Positions 1-37,704 of a stretch of DNA of 37,704 nt are shown here, in pieces (position 1 is the stretch's first letter; each line of letters opens with the position of its first letter). Source of the stretch: an uncultured Bdellovibrionales bacterium (GTDB lineage Bacteria > Patescibacteriota > Minisyncoccia > Moranbacterales > UBA1568). The stretch spans positions 1-37,704 of the forward strand of contig CAYOIM010000003.1 of assembly GCA_964404075.1 (NCBI GenBank), given 5' to 3'. The notes beneath the pieces were generated by a model. The model ran no database searches. It was given only the letters and a program-made list of their open reading frames with translations, and had not been told where the DNA came from. The translations under genes and the position numbers were made by a program.

Positions 1-3
1 ATG

Positions 4-293
4 CTCCGACGACAGGATTCGAACCTGTGACCAAGTGATTACACGCAATCCCAGTGTTTCCAAAGGGCGTGGACTATATCTTCACCATTTCTCTTTTCAG
101 AGAAGAAGGTGCTTCGGTATCTAGTCTCTACGGCGCCCCCCGTGCTCATCACGGAGGTTCCCACGGTATTAGCATATCCACCAAATGAATGGACTTAGCT
201 TTCACCGTTATCCCGAAAAGTTCATCCTGATGTTTCCATCAAGAGCTGCATTTATGGCTACAGTCACCTGCTCTACCGCTGAGCTACGTCGGA
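4..293 (-). tRNA. tRNA-Asn (anticodon GUU) interrupted by a 218-nt intron in the anticodon loop
   Basis: The minus-strand 5' exon (293..260) reads TCCGACG-TA-GCTC-AGCGGTA-GAGC-A-GGTGA-CTGT. The 3' exon (41..4) reads TAA-TCACT-TGGTC-ACAGG-TTCGAAT-CCTGT-CGTCGGA-G. The 7-bp acceptor stem pairs perfectly and the T-loop is canonical. The joined anticodon loop is CTGTTAA, giving GUU. U1-A72 and G73 match bacterial tRNA-Asn. CCA is not encoded. An alternative junction would give UGU (Thr), but it fits the identity elements less well. Confidence 0.85.
42..259 (-). ncRNA. Group I intron inside tRNA-Asn
   Basis: The minus strand contains GTAGAGACTAGAT and GAAGATATAGTCC, matching the conserved group I R/S (P7) elements (Tetrahymena CAGACUAAA / AAGAUAUAGUC). 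GACTA pairs with TAGTC. Between them is a GAAA-capped hairpin, CACCTTCTTCTCT-GAAA-AGAGAAATGGTG (P8-like). CGGT/ACCG could form P3. The 5' exon ends in U, which can form a U.G pair with GCAG (249..246) as P1. The last intron base is G (pos 42). Confidence 0.8.
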
Positions 294-393
294 ATATTCA
301 CTTTTCAATGAAATCACCAGAAAGGAGCGTTTCGGATGACTCAACTATTATACGAAAATTGAAGGAAAAGGCAAGCTAACAGCCTGAATCTGC

Positions 394-1050
394 TTATTTC
401 AGGAATTTCTTTGCAGACGGACAAATATCCTTCAGGACACATTCCCCGCACTTCGGACTCCTCGAGACGCAGATGGCACGACCGTGGGTGATGAGATATT
501 CATTGATCCGAAGGTAATCCTTCGCCGGAAAGAGTCTCATGAGATCCACGGACATCTTCTCTGGCGTCTTGGCACCCGACCAACCGAGCCGTCCCGCAAG
601 CCGGAAGACATGGGTATCGACCGGTAGCCCGACATTCTTTCCGAATGCTTTGGCGAGGACGATATACGCCGTCTTGTGCGAGACACCCGGGAGGAGCAGG
701 AGGCTTTCGAGTCGGTCCGGGACGACACCGCCGAATTGTTCGGAGAGAATCTTCCCGATTCCCTTCAAATTCTTTGATTTATTCCTATAGAATCCGCAGG
801 AGAAAATTTCCTTTTCGAGTGTCGATACTTTCGCAATCGCATAGTCTTTCGCGGTTTTGTATTTCCGGAACAAAGTCTTCGTCATTTTGTTCACGCGCTC
901 ATCCGTACACTGTGCAGAGAGCATCGTCCCCACCACCAATTCCAAAGGGTTCGACCATTCGACGAATGGCCCTACGACAGGGTACGCCTTTTTCAATCGT
1001 CTGAAGGACTCCCTCACACGCTCCTTTTTTTCTTCGATGGATTCTTTCAT
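394..1050 (-). CDS. nth: Endonuclease III (DNA glycosylase/AP lyase)
   Basis: 218 aa. It has a helix-hairpin-helix region (LLLLPGVSHKTAYIVL) and a C-terminal 4Fe-4S ligand pattern C-x6-C-x2-C-x5-C (CVSRSPKCGECVLKDIC). Confidence 0.9.
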   Translation of the reverse strand: MKESIEEKKERVRESFRRLKKAYPVVGPFVEWSNPLELVVGTMLSAQCTDERVNKMTKTLFRKYKTAKDYAIAKVSTLEKEIFSCGFYRNKSKNLKGIGKILSEQFGGVVPDRLESLLLLPGVSHKTAYIVLAKAFGKNVGLPVDTHVFRLAGRLGWSGAKTPEKMSVDLMRLFPAKDYLRINEYLITHGRAICVSRSPKCGECVLKDICPSAKKFLK

Positions 1051-1105
1051 AGGAAGAGTATCCTACCATATAAAACGAAAACTCCCGGAAGCTGGGGGCT
1101 TTTAT

Positions 1106-1582
1106 TTATGAAGCCAGTCTTTTCAATGCTTCAAGAGCGTAGCTTTTTATCGTTTCTTCTACATCGGTTACCGCCATCACTTCTTCCCTGGTCATCCATC
1201 GACACTCTGTTTTTTCATGATTCTCCGGCTGGACAATGGTGTCAGTTTTGGCCGTCGCAAAGTATACGAGAATCAAATGCTTGTGATTTTCACTCGCATC
1301 ATGGATATTCATGAATACCGGCGGGATGAGCTGCTTCAACCGCCCTGTTCCTTTTTCGGCCAAGATTTTATTCCCATCGTAGAGTTCGATATCCAAACCT
1401 ACTTCTTCCTTTGCCTCGCGAACCGCCGCTTCCTCCGGTGTCTCATTCAATTCAATATGTCCCCCTGGAGCGATCCATCGTTTTACCTTGTCATGCAGAC
1501 GGATAAGCACCTTGTCCTTATGCACGATAAATACCTCAGCAATAAAATCAATCTGCCCCGGCTCCGTATGGATATGCGCCAT
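1106..1582 (-). CDS. NUDIX hydrolase
   Basis: 158 aa with a Nudix box, GGHIELNETPEEAAVREAKEEVGL (Gx5Ex7REUxEExGU). Confidence 0.85.
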   Translation of the reverse strand: MAHIHTEPGQIDFIAEVFIVHKDKVLIRLHDKVKRWIAPGGHIELNETPEEAAVREAKEEVGLDIELYDGNKILAEKGTGRLKQLIPPVFMNIHDASENHKHLILVYFATAKTDTIVQPENHEKTECRWMTREEVMAVTDVEETIKSYALEALKRLAS

Positions 1583-1722
1583 AATCCTTCCAAAAAATTA
1601 TTACCCTTCCATCCTATCACACCAAACAAAAACCACACCGTGAAGCGCGATTTCTGTCTTTATTTCTTCTTTGTCTAGTATCTAATATCCAATGTCTACT
1701 CCCATTTTTCTCTCAAATTTTT

Positions 1723-1756
1723 CAGCGGACGCACCGCTCGAAAAGCGGAGCGACCG
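1723..1756. repeat. GC-rich quasi-palindromic intergenic element, copy A1
   Basis: The sequence is cagcggacgcaccgctcgaaaagcggagcgaccg, flanked by aattttt / ttaaaaaatt. It is near-identical to 32461..32496. It lies directly 3' of the rpoD stop on the minus strand. Confidence 0.7.
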
Positions 1757-1764
1757 TTAAAAAA

Positions 1765-3264
1765 TTAGTAATCCTTCAGCTTCTTGATATCTTCGTGCTC
1801 GCGGATCTTGTCAAGGGCTTTCGCCTCGATCTGACGGATGCGTTCCCTCGTCACCCCGAATTCCTGTCCGACTTCTTCGAGGGTATGCGTCACCCCGTCT
1901 TCAAGTCCGAAACGGATTTTCAGGATCTTCTGTTCTCGAGGTGACAGCTCATTCAGGATTTCATCGATGTGTTCTTTCAGGAGCTTCCTCGAGGCGGACT
2001 GATTCGGCATGACGGTCTCCGTATCCTCGATGAAGTCCCCGAGCACCGAGTCATCATCCGAATCGCCGACGGAAGTTTCAAGTGATACAGTCTCCTGAGA
2101 AATTTTCTGGATGTGACGAATCTTGTCGACTTCGAGTCCCATCTCCGCGGCGATCTCTTCCGGAAGTGGTTCGCGCCCGAGCTCCTGTACGAGGCGGCGC
2201 GTGATCTGCGCGTACTTATTGATCGTCTCAACCATGTGTACCGGAATACGAATCGTACGGGACTGATCGGCGAGTGCCCGGGTGATCGCCTGCCGGATCC
2301 ACCAGGTCGCATAGGTCGAGAATTTGTATCCTTTCCGATAATCGAATTTCTCCACTGCACGAAAAAGACCGATATTCCCTTCTTGAATGAGATCGAGGAG
2401 CGAGAGATTATGCGATCGCCCCACATACTTCTTCGCGATCGATACGACGAGACGGAGGTTCGCCTCGGTCAATTTCTGTTTCGCGGCGAGGTCGCCCTTC
2501 TCGATCAACTTCGCATACTTCACTTCTTCCTCACCCTTCAACAATGCGACGCGACCGATTTCTTTGAGATACATCTGCACGAGATCCGAAGTATCACTGC
2601 TCTCCGAGAGTGCCTGGAGTTCTGCCCGCTCCCGCGCCTTCGCCTTCGCCGGGGTCTCGGGTTTCGCGGCGGTCGGGAGGACTTCGATCTTCAGCATTTC
2701 TTCGGAACCGGTGATTCTGATTCCGGAAGTCTCTAATCGCTCGTACAGGTTCTCCAAATGTTCCAGATCCTGCTCGACATCCGGAAGGATATGGATGATC
2801 TCATCTTCCGTCACGAATCCCCTCTGCTTGCCACGAGCGATCAATTCGTCGAAAGCATTCTGCTTCACCAGATCCCTCGCCTCCTTCACCGCGAGCGCCT
2901 TCCCCGTGAGAGAGACGGATTTTTTTGCGACAACCTTCTTGGTCACCGGTTTCTTGGGTGCGGCTTTCGCAGATTTCCTTCCGCTAGTAAGCGGACTCGC
3001 TTTTTTCGTTACCGCCTTCGGAGACTTCTTCGATTTTGGCGCGGTCTTCTTCGTCGCCTTTTTTCCGCCAGTAAGCAGACCTGTCTTCTTCGTAACCCTC
3101 TTCACCGCCTTTTTCGAAGCAGGCTTTTTTGAAGGCACCGATTTCTTCTTCGTTTGCTTTTTCATCATTTTCTTTTTTCCTCCTGATTGAACGATACCCT
3201 TCATATTCCTCTTCGCAATTATCCGCCTCATCGCCTTCTTTTTATTCTTCTCAGCTGTTGTCAT
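1765..3264 (-). CDS. rpoD: RNA polymerase sigma-70 factor with a lysine-rich N-terminal extension
   Basis: Regions 2-4 are recognisable ([40 protein letters not shown]; [20 protein letters not shown]). The start is uncertain: the ORF opens at 3330 (TTG), and I chose the ATG at 3264 ([10 protein letters not shown]). Confidence 0.9.
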
Positions 3265-3363
3265 AATCACATAATAATACCGCGACTTACATAGTATCCA
3301 TAAAAGAGAGCACCCCGTCATCCCCTCCAAAAAGAGAAAAGCGGTTCCGAATCATGCTCTCCG

Positions 3364-5178
3364 CTACGACCGAGAAAGCTCGGTAAATTCTTCCATCAAC
3401 GATTTCTGCAAAGGCTTGTCACCGGCTTTCCTGGCCGATTCCAAGGCACGACTGATGGATGCCAGCCGTTCCTTGCGGATCTCTCCATCGAGAGATTTCA
3501 CATATTGTCCGAGCAGATCCTTTGCGGCCGCCGACCGTTCTTCGGGAGCCCCGGACAAAACGGCGGAAAGTATTTCTTCGGCCTGGAAAGAAAGCTTGGT
3601 TCCAAGAGCCTTGAGCGAGACATCGCCGATCAAGACCAGAGGATCCACTCCTTCCTTCGCTCCCTGCAAAATGTATTGGGAAATCGGGTGCCTCGAGAGA
3701 AACTCTACCACTTTTTCCTCGGAAAGACAAGCGAAATCATTCCGGGCGCCCGTTTCGATGAGGGCAAGTCCGATGATATTTTCACGAAGTATCTCCGCCC
3801 GATTGCCGAAAGAGGCTTCGACCGATCCTGCAGACCGGATACTAGTCGGCGATGACCCGTCTTTCCGGCGCTCTCGAAACTCCTTTTCCAAGGTCGGAGC
3901 GAGCGCCTTCTCATCCATTCCGATACGGAAGGCGAGTCGTGACAGGAAATGCATCCGTTCGATGGCATTCTCCGCATGAGCGAGGATCGGAAGATAGAAT
4001 TCCGCGATCGCTCGCTTTCCTTCTGGCAACTGTGCATCATGCTTCGTCATGGCCTGCTCGAGAAAATATTCGAGCGCCGGTACGGCATGCGTCACGGCCT
4101 CACGGAGCACCTGCGGATTTTCCCTCGCCGCATCCGCGGCATCCTTGCCGGAAGTAATCGCGACAATCGAGACGACGATTTCTTTTCCGAGGGCAAGCTC
4201 GGTACTCCGCCTCGCCGCCGTCTGCCCCGCGCCATCCATATCAAAGAAAAAATATATCCTATTCCCGTATCGCTTGAGGATATCGAGCTGATCCGTCGTC
4301 AGTGCCGTCCCCGATACGGCGACGACATTCTCGATGCCGGCTTGGTAGGTCGCGATCACATCCATATTCCCTTCCACCACGACCGTCGCACCCGATTTCT
4401 TGATCGCATGCTTCGCCTGTGCGAGACCATAGAGCGCCTTGCTCTTCCGATACACCGCGGTCTCCGGCGTATTCACATACTTCGCCTGCGACTCGTCGCC
4501 GCCGGGTACGACACGCGCCGAAAACCCGATGACTCGTCCCATCGCATCCATCACCGGAAATGTAATTCGATTCCGAAATCGGTCATACCAATCCCGCCCA
4601 GTATCTTTTTTGATGGTGAGTCCAGCCGCTTCGATTTCTTCCGGGCGATATCCACGAGAGACGAGAAAATCAGAGAGATGTCGCCACCCTTCCGGTGCAT
4701 ATCCGAGTCGGAACAATTTAATGCTCTCATCGGAGAGTCCGCGATCACGCAGGTACGAGAGTATCTTCGTCTTCCCCGCCCCATCCCACAATTGTTTTTC
4801 ATAGAACTTCGTCGCAAGCTCGAGGATCTCTGTGAGGCGTGGTTTGCTCTCCGCAATCTGTTCCCCGTTCGGCGTCGCGACATATTCCCTACGATACGGT
4901 GCGAGGTCCACGCCAGCCCGTTCCGCGAGGAGGGAGAGTGCCTCCTTGAAATCGAGACTCTCCATCTCCATGAGGAAGGTGAAGACATCGCCCCCTTTAT
5001 TGCAACCGAAACAGTGGAACGATTGCCGCTCCTCGCTCACCATGAAAGACGGGGATTTCTCATTATGAAAAGGACAGCGCGCCTTCCAATTCATGCCCGC
5101 TTTCTCGAGCTTCACATAGCTCCCGATCACTTCGACGATATTGAGCCGTGATTTCACATCCTCGACCGCTGTATTCAT
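3364..5178 (-). CDS. dnaG: DNA primase
   Basis: It has the zinc-binding motif CPFHNEKSPSFMVSEERQSFHCFGCNKGGD and a TOPRIM region (VVVEGNMDV ... FFFDMDGAG). It sits directly upstream of rpoD, as in the conserved dnaG-rpoD operon. Start is the ATG at 5178, with a TTG alternative at 5184. Confidence 0.93.
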   Translation of the reverse strand: MNTAVEDVKSRLNIVEVIGSYVKLEKAGMNWKARCPFHNEKSPSFMVSEERQSFHCFGCNKGGDVFTFLMEMESLDFKEALSLLAERAGVDLAPYRREYVATPNGEQIAESKPRLTEILELATKFYEKQLWDGAGKTKILSYLRDRGLSDESIKLFRLGYAPEGWRHLSDFLVSRGYRPEEIEAAGLTIKKDTGRDWYDRFRNRITFPVMDAMGRVIGFSARVVPGGDESQAKYVNTPETAVYRKSKALYGLAQAKHAIKKSGATVVVEGNMDVIATYQAGIENVVAVSGTALTTDQLDILKRYGNRIYFFFDMDGAGQTAARRSTELALGKEIVVSIVAITSGKDAADAARENPQVLREAVTHAVPALEYFLEQAMTKHDAQLPEGKRAIAEFYLPILAHAENAIERMHFLSRLAFRIGMDEKALAPTLEKEFRERRKDGSSPTSIRSAGSVEASFGNRAEILRENIIGLALIETGARNDFACLSEEKVVEFLSRHPISQYILQGAKEGVDPLVLIGDVSLKALGTKLSFQAEEILSAVLSGAPEERSAAAKDLLGQYVKSLDGEIRKERLASISRALESARKAGDKPLQKSLMEEFTELSRS

Positions 5179-5193
5179 ACTCAAATCGCATCA

Positions 5194-5227
5194 TCGGTCA
5201 CTCCTCCTGCGGGCGGTGCAACCGCTG
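5194..5227. repeat. Partial copy (A4) of the GC-rich quasi-palindromic element
   Basis: cggtcactcctcctgcgggcggtgcaaccgctg shares gcggtgcaaccgctg and the cggt..cc frame with copy A3 (17135..17167). It lies just upstream of dnaG. Confidence 0.4.
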
Positions 5228-5322
5228 ATTCATACCTTAAAATATGTTTCCTCATTCGATAGTTCCTCTCTTTCAGAGTACTCCATCTTACCTGCGAATT
5301 CAAAAAGAATCAATACAGGCAT

Positions 5323-5352
5323 AAAAAAAGGGGTCGATATTCTCGACACCCC
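5323..5352 (-). terminator. Intrinsic terminator (minus strand) in the guaA-dnaG spacer
   Basis: The minus strand reads ggggtgtcga-gaata-tcgacccc followed by tttttttat. The stem is GC-rich with a T7 run. Confidence 0.6.
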
Positions 5353-5374
5353 TGGGGATCACTAAGGCACACGA

Positions 5375-5465
5375 GAACTCACTCCCCCCCGCACTTCCCG
5401 TCAAATACTCGATGGAAGTAAAATATATTCTCACTTCCATTGCATAAAGTACAAGGTACATTAAA
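5375..5465. repeat. Hairpin-containing repeat R1 (paralog of 7251..7325)
   Basis: gaactcactcc ... gatggaagtaaaatatattctcacttccattgcata ... acaaggtacattaaaaaac. The stem is 8 bp, atggaagt/acttccat (5412-5419 / 5433-5440). Confidence 0.6.
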
Positions 5466-5490
5466 AAACATCAAAAACAAAAAAATTGAG

Positions 5491-5529
5491 ATAAAAAAAA
5501 GGGCTGACTCTCTCCCGAAGGAAACAGCC
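5491..5529 (-). terminator. Intrinsic terminator after guaA
   Basis: The minus strand reads ggctgtttccttcgggagagagtcagccc followed by ttttttttatc, about 20 nt after the guaA stop. Confidence 0.6.
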
Positions 5530-5548
5530 AGCCAATGAGTAAGAACGA

Positions 5549-7147
5549 TTACCCCCACTCGATAGTAGAGAAAGGCTTGTCGGAAGTACGATACGCCACC
5601 GCACCGATACCCGGCACCTCATTGCCGAAGCGTTGCTGGATGCGAACATGGAAATCATCCGGCAATTTCGCCGACCGCGCCGTAAAACCGTTAACGCTCC
5701 ATACCGCCCAGTAAACGACCAGTACACCAGTTCCAGCATCATCTCCCTTCGTGAAGGTATGTTGCGACAGCGTCACTACGACGCCTGCTTGCCAAACCGT
5801 TTCATACAGACCGGCTCGGCGAAGCTCCTCGATATAAATTCCGTCGAGATGACGCGCCATAGCGAGTTTTTCACGAGTAATCTCGCCCTCTATTCTCACG
5901 ACAAGTCCAGGACCCGGAAACGGATGCCGGATCAGCAACGCCTCAGGGACACCGATATCCCGACCGATACTTCGTGCATTATCCTTCACGCAATCATCGA
6001 GTGGCGTGATTTCGGGAACACTGAAGCCGAGATTGGTATTGTGATGAACCTTGATGACCGCTTTGCGAGCACCACTCGACAATCCACTGCCACTTTCGGC
6101 GAGATCGGTATACAAGGTGCCCTGAGCGATAAAGCCGGCACCGAAGTCCTGAACCTGTGTTTCGAGAATGCCCCTGTATACACCCCGCATCGCCATTCGC
6201 TTCTCTCGCATGGAAGTCTTGCTGGCGAGCGTAACGAGGAAATCCTCGGTGGCATCGATGATGACCAGCTCGAGCCACGGCTGATTGCCAAAATACTCCA
6301 GCACGAAAGCTTCATCATCCGGGCGGTCGATACCTTTGATGTACACCGCACGAATCTGCCCCGGGGCACGCTGTACTGCAAGCGCGAGAAGATAGGCCAC
6401 GACTGAAGAATCAGATCCACCCGAAAGAGCGAGTATGAGGCGATCAATACCGATTTGCTGGCGAAGCTCCACGACTTTCCGCTCTGCGACATCGTGAGAA
6501 TGAAACCGGTCTTTCGCATGACAGATCGAGAAGCAGAAGTTCTCGAAAATCTGAGAGCCAGCGACCGTATCTGAAACCTCAGGATGAAACTGCACCCCGT
6601 AAAGATGTCCATGCGAAGCCGCAGCCAATGCGTTCTCGGTAAAACCGTAGATCGTCAGCCGATCATCCGGTTCTATTCGGTCCCCATGACTGTGTAGCAC
6701 CAGCATCCCATCCTTGCATCCCAGAAACAAATCCCCCGTACACCTGAGGCCCATCGGATGGACTCCGAATTCCTTGCGTTCATCTGGCCGAACCTGAATG
6801 CCGATATGATGCGCCCACATTTGAAATCCGAGGCAAATACCCAAAACGGGGATGCCCAGATCAAAAATGTCAGTATCAAACGGCGGCGTTTCAGAGTACA
6901 CCGAAGCGGGACCTCCCGATATGATGATGCCAATCGGATTCAGAGTTTTCACATCTTCAGCCATCACACTGGCCGGATCAGCGACCAAGCAATACACCCC
7001 CAAACGGGCTAAAGCCTGATAGATCAAATGGTCGAACTGACTCCCCATGGCGAAAAGCAGGAAGACTTCATTGGTACCGCGCACCCGCTTTTCCTCGCAA
7101 ACAGCTGTCAAGGCTTCAGGTGTGGCTTTTTTGAATGTATCGAGCAT
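5549..7147 (-). CDS. guaA: GMP synthase (glutamine-hydrolysing)
   Basis: 532 aa. It has an N-terminal class I amidotransferase domain (GICLGFQM), a PP-loop (LALSGGSDSSV) and a C-terminal dimerisation end (...STIEWG). A GGAGGG Shine-Dalgarno sequence lies 7-8 nt before the ATG. Confidence 0.93.
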   Translation of the reverse strand: MLDTFKKATPEALTAVCEEKRVRGTNEVFLLFAMGSQFDHLIYQALARLGVYCLVADPASVMAEDVKTLNPIGIIISGGPASVYSETPPFDTDIFDLGIPVLGICLGFQMWAHHIGIQVRPDERKEFGVHPMGLRCTGDLFLGCKDGMLVLHSHGDRIEPDDRLTIYGFTENALAAASHGHLYGVQFHPEVSDTVAGSQIFENFCFSICHAKDRFHSHDVAERKVVELRQQIGIDRLILALSGGSDSSVVAYLLALAVQRAPGQIRAVYIKGIDRPDDEAFVLEYFGNQPWLELVIIDATEDFLVTLASKTSMREKRMAMRGVYRGILETQVQDFGAGFIAQGTLYTDLAESGSGLSSGARKAVIKVHHNTNLGFSVPEITPLDDCVKDNARSIGRDIGVPEALLIRHPFPGPGLVVRIEGEITREKLAMARHLDGIYIEELRRAGLYETVWQAGVVVTLSQHTFTKGDDAGTGVLVVYWAVWSVNGFTARSAKLPDDFHVRIQQRFGNEVPGIGAVAYRTSDKPFSTIEWG

Positions 7148-7186
7148 GACAATACCCTCCGCTGGTTGTAAAATTGACTATCCCCC

Positions 7187-7215
7187 ACAATAACCATTCC
7201 AGTGAATATAGTCAA
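7187..7215 (-). promoter_or_regulatory. Putative sigma-70 promoter of guaA
   Basis: The minus strand reads TTGACT (7215..7210), a 17-nt spacer, then TATTGT (7192..7187), about 40 nt upstream of the guaA ATG. Confidence 0.45.
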
Positions 7216-7250
7216 CAACCTATTCTTAATTTATACTGCAAGCTACCTTA

Positions 7251-7325
7251 AAACTCACCTCCGGGTTAAAATGTTTGATGGAAGTAAGATTCTCCATTAC
7301 TTCCATCGCATATTTGCACAAACAA
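7251..7325. repeat. Hairpin-containing repeat R2 (paralog of 5375..5465)
   Basis: aaactcacctcc ... gatggaagtaagattctccattacttccatcgcata ... acaaacaaaaac. The stem is 10 bp, gatggaagta/tacttccatc (7277-7286 / 7298-7307). Confidence 0.6.
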
Positions 7326-7388
7326 AAACTAGGTATATTGTTGTCAAGTAATTAGCAAAGAACCCTTTCTCAAGGGTTCTTTGTCTCT

Positions 7389-8328
7389 TCACTTTGATTC
7401 AAATGGTGTCCCTCTGGTCCAGACTGCCCAGACGATATGAACGAGCTTCCGTTCCACAGCACAGAGAGCACTGAAATAGTGCTTTCCTTCACCGGTCTTC
7501 TTGAGGAAATACTTCTTCAGCTCCGGATTGTACTGTTTCGCGATGAAGGCGGCATTGAAGAGTATATGCCGGAGATAGAGATTGCCTCGCTTCGATATAT
7601 ATCCCTTGCCTTGTACCGAGGTGCCACTCTGGAAGACACGACAATCAAGACCGATATAGGCGGTGAGCTTTTCAGGAGTATCGAATCGATGGATATCTCC
7701 AATGAAGGCGACGAGGGCTGATGCGGTAGTACGACCGACACCAGGAATGGAACGAAGCAGTGCCTGTGTATCCGTCTCATACAGATCCATCTTGTTCGAT
7801 TCCTTTGATTGCTTGCATCACCGCTGTTTCAATATCATGAAGGCTATCAAGATATGAGGTGCCCATCGCTTCCTCCTTGATGCGATGGACATCCATGCGC
7901 TGTTTGGTCATCTTGCGCATTTCGACGAGAGACTGTCGTTCCACGACAAGGGCTTTCAGGATGAGAGTCTCTTTGGTGTCAGTGAAGAGATATCCCTTGC
8001 CAAGAGCGGTCATGGTGCGGATTTTGAGAGCATCCAAACGATCCGTCTTCACCGTACGGAGTCCCTGGGTAATCATGCGGTGACTCTCGAGTGGATTGAT
8101 GACAAACACATTCCATTCATGTGCTGTGAGCGTGACAGCCAAAAGCAGATGATATACTCCGGTCGCTTCGACGCCGATCTTTGTCTCGGCGAAAGCATAC
8201 CCGCAGTCTTCAAGAAGAGTCATGAATGCCTCGATACCCTCCCTGCTATTCATGAATTTCAAGACTTTTTCATCCTCAAAAGCGGCATGAAAGGTGTTTT
8301 TACTCATGTCGATGCCAATAGCTTGCAT
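7389..8328 (-). pseudogene. IS110-family transposase (DEDD recombinase) split by a frameshift
   Basis: The N-terminal ORF 7777..8328 (MQAIGIDMSKNTFHAAF...) matches the IS110 N-terminal domain. The C-terminal ORF 7389..7790 (LRSIPGVGRTTASALVAFIGDIHRF ... YISKRGNLYLRHILF) matches the IS110 C-terminal domain. The two overlap by 14 nt in different frames. The shift must lie within about 40 nt around 7780-7815. Confidence 0.8.
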
Positions 8329-8549
8329 ATGTGTTTTTGTTAAGGGAAAAACAGGAAGAGAGAAAAAGAAAAGAAAAAGAGAGAATGTGAGTATGCCAAT
8401 GGTCCCAGATTTGGTATCCTTGATATGCAGGTTCCTTTGGCATTCGTGGCTCGTACCACAACTAGGTAATCCGCATCAGGAAAGGATTCTGTGAGACCAT
8501 ATGTTTTTGGCGAGACCCCAAGTCTAGCGGTTGAAACGATGGCTCCTCA

Positions 8550-9125
8550 CAATGAAAACCACCAGCCTTGCTGGTGGTTTCTGTCCTGCAGGCTAAGCCT
8601 GCGGATAGAGAGGGAGTGGCGTCAGCTCTCGTTGATGATGTTGCTGATTCTCAACATATTTTTTCACGACCATCTCATTCACTCCAACGGTTGATATGAA
8701 ATAGCCACGGTTCCACAAAGTTCCTTGCGGAAACTTCTTTGTCTGCTTTTTGATCCAGGCTGAAGATTTTCCTTTGATCACTGCTACTGCATACGAAACC
8801 GGGTATTTTGGAGGTATTGTGACAAAGAGATGGATATGCTCATCACCGATGTGCCAGGCGTGTATAACGAAGCCCTTCCATTGGCAGATGAGCTTGATGA
8901 TTCGTTTGAGCTGAGCTTTAATGTATTTATCTTCCAGAACCTTTCCTCTGTACTTGGGTGTCCAGACGAGATGATACTGGCAGATGTATGTACAATGGCT
9001 GAGTTGATAGACTCTCCGGTTTGCCATACTAAAATCACCTCCTTCCTAGGGGTGATTTTTAGTATATACCCACGCGCTACGCTTTCAACGCACACACCGG
9101 CTAAAGCCGGTGGTTTTTGGTGATA
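8550..9125 (-). mobile_element. IS200/IS605-type insertion sequence (tnpA only); boundaries approximate
   Basis: An intact Y1 transposase gene is flanked by two similar subterminal hairpins in the same orientation. One is caccggc-taaa-gccggtg+gttt (9095-9112) and the other is aaaccaccag-ccttg-ctggtggttt (8556-8580). Confidence 0.65.
8593..9027 (-). CDS. tnpA: IS200/IS605 family Y1 (HUH) transposase
   Basis: 144 aa. It has an HUH motif (DEHIHLFVT), a catalytic Tyr region (NRGYFISTVG) and the typical N-terminus YHLVWTPKYR. Confidence 0.9.
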   Translation of the reverse strand: MANRRVYQLSHCTYICQYHLVWTPKYRGKVLEDKYIKAQLKRIIKLICQWKGFVIHAWHIGDEHIHLFVTIPPKYPVSYAVAVIKGKSSAWIKKQTKKFPQGTLWNRGYFISTVGVNEMVVKKYVENQQHHQRELTPLPLYPQA

Positions 9126-9154
9126 ACAAAAGAGTATCACGATAGTGATACTCT
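9123..9154 (-). terminator. Intrinsic terminator after pcrA
   Basis: A perfect 10-bp stem, agagtatcac-gata-gtgatactct, is followed on the minus strand by tttgtt. It lies about 45 nt after the pcrA stop. Confidence 0.6.
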
Positions 9155-9200
9155 TTGAGTATAGGAACAGCTTCCCTTGAAACTGCTTTTATATTCGGTG

Positions 9201-11465
9201 TTACACCTTCCGTATCGGAGCAATCCCCAGTGCCATCTTTTTTACGCCGGCGCGTTTGAATGCGATGGTCGCTATCGTACCGGCGAGGGAGATGATGAGT
9301 CCGCCGCCGAACTGCGCGTGTTCCACCATGTCCCCCGGCCTGACCTCGCCCGGCTGGATGAAGGATCCTCCCATCGTCGCATCACCACCACCCGACATCA
9401 TTTTCGGCAGAGTAGATGCCACAGATTTCCTTGACGAAGCATACGAAGGTCGGAAACTATTGCGAGACCGATTCCCCGAGAGGGAAAGCATGGATTGTTT
9501 CATCTGTTCCGCTTCATGGATGAGCATATCGGGAATCTCCGAGAGAAATCGTGAGGGTGGATTCACCTGCGTCGATCCGAAGAGGAGCCGCTGTTCCGCA
9601 TGGAGGAGATAACACTTTTCCTTGGCACGAGTGAGTGCGACATACATGAGCCGCCGCTCCTCTTCCAATTCTCCCGGAGAGAGATTCGCGCGCGAGTGTG
9701 GGAACACCCCTTCTTCGAGTCCGACGAGGAAGACGACCGGAAATTCGAGTCCCTTCGCGCTGTGTATCGTCATGAGCTGTACGGAATCCGCGCGCGTCTC
9801 GATCTCATCCGTATCCGATGCGAGCGCCACTTCCTCGAGGAGCATGCCGAGCGCTTCTTCGGTCGGACGGCCATCGTATTTCTTCGCGACGGAGAAAAAT
9901 TCTTTCGCGTTTTCTTCGCGCGCTGTCCCTTCGGCTGTCCCGTCAGAAAGCGAGGCGAGGTATCCGCTCTCGCGCGCGACCTTCTCGACAAACCTCGAGA
10001 GATCCGTCCGTGCGCCATCGAAACCGAATCGGAGTTCCTCGCTCCATCGAATAAAATTACTCGTGAACGATTGTATCGCCGCGATCTTCCCCTCGCGTAG
10101 TCCGCTCGTCGTAGGCTCCATCATGCGCGATGCCTCGATCGGATTCACGCCCTTCATTTCCGCGAATTGCAACCAAGTTGCAACAGTTGCCTCGCCGATG
10201 CCGCGCTTTGGCTCGTTCACGATCCTCTGTAGGGCGAGCCGATCCGTCGGATTGCCGACGAGACGAAGATACGCCACCACATCCTTCACTTCCTTCCGTT
10301 GATAGAATTTCAATCCGCCGATAATCCGATACGGTATCGATGCGCGCAGGAATGTCTCCTCGAGCAATCGCGACTGCGCATTCGTCCGGTAGAGGATTGC
10401 GAAGTCTCCGTATCGTCGTCCACTCTCTTTCATCTTCGCTATTTCCTGCGCGACGAAACGGGATTCTTCTTCCTCATCCCGTGCCGGGTAGAGCGTGAGC
10501 GGTTCGCCCACCAATTTATCCGTCCAGAGTTTCTTGTGTCGCTGATTCGTATTGTTCCCGATCACGCCATGCGCCGCATCGAGAATAACTTGCGTCGAAC
10601 GATAATTCCGATCGAGCGTGATGACGACCGCATCGGCATACTCCTTCTCGAAATCGAGGATATTGCGTATATCCGCCTGGCGCCATCCATAGATAGATTG
10701 ATAGTCATCGCCGATAACGAAGAGATTGCGATGTTTGCCAGCGAGGAGGGAGATAATGGTATATTGCAATCGATTCGTATCCTGATACTCATCCACCATG
10801 ATATACCGGAAGAGATCCTGATATTTCGCAAGCACTTTCGGATGCGCCTGGAGGAGCTTCACGGTCTGTGCGATGAGGTCATCGAAGTCGAGCGTGTTTT
10901 CCTTACGCAAAGTCGCTTCATACACGGCATACACTTTCGCCGTGATTTCCTCGAGATAATTGCCCGCCTGCGTCGCGTACCCCGCGGCGTCGAGGAGATC
11001 ATTTTTCGCTCGGGAAATCCGCTCAAGTATCGAACGGGGCTTCATCTGATCGGGATCGATCTCATTTTCCCGCAGGGCTTTCCTGATAATCGAGATCTGA
11101 TCATCCGTATCGGAAATCGTGAAATTCTTCGCATACCCGAGCACCTCGATATCGCTCCGCAGGATACGCGAACAGATACTATGAAATGTCCCCAGAGTCG
11201 GCATCGCCGATCCCGAGAGCCCGATCGCCGGATCGGCGAGCAATTTCTGCACGCGCTCCCGCATCTCCCCCGCCGCCTTGTTCGTGAAGGTCACCGCGAG
11301 GATATTTTGCGGACGGATCTTGTTCTCCGTCATAAGATAGGCGATGCGATGTGTGAGCGTCTTCGTCTTCCCCGACCCCGCCCCCGCGAGAATGAGCACC
11401 GGTCCCTCGGTCGTCTTCATCGCCCGCGCCTGCTCGGGATTCAGCCCCTGTTCCAATGGATGCAT
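9201..11465 (-). CDS. pcrA: ATP-dependent DNA helicase, UvrD/PcrA family
   Basis: 754 aa. It has Walker A (AGAGSGKTKTL), motif II (MVDEYQDTN) and other SF1 motifs (YRSTQ, TIHSAKGLEF). The C-terminal Tudor-like tail (GDMVEHAQFGGG) is typical of UvrD/PcrA. Confidence 0.93.
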   Translation of the reverse strand: MHPLEQGLNPEQARAMKTTEGPVLILAGAGSGKTKTLTHRIAYLMTENKIRPQNILAVTFTNKAAGEMRERVQKLLADPAIGLSGSAMPTLGTFHSICSRILRSDIEVLGYAKNFTISDTDDQISIIRKALRENEIDPDQMKPRSILERISRAKNDLLDAAGYATQAGNYLEEITAKVYAVYEATLRKENTLDFDDLIAQTVKLLQAHPKVLAKYQDLFRYIMVDEYQDTNRLQYTIISLLAGKHRNLFVIGDDYQSIYGWRQADIRNILDFEKEYADAVVITLDRNYRSTQVILDAAHGVIGNNTNQRHKKLWTDKLVGEPLTLYPARDEEEESRFVAQEIAKMKESGRRYGDFAILYRTNAQSRLLEETFLRASIPYRIIGGLKFYQRKEVKDVVAYLRLVGNPTDRLALQRIVNEPKRGIGEATVATWLQFAEMKGVNPIEASRMMEPTTSGLREGKIAAIQSFTSNFIRWSEELRFGFDGARTDLSRFVEKVARESGYLASLSDGTAEGTAREENAKEFFSVAKKYDGRPTEEALGMLLEEVALASDTDEIETRADSVQLMTIHSAKGLEFPVVFLVGLEEGVFPHSRANLSPGELEEERRLMYVALTRAKEKCYLLHAEQRLLFGSTQVNPPSRFLSEIPDMLIHEAEQMKQSMLSLSGNRSRNSFRPSYASSRKSVASTLPKMMSGGGDATMGGSFIQPGEVRPGDMVEHAQFGGGLIISLAGTIATIAFKRAGVKKMALGIAPIRKV

Positions 11466-11627
11466 GCTTTTTTTCTTAATAATCTCTTCAAAACCATCCT
11501 ATTGTACCATGATAATCCCTCTCCGTCGTTCATATAAAATAATAGGAAATGAAATACGATTCTATTGACAAAATCGAGAAAAAACATTACCTTTATCCTA
11601 CTTTTCCCACTCGAGGAGCACCTTACC

Positions 11628-12053
11628 ATGATTCAGCGATCTTTCGTCTTCATGCCAACGGATAGCCCAAACAGACTCATTGTTGCCGCTGTAAAAGAAA
11701 GAATGGAGTCCAATCTTGGCTGGCTTCTTGCTCTGGATGCTCACAATACATGGAGTAATCCACAGGAGGCAGTTCAAGACCTATTGTCTCTCCTTTATTC
11801 TGTCGACCTCGCAACGTCAATGGCCGGGAAAGAATTTCAAGGAAACGAGGATGTTGCAGCCATGAATCGAGAATGGGCAATCTCGTCGCCAAAGATGCTC
11901 AAATATCTCACAGACCTTCTCTCTCAGCCAAAAAATATCAATCTCGGCGAAATATCACACTGGTTTGCATTTCTTACCGTGCGACGACAAACACTCGAAC
12001 TTAACGGAATCTCAGTTCCTTCCACTGAAGAAAGTCCGGTTCAGCAAGCCTGA
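11628..12053 (+). CDS. Hypothetical protein
   Basis: 141 aa. The ATG at 11628 is preceded by GAGGAG. A clean terminator follows. I recognise no motif. Confidence 0.5.
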   Translation: MIQRSFVFMPTDSPNRLIVAAVKERMESNLGWLLALDAHNTWSNPQEAVQDLLSLLYSVDLATSMAGKEFQGNEDVAAMNREWAISSPKMLKYLTDLLSQPKNINLGEISHWFAFLTVRRQTLELNGISVPSTEESPVQQA

Positions 12054-12068
12054 TCCACATCACCCTTT

Positions 12069-12093
12069 GGGCAAGTCCACTTGCCCTTTTTTT
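12069..12093 (+). terminator. Intrinsic terminator
   Basis: gggcaag-tcca-cttgccc followed by ttttttt. Confidence 0.75.
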
Positions 12094-12142
12094 ATTCCGT
12101 AAACTCTTGTTTTCAGCTCATTTCCACCGTACAATTATAACC

Positions 12143-13771
12143 ATGAAACAATATCTCACTAAAGCCATTTCCTTCATCGAAAAAAACGAGCTCTCCTATG
12201 GCTCATTCCTCTGTGCTTTCATCTCCCTCATTTTCCTTCGCCTCCTCGTCGAGAACACCGTCGGCGGATTCCCGACTCGTCCATTTCTCTATTTCTTCTT
12301 CGAATTCTCTCACACTCTTCTCTTTTTCCTGTTCTCTTTTCTCCTCTTTCTTCCCCTTCTCTCCTCCTTCGCCAGATCAACGCTCAAAGCCACCACGAAT
12401 ATCCTCCTCTTCGGCTTTCTCATCATCCTCACTCCGCCGCTCATCGACTGGTACATTTCCGGTGGCACCGGGTATTGGAGCTTCTATGAGTTCGATGGGA
12501 TCCGCGGACTCATCGGTCGCTACTTCTCCTTCTTCGGCAGTACGCCGGAAATCGGAGTCACCTATGGCGTTCGCATCGAAGTCACTCTCTCCATCCTCCT
12601 CTTCGCCCTGTATATTTTCCTCAAAACAAAGGATTTCTTTCGCGTGCTTATCGGAAGTATCGCGTCGTACACAGTCTTCTTCATCCTCGGAACATTTCCA
12701 TCATACATCACCATCGCTTTCCTCGGATTTTCCAAGGGATTCCTCGCTGTTACCGAGGCCGATGTCGCTGGACTCTTCCTCTCTCCGAACAACATCTTCT
12801 TCCGATCACTCATCGATCCGGTCTCCGCACTCAATTTCAAGGCGTCACTCGTCTACGGGCTCCTCCTCATTCTCACCATCGGACTCTTCCTCTTTTTCTC
12901 CCAGAGGAAAATGTTTCTCGCGCTCTTTCATAATGTCCGATTCCCGCAGGTCATCTACCACGAAGGACTCGCGCTCCTCGGTGTCATATCCGCATTTTTC
13001 TTCGTCCATCTCCCATTCGATCCGTCTTTTTTCGATATTCTCGCGATTCTCATGCTCATAGCCGCCGTCATCTCCGCATGGATCACCTCCGTCATCATGA
13101 ACGACCTCTCCGATCAGAACATCGACGCGATGACCAATCCTACGCGCCCACTCCCGACGAATACTATCGATCTCAATACCTATTCCACTATTGGCATCTC
13201 CTTCTTCATCGCCTCACTCATTCTCGCGGGCATCATTTCTTTCAAAATACTGCTCATCATCCTCTGCTACCAAGCGATTGCCTGGGTGTATTCCGCCCCA
13301 CCATTCCGACTGAAGCGATTCCCTCTCATCGCGACACTCTCTGCCGCTTGCGCAAGCCTCCTCATCCTTCTTTCCGGATTTTTCCTCGTCGCTCCGGAGG
13401 GACTCCACACTTTCCCTAAGCCACTCCTCTTCTTTCTCCTCATTGCCTACACCCTGGTACTTCCCATCAAGGACTTCAAAGACATCCAAGGCGACCGCGC
13501 TGACGGTGTCTTCACCCTTCCCGTCCTCCTCGGTGAATCCATGGCCAAGCTTTTCATCGGCGGAGCGACCTTTCTCTTGTTCATCGGAAGCGTCTTCGTC
13601 CTCCGCACTCCGAAACTCATGCTCCCCGCCTTTCTCTTCGGCACTCTCACCTTCTGGCTCCTCCAGAAATCCACCATTGATCATCCACTCTTCTCCTATC
13701 GCCATCTCGCCGCGTGGCTCATCGGGATCATCACCTGCTACGGCTTCATCTCCCTCCTTATCCTCTTTTGA
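12143..13771 (+). CDS. Polytopic membrane protein with a C-terminal UbiA-family prenyltransferase domain
   Basis: 542 aa. The Asp-rich motifs NDLSDQNIDAMTNPTRPLP and KDFKDIQGDRADGVFTLP fall in the C-terminal half. The N-terminal ~300 aa form an additional multi-TM domain. The first ATG is at 12143; the ORF opens with TTG at 12107. Confidence 0.8.
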   Translation: MKQYLTKAISFIEKNELSYGSFLCAFISLIFLRLLVENTVGGFPTRPFLYFFFEFSHTLLFFLFSFLLFLPLLSSFARSTLKATTNILLFGFLIILTPPLIDWYISGGTGYWSFYEFDGIRGLIGRYFSFFGSTPEIGVTYGVRIEVTLSILLFALYIFLKTKDFFRVLIGSIASYTVFFILGTFPSYITIAFLGFSKGFLAVTEADVAGLFLSPNNIFFRSLIDPVSALNFKASLVYGLLLILTIGLFLFFSQRKMFLALFHNVRFPQVIYHEGLALLGVISAFFFVHLPFDPSFFDILAILMLIAAVISAWITSVIMNDLSDQNIDAMTNPTRPLPTNTIDLNTYSTIGISFFIASLILAGIISFKILLIILCYQAIAWVYSAPPFRLKRFPLIATLSAACASLLILLSGFFLVAPEGLHTFPKPLLFFLLIAYTLVLPIKDFKDIQGDRADGVFTLPVLLGESMAKLFIGGATFLLFIGSVFVLRTPKLMLPAFLFGTLTFWLLQKSTIDHPLFSYRHLAAWLIGIITCYGFISLLILF

Positions 13772-14575
13772 TCACCGCCCCTCGAACATTTGTGAGAGTT
13801 TCTCCCACTGCTCTATGGAGAGTTCCTGCGCGCGAACCGTCGGGAGAAGTCCGAGATGAGCGATGATCGGCTCGATCTCGGTACGGGGGAGATGGAAGGA
13901 ATTGGCGAAATTATTCACCAGGGTCTTCCGCCTCGCAGAAAAACCAGCCCGGACGACACGGAACACCTGCCGATCCCTTTCCGGATCGTACTCCCGACTC
14001 GGTATCACCCGGATCACCGCACTATTCACTTTCGGCACCGGATCGAATGATTCTTTCTTCACGAAAAATTGTTTCTCCACGCTCGCGTAGTATTGCGCCA
14101 TGACAGAGAGAAGCGACATGCTCCCCGGTTTCGCCGCGAGACGATCCGCCACTTCGTCTTGCACCATGAGTGTCATCGACAACGGCTGTCTCGAAAGGGA
14201 GAGCAGGGCACGGATGATCGGCGCGGTGATGTAGTACGGGATATTCGCCACGATCTTGTACTGTCGGTGTTCGTACCCGAGATTCTCCAGGAGTTCAGCG
14301 AGATGGATGTCGAGGATATTGCCTTCGAGGATCGACACATTCTCCGACTCGATGAACCGCTCATTCAGATGCGAGATGAGATCATGATCGAATTCGATCG
14401 CCATGACCTTCGCTCCAGTCGCGGCGAGCGCCTTAGTCAGCATGCCCGTTCCCGGACCGATTTCCAGAACCTTATCCCCCTCCTTCACTTGAGATGCGAA
14501 GATGATCTGCTCGATAACCAGATTATCCTTGAGGAAATTCTGCCCCAGATGTTTTTTCGCTTGTACTTTTTCCAT
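13772..14575 (-). CDS. rsmA: 16S rRNA (adenine1518/1519-N6)-dimethyltransferase
   Basis: It has KKHLGQNFLKD and the SAM motif VLEIGPGTGMLT. Start chosen at MEKVQAKKH (ATG 14575). The stop abuts the stop of the convergent UbiA-type gene. Confidence 0.9.
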   Translation of the reverse strand: MEKVQAKKHLGQNFLKDNLVIEQIIFASQVKEGDKVLEIGPGTGMLTKALAATGAKVMAIEFDHDLISHLNERFIESENVSILEGNILDIHLAELLENLGYEHRQYKIVANIPYYITAPIIRALLSLSRQPLSMTLMVQDEVADRLAAKPGSMSLLSVMAQYYASVEKQFFVKKESFDPVPKVNSAVIRVIPSREYDPERDRQVFRVVRAGFSARRKTLVNNFANSFHLPRTEIEPIIAHLGLLPTVRAQELSIEQWEKLSQMFEGR

Positions 14576-14585
14576 AGGTTCACTA

Positions 14586-15566
14586 TTAATTCGAAATTTC
14601 TTCCATGCGCACACGGATGACTCCGGCGCCGATGCTCGCGATCTTGGCAAAGGCGACTTTGTCGAGGTCGATGATGCGGCCCCCGACGAATGGTCCGCGA
14701 TCGTTGATGACGACGATAACGCTCTTCCCGTTCTCGAGATTGGTCACTTTGACGAAACTTCCTTTGGGAAGCCAGGGATTCGCCGCCGCCATCGTTCCCG
14801 TATAAGCATACCACGATGCGCCCCCCTCATGTTTCTTTCCCAGCTTGACGAAAGTCCCCTGGGTCACCTTTTCGGGGACGGACTCCTTCGTCACCTCCGT
14901 TTTCACAATTTTCCGACTCACTTCCTTGCCGTCATGATACGCCACACGATACATCGTCGTCCTCACTCCTTTCTCACCCTTCTGGGTGATTATTTTTTTT
15001 CGCCACGAGAGCGTATCGTCCTCCGTCGTCTTCGTCTCGAATGGAACCACCGTTTCCTTCACCTCTTCACGAATTTCCACGCGTATCACTGTTATTTTCA
15101 ATCCTTCAGTAAGGATGGTATCCCGCTCGGGCCTGACGATGTCATCGGGATCGAGGGCGATATTTTCTCTCGGAAACATCTCTCCGACGGTTCGCGCCTG
15201 GGAAATTATTTTCTGATCTCCTCCATCAATCTTCACCGTCACCTCCCTCGCCCGCGTAATGAAAATCGTCTGCCCGGAAATCGCCCGCGCAGACGATGCC
15301 GGCCGTACGCTGTCTTCCGCGCGCAAACGGATGCCAGCGTGCTGAAGTACTTCCCCCACGGTATTCCCCTCTCCATTTCGCAACTCCCCCACCAACCCAT
15401 CATCATTGATCGTCACTGTTTTCAACCCCGAAAAATCCAATCTCGAATTATCATAAAAAACAAAGCATGCAACCGAAACAATACATACCAAAAAAACAAA
15501 AAGGGAGGGTACTCTCTTTTTTCTATTTCCTCGTATCCAATATCTATTATCTAATATCCTCCCCAT
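14586..15566 (-). CDS. Cell-wall-associated protein: DUF348 repeats, G5 domain and an RlpA-like double-psi beta-barrel
   Basis: 326 aa. It has an N-terminal TM segment and a G5-like segment (VPFETKTTEDDTLSWRKKIITQKGEKGVRT). The C-terminal segment is RlpA/3D-like (GGASWYAY ... VVINDRGPFVGGRIIDL). Its ATG overlaps the comM stop as TAATG. Confidence 0.75.
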   Translation of the reverse strand: MGRILDNRYWIRGNRKKRVPSLFVFLVCIVSVACFVFYDNSRLDFSGLKTVTINDDGLVGELRNGEGNTVGEVLQHAGIRLRAEDSVRPASSARAISGQTIFITRAREVTVKIDGGDQKIISQARTVGEMFPRENIALDPDDIVRPERDTILTEGLKITVIRVEIREEVKETVVPFETKTTEDDTLSWRKKIITQKGEKGVRTTMYRVAYHDGKEVSRKIVKTEVTKESVPEKVTQGTFVKLGKKHEGGASWYAYTGTMAAANPWLPKGSFVKVTNLENGKSVIVVINDRGPFVGGRIIDLDKVAFAKIASIGAGVIRVRMEEISN

Positions 15567-17092
15567 TATTCTTCTTCCATAAACCGATACTGCAATGCCT
15601 CGGCGACATGTGTCGCGGCAATCTTTTCCTCTCTTGCGATATCCGCAATCGTTCGGGCGACCTTCAGGATGCGATGATACGCACGAGCAGAAAGACGATA
15701 CTTCGATACGGCATCCCGGAGCACCCCCTTCGAGACATCATCGAGCGCACAATGTATCCGTACCATTTCCCCGCTCATCTCCGAATTCGAGACGCACTTC
15801 GAACCGGCGAACCGCTCCCGCTGTTTCGTCCTGGCGCACTCGACACGCTTCCTGATATCCATGCTCTTCTCGCCATCGATACCCTCCTCCAATTTCTCCA
15901 CCTTCATCCGCGGGACGGAAATCTGGAGGTCGATGCGATCGAGTATCGGTCCCGAAACTTTCCGACGGTATTTGGAGAGGACAAAGGGTGGGCAAACGCA
16001 CTGCCGTTCCATATCGCCATGAAATCCGCACGGGCATGGATTCATCGCCGCGACCAAAGTGAATCGCGCCGGAAAACGATGCGTCCCCTTGGCGCGCGAG
16101 ACCGTCACCGTTCCTTCCTCCAGCGGTTGCCTGAGATTCTCGATCACCTGCCGGGAGAATTCCGGAAACTCATCGAGAAAGAGTATCCCGCGATGCGCGA
16201 GACTGATCTCCCCCGGACGAGGAAATGTCCCTCCTCCGACGAGCGACACCGCGCTCGCTCCGTGATGCGGCGATCGAAATGGTCGCTCCCGCACGAGTGA
16301 GTCCGTCTTCGGGAGGAGTCCTGCGACCGAGAAAATCTTCGTCACTTCGAGGCTCTCTTCGAAGGTGAGTTTCGGCAGTATCGAGGGGAGCGCCCTCGCG
16401 AGCAGGGTCTTCCCCGATCCCGGAGGTCCCGACATGAGTATGTTGTGCCCGCCGGCCGCCGCGATTTCGAGCGCCCGCTTCGCCTGTTCCTGTCCGCGGA
16501 TCGATGACATATCGGCGATACCCGGGTCATGCCCGAGTGGTTCGAAAATTGTTTCCGGAAGCGGGAGAATCGGCACTTCACCGGAGAAATGTTTCACGAG
16601 CGAGAGGAGATCGGTCACCGGAAAAATCGCGATACCGGAGACGAGTGCCGCCTCTCTCGCATTCTCAGCCGGAAGGTAGAGCTCTTCGAATCCTGCCTCC
16701 TTGGCGAAGAGCGCGATCGGAAGCACGCCATGCACGCGCCTCGTCTCACCGGAAAGCGACAGCTCTCCGAAAAAAAGCTTCTTCTTCGGATCGATATCCA
16801 CCTGACCCGTGGCGATGAGAAACGCGACTGCGAGCGGAAGGTCATAGATCGGCGCATTCTTCGGCACATCCGCCGGCGCGAGATTCGCCGTCACCCGTCC
16901 GCAGTAATGTGGCGGTTTGAAACCGGTATTTTTCAATGCGGAACTCACCCGATCACGGGATTCCTTCACGGAAGTATCGGGGAGTCCCACCAGGGTAAAA
17001 ACATGGAGTCCCTGCGAGAGGATATCCACTTCCACTTCGACGGCGAGTCCATCGAGTCCGAGCGTGACCGCTGAAAAAACCTTAGAAGACAT
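15566..17092 (-). CDS. comM: Mg-chelatase-like AAA+ ATPase, ComM/YifB family
   Basis: It has Walker A (GPPGSGKTLLA), Walker B (ILFLDEFPEF) and a typical N-terminus (VFSAVTLGLDGLAVEVEVD). Start taken as the ATG at 17092. The ORF opens at TTG 17134, inside lspA. Confidence 0.9.
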   Translation of the reverse strand: MSSKVFSAVTLGLDGLAVEVEVDILSQGLHVFTLVGLPDTSVKESRDRVSSALKNTGFKPPHYCGRVTANLAPADVPKNAPIYDLPLAVAFLIATGQVDIDPKKKLFFGELSLSGETRRVHGVLPIALFAKEAGFEELYLPAENAREAALVSGIAIFPVTDLLSLVKHFSGEVPILPLPETIFEPLGHDPGIADMSSIRGQEQAKRALEIAAAGGHNILMSGPPGSGKTLLARALPSILPKLTFEESLEVTKIFSVAGLLPKTDSLVRERPFRSPHHGASAVSLVGGGTFPRPGEISLAHRGILFLDEFPEFSRQVIENLRQPLEEGTVTVSRAKGTHRFPARFTLVAAMNPCPCGFHGDMERQCVCPPFVLSKYRRKVSGPILDRIDLQISVPRMKVEKLEEGIDGEKSMDIRKRVECARTKQRERFAGSKCVSNSEMSGEMVRIHCALDDVSKGVLRDAVSKYRLSARAYHRILKVARTIADIAREEKIAATHVAEALQYRFMEEE

Positions 17093-17093
17093 A

Positions 17094-17170
17094 TTCTTGA
17101 GAAGTGAGGGATTAGAGGTTAGAGGAGCAAACAACGGTTGTTCCGCTTTTTGAGCGGTGCAACCGCTGTT
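17094..17170. repeat. Purine-rich tract plus GC-rich quasi-palindrome, copy A3
   Basis: gagaagtgagggattagaggttagagg followed by cggttgttccgctttttgagcggtgcaaccgctg. It parallels 32412..32496. It overlaps the last ~17 codons of lspA and sits directly upstream of the comM ATG. Confidence 0.65.
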
Positions 17171-17580
17171 TGTGATTCAGAAATGGGAAGAAACCATCTT
17201 CTCTCCTCCCACAAGAATCCGATCACAGCGATAGTCAACAAAACATCGGCCATATTGAATACCGGAAACCAGGAGAAAACGGCAATATAATCCGTCACGC
17301 AACCAAACGAGATCCGCTCATACACATTCGACAATCCGCCCGCGAAAAAGAGTGCTCCCCAAAAGACCAGACGACCGCGCGCGTGCGAATGCATCATCCA
17401 CGAAACAAGGAAGAGCATGCCGATACCGACTCCGATGAGCAACACCATAGGCACCGACACTCCCCATGCCGCCCCCTCATTGCACACCGATTCCCCGATG
17501 AAAAAACGGATGACCTGGAGCGAGAGAAAAAGAAAGAGAACAGCAAGTACCACTCTCACTGTTCTCCATGCCTGTTTCAT
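17119..17580 (-). CDS. lspA: Lipoprotein signal peptidase (signal peptidase II)
   Basis: 153 aa. It has NEGAAWG, GGLSNVYERISFGCVTDYI and FPVFNMAD motifs and four TM segments. Confidence 0.88.
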   Translation of the reverse strand: MKQAWRTVRVVLAVLFLFLSLQVIRFFIGESVCNEGAAWGVSVPMVLLIGVGIGMLFLVSWMMHSHARGRLVFWGALFFAGGLSNVYERISFGCVTDYIAVFSWFPVFNMADVLLTIAVIGFLWEERRWFLPISESQTAVAPLKKRNNRCLLL

Positions 17581-17599
17581 ACCGGGGAGGGGTTCGGGC

Positions 17600-17950
17600 T
17601 TACTCCGCGTGTTCGGTGCAGGTGCTCGCGCTCGGATACGCTTTCAGTCGTTCCGGATTGATAGCCACTCCGCACTTCTCACACTTCCCATAGGAACCGG
17701 CTTCGACTCGCGACAACGCCTCCACAGTCGCACGCAGTTGCCCTTCGAGATTCGCTTCAAGACCGAGGTTATCGACATACTCCTCCACTTCGGAAGTATT
17801 CTCATCCCGCTCATTTCCCATATTCTGAAAAGTAGTCTCGTATTCCCCCGGAATGCCCGTCGGCTTGGCAAATCGGGAGAGCTCCTCCTCCAACCGCTTC
17901 CGCTCGGCTTCGAGTCGTGACCTCATTTCTTCCAAAAGTGTGGCATCCAT
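17600..17950 (-). CDS. DksA/TraR-family C4 zinc-finger protein
   Basis: 116 aa. A coiled-coil N-terminus is followed by CEKCGVAINPERLKAYPSASTC (C-x2-C ... C). Confidence 0.8.
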   Translation of the reverse strand: MDATLLEEMRSRLEAERKRLEEELSRFAKPTGIPGEYETTFQNMGNERDENTSEVEEYVDNLGLEANLEGQLRATVEALSRVEAGSYGKCEKCGVAINPERLKAYPSASTCTEHAE

Positions 17951-17980
17951 ACGAGTACATTATCCGTTTACTTCCCTTCC

Positions 17981-18009
17981 AGTATACGCCTGCCTCCACT
18001 CCTTGTAAA
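17981..18009 (-). promoter_or_regulatory. Putative promoter of the dksA/traR-like gene
   Basis: The minus strand reads TTTACA (18009..18004), a 17-nt spacer, then TATACT (17986..17981), followed by GGAAGGGA. The same TATACTGGAAGGGA block recurs at 25764..25777. Confidence 0.45.
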
Positions 18010-18132
18010 TGCGAGAAAGGGATGAAAAGGAAACTCATACGGGTTTGAGAACGCCCCATAGCGCAGATTCTTGCCCCGAATCGAGTAGGAAATGTCCGAA
18101 ACATCCTGAGAAACTCCATTCTTGCAATCATT

Positions 18133-18531
18133 TCACAAAAACACCCGCTCCAAATGCCGTATTTCGAGGATTTGTCCATGGAGGGAATCGAGGAATATGG
18201 CGATAACATCGAAATGATACGGCACCATCTCTTGCTTCTTCGTCTTCAGGTATGAAATGGCTATCTTCTCCAGCCGATGCAATTTCCGGCGATCCACACT
18301 CTCTTCGGGAAGCGGGGCGCCCTTCTCCCATTCCCGCGTCTTCACCTCGACGAAGACGATCTCGCCGTCATAAGAAGCGATGATATCAAGCTCGCCGAGT
18401 CTCCGCCCCTTGGTATTCGCATAATTCCGCTCCAATATGCGATACCCCTTCTTCCGGAGATACTCCGCCGCCGCCCGCTCACCGAAGCTCCCCGTATCCT
18501 TTCCCTGCTTTTTCCAAAAAAATAGATTCAT
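18133..18531 (-). CDS. yraN: YraN-family (UPF0102) endonuclease-like protein
   Basis: 132 aa. GERAAAEYLRKKGYRILERNY ... GELDIIA ... IVFVEVKTR is the family signature. Confidence 0.85.
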   Translation of the reverse strand: MNLFFWKKQGKDTGSFGERAAAEYLRKKGYRILERNYANTKGRRLGELDIIASYDGEIVFVEVKTREWEKGAPLPEESVDRRKLHRLEKIAISYLKTKKQEMVPYHFDVIAIFLDSLHGQILEIRHLERVFL

Positions 18532-18624
18532 GGACTCATTATATCAAAAACAAAATTCATTCGACACTACCCCGCAGAAAGTGCGGGATTTATTGCTTAT
18601 ACCTGCGCTAAAGCGCAGACAAGC

Positions 18625-19180
18625 AATAAAAAAACGGCCCAGCGGCCATTACATTATGATTCTTTCTCATCAAAATACGACACCCGATACATTCCTGGCA
18701 CCAATAAAGGCTGTTGGTGCCAGGCGCTACTTCTGCGCCCGTATATTATATATATTTGGCTGAGGGTAGCGCCCAGCGAGATGCGCCAACATGTATTTCG
18801 GTTATTTCGCTCCGGGTGAGAAGCAAGAATAATCCATGAGACACATGTATTTTGTGCGTATCTGTTATGAATCCTTTCGACTTTCGGATTCGCCTGTCTA
18901 CCGCTCTCTGGCACGAAGCCTTTTGGTTTCAAAGAACTGTTTTTTCTTTTTTTGTTTGTCTTGATCCACCGTATTTTACCGTGGGTGAATTTTTGTTTTT
19001 GTTTTGTGTCTCGCTTGTCGATAGCGAGCTGATTGAGGCAGATTCACCTCAAATCCTTCGAGCAGTAGAAGGGTACTGGCGGCAATGCCCTACATTCCCA
19101 TCAAAACCCTTCTACTCTAGGCACGGATTGTTAATGCACACCGATGTGAGGAATATCACAGAAACACCTCTCACACCTAC
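18625..19180 (-). ncRNA. Candidate large structured ncRNA of unknown class (ends approximate)
   Basis: A consensus promoter lies immediately upstream. The region has many 6-11 bp stems (for example agtagaagggt/acccttctact, gcaccaa/ttggtgc, ctcgct/agcgag) separated by A-rich linkers. A weak hairpin with a T7 run sits at 18650..18625. There is no convincing ORF. I could not fit it to RNase P, tmRNA, SRP or 6S RNA. Confidence 0.4.
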
Positions 19181-19186
19181 AGATTC

Positions 19187-19215
19187 ATTATAGCAGAAAA
19201 ATGGTCTCCAGTCAA
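19187..19215 (-). promoter_or_regulatory. Near-consensus sigma-70 promoter
   Basis: The minus strand reads TTGACT (19215..19210), exactly 17 nt, then TATAAT (19192..19187). It lies about 140 nt downstream of the preceding gene's stop and faces the gene-free region. Confidence 0.6.
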
Positions 19216-19354
19216 TCAGCTCAACGCATCAGAAAGAAGCGTCGTGCATAAGCCAAAAAGAATTTTCTGTTTTCCTCAAACCGATCCTTTTCCGTGCTCG
19301 CTTTTCCCTCGAATATTTAATGCATCACTTTTTCGTGGCTCATTCCGGGGAAAA

Positions 19355-20638
19355 TCAGAGCGCCGTTCCGAAGGTATCGAGTATCTTGCGGAAGGCATTG
19401 GCGCTCGTCCCGATGATCCAGTGTTTCTCGGTCAAGGTATAATCATTGGAGAGTCCGGTCGGTGCGATATTGAAATAACGGGTCGAATACGATCTGTAGG
19501 TACCACTCTTCCATGTCGGTGTCGCGATCTTCGTCACGGACGGATCGAGATAGAGCGCTTGCAGGGCGAATGGGAGAGCGGACTCCCCGCTCGTCATCGC
19601 CTTCGAGAGGAGCTCCTTATTCTTGATGGAGAGAGAGAGCCCGACACGCGCCACGCTCCCATCACTATAGAGATAGAGGGAGAATGACTCATCGATCTGA
19701 TCCATCACCGCCTGCGGAAACGACATCCCGAGGAGCTTCGCGAAACGGGCGAATGCCACCGGATTGTTATTCTTGTCCGTAATGAAAAACTCGACAGCGG
19801 CGTCGGTGATCCTGTTCTCTTCGAGCAACTGCTCCTTCGCCAAAAGCAGGGCTCTGAATTGCTCCGCCGTCACGGTCTCCACATCTATCGGGAGGTAATT
19901 TGGCGAAGAGAGGGTGAACGGTCCTTCCTTCTCCATTTGTGGCATATCAGCGGGGCTCTCAGGCAATGCCATATCCACAGTCGGCGGAGGAGACACCAGG
20001 GCAGTCGATGGTTTCTTCGCGACGAAGGTAAAATACGCGAAGGCGCCACCGGCAACGAGAGCGAGTACGAGAAGGATAACACCCACCATCAAAACATGAT
20101 GCTTCTTGTTTGCTCTCGCCGCTGGAGCATACACCGGGTCATCACTCCCGAGCGTCACATTTTCACTCACGAACGATGGCTTATTCTTGACCGGATCCGG
20201 CGCGAAAGTCACCGGCGCGAGCTTCGGGTCAAGACTGGAATACAGCTTGGTCAGAGGAGGCTTCGCCGGGGGTGGAGGCGGTGTTGGCAAGGCATCCAGG
20301 GCGAGCGGCGAGACACCTTCGGCTCCAGCCAAAGCGGTCCCTCCGTCTTTTTGCATGAAAGGACTCGACCCCCTCGGATCGGGAGTCGCATTACTCGTAT
20401 CGGTACTCGTCACGGTGATGGTCGAAGAAAGACCATTCTGATTGACCGGAGAGAGATTCTTCAATGCGGGGGCGGCGGAGAAGACGAACGGACTCGCACT
20501 CCCGCTCGCGACCACCGAACTCGCCTTCACGACCTGCGGTGTCGGCGTCTTGCCATCGAGATCGTCTTTCATGGTATGTACGGCGGCGAGGATTTCCTTC
20601 GGGAGAGAAGATGCTGATTTACTGCTGAACAAACCCAT
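19355..20638 (-). CDS. Hypothetical single-pass membrane protein
   Basis: 427 aa. The N-terminal ~190 aa are Ser/Pro/Ala-rich and low in complexity. One TM segment is present (VLMVGVILLVLALVAGGAFAYFTFV), followed by a ~210-aa C-terminal globular part. I recognise no motif. Confidence 0.7.
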   Translation of the reverse strand: MGLFSSKSASSLPKEILAAVHTMKDDLDGKTPTPQVVKASSVVASGSASPFVFSAAPALKNLSPVNQNGLSSTITVTSTDTSNATPDPRGSSPFMQKDGGTALAGAEGVSPLALDALPTPPPPPAKPPLTKLYSSLDPKLAPVTFAPDPVKNKPSFVSENVTLGSDDPVYAPAARANKKHHVLMVGVILLVLALVAGGAFAYFTFVAKKPSTALVSPPPTVDMALPESPADMPQMEKEGPFTLSSPNYLPIDVETVTAEQFRALLLAKEQLLEENRITDAAVEFFITDKNNNPVAFARFAKLLGMSFPQAVMDQIDESFSLYLYSDGSVARVGLSLSIKNKELLSKAMTSGESALPFALQALYLDPSVTKIATPTWKSGTYRSYSTRYFNIAPTGLSNDYTLTEKHWIIGTSANAFRKILDTFGTAL

Positions 20639-20664
20639 ACTCTTTTATTTTAACAGAGAAAACA

Positions 20665-20690
20665 AGAGGAGAAGCATCTGCCTCTCCTCT
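20665..20690 (-). terminator. Hairpin between pnp and the next gene (pnp terminator or leader structure)
   Basis: An 8-bp stem, agaggaga/tctcctct, is followed on the minus strand by tgttttctc. A TATAAT (20697..20692, minus strand) sits just upstream of it. Confidence 0.45.
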
Positions 20691-20729
20691 CATTATACCT
20701 CGCTTTCTTTTTTTGCAAAAGAGTCTGGG

Positions 20730-22859
20730 CTACTCGCTTCCCTTCCCGAGCGATGCCATACGAAGCGCCTGCTTATGGGAGAGATTGATACGACCCTGTG
20801 AATCGATTTCCTTCACGATGACCGGAACGATATCGCCGACATGCACCACATCTTCTACATTCTCCACACGATGATCGGCGAGCTCGGAGATATGGATGAG
20901 ACCCTCCTGATTCGGGAGTACCTCCGCGAATGCGCCGAAATTCATGATACGGGTGATGCGACCCTGAAACAACTCTCCTGCCTTCACCTCGCGAGTAATG
21001 TTGAGCACCCACTCCACGGCTTTCTTCGCGCTCGTCTCGTCCGTCGAAGTGATGAAAACCGACCCGTCGTCCTCGATATCGATCGCGACGCCCGTCTCGT
21101 CGATGATCTGATTGATCATCTTGCCCCCCGGTCCGATGACATCGCGGATCTTCTCTGGATTGATATGGAGCGTGATGATGCGCGGCGCATATGGCGACAT
21201 CTCCTTGCGCGGTTCCGGAATGACCGCGAGCATCTTCTCCAGGATTTCCATACGGGCGACCTTCGCCTGCCCGATGGCGATGGCGAGCATTTCCGGGGTC
21301 AACCCATCGATCTTCACATCCATCTGCATCGCCGTGATGCCATCTTTGGTACCAGCCACCTTGAAATCCATATCCCCATAGTGATCCTCGAGTCCCTGGA
21401 TATCCGTCAATACCTTGTACTCGCCATTCTCACCGGTCATAACGCCCATCGCGATACCAGAAACCGGCTTCTTGATCGGCACGCCCGCATCCATGAGGGA
21501 CAGCGTCGATCCGCAGGTCGAAGCCATCGAAGAAGAACCATTAGAAGCGAGCACTTCGGAAACCACAATGATCGTATACGGGAAATCGTCCTTGCTCGGC
21601 AGAACCGGAAGGAGCGCCTTCTCCGCAAGCATCCCATGCCCCACTTCGCGCCTTCCCGGTCCGCGCATCGGCTTCACCTCGCCCACAGAATATGGCGGAA
21701 AATTATAGAAATGCATGTACCGCTTCTTCATATCGACTTCCATGGTATCGACGATCATTTCATCTCCCGGAGCGCCGAGCGTCGTCACAGTCAGAGCCTG
21801 CGTCTCCCCGCGGGTGAAAAGCCCCGTGCCATGCGTCCTCGGGAGCACGCCGGTCTTGCACCAGATCGGACGAATTTCCGTCAGTGCGCGACCATCTGGA
21901 CGGATATCGCGACGGAGGATATTCTCATGCACGATCTCATCCGACACCTCATCAAAGATCAAAGCGAGCAGGTCTTTCGCATTTTTCTCATCCGGATATT
22001 TCTCCGCAACGAAGAGCGCGAGTTTTTCGCTGATGGCGGCCATCGCCTCCTCGCCCGCTTGCTTGGGACGGACATAGATCGCTTTCGAGAGCTCACTTTC
22101 GGCGAGAAACCGCTTGACATCAGCCTCGAAGGCAGGTGAACCGGAAAGGAGCGTGGCTATTCGCTTCTCTTTCCCGATTTCAACACGAATCGTATCGACA
22201 AATGTCGCGATTTTTTTCATCGCTTCGAATCCGAATGCGAATGCCTCCACCATTTTCTCTTCCGTGATCTCACTCGCACCCGCTTCGATCATATTGATCT
22301 TCGCCTTCGTTCCAGAGAGCAAGAGATCGAGTGTCCCGATTGCCCTCTCCTCGGTCGTCGGATTGAGGACGAAAGCGCCATTCGCATCCAAGCCCACGCG
22401 CACCGCACCGATCGGTCCGTCCCAGGGAATATCGGAGATAGCGAGCGCGGCTGAGGCGGCATTCATCGCGACGAGATCCGGGTCATTCTCCCCGTCGAAG
22501 GACAGTACGGTGGTGATCACCTGCACATCGTTTCGCATGCGCGCATTGAAGAGCGGGCGAATCGTCCGATCCACCGCACGCCCGGAGAGCACGGCATCAT
22601 CGCTCGGGCGACCCTCGCGCTTCATGAATCGCGATCCCTTGATCTTCCCCGCGGCATAATACCGCTCTTCATAATCCACCATGAGAGGAAAATACCCCAT
22701 CACATTGGAAGGTCGCTTGCTCATCACCGCCGTCGCGAGGACGACCGTATCGCCGTATCGTACGGTAACCGATCCACCTGCCTGACCCGCGAGGAGTCCG
22801 GTCGCTACCGAAAGTTCACGCCCTCCGAGCTGGAGGGACCACTTCTTTTCTTCTGACAT
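20730..22859 (-). CDS. pnp: Polyribonucleotide nucleotidyltransferase (PNPase)
   Basis: 709 aa. It has two RNase PH domains, a KH domain (IRDVIGPGGKMINQI) and a C-terminal S1 domain (GELFQGRITRIMNFGAFAEV). Confidence 0.95.
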   Translation of the reverse strand: MSEEKKWSLQLGGRELSVATGLLAGQAGGSVTVRYGDTVVLATAVMSKRPSNVMGYFPLMVDYEERYYAAGKIKGSRFMKREGRPSDDAVLSGRAVDRTIRPLFNARMRNDVQVITTVLSFDGENDPDLVAMNAASAALAISDIPWDGPIGAVRVGLDANGAFVLNPTTEERAIGTLDLLLSGTKAKINMIEAGASEITEEKMVEAFAFGFEAMKKIATFVDTIRVEIGKEKRIATLLSGSPAFEADVKRFLAESELSKAIYVRPKQAGEEAMAAISEKLALFVAEKYPDEKNAKDLLALIFDEVSDEIVHENILRRDIRPDGRALTEIRPIWCKTGVLPRTHGTGLFTRGETQALTVTTLGAPGDEMIVDTMEVDMKKRYMHFYNFPPYSVGEVKPMRGPGRREVGHGMLAEKALLPVLPSKDDFPYTIIVVSEVLASNGSSSMASTCGSTLSLMDAGVPIKKPVSGIAMGVMTGENGEYKVLTDIQGLEDHYGDMDFKVAGTKDGITAMQMDVKIDGLTPEMLAIAIGQAKVARMEILEKMLAVIPEPRKEMSPYAPRIITLHINPEKIRDVIGPGGKMINQIIDETGVAIDIEDDGSVFITSTDETSAKKAVEWVLNITREVKAGELFQGRITRIMNFGAFAEVLPNQEGLIHISELADHRVENVEDVVHVGDIVPVIVKEIDSQGRINLSHKQALRMASLGKGSE

Positions 22860-22994
22860 AGTGCTTCCTGGCCGCGGAAGTTGTCGCCAGACACATTCAT
22901 GAGCTCAAACATTGAGTTCATTCGAGTGCCAAGTGACCCTTTCCCAAGCCAAATTATTACTTATTCACTCCTTCTACACTACGACATTCGAACC

Positions 22995-23022
22995 GAAATG
23001 TCAAAAAATGGCTTGACATTTC
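22995..23022. promoter_or_regulatory. Operator-like inverted repeat overlapping the -35 box of the first winged-helix gene
   Basis: GAAATGTCAA, 8 nt, then TTGACATTTC forms a 10/10 inverted repeat. A third half-site, GACATT, lies at 22983-22988. Confidence 0.45.
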
Positions 23023-23042
23023 ACTCTTTTCTTCCCTACACT
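23013..23042 (+). promoter_or_regulatory. Putative promoter of the 23089 gene
   Basis: TTGACA (23013-23018), an 18-nt spacer, then TACACT (23037-23042). Positions 23028-23067 are 40/40 identical to 24488-24527. Confidence 0.5.
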
Positions 23043-23088
23043 CTCATCAACTTCAGAAACTTAACAACTTCTCTCCAGGGAGACTTCC

Positions 23089-24405
23089 ATGTCAGAGCTC
23101 ATCGCCATCACAGGGAAAGCAGGACTTCCTCTTATCGCCGCGTCTCATAAATTACTACGATCATTCCAACCCACGGCCGCCATACATTTCCAACGCTATA
23201 TCCATGGTGCAAATGGAAACGCCCCCGTCATCCAGCACGATTCAACGGTCATCCTCGATGCGCGAGCGTTCGAAGGTGGTGGCGATGGTATCCCGAAGAT
23301 GCGCGACTACATACAAGACATCCGCAAGAAACATGCCAATGGATCGAATCCGCATATTCTCTGCTTACGATTCGATACGCATGATGCGAGCATTGAGAAA
23401 AATGATATGAGGGCGGGAGCTACAGCCACTCTGTTCTATATGGGAAACATACCTGATGCGACGCGTCGGATGAATACCTTTATTGAGACAGGGAAGCTCC
23501 CGTCGCCAAGACAGGGCAGAACTGTGACGATGGCAAACATCCCTTCTCTCTTCCTCCATGGAACTGATGGCATAGATGAAGATGACGGTATCAACAGAAT
23601 AGATGAGCCTGTGTCGAAGAAATCACTCTCAAAAGCACCATCCGAAAGCAGGGTCATTCGTGCAAAAAGCTCGGTGACCAAACCAAAAGTTACACCAGTA
23701 TTGGTGCCAAAAGAATCAATGCCGATAATACCTCCAGTGACACCAATCCCCACAACCGAAAATGACCTCGGAGAAGAAGACATGAGTACACTCCTCACCG
23801 CGCTTGAAACCCTTATCAGGCAAAATGCCCAGATCCTCGCCGCCCTCGAAAACATACGGGATGGTGTAAACGGTCTTCGTACCGAAAAAGAAGGTGCGCT
23901 GCTCGCGCAGGCACAAGAAAAGGTCATTGTTACGGTGGAATCCGTGCTTGCTCAACTGCGAGGGAATGGCGAAGCGCGTCCTACAGTGATGACAACATCA
24001 ACCGACGCTATCGCCAGCCCTACCACTACAATCACACCATCCGCCGAAACGAAAGAAGTGCCGGTATCAATGCCAGAGAAAGATCCTCCAATCGCCACTC
24101 TAGCGAAAGGGAAGCCTTTCATGACCGATGTATCCCTCTTCGGAAAGACCATATCACTGAGGCACCTTTCCGCCGATCTCTTCGCTCATTTGGTCAATAC
24201 AGGGGAAACCCTGGGATCAGCCGATGTCGCTTCCATGTATGAAATCGGTTACCAAGGTAGCTATTCCCGCATAAGAAACCTCCTCGACGATCTAGATGCA
24301 TTTCGGAAAGGACTCTCTTCGTGTCTGATATGCGTTCAATCCGGAAACTCGAAGAGGTATCGCTTCGATATTGATGCCTTCCGTAAGGCATTCAATATCA
24401 AGTGA
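23089..24405 (+). CDS. Hypothetical regulator with a coiled-coil and a C-terminal OmpR/PhoB-like winged-helix domain; possible degenerate receiver-like N-terminus
   Basis: 438 aa. The C-terminus (LFGKTISLRHLSADLFAHLV ... YSRIRNLLDDLDAFRK ... RYRFDIDAFRKAFNIK) follows the trans_reg_C pattern. It is paralogous to the C-terminus of the next gene. The N-terminal VILDARAF ... ILCLRFDTHD ... AGATATLF loosely resembles a receiver domain that lacks the acidic pocket. A GGAG Shine-Dalgarno sequence is present. Confidence 0.7.
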   Translation: MSELIAITGKAGLPLIAASHKLLRSFQPTAAIHFQRYIHGANGNAPVIQHDSTVILDARAFEGGGDGIPKMRDYIQDIRKKHANGSNPHILCLRFDTHDASIEKNDMRAGATATLFYMGNIPDATRRMNTFIETGKLPSPRQGRTVTMANIPSLFLHGTDGIDEDDGINRIDEPVSKKSLSKAPSESRVIRAKSSVTKPKVTPVLVPKESMPIIPPVTPIPTTENDLGEEDMSTLLTALETLIRQNAQILAALENIRDGVNGLRTEKEGALLAQAQEKVIVTVESVLAQLRGNGEARPTVMTTSTDAIASPTTTITPSAETKEVPVSMPEKDPPIATLAKGKPFMTDVSLFGKTISLRHLSADLFAHLVNTGETLGSADVASMYEIGYQGSYSRIRNLLDDLDAFRKGLSSCLICVQSGNSKRYRFDIDAFRKAFNIK

Positions 24406-24421
24406 ATCTCCAGTCAACAAA

Positions 24422-24455
24422 AGCCGTCCTGGCATCCTCAGGACGGCTCTTTTTT
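24422..24455 (+). terminator. Intrinsic terminator
   Basis: agccgtcctg-gcatcct-caggacggct followed by cttttttt. Confidence 0.8.
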
Positions 24456-24473
24456 ACCCATTCGATTGGTTAT

Positions 24474-24502
24474 TGACAACTATTCCCTTTCTTCCCTACA
24501 CT
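24474..24502 (+). promoter_or_regulatory. Putative promoter of the 24562 gene (duplicate of the 23013 promoter)
   Basis: TTGACA (24474-24479), a 17-nt spacer, then TACACT (24497-24502). It is embedded in the 40-nt block identical to 23028-23067. Confidence 0.5.
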
Positions 24503-24561
24503 CTCATCAACTTCAGAAACTTAACAATAGACTCAAACTCAAATCTCACAAGGAGACTCCA

Positions 24562-25119
24562 ATGCCAATTCAAAGAAAATCAGTTGTCTCAAAAACGGGG
24601 CTTCTACAGCAAATGTCCGAGGAAATCGGAGCCCTACAAGCTCTCGTCATAGACCTCACCAGGGAACTGACAATGATGCGTTTAGGAATGGAGCGACTTG
24701 CCGCTCGGGTATATGAGCTGGAGAGAGGAGCAAGTGACAAACCAGACGCCACTCTAACGGTGACTGTTCCATCAGACATACAGTGCTTAAAGGTACCAGG
24801 CGGCGTCATCCTCTACGGAAAAAAGATTCCCCTCAATAAAGATACCGCGGATGTTCTCTACCATCTCGTGTGCCAAAACGACTCCGTCTCGAAAGAGCGC
24901 CTCGCTACACTCTGTACACCGCAGAATCAACTAAACAAAGGGGAGCGCATCCTACCAGGATCCCTGTATCAGCGTTTGAGGCGACTCAAAACAGCCCTCA
25001 ATGCCTACCATGCGAACCTCGGAGAATGCCTCGTTTCTGTAAAAAAAAGCACGAAGGGGACACCGAACGATTACTCCTTCGATGCAGAGAGGTTCCGCGC
25101 CATTCTCGGCATCAAGTAG
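24562..25119 (+). CDS. Hypothetical coiled-coil protein with a C-terminal OmpR/PhoB-like winged-helix domain (short paralog)
   Basis: 185 aa. The ATG at 24562 is preceded by caaGGAGactcca, parallel to cagGGAGacttcc of the first gene. The C-terminus (LYGKKIPLNKDTADVLYHLVCQNDSVSKERL ... LYQRLRRLKTAL ... YSFDAERFRAILGIK) fits the winged-helix pattern. Confidence 0.7.
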   Translation: MPIQRKSVVSKTGLLQQMSEEIGALQALVIDLTRELTMMRLGMERLAARVYELERGASDKPDATLTVTVPSDIQCLKVPGGVILYGKKIPLNKDTADVLYHLVCQNDSVSKERLATLCTPQNQLNKGERILPGSLYQRLRRLKTALNAYHANLGECLVSVKKSTKGTPNDYSFDAERFRAILGIK

Positions 25120-25133
25120 ACTTCAACAACAAA

Positions 25134-25169
25134 AACCGCCCCAATACACCGGGACGGTTCTTTTTTTTC
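25134..25169 (+). terminator. Intrinsic terminator
   Basis: aaccgcccc-aatacacc-gggacggtt (one mismatch) followed by cttttttttc. Its context resembles the 24422 terminator. Confidence 0.65.
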
Positions 25170-25177
25170 TGTTTCAA

Positions 25178-25211
25178 GGAGGCTCAACCTCCTATAGGAG
25201 GTTGAGCCTCC
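25178..25211. repeat. Perfect 34-nt palindrome between convergent genes
   Basis: ggaggctcaacctcctataggaggttgagcctcc has 16-bp arms around a central at. No U-run follows on either strand. Confidence 0.8.
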
Positions 25212-25234
25212 AAAGAATAAGGGATGAACCTTTT

Positions 25235-25735
25235 TTACGCGATGAGAAATCGTTTCTTGTTCTCCGAGAGATTCGTGTACTTATCCGCCGCCTCGATGAC
25301 CTTCCCATTCGTGGACTCCTGGAACGCCATGACCTCCACCCGACAGCCGAAAGTATTCTGGAGGTACTGCATGAGCGGGATATAGTCCCCGTCACCGGAG
25401 ACGAGCACGATCACATCGAGTTTCGACGCCATCTTGATCGCATCCACCGCGATCCCCACATCCCAATCTCCCTTCTTCGATCCATCGGGAAACACTTGGA
25501 GATCCTTCGTCTTCACCTCATAGCCGCTCTTCTGGAGTGCCTCGAAGAATTTCTCCTCCGTCTGCTCGGGCGTCTTCACTCCGTACGCGAACGCGCGGAT
25601 GAGCTTCCGATCGCCCACCCCCTCCTCGAGTACCGCCTTAAAATTCACCTTTTTCTTGTGGATGATGCGCCCGCTGTAATACATATTCTGTATATCGACG
25701 AGCACCCCCACCCGCTGATCCGAAAATCCGATCAT
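25235..25735 (-). CDS. NYN-domain (LabA-like) predicted RNase
   Basis: RVGVLVDIQNMYY at the N-terminus and VIVLVSGDGDYIPLMQYL match the NYN/LabA signature. Start set at the ATG at 25735, because a promoter-like -10 box at 25777..25772 lies inside the longer ORF version (25822). Confidence 0.75.
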   Translation of the reverse strand: MIGFSDQRVGVLVDIQNMYYSGRIIHKKKVNFKAVLEEGVGDRKLIRAFAYGVKTPEQTEEKFFEALQKSGYEVKTKDLQVFPDGSKKGDWDVGIAVDAIKMASKLDVIVLVSGDGDYIPLMQYLQNTFGCRVEVMAFQESTNGKVIEAADKYTNLSENKKRFLIA

Positions 25736-25771
25736 ATATTTTTCGAATAACCGATAAAAACCATCCCTTCC

Positions 25772-25799
25772 AGTATACACCACGGCAGTGGTTTGGAAA
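25772..25799 (-). promoter_or_regulatory. Putative promoter of the NYN gene
   Basis: The minus strand reads TTTCCA (25799..25794), a 16-nt spacer, then TATACT (25777..25772), followed by GGAAGGGA. Confidence 0.35.
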
Positions 25800-25878
25800 C
25801 TACGCTGTCTTCTCCGGATCATGCTTATCTATATCAGATCCATCATGTCCATTTTTCTTCAAAAAAATATCCCTATAA

Positions 25879-25910
25879 ATCTACAACAGTAGAAATCTTA
25901 TAGGCACATT
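25879..25910 (-). CRISPR. Orphan Cas12a-type (type V-A) CRISPR direct repeat, copy 1
   Basis: The minus strand reads AATGTGCCTATAAGATTTCTACTGTTGTAGAT. The 3' 17 nt, TTTCTACTGTTGTAGAT, equal the canonical Cas12a crRNA handle (stem TCTAC/GTAGA, loop TGTT). It matches copy 2 at 31 of 32 positions. Confidence 0.75.
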
Positions 25911-25923
25911 CGACTTCATAATT

Positions 25924-27375
25924 TTACAGAAGAAAAAAATACTCGAACGGAACAAAAAGAACATTATCCTGTACTCCAAGAGCGCAAGAATTTGTCACCA
26001 CGATACCATATGTTCCCTGAACATTCTCCAAAGTCCGAACGACCTGTTGATGCATTCTTTTGTTAAAACCTGCCTCAACAACCAATCGCCGGTCTTTCCC
26101 GTCCACGACGAAATCCGCGCCACCCCTATCCGTATCATACCCAAGCGTCCAGCCGATAGAATCCTTACAATGACGGTACACATACATTCCGACCACATCC
26201 TCCAAGAGCTTCCCTTTATGCTGAATATCGATCGATCGAGAATCGATAATATGGAGAAGCGCCGCCCGCATACTCGAGGCGAGAAAAAGATATTTCGAAG
26301 GAAGCCTCACTCTCTTCGGTGACGATGAGGAAAACGGATAGATGCGTATGAGCAATTCGGCATCTCCCAGTGTTTTCAAAATACCGGAAAGCGTCTTGAC
26401 ATCGATATCCTTGAGCTCATTTGCCAAGCTTTGCAGGCTTTGTGTGTCCGAACCAGCGAGAATAAAGAGGAGTGCAAGAATCTTTTCTTGCTTATCCGGT
26501 GAAAACGATTTCATGGTCGGGATATCTCGCTCAACCACACGATCAATGACAGAATTCAAATTAGCATAAATAATCGCGTCATCGCTATAGGGAAGCACGG
26601 ATGGGGTCGAATAAAATTTCAGGTAGCGATCAATCGCACGAATATCAACCGATTGCCAATACTGCACCACAGCAGAACTCACCGCTTCAAGTTTCGCCAA
26701 AGCATGCTCTGCTCGCGAGCTTTCAAATAACGCATCGGCGATATGATCTCCGAGCTTCGGCGGAAATTGCACGGCCTTCTTCTTTTGATCTACCGAATCA
26801 GAGAGCATCACATACTCCGTAAATTTCAACGGATACATTTTCTCGATATGAGAACGCCTGGCGACATCGGTCGTCGTATTGAGTGCGATAGCCGATGATC
26901 CAGTCGAAATAATAAACACGCGCCGTGATCGGTCATAGAGTGATTTCAACGCGAACTGCCACTCTGGGTCGAAATGAACCTCGTCCACCAAAAGAAGCAT
27001 ATCGTCCTTCAGTTGTGAAAAGCTCGTTGTCAGAATCTCTTCATAGGCATCAATCACTTCAAAAAGATTCCCCTGCAACTTTTTGGTCACATCATCGAGC
27101 GAAACATAGAGGATATTCTTTCCGAATGATACCTGATACTGGAAAAATATCTGCGCCAAAACTGTCGTCTTCCCGACGCCACGCAATCCAGGAATGATTA
27201 TCCAGCGAGGCTCCCCATGCGATTCCAAAAACGATCGAACAAATTTTTCTATCCGATAATAGAAGTATCGTTTCAGATACGGCTTTCCATTTTGATCACG
27301 CGCCGAAAGTGCCAATGTCTTGGCTTGTTCCGAAAGCTGTCGGGAAATATAATTCTTTATATCTTCTCGTGCCAT
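25924..27375 (-). CDS. AAA ATPase (AAA_14/DUF4143-like) with a C-terminal PD-(D/E)xK-like segment
   Basis: 483 aa. It has Walker A (IIPGLRGVGKTTVL) and Walker B (MLLLVDEVH). The C-terminal GGADFVVDGKDRRLVVEAGFNK resembles a restriction-endonuclease-fold motif. Confidence 0.8.
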   Translation of the reverse strand: MAREDIKNYISRQLSEQAKTLALSARDQNGKPYLKRYFYYRIEKFVRSFLESHGEPRWIIIPGLRGVGKTTVLAQIFFQYQVSFGKNILYVSLDDVTKKLQGNLFEVIDAYEEILTTSFSQLKDDMLLLVDEVHFDPEWQFALKSLYDRSRRVFIISTGSSAIALNTTTDVARRSHIEKMYPLKFTEYVMLSDSVDQKKKAVQFPPKLGDHIADALFESSRAEHALAKLEAVSSAVVQYWQSVDIRAIDRYLKFYSTPSVLPYSDDAIIYANLNSVIDRVVERDIPTMKSFSPDKQEKILALLFILAGSDTQSLQSLANELKDIDVKTLSGILKTLGDAELLIRIYPFSSSSPKRVRLPSKYLFLASSMRAALLHIIDSRSIDIQHKGKLLEDVVGMYVYRHCKDSIGWTLGYDTDRGGADFVVDGKDRRLVVEAGFNKRMHQQVVRTLENVQGTYGIVVTNSCALGVQDNVLFVPFEYFFLL

Positions 27376-27413
27376 TGCTCTTCGGTAATTGAATGATACA
27401 AAAATGTGTGTTT

Positions 27414-27435
27414 CTATGGTAACTCATTACCATAG
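27414..27435. promoter_or_regulatory. Perfect 9-bp inverted repeat upstream of the ATPase gene
   Basis: ctatggtaa-ctca-ttaccatag. On the minus strand it overlaps a possible TTACCA, 18-nt spacer, TATCAT promoter about 30 nt before the ATPase ATG. Confidence 0.35.
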
Positions 27436-27518
27436 ACATGTCAATAGGCATTATTTTACCTCAAACAAGGGAAAATACGACTCAATTTCTATACCAACGA
27501 GCCCGCGTTTTCATAAAG

Positions 27519-27550
27519 ATCTACAACAGTAGAAATCTTATAGGCGCATT
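27519..27550 (-). CRISPR. Orphan Cas12a-type (type V-A) CRISPR direct repeat, copy 2
   Basis: The minus strand reads AATGCGCCTATAAGATTTCTACTGTTGTAGAT. It supplies the last three codons and the stop codon of the cas12a stub. Confidence 0.75.
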
Positions 27551-27825
27551 TGGCTCTTCTTGTCCTGTTGCCACTTTCGAAAAATATCAAGGTATTCATC
27601 GAGGTCATCAAGCTGAATGTCCCGCAGTGCTTCCTGTACAAACTCCCGATGAAGTCGATCGAAATATCGCTTCACCTTTTCGTACTTTTCTTTTCGGATG
27701 CGGTCTTCTGCGACAACATCATTCTCTACCAACATTTGCTGTGTATTCCCAATCGGCTTCAACTCAAACCGAAGGGTCTTCGAGAGCGCGTACTGATTCG
27801 TAAAATCCTGAAAAAGAGACTTCAT
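27538..27825 (-). pseudogene. cas12a: N-terminal fragment (95 codons) of cas12a (cpf1)
   Basis: MKSLFQDFTNQYALSKTLRFELKPIGNTQQML ... DRIRKEKYEKVKRYFDRLHREFVQEAL matches the highly conserved Cas12a N-terminus (F.N.Y.LSKTLRFEL.P.G.T). A full Cas12a is about 1200-1300 aa. Here the frame runs into the CRISPR repeat and stops. Confidence 0.8.
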
Positions 27826-27904
27826 AGGATTGCCATAAGAAATTAACATCATCAGCCCCATTCTCCCATTACTCTCCAAATAATACCACTGCAAACTCCC
27901 GATT

Positions 27905-27934
27905 ATAAAAAAATCCACCCCTACAGGGCGGATT
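27905..27934 (-). terminator. Intrinsic terminator after rpsO
   Basis: The minus strand reads aatccgcc-ctgtagg-ggtggatt followed by tttttta, about 25 nt after the rpsO stop. Confidence 0.7.
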
Positions 27935-27958
27935 TTAGATGATTTATTGGTGTGAGCT

Positions 27959-28222
27959 TTAGAGTCCCAGTTCGGTCATGACTTTCGCATGAGCCCCGGG
28001 ATTGGTCTTTTCAAGGTAGGAGACGAGCTTCTTCCGCTTAGAGACCATCTTGAGGAGTCCGCGGCGGGAATGGAAGTCCTGCTTGTTTTTCTTGAGGTGG
28101 AGGGTGAGTCGCTTGATCTGTTCGGTGAAGAGAGCGATCTGATATTCCGGAGAACCGGTGTCCTTCTCATGCCGTTTCACTTCCTTCGTCACTCGATCTT
28201 TCTGCTTGTTCGACAGCGCCAT
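27959..28222 (-). CDS. rpsO: 30S ribosomal protein S15
   Basis: 87 aa. DTGSPEYQIALFTEQIKRLTLHLKKNKQDFHSRRGLLKMVSKRKKLVSYL is the S15 signature. Confidence 0.95.
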   Translation of the reverse strand: MALSNKQKDRVTKEVKRHEKDTGSPEYQIALFTEQIKRLTLHLKKNKQDFHSRRGLLKMVSKRKKLVSYLEKTNPGAHAKVMTELGL

Positions 28223-28349
28223 ATCGATATAGAGCCATACCCTCGTGTCTTTCTACCGAAAGGCACCAAAGTACGCTACAAAAAAATAATTTACCTATTG
28301 AATCTATCATGCCTTTCTTTTTTTGACAAGACAGCAGAAAAATGTTTCA

Positions 28350-28721
28350 ATGATGTGTCCCAATCCCGCGGACAATTCTTTCAAGGAGAATCCATTGCAA
28401 CTCGTCGTTCAAGCGGCAAACAACCGGAAGAAAAAGGCGCGTATCGAAGTCCCATCCCCGCACAAAGTGCTCCATCTCGAGCCACGAACGCTTCAGGGTG
28501 TCACTTCGCTCGAATTCCTCCAGGCAGTTTTCCCGAATTTTGAGGATCGCATCAAAGTAACATTCGATCCCGATGCTGACTTGGCAAAACTTGACTTCGG
28601 AAACCGGCGTCTCGTCACATGGAACGGTGGTACCCCGACGCCAACCGTAACTATTCCGCGCAACAGCGGGAAGTTCACGCTCGGCATTCGAGGCCTCACG
28701 CTTCTCGTGAGTCTGCAATAA
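28350..28721 (+). CDS. Hypothetical small protein (strand assignment uncertain)
   Basis: 123 aa from an ATGATG start. NTC-type codon choice (ctc, atc, ttc, gtc) resembles the neighbouring genes. A terminator follows. A codon-for-codon antisense ORF (28347..28718, TTG start, Cys/Trp-rich) is more likely a shadow. Confidence 0.4.
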   Translation: MMCPNPADNSFKENPLQLVVQAANNRKKKARIEVPSPHKVLHLEPRTLQGVTSLEFLQAVFPNFEDRIKVTFDPDADLAKLDFGNRRLVTWNGGTPTPTVTIPRNSGKFTLGIRGLTLLVSLQ

Positions 28722-28743
28722 CTACTGCGATCTCACACGCAAC

Positions 28744-28790
28744 AAAAAAACGGCCCAGGCGTATCATCGCCAAGGTCGTTTTTCATTTTT
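28744..28790. terminator. Bidirectional intrinsic terminator (gyrA on minus, small ORF on plus)
   Basis: A two-tier stem, acggcc..ggcg-tatcat-cgcc..ggtcgt, is flanked by aaaaaaa upstream and ttttcattttt downstream. Confidence 0.6.
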
Positions 28791-28927
28791 ATCAAAAACA
28801 TTATAAAATTTTCAAATTCGAGCGCAGTTCGAGGTGCCATCGAGGAGCGGAGCAAGCTGTACGCAAGCGGTACAGCGGCGAGCACCAGAGATGGGAACGA
28901 AGAAGTGCGCCGAAAGTGGAAATTTTA

Positions 28928-31381
28928 TTACAGGATCGTGAATGCGCCGACGCGGTCTCCAGCCTGCGGCTTCATTACACGCACGCCCTGCGTCACACGC
29001 GAGAGGAGCGGCACGGATTTGAACGGTACGCGGATGATCGTCCCCTTCGCCGAAGTGATGATGAGGTCATCCTCGATATTCGCCATACTCGTGATCATCG
29101 CACCGACGAGCTCTCCTGTTTTCGGCGTCACTTTCATCGTCTTGATACCGCTCCCGCCTCGTTTCTGCACCTTGTAAGACTTCAGATCGCTTCGCTTGCC
29201 GAGTCCGTTCTGCGAGAGGATGAGGAGTTCCATATTCTTCGCGTCATCCTTCCGCACGACTTCCGCGCCGACGACTTCATCGTCCTTACCGAGTTTGATA
29301 CCGCGCACGCCCGAGGCGCTCCGCCCCATCGCCCGCACATCTGCCTCCTTGAACCGGATTGCCTGACCGTGACGGGTCGTCATGACCATATCGTCCGTAC
29401 CGGTCGTCAGCTGTACCCATCCGAGCACATCGCCTTTGTCGAGGTTGATCGCGATAAGTCCGCTCCGCCTCACATTCGCGAAATCCTCGATCTTCGTTTT
29501 CTTCACCGTGCCGAATTTCGTCGCCATGAAGAGATATTTGAATCCATCGTCCTTGCCACGGGAGATCATCGCCGTGATCCGTTCCTCCGGAGAGATCTGG
29601 AGGAAGTTCACGATCGCCTGTCCCTTCGCCGTGCGGGACGATTCGGGAATCTCATACGCCTTGGTCTGGAAGATCTTTCCCGTATTCGTGAAGAACATGA
29701 GATCATCGTGCGTTTCGATACTCGCGACCTTGTCGATGCGATCTTCTTCCTTCGTCACCGCACCGATCACGCCCTTGCCGCCGCGTTTCTGCACGCGGTA
29801 GACATCCGGGTTCATCCGCTTCACATATCCATCATCGGTGAGCGTGATGATGGCGCTCTCATTCGGGATGAGGTCTTCTTGGCTGAATTCGCCGATACCG
29901 CCCGAGATGACGCGCGTCTTCCTCGCATCGCCGAATGTATCACGGAGTTCGACGAGCTCGCTCTTCACGAGGCCGAGAATCTTCTCCCGATGCAAGAGGA
30001 GATCCTCAAGATATGCGATGAGCTTGTACTTTTCGTCCAATTCGTCCTCGATCTTCTTTCGCTCGAGACCGGCCAAGGTCTGCAGGCGCATCTCGAGTAT
30101 CGCCGTCGCCTGCCGATCGGAGAGCTTGAACTTCTTCATGAGGTTCACATGCGCCTCTTCCTTGGTCGGAGATTTCCTGATGGTATCGATGACCTGATCG
30201 ATATGATCGAGAGCGATCTTCAACCCCTCGAGGATATGTGCCCGATCCTTCGCCTTGCGCAAATCGTATTCGGTCCGCCGTACGACCACCTTCTCGCGAT
30301 GCGCGATGTAGTATTCGAGGATCGCTTTCAGATTCAGCACCTGCGGATCGATGCCATCGACCAGCGCGAGCATGTTCACATTGAAATTCTTCTGTAGATC
30401 CGTCAGTGAGTAGAGCTGGTTCAGAACTTTCTGCGGATAGGCTTCTTTCTTCAGATCAATGACAATTCGTACACCATCCTGATCGGACTCATCGCGGATG
30501 TCCTTGATACCCATGATGCGGCCTTCCTTCACATGATCCGCGAGATTCTCGATCAGGGTCGATTTGTTCGTCTGATAGGTGATCTCATTCACGACGATCT
30601 GGAACTGCCCCGCCTTCGGCTCGACGATCTCCACCTTGCCACGGGTCACGATACGACCGCGACCGGTCATATATGCCTCCCGTATCTCCTTCTTATTGTA
30701 GATGATGCCCCCCGTCGGGAAATCCGGTCCCTTGATGAAATTCATGAGATCCTCAATGCTCGCGTCCGGATAATCGATGAGATGGACGATTCCATCGACG
30801 AGCTCGTTCAGGTTGTGTGGCGGGATATTCGTCGCCATACCGACGGCGATACCGACCGTTCCATTGAGAAGCAGTTGCGGGAGTTTCGCCGGGAGCACCG
30901 TCGGCTCCTCATGCATGCCATCGAAATTCGGGATGAAATCCACCGTATCCTTGTCGATGTCGATCAGCATTTCTTCGGCGATCGCCGAGAGTTTCGCCTC
31001 GGTATACCGGTACGCCGCGGCGCCATCGCCATCGAGCGAGCCGAAGTTCCCCTGACCATGCACGAGTGGGTACCGCAAGGAAAAATCCTGCGCCATGCGG
31101 ACCATGGTTTCATAGACGGCTGAGTCACCGTGCGGATGCCATTTGCCGAGCACTTCGCCGACGACGGTCGCGGATTTGCGGAACTTCGCCGTGGAACGGA
31201 GTCCGGTAGACCACATCGAATAGAGGATGCGGCGATGCACCGGCTTCAACCCGTCACGGACATCCGGAAGCGCACGCGACACGATGACGCTCATCGCATA
31301 GTCGAGGTAGGATTGCTTCACTTCCGTCGTGATGCTCCGGGATTCGATTCTCCCCTCATGAAAAACAGTTTTTTCAGCCAT
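28928..31381 (-). CDS. gyrA: DNA gyrase subunit A
   Basis: 817 aa. It has [30 protein letters not shown] and the active-site region [12 protein letters not shown]-terminal beta-pinwheel repeats are present. Confidence 0.95.
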
Positions 31382-31419
31382 ATGAATACGCGTTATCGGG
31401 ATAGCCTCTCACAAGAAAA

Positions 31420-31728
31420 TCATGGTGCGCCCGTATCATCCCCCACAGGCTTCCTCATCTGCTCTGACTGCAGGAATTCTTCTCCGGTAGGAACCTTTTT
31501 CATCGTCCCGATCCCCGAGATATCATCAAATGACGGTGCCTTCGGGAGATTCAGATCAGGAACCGATGCCGGCTGATCCGCAACGGAACGGAATCCCTCG
31601 TAAATGGAAAACATCCACAAGAGGAGGACGAATACCATCGATACGATGACGGAGAGCATGACATACCGCATGCGGATATGCTCCGGCTCCCGCCGAATCG
31701 CTTCAATTTTCTCAAGCAATCGCTCCAT
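31420..31728 (-). CDS. Hypothetical small membrane protein
   Basis: 102 aa from MERLLEKIEAI. It has one TM segment (VMLSVIVSMVFVLLLWMFSI). I recognise no motif. Confidence 0.5.
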   Translation of the reverse strand: MERLLEKIEAIRREPEHIRMRYVMLSVIVSMVFVLLLWMFSIYEGFRSVADQPASVPDLNLPKAPSFDDISGIGTMKKVPTGEEFLQSEQMRKPVGDDTGAP

Positions 31729-31738
31729 ACGGAATGTT

Positions 31739-32401
31739 CTAGCCCCTCTCAAAGAATACCACTTCCATATTCTTTCCTTCGATATCTTTTTTCTTGATAT
31801 TCAGTTTCGCGATCCGATCCGTATTGCAATTATCGAATTCCGCGCAAAAAGCCTTCTCCGTACCGAGGTTTCCGACCATACCGGGCATGAGATAATGCAT
31901 CGGGATCACGATCTTCGGCTCGATCTTCCGTATGGCATCCTCCGCCTGCTTTGGCGAGAGCGTATCACCGCCGCCGATCGGAATGAACAGGATATCGACA
32001 CCGTTCACCTTCTCCAGGAGATCCGCCGATACCTCATGCCCGATCGCACCGAGAAAACAACAATGAATCCCTTCCGATTCGAATGAAAATACGGTGTTTT
32101 GCCCGCGTATCGCACCACTCTCACCATCCCGAAACGATGCGAAACCGAGCGCGGTCACTCCATACGCGGCATATTCTCCCGGGGCATCGAGCAATGCCGG
32201 CTCGCTCTTCAAAAGTCCGGAAAGATTATCATCATCACGATTCGTATGGGAAAGCATGAGCATGCTTGCCTGCCCGAACGGAGCGCGGAGCCCCACTTCC
32301 TTCCCGCAAGGATCCGTCCACAAGACGACATCCTCGGTCGCCCGCCCCGCCGGCTTGGTCGTGATCTTGAAGCAATAATCTCCGTAATATTGTATCTGCA
32401 T
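31739..32401 (-). CDS. Metallo-beta-lactamase-fold protein (UPF0173-like) with a degenerate His motif
   Basis: 220 aa. The start (MQIQYYGDYCFKITT) and the layout (PIGGGDTLSPKQA ... IPMHY) resemble UPF0173 hydrolases. The HxHxDH position reads LSHTNRDDD. Confidence 0.6.
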   Translation of the reverse strand: MQIQYYGDYCFKITTKPAGRATEDVVLWTDPCGKEVGLRAPFGQASMLMLSHTNRDDDNLSGLLKSEPALLDAPGEYAAYGVTALGFASFRDGESGAIRGQNTVFSFESEGIHCCFLGAIGHEVSADLLEKVNGVDILFIPIGGGDTLSPKQAEDAIRKIEPKIVIPMHYLMPGMVGNLGTEKAFCAEFDNCNTDRIAKLNIKKKDIEGKNMEVVFFERG

Positions 32402-32411
32402 ATTGCGAGAG

Positions 32412-32496
32412 ATGAGAAGTGAGAGGTAAGAGGTAAGAAATGAGGGACGATAATTTTTAACAGCGGACGCACCGCTCCAAAAGCGGAACGACCGCG
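32412..32496. repeat. Purine-rich tract plus GC-rich quasi-palindrome, copy A2
   Basis: gagaagtgagaggtaagaggtaagaaatgaggg ... aatttttaa-cagcggacgcaccgctccaaaagcggaacgaccgcgg-ttaaaaatt. The core alternates GCGG/CCGC four times. The outer arms aatttttaa/ttaaaaatt also pair. Confidence 0.7.
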
Positions 32497-32767
32497 GTTA
32501 AAAATTCAAAAATTCAAAGAAAAAAGCCTTCTATTTAGAATCAACTCTAACGCAGTCGATTATACCAAGGGTGCGGAACAAAATCAACTTGCCAGAAACG
32601 AAAAACTGAGTTATGCTGTTTCGGTAGTGAGGAAAGAAGATTCCCCTGAGGTAATCCGTAAACAATAGAATAAGAGATGCTTGAATCTCTATATTTCCTT
32701 TATTTACGGCTTTCCAGAGCTGTTTTCTTTTTTTGAGAGACGGATGACGCGTTAATCCTTGAATGAA

Positions 32768-34048
32768 ATGCCGCGTCCATTTCAACAGCACAACCGTATG
32801 ACCAATGCGATCGCAACAACCGAAGAAAAGAAGCCACTCTCCGCCATGGGAGCACTCCTCGAAAAAGAGGAACTCTCCATACCGGAAGTCGGCGATGTCA
32901 TCAAAGGAACCATTTCTTTCGTTTCATCCAATCATGCGCTGATAGACCTGGGACCCCTCGGCACCGGGATCGTCCTCGGCAAGGAAATGCGCGACGGCAT
33001 GAAAAGCGGGGTCAAGCTCCGTATCGGCGATGAGGTCACCGCGACCCTCGTGTCCTTCGAAGGCGAAGAGGGCTACATCGACCTTTCCATCCGCGAAGCT
33101 TCCCATGATCGATCCTGGGAGGACATCGAGGTGAAACGCAAAAACATGGAAGTCGTCGCGACGAAGATCTTGGAAGCGAACAAGGGCGGGCTCATGGTGG
33201 AAATCAACGGCATCACCGGATTCCTCCCCGTCTCCCAACTTTCAAGCGAACACTATCCTCGCGTGGAAGATGGCGACAAGATGAAAATCTTCGAACTCCT
33301 GAAGAAGCTCATCGGAGTCGAGGTGCTCGTCCGTATCCTCGATGCCGATCGCATGACCGACAAGCTTATCGTCAGCGAAAAGGCGGCGCAGAGCGAGAAG
33401 GAACGCGCGGTCATCGGCAAGCTCCGTGTCGGCGATACGATTTCCGGAGAAGTGAGCGGCGTCGTTGATTTCGGCGCGTTCGTGAAGTTCTTTCCGACAA
33501 CGACCGATGGCGAGAAGAAGCCGAACGAGAAGCTCGAAGGACTCGTCCATATTTCCGAACTTGCCTGGCAACTCATCGATGACCCCCGTGAAATCGTGAA
33601 AACCGGCGATCGAGTCGACGCGAAGATCATCGGCATCGAGGATACCCGCATTTCCCTCTCCATGAAAGCTCTGAAAAGCGACCCCTGGTCTATCGTCATG
33701 GAGAAATACAAAGTAGGCGACATCGTGAAGGGAAAAGTCGATAAGATCAATCATTTCGGCGCCTTCGTCTATCTCGACAAAGACATCCACGGTCTCGCCC
33801 ATGTCAGTGAATTCCACGATGTCTACCCGAACCGCAAGATGGAAGAACTCTTCACCATCGGAGAAACCTATACCTGGAAAATCCTCTCCATCGAAGCGAG
33901 GTCTCATCGCATGGGACTCCTTCCGGTAAAAGATGCGCCGAAGGATGAGCTCGGGCAAACCGTCAAAGCAGAGAAAAAGAAGAAATCCGCTGAGGAAAAG
34001 AAAGTGGGTGAAGTGCCAAAAGAAAGTGTCGGAGAGGTCACGGCATAG
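32768..34048 (+). CDS. rpsA: 30S ribosomal protein S1 (four S1 domains)
   Basis: S1-domain repeats are present (GDVIKGTISFV..., GGLMVEINGITGFLP, GDTISGEVSGVVDFGAFVKF, GDIVKGKVDKINHFGAFVYL). The C-terminal tail is Lys-rich. The start is uncertain (ATG at 32768, 32798 or 32846). Confidence 0.88.
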   Translation: MPRPFQQHNRMTNAIATTEEKKPLSAMGALLEKEELSIPEVGDVIKGTISFVSSNHALIDLGPLGTGIVLGKEMRDGMKSGVKLRIGDEVTATLVSFEGEEGYIDLSIREASHDRSWEDIEVKRKNMEVVATKILEANKGGLMVEINGITGFLPVSQLSSEHYPRVEDGDKMKIFELLKKLIGVEVLVRILDADRMTDKLIVSEKAAQSEKERAVIGKLRVGDTISGEVSGVVDFGAFVKFFPTTTDGEKKPNEKLEGLVHISELAWQLIDDPREIVKTGDRVDAKIIGIEDTRISLSMKALKSDPWSIVMEKYKVGDIVKGKVDKINHFGAFVYLDKDIHGLAHVSEFHDVYPNRKMEELFTIGETYTWKILSIEARSHRMGLLPVKDAPKDELGQTVKAEKKKKSAEEKKVGEVPKESVGEVTA

Positions 34049-34149
34049 TCACTGCCACCCCTGACAAAAGATACTCCCGAAGATTCGGGAGTATCTTTCT
34101 TTACTTCCAGCCGAAAATGAGGTACAACGAGTGGGTATCATTGTATGGA

Positions 34150-34722
34150 ATGCTTCTTATGGACACACGGAACCTTTTTATCATTTCCGGACCATCCGGT
34201 GTCGGAGAAGATTCGGTCATCGATGGTCTCGAGAAACGCTTTCCCATCGAGCGGGTCGTGACGACGACGAGCCGTGCCATGCGCCCCGGGGACTCCGACG
34301 GTCACCCCTACCATTTCATCAGCCAGGTCGATTTCGAACGAGGCATCACGGAAGGGCAGTTCTTCGAATGGGCGAAACAATATAATGACAACCTCTATGG
34401 GGTGACCCATGCGGAAATACGCCGCGTCATCGAGAGCGGTCGCATCGGCATCTGGAAAATCGATTATCAAGGGGTTATCACGGCGAAAAATCTTTTTCCC
34501 GGCATTGTGGCCATCCTGCTTACCGCTCCAATTCCGATACTCGAATCCCGTATCCGAAAGCGCGATAGCGTCACGGAAGCATTCATAGGGGAACGCATGG
34601 CATACACCAGGGAATGGCTGAAACATACCGATATCTATGACTACGCGATCGAAAACAAAGAAGGGATGCTCGATCAAACCATCGAAAAAGTCGCGCTCCT
34701 CATCGAACAACACCGAAAATAG
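34150..34722 (+). CDS. gmk: Guanylate kinase-like protein with an altered P-loop
   Basis: TTSRAMRPGDSDGHPYHFIS ... FFEWAKQYNDNLYGV fits Gmk. The P-loop reads GPSGVGEDS instead of GPSGxGKS/T. Confidence 0.75.
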   Translation: MLLMDTRNLFIISGPSGVGEDSVIDGLEKRFPIERVVTTTSRAMRPGDSDGHPYHFISQVDFERGITEGQFFEWAKQYNDNLYGVTHAEIRRVIESGRIGIWKIDYQGVITAKNLFPGIVAILLTAPIPILESRIRKRDSVTEAFIGERMAYTREWLKHTDIYDYAIENKEGMLDQTIEKVALLIEQHRK

Positions 34723-34747
34723 CCTCCTTCCCACCGAAGCGAGGAGG

Positions 34748-35695
34748 ATGATTCGCTGTGTCCAGAACTTCGTCGCAGAACAACAGCTCTGGAAACACGG
34801 AGACTCTTTTGTCCTCGGTATTTCCGGAGGACCGGACAGTGTTTGTCTCCTCGACATCTTCACCTCTTTGCGGAAAAAATACGATTTTCGCATCACCCTC
34901 GCCCATGTGAACTATGGGCTCCGCGGAAAGGAATCAGATCGGGATGAAGCCTTCGTGAAACAGCTCGCCTGTCAATATGACCTACCCCTCTTCCTCCTGC
35001 ATCCAAAAATTACACAAAAAAATAATCTCGAAGAGCGCCTTCGCGATATCCGATACCGATTCTTCGAAAACATCCGCGAAGAAACAGTCTCCCGACACAT
35101 CGTCACCGCCCACCACGAAGACGACCAAGCAGAGACATTCCTCCTCCATCTCTTCCGCGGTTCCGGTCTGCGGGGACTCTCCGCTATGCGACCGAAGAAC
35201 GGCGCCCTGATCCGCCCGCTCCTCAATACCTCGCGAGCAGACATTCTGAATTACCTTTCCGCACGACACCTTCCTTTCCGCACCGATACGACGAATTCCT
35301 CCGATCGATTCCTCAGGAATAGGATCCGGAACAGACTCCTCCCCCTTCTCGAGAAAGAATACGCGCCGAAACTGCGGAAACGATTGGCCATGAACGCCTC
35401 TCTCATCGCAGAAGACCTCTCTCTCCTCGAACGAAAGACACGGAAAAACTCGAAGAACATCCTTCACGACAGTCACTCTTTTTCCCTCAAATCATTTTCC
35501 GGGCTCTCTCTTCCCGAGCGGCGAATTTTTCTCGAGGCTCTTTTCAAAAAACAGAGGGGCGAAGTGCGCCGGACATGGATTACCGAAACAGAGAAAATGC
35601 TTTGCTTAGCCAAAAACAAAAATCAGATTCTCACCTTCCCTGGGTTGAAAATTCTTCGGAAAGGTGATACAGTGCTCCTGATACAGACTCATTAA
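34748..35695 (+). CDS. tilS: tRNA(Ile)-lysidine synthase
   Basis: It has a PP-loop (VLGISGGPDSVCLL) followed by AHVNYGLRG and TAHHEDDQAETFLL. The ATG at 34748 follows GAGGAGG. Confidence 0.88.
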   Translation: MIRCVQNFVAEQQLWKHGDSFVLGISGGPDSVCLLDIFTSLRKKYDFRITLAHVNYGLRGKESDRDEAFVKQLACQYDLPLFLLHPKITQKNNLEERLRDIRYRFFENIREETVSRHIVTAHHEDDQAETFLLHLFRGSGLRGLSAMRPKNGALIRPLLNTSRADILNYLSARHLPFRTDTTNSSDRFLRNRIRNRLLPLLEKEYAPKLRKRLAMNASLIAEDLSLLERKTRKNSKNILHDSHSFSLKSFSGLSLPERRIFLEALFKKQRGEVRRTWITETEKMLCLAKNKNQILTFPGLKILRKGDTVLLIQTH

Positions 35696-35704
35696 ATTCT
35701 TTTC

Positions 35705-35805
35705 AGGAGCTCTGATTTTATAAGTTTTGAGATCTCTCGCAGCGCAGACTCCTTTTCCCGAGTCGAGCAGGGAATGATCGAGAAGCTTATAAAATCAGAG
35801 CTCCT
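35705..35805. repeat. 20-bp perfect inverted repeat spanning the tilS-ftsH spacer
   Basis: aggagctctgattttataag (35705-35724) pairs with cttataaaatcagagctcct (35786-35805). They are separated by 61 nt that contains a gactc/gagtc hairpin. Confidence 0.8.
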
Positions 35806-35820
35806 CCATAAATCAAATCT

Positions 35821-37704
35821 ATGGAAAAGCTCCTCCGCCATCTCTCGACCATCATGCTCGTCTTCCTCATCGTCGTCGGCATCGTGATTCTCTATCAATC
35901 GCCCGAGAAAAAGCCTGCGGAAATCTCCCTGAGTGAACTCGTCACTCAGATCAACAATGGCGAGATCAAGCAAATCGGCGTGAAGCAAAACGAGCTCTCT
36001 ATCGAAAAAAATGATGGCACCGCCGAAAAAGCGATGAAAGAAGGCGAGTCCTCACTCTCCGAAACCCTCCGAAATTATGGAGTAAACAGCGACAGGCTCG
36101 GAAGCGTCTCCATCAGCATCGAAAAAGAATCCGGGGCGAGCTATTGGATTGCGGCCATACTCCCTATCCTCATCCCATTTCTCCTCATCGCGGGCTTCAT
36201 CTGGTTCATGATGCGTCAGGCGCAGAGAGGCAATGCTCAGGCGCTTTCTTTCGGAACTTCCCGCGCCCGCATGCTCGATCCCAAGGACAAACGAAAGCGC
36301 GTCACCTTCAAAGATATCGCGGGAGCCAAAGAATCCAAAGAAGAGCTCTCTGAAATCGTCGATTTCCTCAAGGAACCGAAGAAATTTCTCGATATGGGTG
36401 CCAAGATTCCCCGCGGAGTGCTCCTCCTCGGCCCCCCCGGTACGGGCAAAACCCTCATGGCGAAAGCCGTCGCCGGTGAAGCGGGGGTTCCTTTCTTCAA
36501 CATCAGCGGATCAGAATTCGTGGAGATGTTCGTCGGCGTCGGGGCGAGTCGCGTTCGCGATCTCTTCAAGCAAGCGAAGAAAAACGCCCCCTCTATCGTC
36601 TTCATCGACGAAATCGATGCGGTCGGTCGTCATCGCGGCGCCGGTCTCGGCGGCGGTCACGACGAACGGGAACAGACACTCAATCAGATACTCGTTGAGA
36701 TGGACGGCTTCGAGACGGATTCCAGCGTCATCGTCATCGCTTCGACCAACCGTCCCGATGTCCTCGACCCGGCACTGCTCCGTCCCGGTCGATTCGACCG
36801 TCGCGTGACCATGGACCTCCCCGACATCAATGAACGAGAGGCGATTCTCCGAATCCATTCCAAGGGCAAGCCCCTCGCAAAGAATATCAATCTGCGCCGC
36901 GTGGCAGAACGGACGCCCGGATTCTCCGGGGCCGACCTCGCGAATCTCACCAATGAGGCGGCCATCCTCGCGACCCGGCGAGATAAGAAGATCATCGATC
37001 TTTCCGAGCTGACGGAGTCCATCGAGAAGGTCATCCTCGGACCCGAACGGCGTAGCCGCATCGTGAACGATGCCGAAAAGAAAGTCATCGCCTATCACGA
37101 AGCCGGTCACGCGCTCATCGCCTCATCCCTTCCGAATGCCGATCCGGTACAAAAAGTTTCCATCATCTCCCGCGGTCACGCCGGAGGATATACCCTCGCC
37201 GTCCCGACCGAAGACAAGATGCTCCAGAGCACCGCCTATTTCTACGACGAACTCGCGACCCTCCTCGGCGGGTATGCGAGCGAGAAACTCGTCTTCAACG
37301 ATACCACGACCGGACCATCCAATGATCTCGAACGGGCGACCAATATGGCGAGAGGCATGGTAACCCGCTATGGCATGAGCCGACTCGGCGCCCGTACTTT
37401 CGGTCACAAGCAGGAACTCGTCTTCATCGGCAAGGAAATGCATGAGGAACGGAATTACTCCGAGAAGACCGCAGAAAATATCGATACCGAAGTATCGAGA
37501 CTCGTCGAAGAGGCATTCCAGAAGGCGACGAGCATTCTCACCGAAAAGAAAGCGATACTCGATCGCATCGCAAACGCCCTCCTCGAACGGGAGACCCTGG
37601 AAAAGGAATCATACGATGCGCTCATCCGAGGCGAGACACTCCCCCCATTCGCCCCCGTTGAAATTCCTGATGCTTCCGAAGAAACAGCTCCGCTCCCTGA
37701 TGCC
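35821..37704 (+). CDS. ftsH: ATP-dependent zinc metalloprotease FtsH (3' end outside the window)
   Basis: This is my own translation, open from the ATG at 35821 to the window end (628 codons). It has two TM segments, Walker A ([13 protein letters not shown]), Walker B (IVFIDEIDA), the second region of homology (SRH; [19 protein letters not shown]) and the Zn motif HEAGHAL. Confidence 0.93.

Follow-up and report, generated by a model that had tools for sequence, protein, structure and literature searches.

Positions 4–293 of the window, by which we mean the whole 37,704-nt stretch of DNA analyzed here, raise the question of whether two tRNA halves lying 218 nt apart on the minus strand are the exons of a working gene interrupted by a group I intron and, if so, which tRNA they encode and whether an intron of this kind is new. 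The first-pass annotation had read the locus as tRNA-Asn(GUU) split by a group I intron and was aware of no described tRNA-Asn example. Our reading, to which we give a probability of roughly 85%, is that a functional tRNA-Asn(GUU) of a Moraniibacteriota-like CPR bacterium from wastewater or activated sludge is interrupted at U35/U36 by a compact 218-nt ORF-less group I intron resembling subgroup IC3.

The 5′ exon (positions 260–293, minus strand; 34 nt, TCCGACGTAGCTCAGCGGTAGAGCAGGTGACTGT) contains the 5′ strand of the acceptor stem, the D arm, the 5′ strand of the anticodon stem, and the loop nucleotides C32, U33, G34, and U35. The 3′ exon (positions 4–41, minus strand; 38 nt, TAATCACTTGGTCACAGGTTCGAATCCTGTCGTCGGAG) continues with U36, A37, and A38 and contains the 3′ strand of the anticodon stem, the variable loop, the T arm, the 3′ strand of the acceptor stem, and the discriminator G73; CCA is not encoded. 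Both exons were delimited by reading the sequence, with ARAGORN, and by identity to intron-less genes. The features named in the first-pass annotation were all found on reading: the acceptor stem TCCGACG/CGTCGGA is a perfect 7-bp helix, the T-loop is TTCGAAT, and joining the halves gives the anticodon loop CTGT|TAA with the anticodon GUU. The 218-nt insert occupies positions 259–42 of the minus strand, between U35 and U36. ARAGORN called tRNA-Asn(gtt) on the joined exons, which were identical (73/73) to the uninterrupted tRNA-Asn(GTT) genes of two Moraniibacteriota MAGs, L204 and L205; the 5′ exon alone was likewise 100% identical to the matching part of these genes. Identity to the syntenic intron-less genes of two further MAGs, L001 and L002, was 94.5%; both of these genes scored 75 bits on the Rfam tRNA model and were called Asn by ARAGORN. 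The host gene is confirmed as tRNA-Asn(GUU), split at 35/36.

Run with default settings, ARAGORN reported zero tRNAs across the whole 37.7-kb window. With its intron option it made a wrong call, a tRNA-His with a 199-nt intron and a misplaced 3′ border. tRNA-His was also rejected as a further intron host, being an ARAGORN artefact; zero His hosts were found after a strict exon search.

The upstream neighbour of the tRNA gene is nth, encoding endonuclease III (positions 394–1050, minus strand; Pfam HhH-GPD and EndIII_4Fe-2S), which belongs to the conserved row dnaG-rpoD-NUDIX-nth-tRNA-Asn and was used as the synteny anchor. Upstream of the tRNA lie dnaG, rpoD, the gene for a NUDIX protein, and nth, and farther away guaA and the genes for a UvrD/PcrA helicase, PNPase, and gyrA. 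L001 and L002 are intron-less orthologues, with an uninterrupted tRNA-Asn(GTT) behind nth in the same place as in the window; amino acid identity to the window was 85% and 84%, respectively, for nth and 99% for rpoD of both. The linkage of rpoD and tRNA-Asn recurs in many CPR loci carrying the Asn intron. A consensus scan detected a promoter-like site (TTGCCT, 16-nt spacer, TATAAT; 10/12 matches) at positions 347–374 of the minus strand, approximately 53 nt upstream of tRNA position 1, which probably functions as the promoter of the gene. At the orthologous loci of L001 and L002 the promoter block CTTGCCTTTT...TTTTCGTATAAT is largely kept, with several substitutions. The closest genomes are Candidatus Moraniibacteriota MAGs, and the public runs containing the window sequence are wastewater and activated-sludge metagenomes.

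The window terminates 3 nt past the tRNA, and since the exon words occur in many organisms, Logan contigs end at the borders of the exons; both facts could point to an assembly chimera in which two tRNA-Asn halves were joined across unrelated sequence. However, single contigs cross exon, intron, and exon (positions 2–294, 8–289, 10–330, and 12–289) with 100% identity in six runs from three studies, and the same architecture was found in dozens of independent genomes. The intron itself was 100% identical in the independent DNA metagenomes X1–X3, X5, X6, and X8. The intron-bearing arrangement as an assembly artefact is refuted, and we leave it practically no probability.

The intron starts with A (position 259) and ends with the omega G (position 42); its assignment is based on the Rfam model RF00028, the structure, and covariation. 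In a search with the Intron_gpI model (RF00028) alone under an E-value threshold, positions 269–50 of the minus strand matched the full model (1–253) with 39.5 bits and an E-value of 9.5e-9. The curated gathering score of this model is 50, and Rfam at gathering thresholds gave zero matches in the window. A significant covariance-model hit was what the first-pass annotation had made the intron depend on, and this part stood narrowly: the E-value is low and homologues reach 52–57 bits, but the window intron itself stays below the curated score. Four of 15 homologous loci exceed it (51.9–56.7 bits), among them the tRNA-Asn intron of the MAG L153, approximately 77% identical to the window intron, with 56.7 bits. 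The Intron_gpI cut-off runs through the middle of the intron family, with some members above it and some below, and pipelines therefore miss these introns. No homing-endonuclease ORF was found in the intron, as had been claimed, the internal ORFs in all frames being only 23–44 aa long. One 64-aa ORF of the plus strand (positions 185–379) overlaps the intron and exits through the 5′ exon.

The secondary structure was drawn by hand from P1 to P9.0/P9, with each pair being Watson-Crick or G.U (all positions below are on the minus strand). In P1 (positions 246–263) the exon nucleotides C32-U33-G34-U35 together with intron A1 (263–259) would pair with the guide U10-G11-C12-A13-G14 (250–246). The U.G pair at the 5′ splice site, suspected already in the first-pass annotation, is U35.G11 of this helix and is invariant (46/46 homologues), while the first intron pair of P1 covaries in the same set (A-U in 27, G-C in 8, and C-G in 6). 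P2 (225–244), seen both in the drawing and in the energy fold, is an 8-bp hairpin with a GAAA tetraloop and compensatory changes in 8/8 pairs. P3 (218–213 with 117–112; span 112–218) was present in the drawn structure and the MFE fold and supported by covariation. It encloses P4 (208–203 with 168–163), P5 (199–172), which carries a GCUAAG...UAUGC motif like the 11-nt receptor, and P6/P6a (162–132). Pairing is complete (100%) across 46 sequences in P3, in P4, and at the base of P5. Compensatory changes affect 5/6 pairs of P3; each half of the receptor-like motif CUAAG...UAUG in P5 occurs in 24/46 sequences.

The catalytic-core elements listed at first sight, namely the motifs GTAGAGACTAGA and AAGATATAGTCC, a GAAA-capped P8, and a terminal G, are all in the insert. 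The two motifs do form P7, with GACUA/UAGUC and the bulged A inside them. Placed by the Rfam alignment and the drawn structure, P7 consists of G, the bulged A, and GACUA paired with UAGUCC (128–122 with 76–71; span 71–128); it is the guanosine-binding helix, pseudoknotted with P3, and encloses P8. The outer helix of P8 (111–83; GAAA loop) is 100% paired across the homologues, and 3/4 of its pairs show compensatory changes. J6/7 reads GUA and J8/7 reads AAGAUA. P9.0 (70–68 with 45–43) covaries (C-G in 14, U-A in 11); its pairing of just 58% comes from the MAFFT alignment, in which the 3′ end is displaced by one column. P9 (67–50), with a GAAA loop, is 96% paired with compensatory changes in 4/5 pairs and is followed by the omega G at position 42, the terminal G of the first description. 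Both L2 and L9 are GAAA in the window intron, and at least 90% of homologues have a GAAA in L9 as well. A P10 pairing with the 3′ exon was not evident on inspection.

Covariation was analyzed on a MAFFT alignment of 46 family members for the 65 drawn pairs. These pairs were 90.1% paired, compared to 35–43% when the 3′ partners were slid by 1–3 columns; 40 of the 65 showed compensatory changes on both sides, and 0/500 shuffles matched any of these measures. The energy of the fold was −75 kcal/mol (z −3.95), with 0/200 shuffles folding equally well, and the MFE fold independently recovered P2–P6, P8, and P9. P7 is invariant among the 46 homologues, which is uninformative because the homologues were found with a pattern fixing P7. 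Likewise, the terminal G is present in 84/84 GUN-type members, but the search required this G, and the count is no independent test. The core motifs of the window intron are identical to the family consensus. P3–P9, the P3/P7 pseudoknot, the P7 bulge, the splice-site U.G, and the omega G, which make up the core defining RF00028, could all be recognized in the predicted structure. The location in the anticodon loop, the compact size, and the helix inventory, with a single P2 and neither P2.1 nor a P5abc extension, fit a putative IC3-type intron; the likeness to the Azoarcus intron was judged by reading the seed alignment. By its model match, its predicted fold, and covariation, the insert in tRNA-Asn is confirmed as a group I intron.

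The distribution of the family was studied by searching species-representative genomes with the core pattern AGAGACTAGA-N20-50-AGATATAGTC. It was found in at least 120 species-level genomes, almost all of them, among the matches listed, Patescibacteria/CPR. Exhaustive splice-site joining followed by ARAGORN was tried for host assignment and produced numerous false tRNAs whose "variable arms" were long; it was replaced by a strict search requiring a perfect 5-bp anticodon stem, a 7-nt loop, U33, and a purine at position 37. Among the matches listed, 89 loci were resolved, with tRNA-Asp(GUC) (46), tRNA-Tyr(GUA) (19), and tRNA-Asn(GUU) (18) as the main hosts; the rest were tRNA-Met(CAU) (3), tRNA-Leu(UAA) (2), and one doubtful case. 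All Asp, Tyr, and Asn loci among these matches are split after U35, and U33-G34-U35 preceded by C32 is common to the three tRNAs. As judged from its core and its splice site, the window intron is a member of this large CPR family, which occupies the same phosphodiester in Asp, Tyr, and Asn tRNAs. On a neighbour-joining tree the introns group by host tRNA, with 13 inferred host changes against a mean of 33 in shuffles (all shuffles gave at least 25), and the window intron groups with two other Asn introns, L164 and L144.

The occurrence of the intron is sporadic. It is absent from L001 and L002 (rpoD 99%) and from L201, L202, L204, and L205 (rpoD approximately 80–82%), and it was not detected in L203. 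L153 and L164 (rpoD approximately 80%), which are more distant than the intron-less L001 and L002, carry it. Intron presence varies among species whose tRNA-Asn exons are 100% identical. Because species with identical exons differ, relatives with 99% rpoD identity lack the intron, and relatives with 80% carry it, gain or loss appears to be ongoing. A tentative explanation, which we put forward as possible and rather less probable than its contrary, is that one endonuclease-less lineage colonised U35|N36 of tRNA-Asp, tRNA-Asn, and tRNA-Tyr in CPR by means of a 5-nt guide to C32-U33-G34-U35, for example by reverse splicing, and is still being gained or lost. If this is true, many "Thr.2Ug/Ala/Ser" calls in the family would be mis-registered Asn, Asp, or Tyr 4Ug introns.

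The same question of register arises at the window locus itself. Since the intron ends in GUG, the rule of a U before the 5′ site and a G before the 3′ site is satisfied by two registers, and an intron of the same length shifted by two bases, with the 5′ site after U33 and the loop CU|UGUAA, would make the gene a tRNA-Thr(UGU). Among the matches listed, this ambiguity is common to 60/84 GUN-type members, and the seed alignment of Williams (2020, bioRxiv 10.1101/2020.01.27.920355) contains an entry "Pgr210.Thr.2Ug" of the same intron family. The syntenic intron-less orthologues, however, read CTGTTAA, and real uninterrupted genes are matched at 73/73 positions in the Asn register only. In P1, it is U35 rather than U33 that lies opposite the guide G, and the next pair covaries in the Asn register. 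In 4 Asn, 11 Asp, and 9 Tyr members, which end other than in GUG, the 35/36 register is the only one possible. The GUG ending can be explained without a second splice site because the G at −3 belongs to P9.0, where it covaries with C/U191 (CACG...CGUG vs. CAUG...CAUG). Identity of the tRNA body was 95% to tRNA-Asn vs. 75% to the best of 20 tRNA-Thr(UGU), although such a comparison of exon bodies, with two Asn references only, is uninformative beyond the clade of the window. The Thr(UGU) register is, on these comparisons, effectively refuted for the window locus and in our opinion very improbable; the split between 35 and 36, which the first-pass annotation had wanted confirmed, is borne out by the syntenic orthologues, the exon identity, and the geometry of P1.

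The next question is whether the tRNA-Asn intron is spliced. In the metatranscriptomes X24 and X25, a 59-nt contig joins position 41 to position 260, skipping exactly 218 nt with 100% identical exons, at a depth of 38.7 and 84.2, respectively; beside it, an intron-containing strain variant was present at a depth of 11.6 and 15.8. The DNA runs X1–X4 contained the intron form only, and the identical junction was found in the DNA runs X6 (depth 8.7) and X8 (depth 12.4). The junction appears in DNA metagenomes too because intron-less genes with identical exons coexist. As intron-less identical exons exist elsewhere in Moraniibacteriota, the RNA junction is not assignable to the window gene; given the junction in X6 and X8 and the identical intron-less exons of L204 and L205, we dropped it as evidence of in situ splicing. 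Splicing of the window intron is instead what we infer from its structure and conservation. The strain variant, found in X23–X25, differs from the window intron by 7 substitutions and 3 small insertions. When the differences were mapped by hand onto the drawn structure, 6/7 substitutions were located in loops or kept the pair (C-G to U.G, U.G to C-G, A-U to G.U), and the insertions were located in L5.

The locus could alternatively be a decayed remnant that no longer splices, that is, a tRNA pseudogene, with a second tRNA-Asn active elsewhere in the genome. This would agree with the Rfam score below the threshold, with the absence of an obvious P10, and with the common occurrence of an intron-less tRNA-Asn in relatives, and splicing is a prediction from the sequence. 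Decay is, however, not what the locus looks like: all nine helices are intact, the core is without a broken pair and its motifs match the family consensus exactly, the differences of the strain variant keep the structure, and the exons are identical to those of functional genes. The gene also occupies the orthologous rpoD-linked tRNA-Asn locus, with a promoter block largely kept in L001 and L002, and CPR genomes usually have one gene per tRNA. We therefore regard a remnant as improbable. The intact core, the covariation, the orthologous locus with its largely kept promoter, and the structure-keeping variant support an active intron in a functional tRNA-Asn(GUU).

The following pathway can be proposed for such an intron. 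The pre-tRNA would be transcribed from the putative TTGCCT-16-TATAAT promoter, and the intron would fold into P1–P9, the fold shown by covariation. The guide 5′-UGCAG then pairs with exon C32-U33-G34-U35 and intron A1, putting U35 in the U.G wobble. From the established chemistry of group I introns, exogenous guanosine bound at P7 would be expected to cleave after U35; the terminal G218, placed by P9.0, would then occupy the same P7 site, and the 3′-OH of U35 would attack after G218, ligating the exons and restoring the loop CUGUUAA. To become a complete tRNA, the ligated product would still need RNase P, 3′ trimming, and CCA addition.

For annotation, the consequence is that neither the intron nor the tRNA is seen with default tools: ARAGORN and Rfam at gathering thresholds both come up empty, and the intron option of ARAGORN gives a wrong tRNA-His. 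Such a CPR genome would therefore be scored as lacking tRNA-Asn, which feeds false claims of "missing tRNA" or of incompleteness for reduced genomes. The family would make splicing a requirement for three of the four GUN-anticodon tRNAs in many Patescibacteria, and a literature search returned no paper tying CPR tRNA introns to the GUN or queuosine tRNA set. The pattern of presence and absence among near relatives could be used for studying the spread of ORF-less group I introns. The main value of the locus is the annotation warning, along with one more data point on intron presence and absence in CPR.

The kind of intron is already known. In the work of Williams (2020, bioRxiv 10.1101/2020.01.27.920355), the four classical classes of bacterial tRNA introns were extended to 21, and the seed alignment includes Pam37.Asn.4Ug, Wba81.Asp.4Ug, and Mba143.Tyr.4Ug. 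The "4" in these class names means after the fourth loop nucleotide, i.e., 35/36. The idea that a tRNA-Asn example had not been described fails because Asn.4Ug, Asp.4Ug, and Tyr.4Ug are listed there, with Pam37.Asn.4Ug at the same site; the window provides a real, well-formed example in tRNA-Asn(GUU) at 35/36. By these entries, the 35/36 site, U-1, and the omega G are shared by the window intron with all three classes and the host tRNA with Asn.4Ug, the class to which it belongs. Its sequence and genome differ from the entries in that alignment. Pam37.Asn.4Ug, as given there, has extra P2.1-like and P7.1/7.2-like insertions that the window intron does not have, whereas Mba143.Tyr.4Ug shares long identical stretches with it (GAUAACGGUGAAAGCUAA, AAUACCGUGGGAACC, GCGCCGUAGAGACUAGAUACC, and AAGAUAUAGUCCA) and, judging by these, plainly represents the same intron family. 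A 2025 preprint (Nakagawa et al., cited in PMC12641178) deals, by its title, with tRNA group I introns in Patescibacteria, and Lui et al. (2021; PMC8172020) reported that group I introns in tRNAs of closed CPR genomes hindered tRNA detection.

The IC3 intron of Azoarcus pre-tRNA-Ile(CAU) (Aol6.Ile2.5Ug) is, like the window intron, small, ORF-less, and located in the anticodon loop. On a reading of the Aol6.Ile2.5Ug row, the two share GUAGAGACUAGA (J6/7-P7-J7/3) and AAG.xAUAGUCC (J8/7-P7); in both, GAAA tetraloops cap P2 and P9, and P5 contains a receptor of the CCUAAG...UAUGG type. The Azoarcus intron differs in its host, Ile2, and in its site, after loop nucleotide 5; the two also differ in J3/4-P4 (AAAUUCGGCGAAA against GAUAACGGUGAAA). 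In addition, P8 of the Azoarcus intron carries a second 11-nt receptor, whereas P8 of the window intron contains an internal loop (3x2) and is capped by a GAAA of its own. Self-splicing has been shown for the Azoarcus intron and is predicted for the window intron.

The tRNA-Leu(UAA) intron of cyanobacteria and plastids resembles the window intron: each is a group I intron of an anticodon loop, has U-1 and an omega G, and is polymorphic in presence and absence among relatives. It is, in contrast, inserted at 34/35, its core sequences are more distant (rows Ncf2 and Sel1), and it did not match the CPR core pattern; the two tRNA-Leu(UAA) loci that matched this pattern are from Bdellovibrio-like MAGs (L109 and L192). 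Group I introns are also present in the 16S and 23S rRNA genes of CPR (Brown et al., 2015; Tsurumaki et al., 2024, as cited in PMC11809585 and PMC8172020). As they are described in these citing articles, they belong to the same phylum and ribozyme class as the window intron, and in both cases the interrupted RNA genes are missed or mis-sized by standard annotation; the rRNA introns, however, often carry LAGLIDADG homing endonuclease genes, whereas the window intron interrupts a tRNA gene and is ORF-less.

The tRNA-Asn gene of the window stands in the row dnaG-rpoD-(NUDIX-nth)-tRNA-Asn (positions 1–5184). This arrangement, or minimally rpoD followed by tRNA-Asn, was recurrent in distant CPR lineages (loci L153, L144, L128, and L135), with rpoD identity of 58–80%. 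Since the rpoD/tRNA-Asn order recurs at such distances, the tRNA-Asn locus looks orthologous across much of the CPR phylum. A terminator-like hairpin was observed 3' of nth (positions 372–386, minus strand), overlapping the -35 hexamer of the promoter-like site of the tRNA gene.

The contig ended 3 nt beyond the tRNA-Asn gene (positions 1–3), and the exon borders were also breakpoints of the Logan contigs assembled from public sequencing runs, in all runs. Breaks at this gene are consistent with branching of the assembly graph at exon words common to intron-bearing and intron-less tRNA-Asn genes of co-occurring species. In the DNA runs X5–X8, the exon-intron-exon segment 12–289 was recovered with 100% identity to the window; no coverage at 97% was detected in these runs for the upstream flank at 298–330. 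It seems from these matches that another strain carries an identical intron-bearing tRNA-Asn gene adjoining a diverged flank.

Several "MAG TPA_asm" records are labeled as uncultured Bdellovibrionales, Gammaproteobacteria, or Saccharibacteria (L002, L088, L118, L144, L150, L164, L167, and others). Their organism labels look unreliable because their rpoD, nth, and introns grouped with Moraniibacteriota or Parcubacteria. The same group I core pattern was found in introns of tRNA-Met(CAU) (L090, L132, and L196; site after U33) and tRNA-Leu(UAA) (L109 and L192; site 34/35). Carriers of introns in other tRNAs included an Omnitrophota MAG and Bdellovibrio-like MAGs; thus, the core pattern is not strictly limited to CPR. 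The strict exon search resolved no host tRNA for 31 of the 120 loci among the matches listed (L081–L200), for example, L112 (Lachnospiraceae), L181 (Planctomycetia), and L189 (Saprospiraceae). Such loci may lie at a contig end, have a mismatch in the stem, or sit in a host gene other than a tRNA (rRNA or tmRNA).

Among the same listed matches, 60 of the 84 Asp/Asn/Tyr-type introns terminated with GUG (e.g., L082, L153, and L108), as did the intron of the window (positions 42–44, minus strand). This ending makes a register shifted by two bases equally "legal", yielding tRNA-Ala(UGC), Thr(UGU), or Ser(UGA), and can mislead automatic tRNA callers. Because the intron G at -3 covaries with P9.0, the GUG ending looks like a by-product. 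In Williams 2020 (bioRxiv 10.1101/2020.01.27.920355), the seed "Pgr210.Thr.2Ug" has its U.G placed at the second U of CUGU; it may be a mis-registered Asn.4Ug, i.e., an intron after the fourth anticodon-loop nucleotide (35/36).

What the first reader, a model, noticed from the sequence alone, without database searches (positions are those of the whole stretch)
25879..27828. Truncated cas12a ends inside a Cas12a-type repeat, and a second repeat 1640 bp away brackets an ATPase/nuclease-like gene
**Seen in the sequence**
- A 95-codon ORF (27825..27538, minus strand) carries the unmistakable Cas12a N-terminus (FTNQYALSKTLRFELKPIGNT...).
- Cas12a-like sequence can be followed to about codon 91, and the frame then runs straight into a 32-nt sequence, AATGCGCCTATAAGATTTCTACTGTTGTAGAT.
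- The 3' 17 nt of that sequence are identical to the canonical Cas12a crRNA handle.
- A second copy (31/32 identical, same orientation) lies at 25910..25879.
- The 1608 bp between the copies is not a spacer. It holds a complete gene for a Walker A/B ATPase with a PD-(D/E)xK-like tail. That gene has its own promoter-like region and a 9-bp palindromic operator.
- The ATPase stop is 13 nt from repeat copy 1.
- No cas4, cas1 or cas2 genes and no further repeats are visible in the window.

**Inference**
This is a degraded type V-A locus in which a repeat-flanked gene cassette occupies the place of a spacer or of the cas genes. Three origins are possible:
- (a) A circular element carrying one repeat integrated Campbell-style into a genomic repeat.
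- (b) A gene was captured into an array, followed by deletion that fused cas12a codon ~91-95 to a repeat.
- (c) A mobile or defence cassette uses CRISPR repeats as recombination or processing sites.

Either repeat could still produce a Cas12a-processable RNA if an intact cas12a exists elsewhere in the genome. I know of no described precedent for a gene-sized unit bracketed by CRISPR repeats next to a cas12a stub.
Basis: partly seen in the sequence, partly recalled or inferred. Interest (0 to 1): 0.85.

Follow-up and report, generated by a model that had tools for sequence, protein, structure and literature searches.

The report
Defence gene inserted in dead CRISPR locus
A decayed Cas12a CRISPR locus, reduced to a 90-codon gene stub fused to one repeat, received a 1.6-kb candidate anti-phage ATPase gene that is usually flanked by two copies of its insertion site, which probably explains why CRISPR repeats bracket it here.

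Summary
A 95-codon ORF (27538-27825, minus strand) matches the Cas12a N-terminus to about codon 90 and runs into a full 36-nt type V-A repeat (27519-27554). A second copy, 33/36 identical, lies at 25879-25914. Two independent assemblies reproduce both junctions at 100% identity.

This is a decayed V-A locus of a probable Moranbacteria genome. No other cas sequence is in the window. A syntenic relative (L008) carries stub, the identical repeat, a 26-nt spacer and a degenerate repeat, without the ATPase.

The bracketed gene is a PDC-S01 defence candidate (AAA_14 + DUF4143) with a conserved promoter and operator. In 6 of 10 genomic contexts this gene sits between imperfect (91-96%) direct repeats of local sequence. 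These are CRISPR repeats here and 32-602 nt of hsdR 5' ends or intergenic DNA elsewhere.

The bracket therefore most likely arose at insertion, probably by Campbell-type recombination of a circle that carried a related repeat. It was probably not spacer-like capture.

Two points stay open: how the flanking repeats form, and why the stub and repeat are conserved between genomes whose synonymous sites are saturated.

The parts
27880..27936 (-). rpsO terminator hairpin (27936-27910), followed by a promoter-like site (TTTATA-18-TATTAT with an upstream TG, 27909-27880) ahead of the stub
   Evidence: Consensus scan only; function not shown.
27538..27825 (-). cas12a stub ORF of 95 codons. Codons 1-90 (27825-27556) are Cas12a WED-I plus the start of REC1. 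The last 5 codons and the stop are read from repeat A.
   Evidence: TIGR04330 model positions 1-89, E 1e-22. Pfam REC1 positions 1-44, below threshold. 60% identity to the L003 Cas12a N-terminus. dN 0.19 with saturated dS against the L008 stub.
27519..27554 (-). Repeat A, a full 36-nt type V-A repeat that is 36/36 identical to the single full repeat of L008
   Evidence: The TCTAC-TGTT-GTAGA hairpin is predicted.
27498..27518 (-). 21 nt between repeat A and the start of nucleotide homology with other cassettes. This is probably the poorly conserved left end of the cassette and not a spacer remnant.
   Evidence: The direct-repeat end lies 141-144 nt upstream of the ATG in the window, L027 and L026. 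The 21 nt align in the same columns as an A-rich stretch (GAAAA..CG) in L026 and L018. There is no similarity to the L008 spacer.
27414..27444 (-). Cassette promoter (-35 TTGACA at 27444-27439, -10 TACCAT at 27421-27416) overlapped by the palindrome CTATGGTAATGAGTTACCATAG (27435-27414), a presumed autoregulatory operator
   Evidence: Scan. Conserved in all 7 close cassette contexts. Operator function is inferred.
25924..27375 (-). PDC-S01-type ATPase gene of 483 aa: AAA+ (ORC/Cdc6-like), helical and winged-helix region, and DUF4143 (PD-(D/E)xK-like) C-terminus
   Evidence: Pfam AAA_14 and DUF4143. PADLOC PDC-S01, E 1e-27. AlphaFold2 pLDDT 82, with Foldseek top hits ORC/Cdc6 and RFC. Invariant GxxGxGKT, DE, D421 and E434 in alignment A1.
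25915..25923 (-). Cassette 3' tail AATTATGAA. It is conserved as A(A/T)TTATGA(A/C) in L013, L018 and L027, where it is the start of an hsdR gene or of an hsdR stub.
25879..25914 (-). Repeat B, a 36-nt type V-A repeat that is 33/36 identical to A. All three differences fall in the 5' 11 nt that also vary between Moranbacteria arrays.
25817..25878 (-). Possible remnant of the original spacer (25878-25853) and degenerate terminal repeat. The first 7 nt (TTATAGG) extend the repeat hairpin, and a run of T follows.
   Evidence: Weak colinear similarity to the L008 spacer plus degenerate repeat, reached by 36 of 2000 shuffles. Extended hairpin z -3.4. Tentative.

Best explanation
**What it is**
- The region is the relic of a type V-A CRISPR-Cas locus in a probable Moranbacteria (CPR) chromosome, between gyrA/rpsO and NYN/pnp.
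- A deletion removed cas12a beyond about codon 90, together with cas4, cas1, cas2, the leader and most of the array.
- What remains is the cas12a promoter and 5' end, joined directly to one of the last repeats.

**What happened next**
- A discrete cassette of about 1.6 kb (25915-27518) then entered at that repeat.
- The cassette carries one gene, a PDC-S01 defence candidate. This is an ORC/Cdc6-like AAA+ ATPase with a DUF4143 nuclease-like tail, and it has its own palindrome-overlapped promoter.
- The insertion left one copy of the repeat on each side.

**How it most likely happened**
- The likeliest mechanism is a single crossover (Campbell-type) between the chromosomal repeat and a circular or looped-out cassette that already carried a slightly different V-A repeat from a related genome.
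- The crossover would fall in the 25 nt that are invariant in this repeat family.

**Shown**
- The anatomy of the locus.
- The uninterrupted relative (L008).
- The discrete cassette boundaries.
- The recurrent flanking repeats.

**Inferred**
- The circular intermediate and the crossover.
- The defence role of the ATPase.
- Whether either repeat still yields a crRNA.
For: **Relic**
- Only the stub matches any Cas protein in the window and in L008.
- Intact Moranbacteria loci (L003, L005, L001) have cas12a-cas4-cas1-cas2, a conserved leader and arrays of the same repeat family with 25-27 nt spacers.
- That leader is absent ahead of repeat A.

**Empty-site relative**
- L008 reads gyrA, stub (73% aa identity), identical 36-nt repeat, 26-nt spacer, degenerate repeat, rpsO, NYN, pnp. 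It has no ATPase.

**Discrete cassette**
- Nucleotide homology with L013 (87%) runs from 27497 to 25916, and with L018 (74%) from 27448 to 25915.
- The upstream region is conserved from about -122 to the ATG in 7 contexts.

**Recurrent flanking repeats**
- The best local alignment of the 800 nt upstream against the 600 nt downstream scores 59 (window), 187 (L013), 49 (L018), 71 (L020) and 102 (L027).
- In 229 random placements the maximum was 36 and the 95th percentile was 27.
- A distant homologue on a closed Methanosphaera plasmid lies between 602-nt repeats that are 93.7% identical.
- The upstream repeat ends 143, 141 and 144 nt before the ATG in three contexts.

**Campbell-type signature**
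- No flanking pair is perfect; identities are 91-96%.
- In L018 the upstream copy is an hsdR stub whose first 32 nt are 91% identical to the real hsdR. Beyond that it is about 50% identical in DNA but keeps 5 of 9 residues, as a different allele would.
- In the window, repeat A equals the L008 repeat, while all three differences sit in repeat B, at positions that vary between natural arrays.

**Assembly**
- Two other assemblies are 100% identical across both junctions.
Against: - No circular form or cassette-free allele of the window's own genome was seen.
- A 25-36 nt crossover region is near the lower limit for homologous recombination.
- The model moves the first cassette-repeat association back to an unseen donor.
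- Three of ten contexts (L029, L057, L059) have no flanking repeat, and one (L026) has only a weak one (score 26).
- The similarity of the flank after repeat B to L008's spacer is weak, reached by 36 of 2000 shuffles.
- Repeat B shares T at repeat position 9 with L008's degenerate terminal repeat. That would also fit two pre-existing repeats.
- rpsO lies on opposite sides of the relic in the window and in L008, so the two loci are not simply collinear.
- The stub junctions differ by 63 nt between the two genomes.
Confidence: 0.55

Rival explanations
1. The two repeats were already consecutive units at the trailer end of the residual array. The cassette was inserted, by any mechanism, into the spacer between them. 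Nothing was duplicated, and the bracket is a by-product of landing in an array.
For: - Repeats A and B differ at 3 positions, as neighbouring repeats near a trailer can; L004 shows such variants.
- The 21 nt after repeat A could be most of a spacer.
- Repeat B shares T at position 9 with L008's degenerate terminal repeat.
Against: - The same cassette is flanked by repeats of non-repetitive DNA in five other contexts, so a duplication-generating or homology-using process is the general rule.
- L008 has only one full repeat.
- The 21 nt align with the cassette's left end in L026 and L018, and the repeat-to-ATG distance matches L027 and L026 within 3 nt.
- The spacer remnant would be 21 + 1 nt, shorter than the 25-27 nt found in related arrays.
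Confidence: 0.2
2. The cassette is a transposon-like element. Its insertion makes widely staggered cuts, so the target (here the 36-42 nt repeat) is duplicated by fill-in. The two copies then drifted apart.
For: - The left end (141-144 nt before the ATG in three contexts) and the right end (0-14 nt after the stop in four contexts) are discrete.
- Flanking repeats of local sequence occur in 6 of 10 contexts.
- The gene product combines an AAA+ ATPase with a PD-(D/E)xK-like domain.
- Long variable target duplications are known for a few insertion sequences (IS1549, from memory).
Against: - No terminal inverted repeats and no recognisable transposase were found.
- Repeat lengths range from 32 to 602 nt, which is implausible for staggered cuts.
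- No pair is identical.
- The L018 stub looks like a different hsdR allele, not a decayed copy.
- In L013, L018 and L020 the distance from the upstream repeat to the conserved cassette is 100-400 nt of unrelated DNA.
Confidence: 0.12
3. The stub, repeats and ATPase form a functional unit. An intact Cas12a elsewhere in the genome processes transcripts at both repeats. It thereby makes two crRNAs or cleaves and regulates the ATPase mRNA. Alternatively, the 90-aa Cas12a N-terminal peptide has a role of its own.
For: - The stub shows dN 0.19 with saturated dS against L008, the same as rpsO, NYN, gyrA and pnp.
- Repeat A is 36/36 identical to L008's repeat although neutral sites between the two genomes are saturated.
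- The 3' 25 nt of both repeats are intact.
Against: - No intact cas12a is available to test.
- Low dN/dS is also expected if truncation was recent.
- L008 keeps recognisable Cas12a coding beyond codon 90, with one frameshift, which suggests recent decay.
- Neither guide-like flank matches anything else in the window at up to 3 mismatches.
- Neither flank has a convincing protospacer in IMG/VR.
- Nine other ATPase contexts have no CRISPR repeat.
Confidence: 0.06
4. The junctions are assembly chimeras created by collapsing CRISPR repeats.
For: Repeats are classic break and mis-join points; several arrays in the reference MAGs end contigs.
Against: - Two further assemblies from different sequencing runs reproduce both junctions with 100% identity over 4.0 and 5.7 kb.
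- The stub-repeat junction recurs in L008.
Confidence: 0.02

Closest known systems
Intact type V-A CRISPR-Cas loci of Moranbacteria (L003 CAIOMK010000007, L005 JAAXXG010000009, L001 JAGOSP010000011)
   Same: - Same repeat family, with an invariant 3' 25 nt (CTATAAGATTTCTACTGTTGTAGAT).
- The stub is 40-60% identical to their Cas12a N-termini.
   Different: - Those loci have a 1285-1364 aa Cas12a, Cas4, Cas1, Cas2, a conserved leader and 12-30 repeats with 25-27 nt spacers.
- The window has 90 codons, no leader, and two repeats 1604 nt apart.
Defence genes embedded in other defence systems (PDC-S01; Payne et al. 2024, bioRxiv 10.1101/2024.01.29.577857; PMC12988326)
   Same: - The ATPase matches the PDC-S01 models.
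- Close homologues sit inside type I restriction-modification operons (L018, L020, L027) and other defence islands.
- The window's copy sits inside another defence locus, although a dead one.
   Different: - Embedding in a CRISPR array remnant is not mentioned in the preprint; term searches found no occurrence of 'CRISPR', 'direct repeat' or 'recombination'.
- That paper leaves the origin of embedding open and cites the 'genomic sink' idea.
Campbell-type (single-crossover) integration of circular DNA, as with integrative elements or suicide plasmids (general knowledge)
   Same: - The insert is flanked by two direct, non-identical copies of the recombining segment.
- The gene downstream is kept intact (hsdR in L018 and L027).
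   Different: - No integrase or att core was found.
- The homologous segment differs from site to site (CRISPR repeat, hsdR 5' end, intergenic DNA, a whole 600-nt gene).
- No circular form was observed.
Orphan or degenerate CRISPR arrays and mini-arrays (CreTA/CreR-type regulators, phage solitary repeat units; from memory)
   Same: One or two repeats remain without adjacent functional cas genes, and the repeat sequence is well preserved.
   Different: - The repeats here are full-length and canonical.
- The flanking 'guides' show no partial match to a promoter in the window.
- The context is a chromosome next to housekeeping genes, not a phage or plasmid.

Membership tests
Functional type V-A CRISPR-Cas system | Full-length Cas12a with RuvC and Nuc domains | tested here: not met
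   Only model positions 1-89 of 1288 of TIGR04330 are present. tblastn with three Cas12a proteins finds nothing else.
Functional type V-A CRISPR-Cas system | Adaptation genes cas4, cas1 and cas2 | tested here: not met
   tblastn with L003 Cas4, Cas1 and Cas2 gives no hit in the window or in L008.
Functional type V-A CRISPR-Cas system | 36-nt repeat with the 3' TCTAC-N4-GTAGA hairpin handle | tested here: met
   Both copies carry it. The repeat family is shared with intact arrays in five Moranbacteria MAGs.
Functional type V-A CRISPR-Cas system | Leader plus regularly spaced repeats with 25-27 nt spacers | tested here: not met
   The leader conserved in L003, L005 and L007 is absent. The two repeats are separated by 1604 nt.
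PDC-S01 / AAA_14-DUF4143 ATPases | AAA_14 and DUF4143 domains above the Pfam thresholds, and a match to the PADLOC PDC-S01 models | tested here: met
   AAA_14 89.5 bits (cutoff 27) and DUF4143 35.1 bits (cutoff 28.1). PDC-S01 E 1e-27.
PDC-S01 / AAA_14-DUF4143 ATPases | Anti-phage activity | not testable with these tools
PD-(D/E)xK nucleases | alpha/beta core with a conserved D...(D/E)xK catalytic motif | tested here: inconclusive
   - The C-terminal region (residues 410-476) is predicted as a beta-sheet with one helix (H443-452).
- D421 and E434 are invariant, but G436 occupies the usual K position.
- Foldseek on the whole model is dominated by AAA+ hits.
Insertion sequences / transposons | A transposase gene and terminal inverted repeats | tested here: not met
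   No transposase family appeared in the Pfam, NCBIfam or PADLOC scans. No inverted termini were seen on inspecting the ends in three contexts.
Insertion sequences / transposons | Target-site duplication flanking a unit with fixed ends | tested here: inconclusive
   Flanking repeats occur in 6 of 10 contexts and the ends are fixed in three. However, the repeats are 32-602 nt long and never identical.
CRISPR-derived regulatory mini-arrays (CreTA/CreR-like) | Degenerate repeat plus a spacer partly complementary to a nearby promoter | tested here: not met
   The repeats are canonical. The 24 nt after each repeat have no second match in the window at up to 3 mismatches.

The most novel reading that the evidence does not exclude
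PDC-S01 ATPase-nuclease genes would be a previously unrecognised kind of mobile cassette.
- They loop out as circles of about 1.6 kb that retain one copy of their flanking repeat.
- They re-enter other genomes by a single crossover at any short conserved 'portable homology', such as CRISPR repeats or the first 30-50 nt of hsdR.
- This would explain how defence genes become embedded in other defence loci, with CRISPR repeats serving as landing pads.
- The ORC/Cdc6-like fold also leaves room for the circle to be a minimal replicon.
Probability: 0.25. Interest if true: 0.75.

Novelty: new variant of a known kind. Interest (0 to 1): 0.5.

Why it matters
- PDC-S01 is reported as the fourth most common defence candidate in prokaryotes (PMC12988326). 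It was recognised only because it is embedded in other defence operons, and how such embedding arises is unexplained.
- The window, together with five other contexts, shows that this cassette has fixed ends and sits between imperfect duplicates of its insertion site. In L027 these are nested copies of the hsdR start that bound successive cassettes.
- That gives a concrete, testable clue to the mechanism of defence-gene embedding and turnover.
- It also shows that a conserved CRISPR repeat can be the site of gene insertion.
- For CRISPR biology the locus is mostly an example of decay. One open point remains: the stub and the repeat are conserved between two genomes whose synonymous sites are saturated.

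Tried and rejected
- **Metagenome scan.** No large survey of flanking repeats, and no search for the window's own intact array, was possible.
- **Protospacer search in IMG/VR.** I searched the 20 nt after repeat A, after repeat B and after the L008 repeat. There were two scans with no hit. One 20-nt AT-rich hit (L032) lacks a TTTV PAM and does not extend, so I treat it as chance.
- **Operator palindrome scan in IMG/VR.** It gave 24 hits, none next to an ATPase.
- **ATPase loci in IMG/VR.** Only one distant hit was found, at a contig end, and it was unusable.
- **Hairpin target preference.** Only 3 of 6 flanking repeats fold better than shuffles (window, L027, L020), so this is not general.
- **Terminal inverted repeats.** None were seen.
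- **A family of stand-alone Cas12a N-terminal peptides.** The full HMMER search returns many short hits. These are indistinguishable from genes cut at contig ends, and the best full-length Cas12a is 60% identical. Other short hits are split or fragmentary cas12a without an adjacent repeat (L009-L012).
- **Solved structures by sequence.** There were no hits.
- **Rfam on the window.** There were no matches.
- **Cas1-Cas2-style integration.** I considered integration that duplicates exactly one repeat. I rejected it as the general mechanism because the other flanking repeats are not CRISPR sequence and have different lengths.
- **A self-targeting spacer within cas12a.** I considered this as the cause of the deletion. 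There is no PAM at the expected place in L008. A GCCAAA microhomology between the cas12a codons for A-K (motif F-x-E-T-A-K-x-W-A in intact proteins) and the repeat start is a simpler explanation for the junction.
Full report
**1. What is in the sequence**

On the minus strand the region reads as follows:
- gyrA (31381-28928)
- rpsO (28222-27959)
- a 95-codon ORF (27825-27538)
- a repeat
- a 483-codon ATPase gene (27375-25924)
- a second repeat
- an NYN-domain gene (25822/25750-25235)
- two plus-strand ORFs, then pnp (22859-20730)

A scan of one genome per species found the 3' 25 nt of the repeat only in Candidatus Moranbacteria MAGs. There it forms ordinary arrays next to cas12a-cas4-cas1-cas2. 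Those arrays show that the unit is 36 nt, with 25-27 nt spacers. The 3' 25 nt are invariant and the 5' 11 nt differ between genomes.

By that yardstick:
- Copy A (27554-27519) is a complete repeat, GCCAAATGCGCCTATAAGATTTCTACTGTTGTAGAT.
- Copy B (25914-25879) is GTCGAATGTGCC... It differs at positions 2, 4 and 9, all in the variable part.

**2. The stub**

- The ORF matches the NCBIfam Cas12a model at positions 1-89 of 1288 (E 1e-22).
- It is 60% identical to the N-terminus of the 1313-aa Cas12a of L003.
- Cas12a-like coding ends at ...QQDKK. The next base is the first base of repeat A, and the frame stops at a TAA inside the repeat.
- No other Cas12a, Cas4, Cas1 or Cas2 sequence exists in the window.
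- The leader conserved upstream of intact arrays is missing.

So the locus cannot be a working V-A system.

**3. Not an artefact**

Two Logan assemblies from different runs (L023 from SRR8893623, L024 from SRR30303794) are 100% identical to the window over 5.7 and 4.0 kb. Both span the two junctions.

**4. A relative without the ATPase**

- L008 is a 42-kb contig with the same neighbourhood. It reads gyrA, a 124-codon stub (73% identical), a 36-nt repeat identical to copy A, a 26-nt spacer, a degenerate repeat (GCCAAATGTGTCCTGATCC...), rpsO, NYN and pnp.
- There the Cas12a coding sequence runs 63 nt further, with one frameshift (...LRQTISKRF), and again abuts the first base of the repeat.
- Intact Cas12a proteins have F-x-E-T-A-K-x-W-A at this point. 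A GCCAAA microhomology between the A-K codons and the repeat start could therefore explain why the deletion joint coincides with the repeat boundary. This is inference.
- L008 has no ATPase gene.

**5. Conservation**

- Between the window and L008, synonymous sites are saturated: dS is 2.0-2.7 for rpsO, NYN, gyrA and pnp, and not computable for the stub.
- dN is 0.15-0.19 for all five genes, including the stub.
- Non-coding flanks are barely alignable. The 36/36 identity of the repeat is therefore far above neutral expectation.
- Two readings fit. Either both lineages carried a working system until recently, or the stub and repeat are kept by selection.
- The recognisable but frameshifted coding beyond codon 90 in L008 favours recent decay. 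I could not decide this.
- rpsO lies upstream of the relic in the window and downstream of it in L008. This is unexplained.

**6. The bracketed gene**

- It has AAA_14 and DUF4143 domains and matches the PADLOC candidate PDC-S01 (E 1e-27).
- The predicted structure (pLDDT 82) resembles ORC/Cdc6 and clamp-loader AAA+ proteins. It has a C-terminal alpha/beta domain with D421 and E434 invariant.
- PDC-S01 was defined by 'guilt-by-embedding' in type I restriction-modification, BREX and DISARM loci. It is described as very common and mostly untested, and the cause of embedding is left open.
- Close homologues (70-92% identity) lie inside type I R-M operons (L018, L020/21, L027), in a methylase/RmuC island (L013-17), next to sensor kinases (L026) and next to an ISL3 transposase (L029).
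- None of the seven close relatives scanned for it (L013-L022) carries a Cas12a-type hairpin.

**7. A discrete cassette between duplicated target DNA**

Boundaries:
- Nucleotide homology between the window and L013 (87%) starts at 27497 and ends at 25916, one or two bases before repeat B. With L018 it ends at 25915.
- Upstream, all seven close contexts share a block from (T/C)(T/C)GGNATAG at about -122 through TTGACA-N3-CTATGGTAAT-N3-TTACCATAG to the ATG.

Flanking repeats:
- I aligned the 800 nt upstream of each gene with the 600 nt downstream.
- The best scores were 59 (window, the CRISPR repeat), 187 (L013, 111 nt at 94%), 49 (L018, 32 nt at 91%), 71 (L020, 43 nt at 93%) and 102 (L027, 56 nt at 96%).
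- L026 scored 26 and L029 scored 21.
- In 229 random placements in the same loci the median was 22, the 95th percentile 27 and the maximum 36.
- The upstream copy ends 143, 141 and 144 nt before the ATG in the window, L027 and L026. The downstream copy starts 0-14 nt after the stop in four contexts.
- Among three archaeal plasmid homologues (about 24-30% identity), two have no flanking repeat. The Methanosphaera pNP174 gene, on a closed plasmid, lies between two 602-nt copies that are 93.7% identical.

Links to hsdR:
- In L018 the duplicated segment is the start of hsdR. A 20-codon hsdR stub sits upstream of the cassette and the intact gene sits downstream.
- In L027 three copies of the first ~50 nt of hsdR bound successive embedded genes.
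- The cassette's 3' tail, A(A/T)TTATGA(A/C), is the hsdR start in those loci. It survives as AATTATGAA just before repeat B in the window. This points to an earlier residence next to an hsdR gene.

**8. How the bracket arose**

The general pattern makes the CRISPR bracket one more case of the cassette sitting between two copies of its insertion site. Three mechanisms were weighed.

(i) Campbell-type single crossover between the chromosomal site and a circle carrying a related copy of that site. This predicts imperfect, hybrid flanking copies of any length. Observations that fit:
- All six pairs are 91-96% identical and none is perfect.
- Lengths run from 32 to 602 nt.
- The L018 stub is 91% identical to the real hsdR for 32 nt. 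Beyond that it is about 50% identical in DNA while keeping 5 of 9 residues, like a different allele.
- In the window, repeat A has the host-type 5' part (equal to L008), and all three differences are in repeat B.
- The 21 nt after repeat A align with the cassette's left end elsewhere and not with L008's spacer.
- The flank after repeat B has weak colinear similarity to L008's spacer plus degenerate repeat, reached by 36 of 2000 shuffles.

(ii) Staggered-cut target duplication. This fits the fixed ends. It does not fit the length range or the lack of identical pairs, and there is no transposase and no inverted termini.

(iii) Insertion into the spacer between two pre-existing repeats. This cannot be excluded for the window alone, but it does not explain the other loci.

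I favour (i). No circle, and no empty allele of this genome, was observed.

**9. What the repeats could still do**

- Both copies keep the hairpin handle.
- Transcripts from the stub promoter would carry repeat A, and ATPase transcripts would carry repeat B.
- With a Cas12a supplied in trans, both could be processed into crRNAs with guides CTTTATGAAAACGCGGGCTC... and TTATAGGGATATTTTTTTGA...
- No convincing target was found in the window or in IMG/VR.
- Repeat B plus the next 7 nt forms an extended hairpin (z -3.4) followed by a run of T. It may act as the ATPase terminator.
- All of this is inference.

**10. Verdict**

The 'degraded V-A locus' reading is right, and the bracket is best explained by the insertion behaviour of a PDC-S01 cassette, not by CRISPR-specific capture.

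The CRISPR side is ordinary decay. The recurrent, imperfect duplication of the target around an embedded defence gene appears undescribed, and it deserves a systematic survey that the tool failure prevented here.

Noticed in passing
window 23013-23067 and 24473-24527; ORFs 23089-24405 (+) and 24466-25119 (+): A 55-nt direct repeat (87%) sits just upstream of two plus-strand ORFs whose C-termini are paralogous (32% over 104 aa). Neither has a Pfam, PADLOC or NCBIfam match. Both are absent from the syntenic L008, where NYN is followed directly by pnp.
   Followed up: partly
L027 4234-4283, 6456-6505, 7882-7931: Three copies of the first ~50 nt of hsdR bound successive embedded genes (a 152-aa ORF, the PDC-S01 ATPase and a Fic gene) in a type I R-M operon. 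A separate 56-nt repeat pair (4804-4859 and 6516-6571) flanks the ATPase. The layout resembles an array of cassettes stacked at the hsdR start.
   Followed up: partly
L058 (Methanosphaera sp. ISO3-F5 plasmid pNP174) 1248-1849 and 4024-4623: A distant PDC-S01 homologue on a closed plasmid lies between two 602-nt copies (93.7% identical). Each copy holds a small gene encoding an N-terminal hydrophobic, signal-peptide-like stretch (not tested).
   Followed up: partly
window 28222-27959 versus L008 10545-10811: rpsO lies upstream of the cas12a stub in the window but downstream of the mini-array in L008. Either rpsO or the stub-repeat module has moved, or the two relics arose separately. The stub-repeat junctions also differ by 63 nt.
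   Followed up: partly
window 25840-25920 (-): The 7 nt after repeat B (TTATAGG) are the reverse complement of CCTATAA inside the repeat. This gives an extended hairpin (z -3.4) followed by GATATTTTTTT. L008 also has a run of T about 12 nt after its repeat.
   Followed up: partly
L009 10001-13834 and L010: cas12a has an in-frame stop at codon 79 (LNKE*LDIFKKW) and then continues in the same frame. A 1049-aa antisense gene lies between cas12a and cas4. This could be a pseudogene or an alternative genetic code.
   Followed up: no
window 28323-28721 (+): A small ORF of 123-132 aa lies between gyrA and rpsO on the opposite strand. It is also called in L023 and L024, and it is absent from L008, where gyrA is followed directly by the stub.
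   Followed up: no
window 1718-1756 and 32456-32494: A 39-nt repeat (90% identical) occurs twice, 30.7 kb apart.
   Followed up: no
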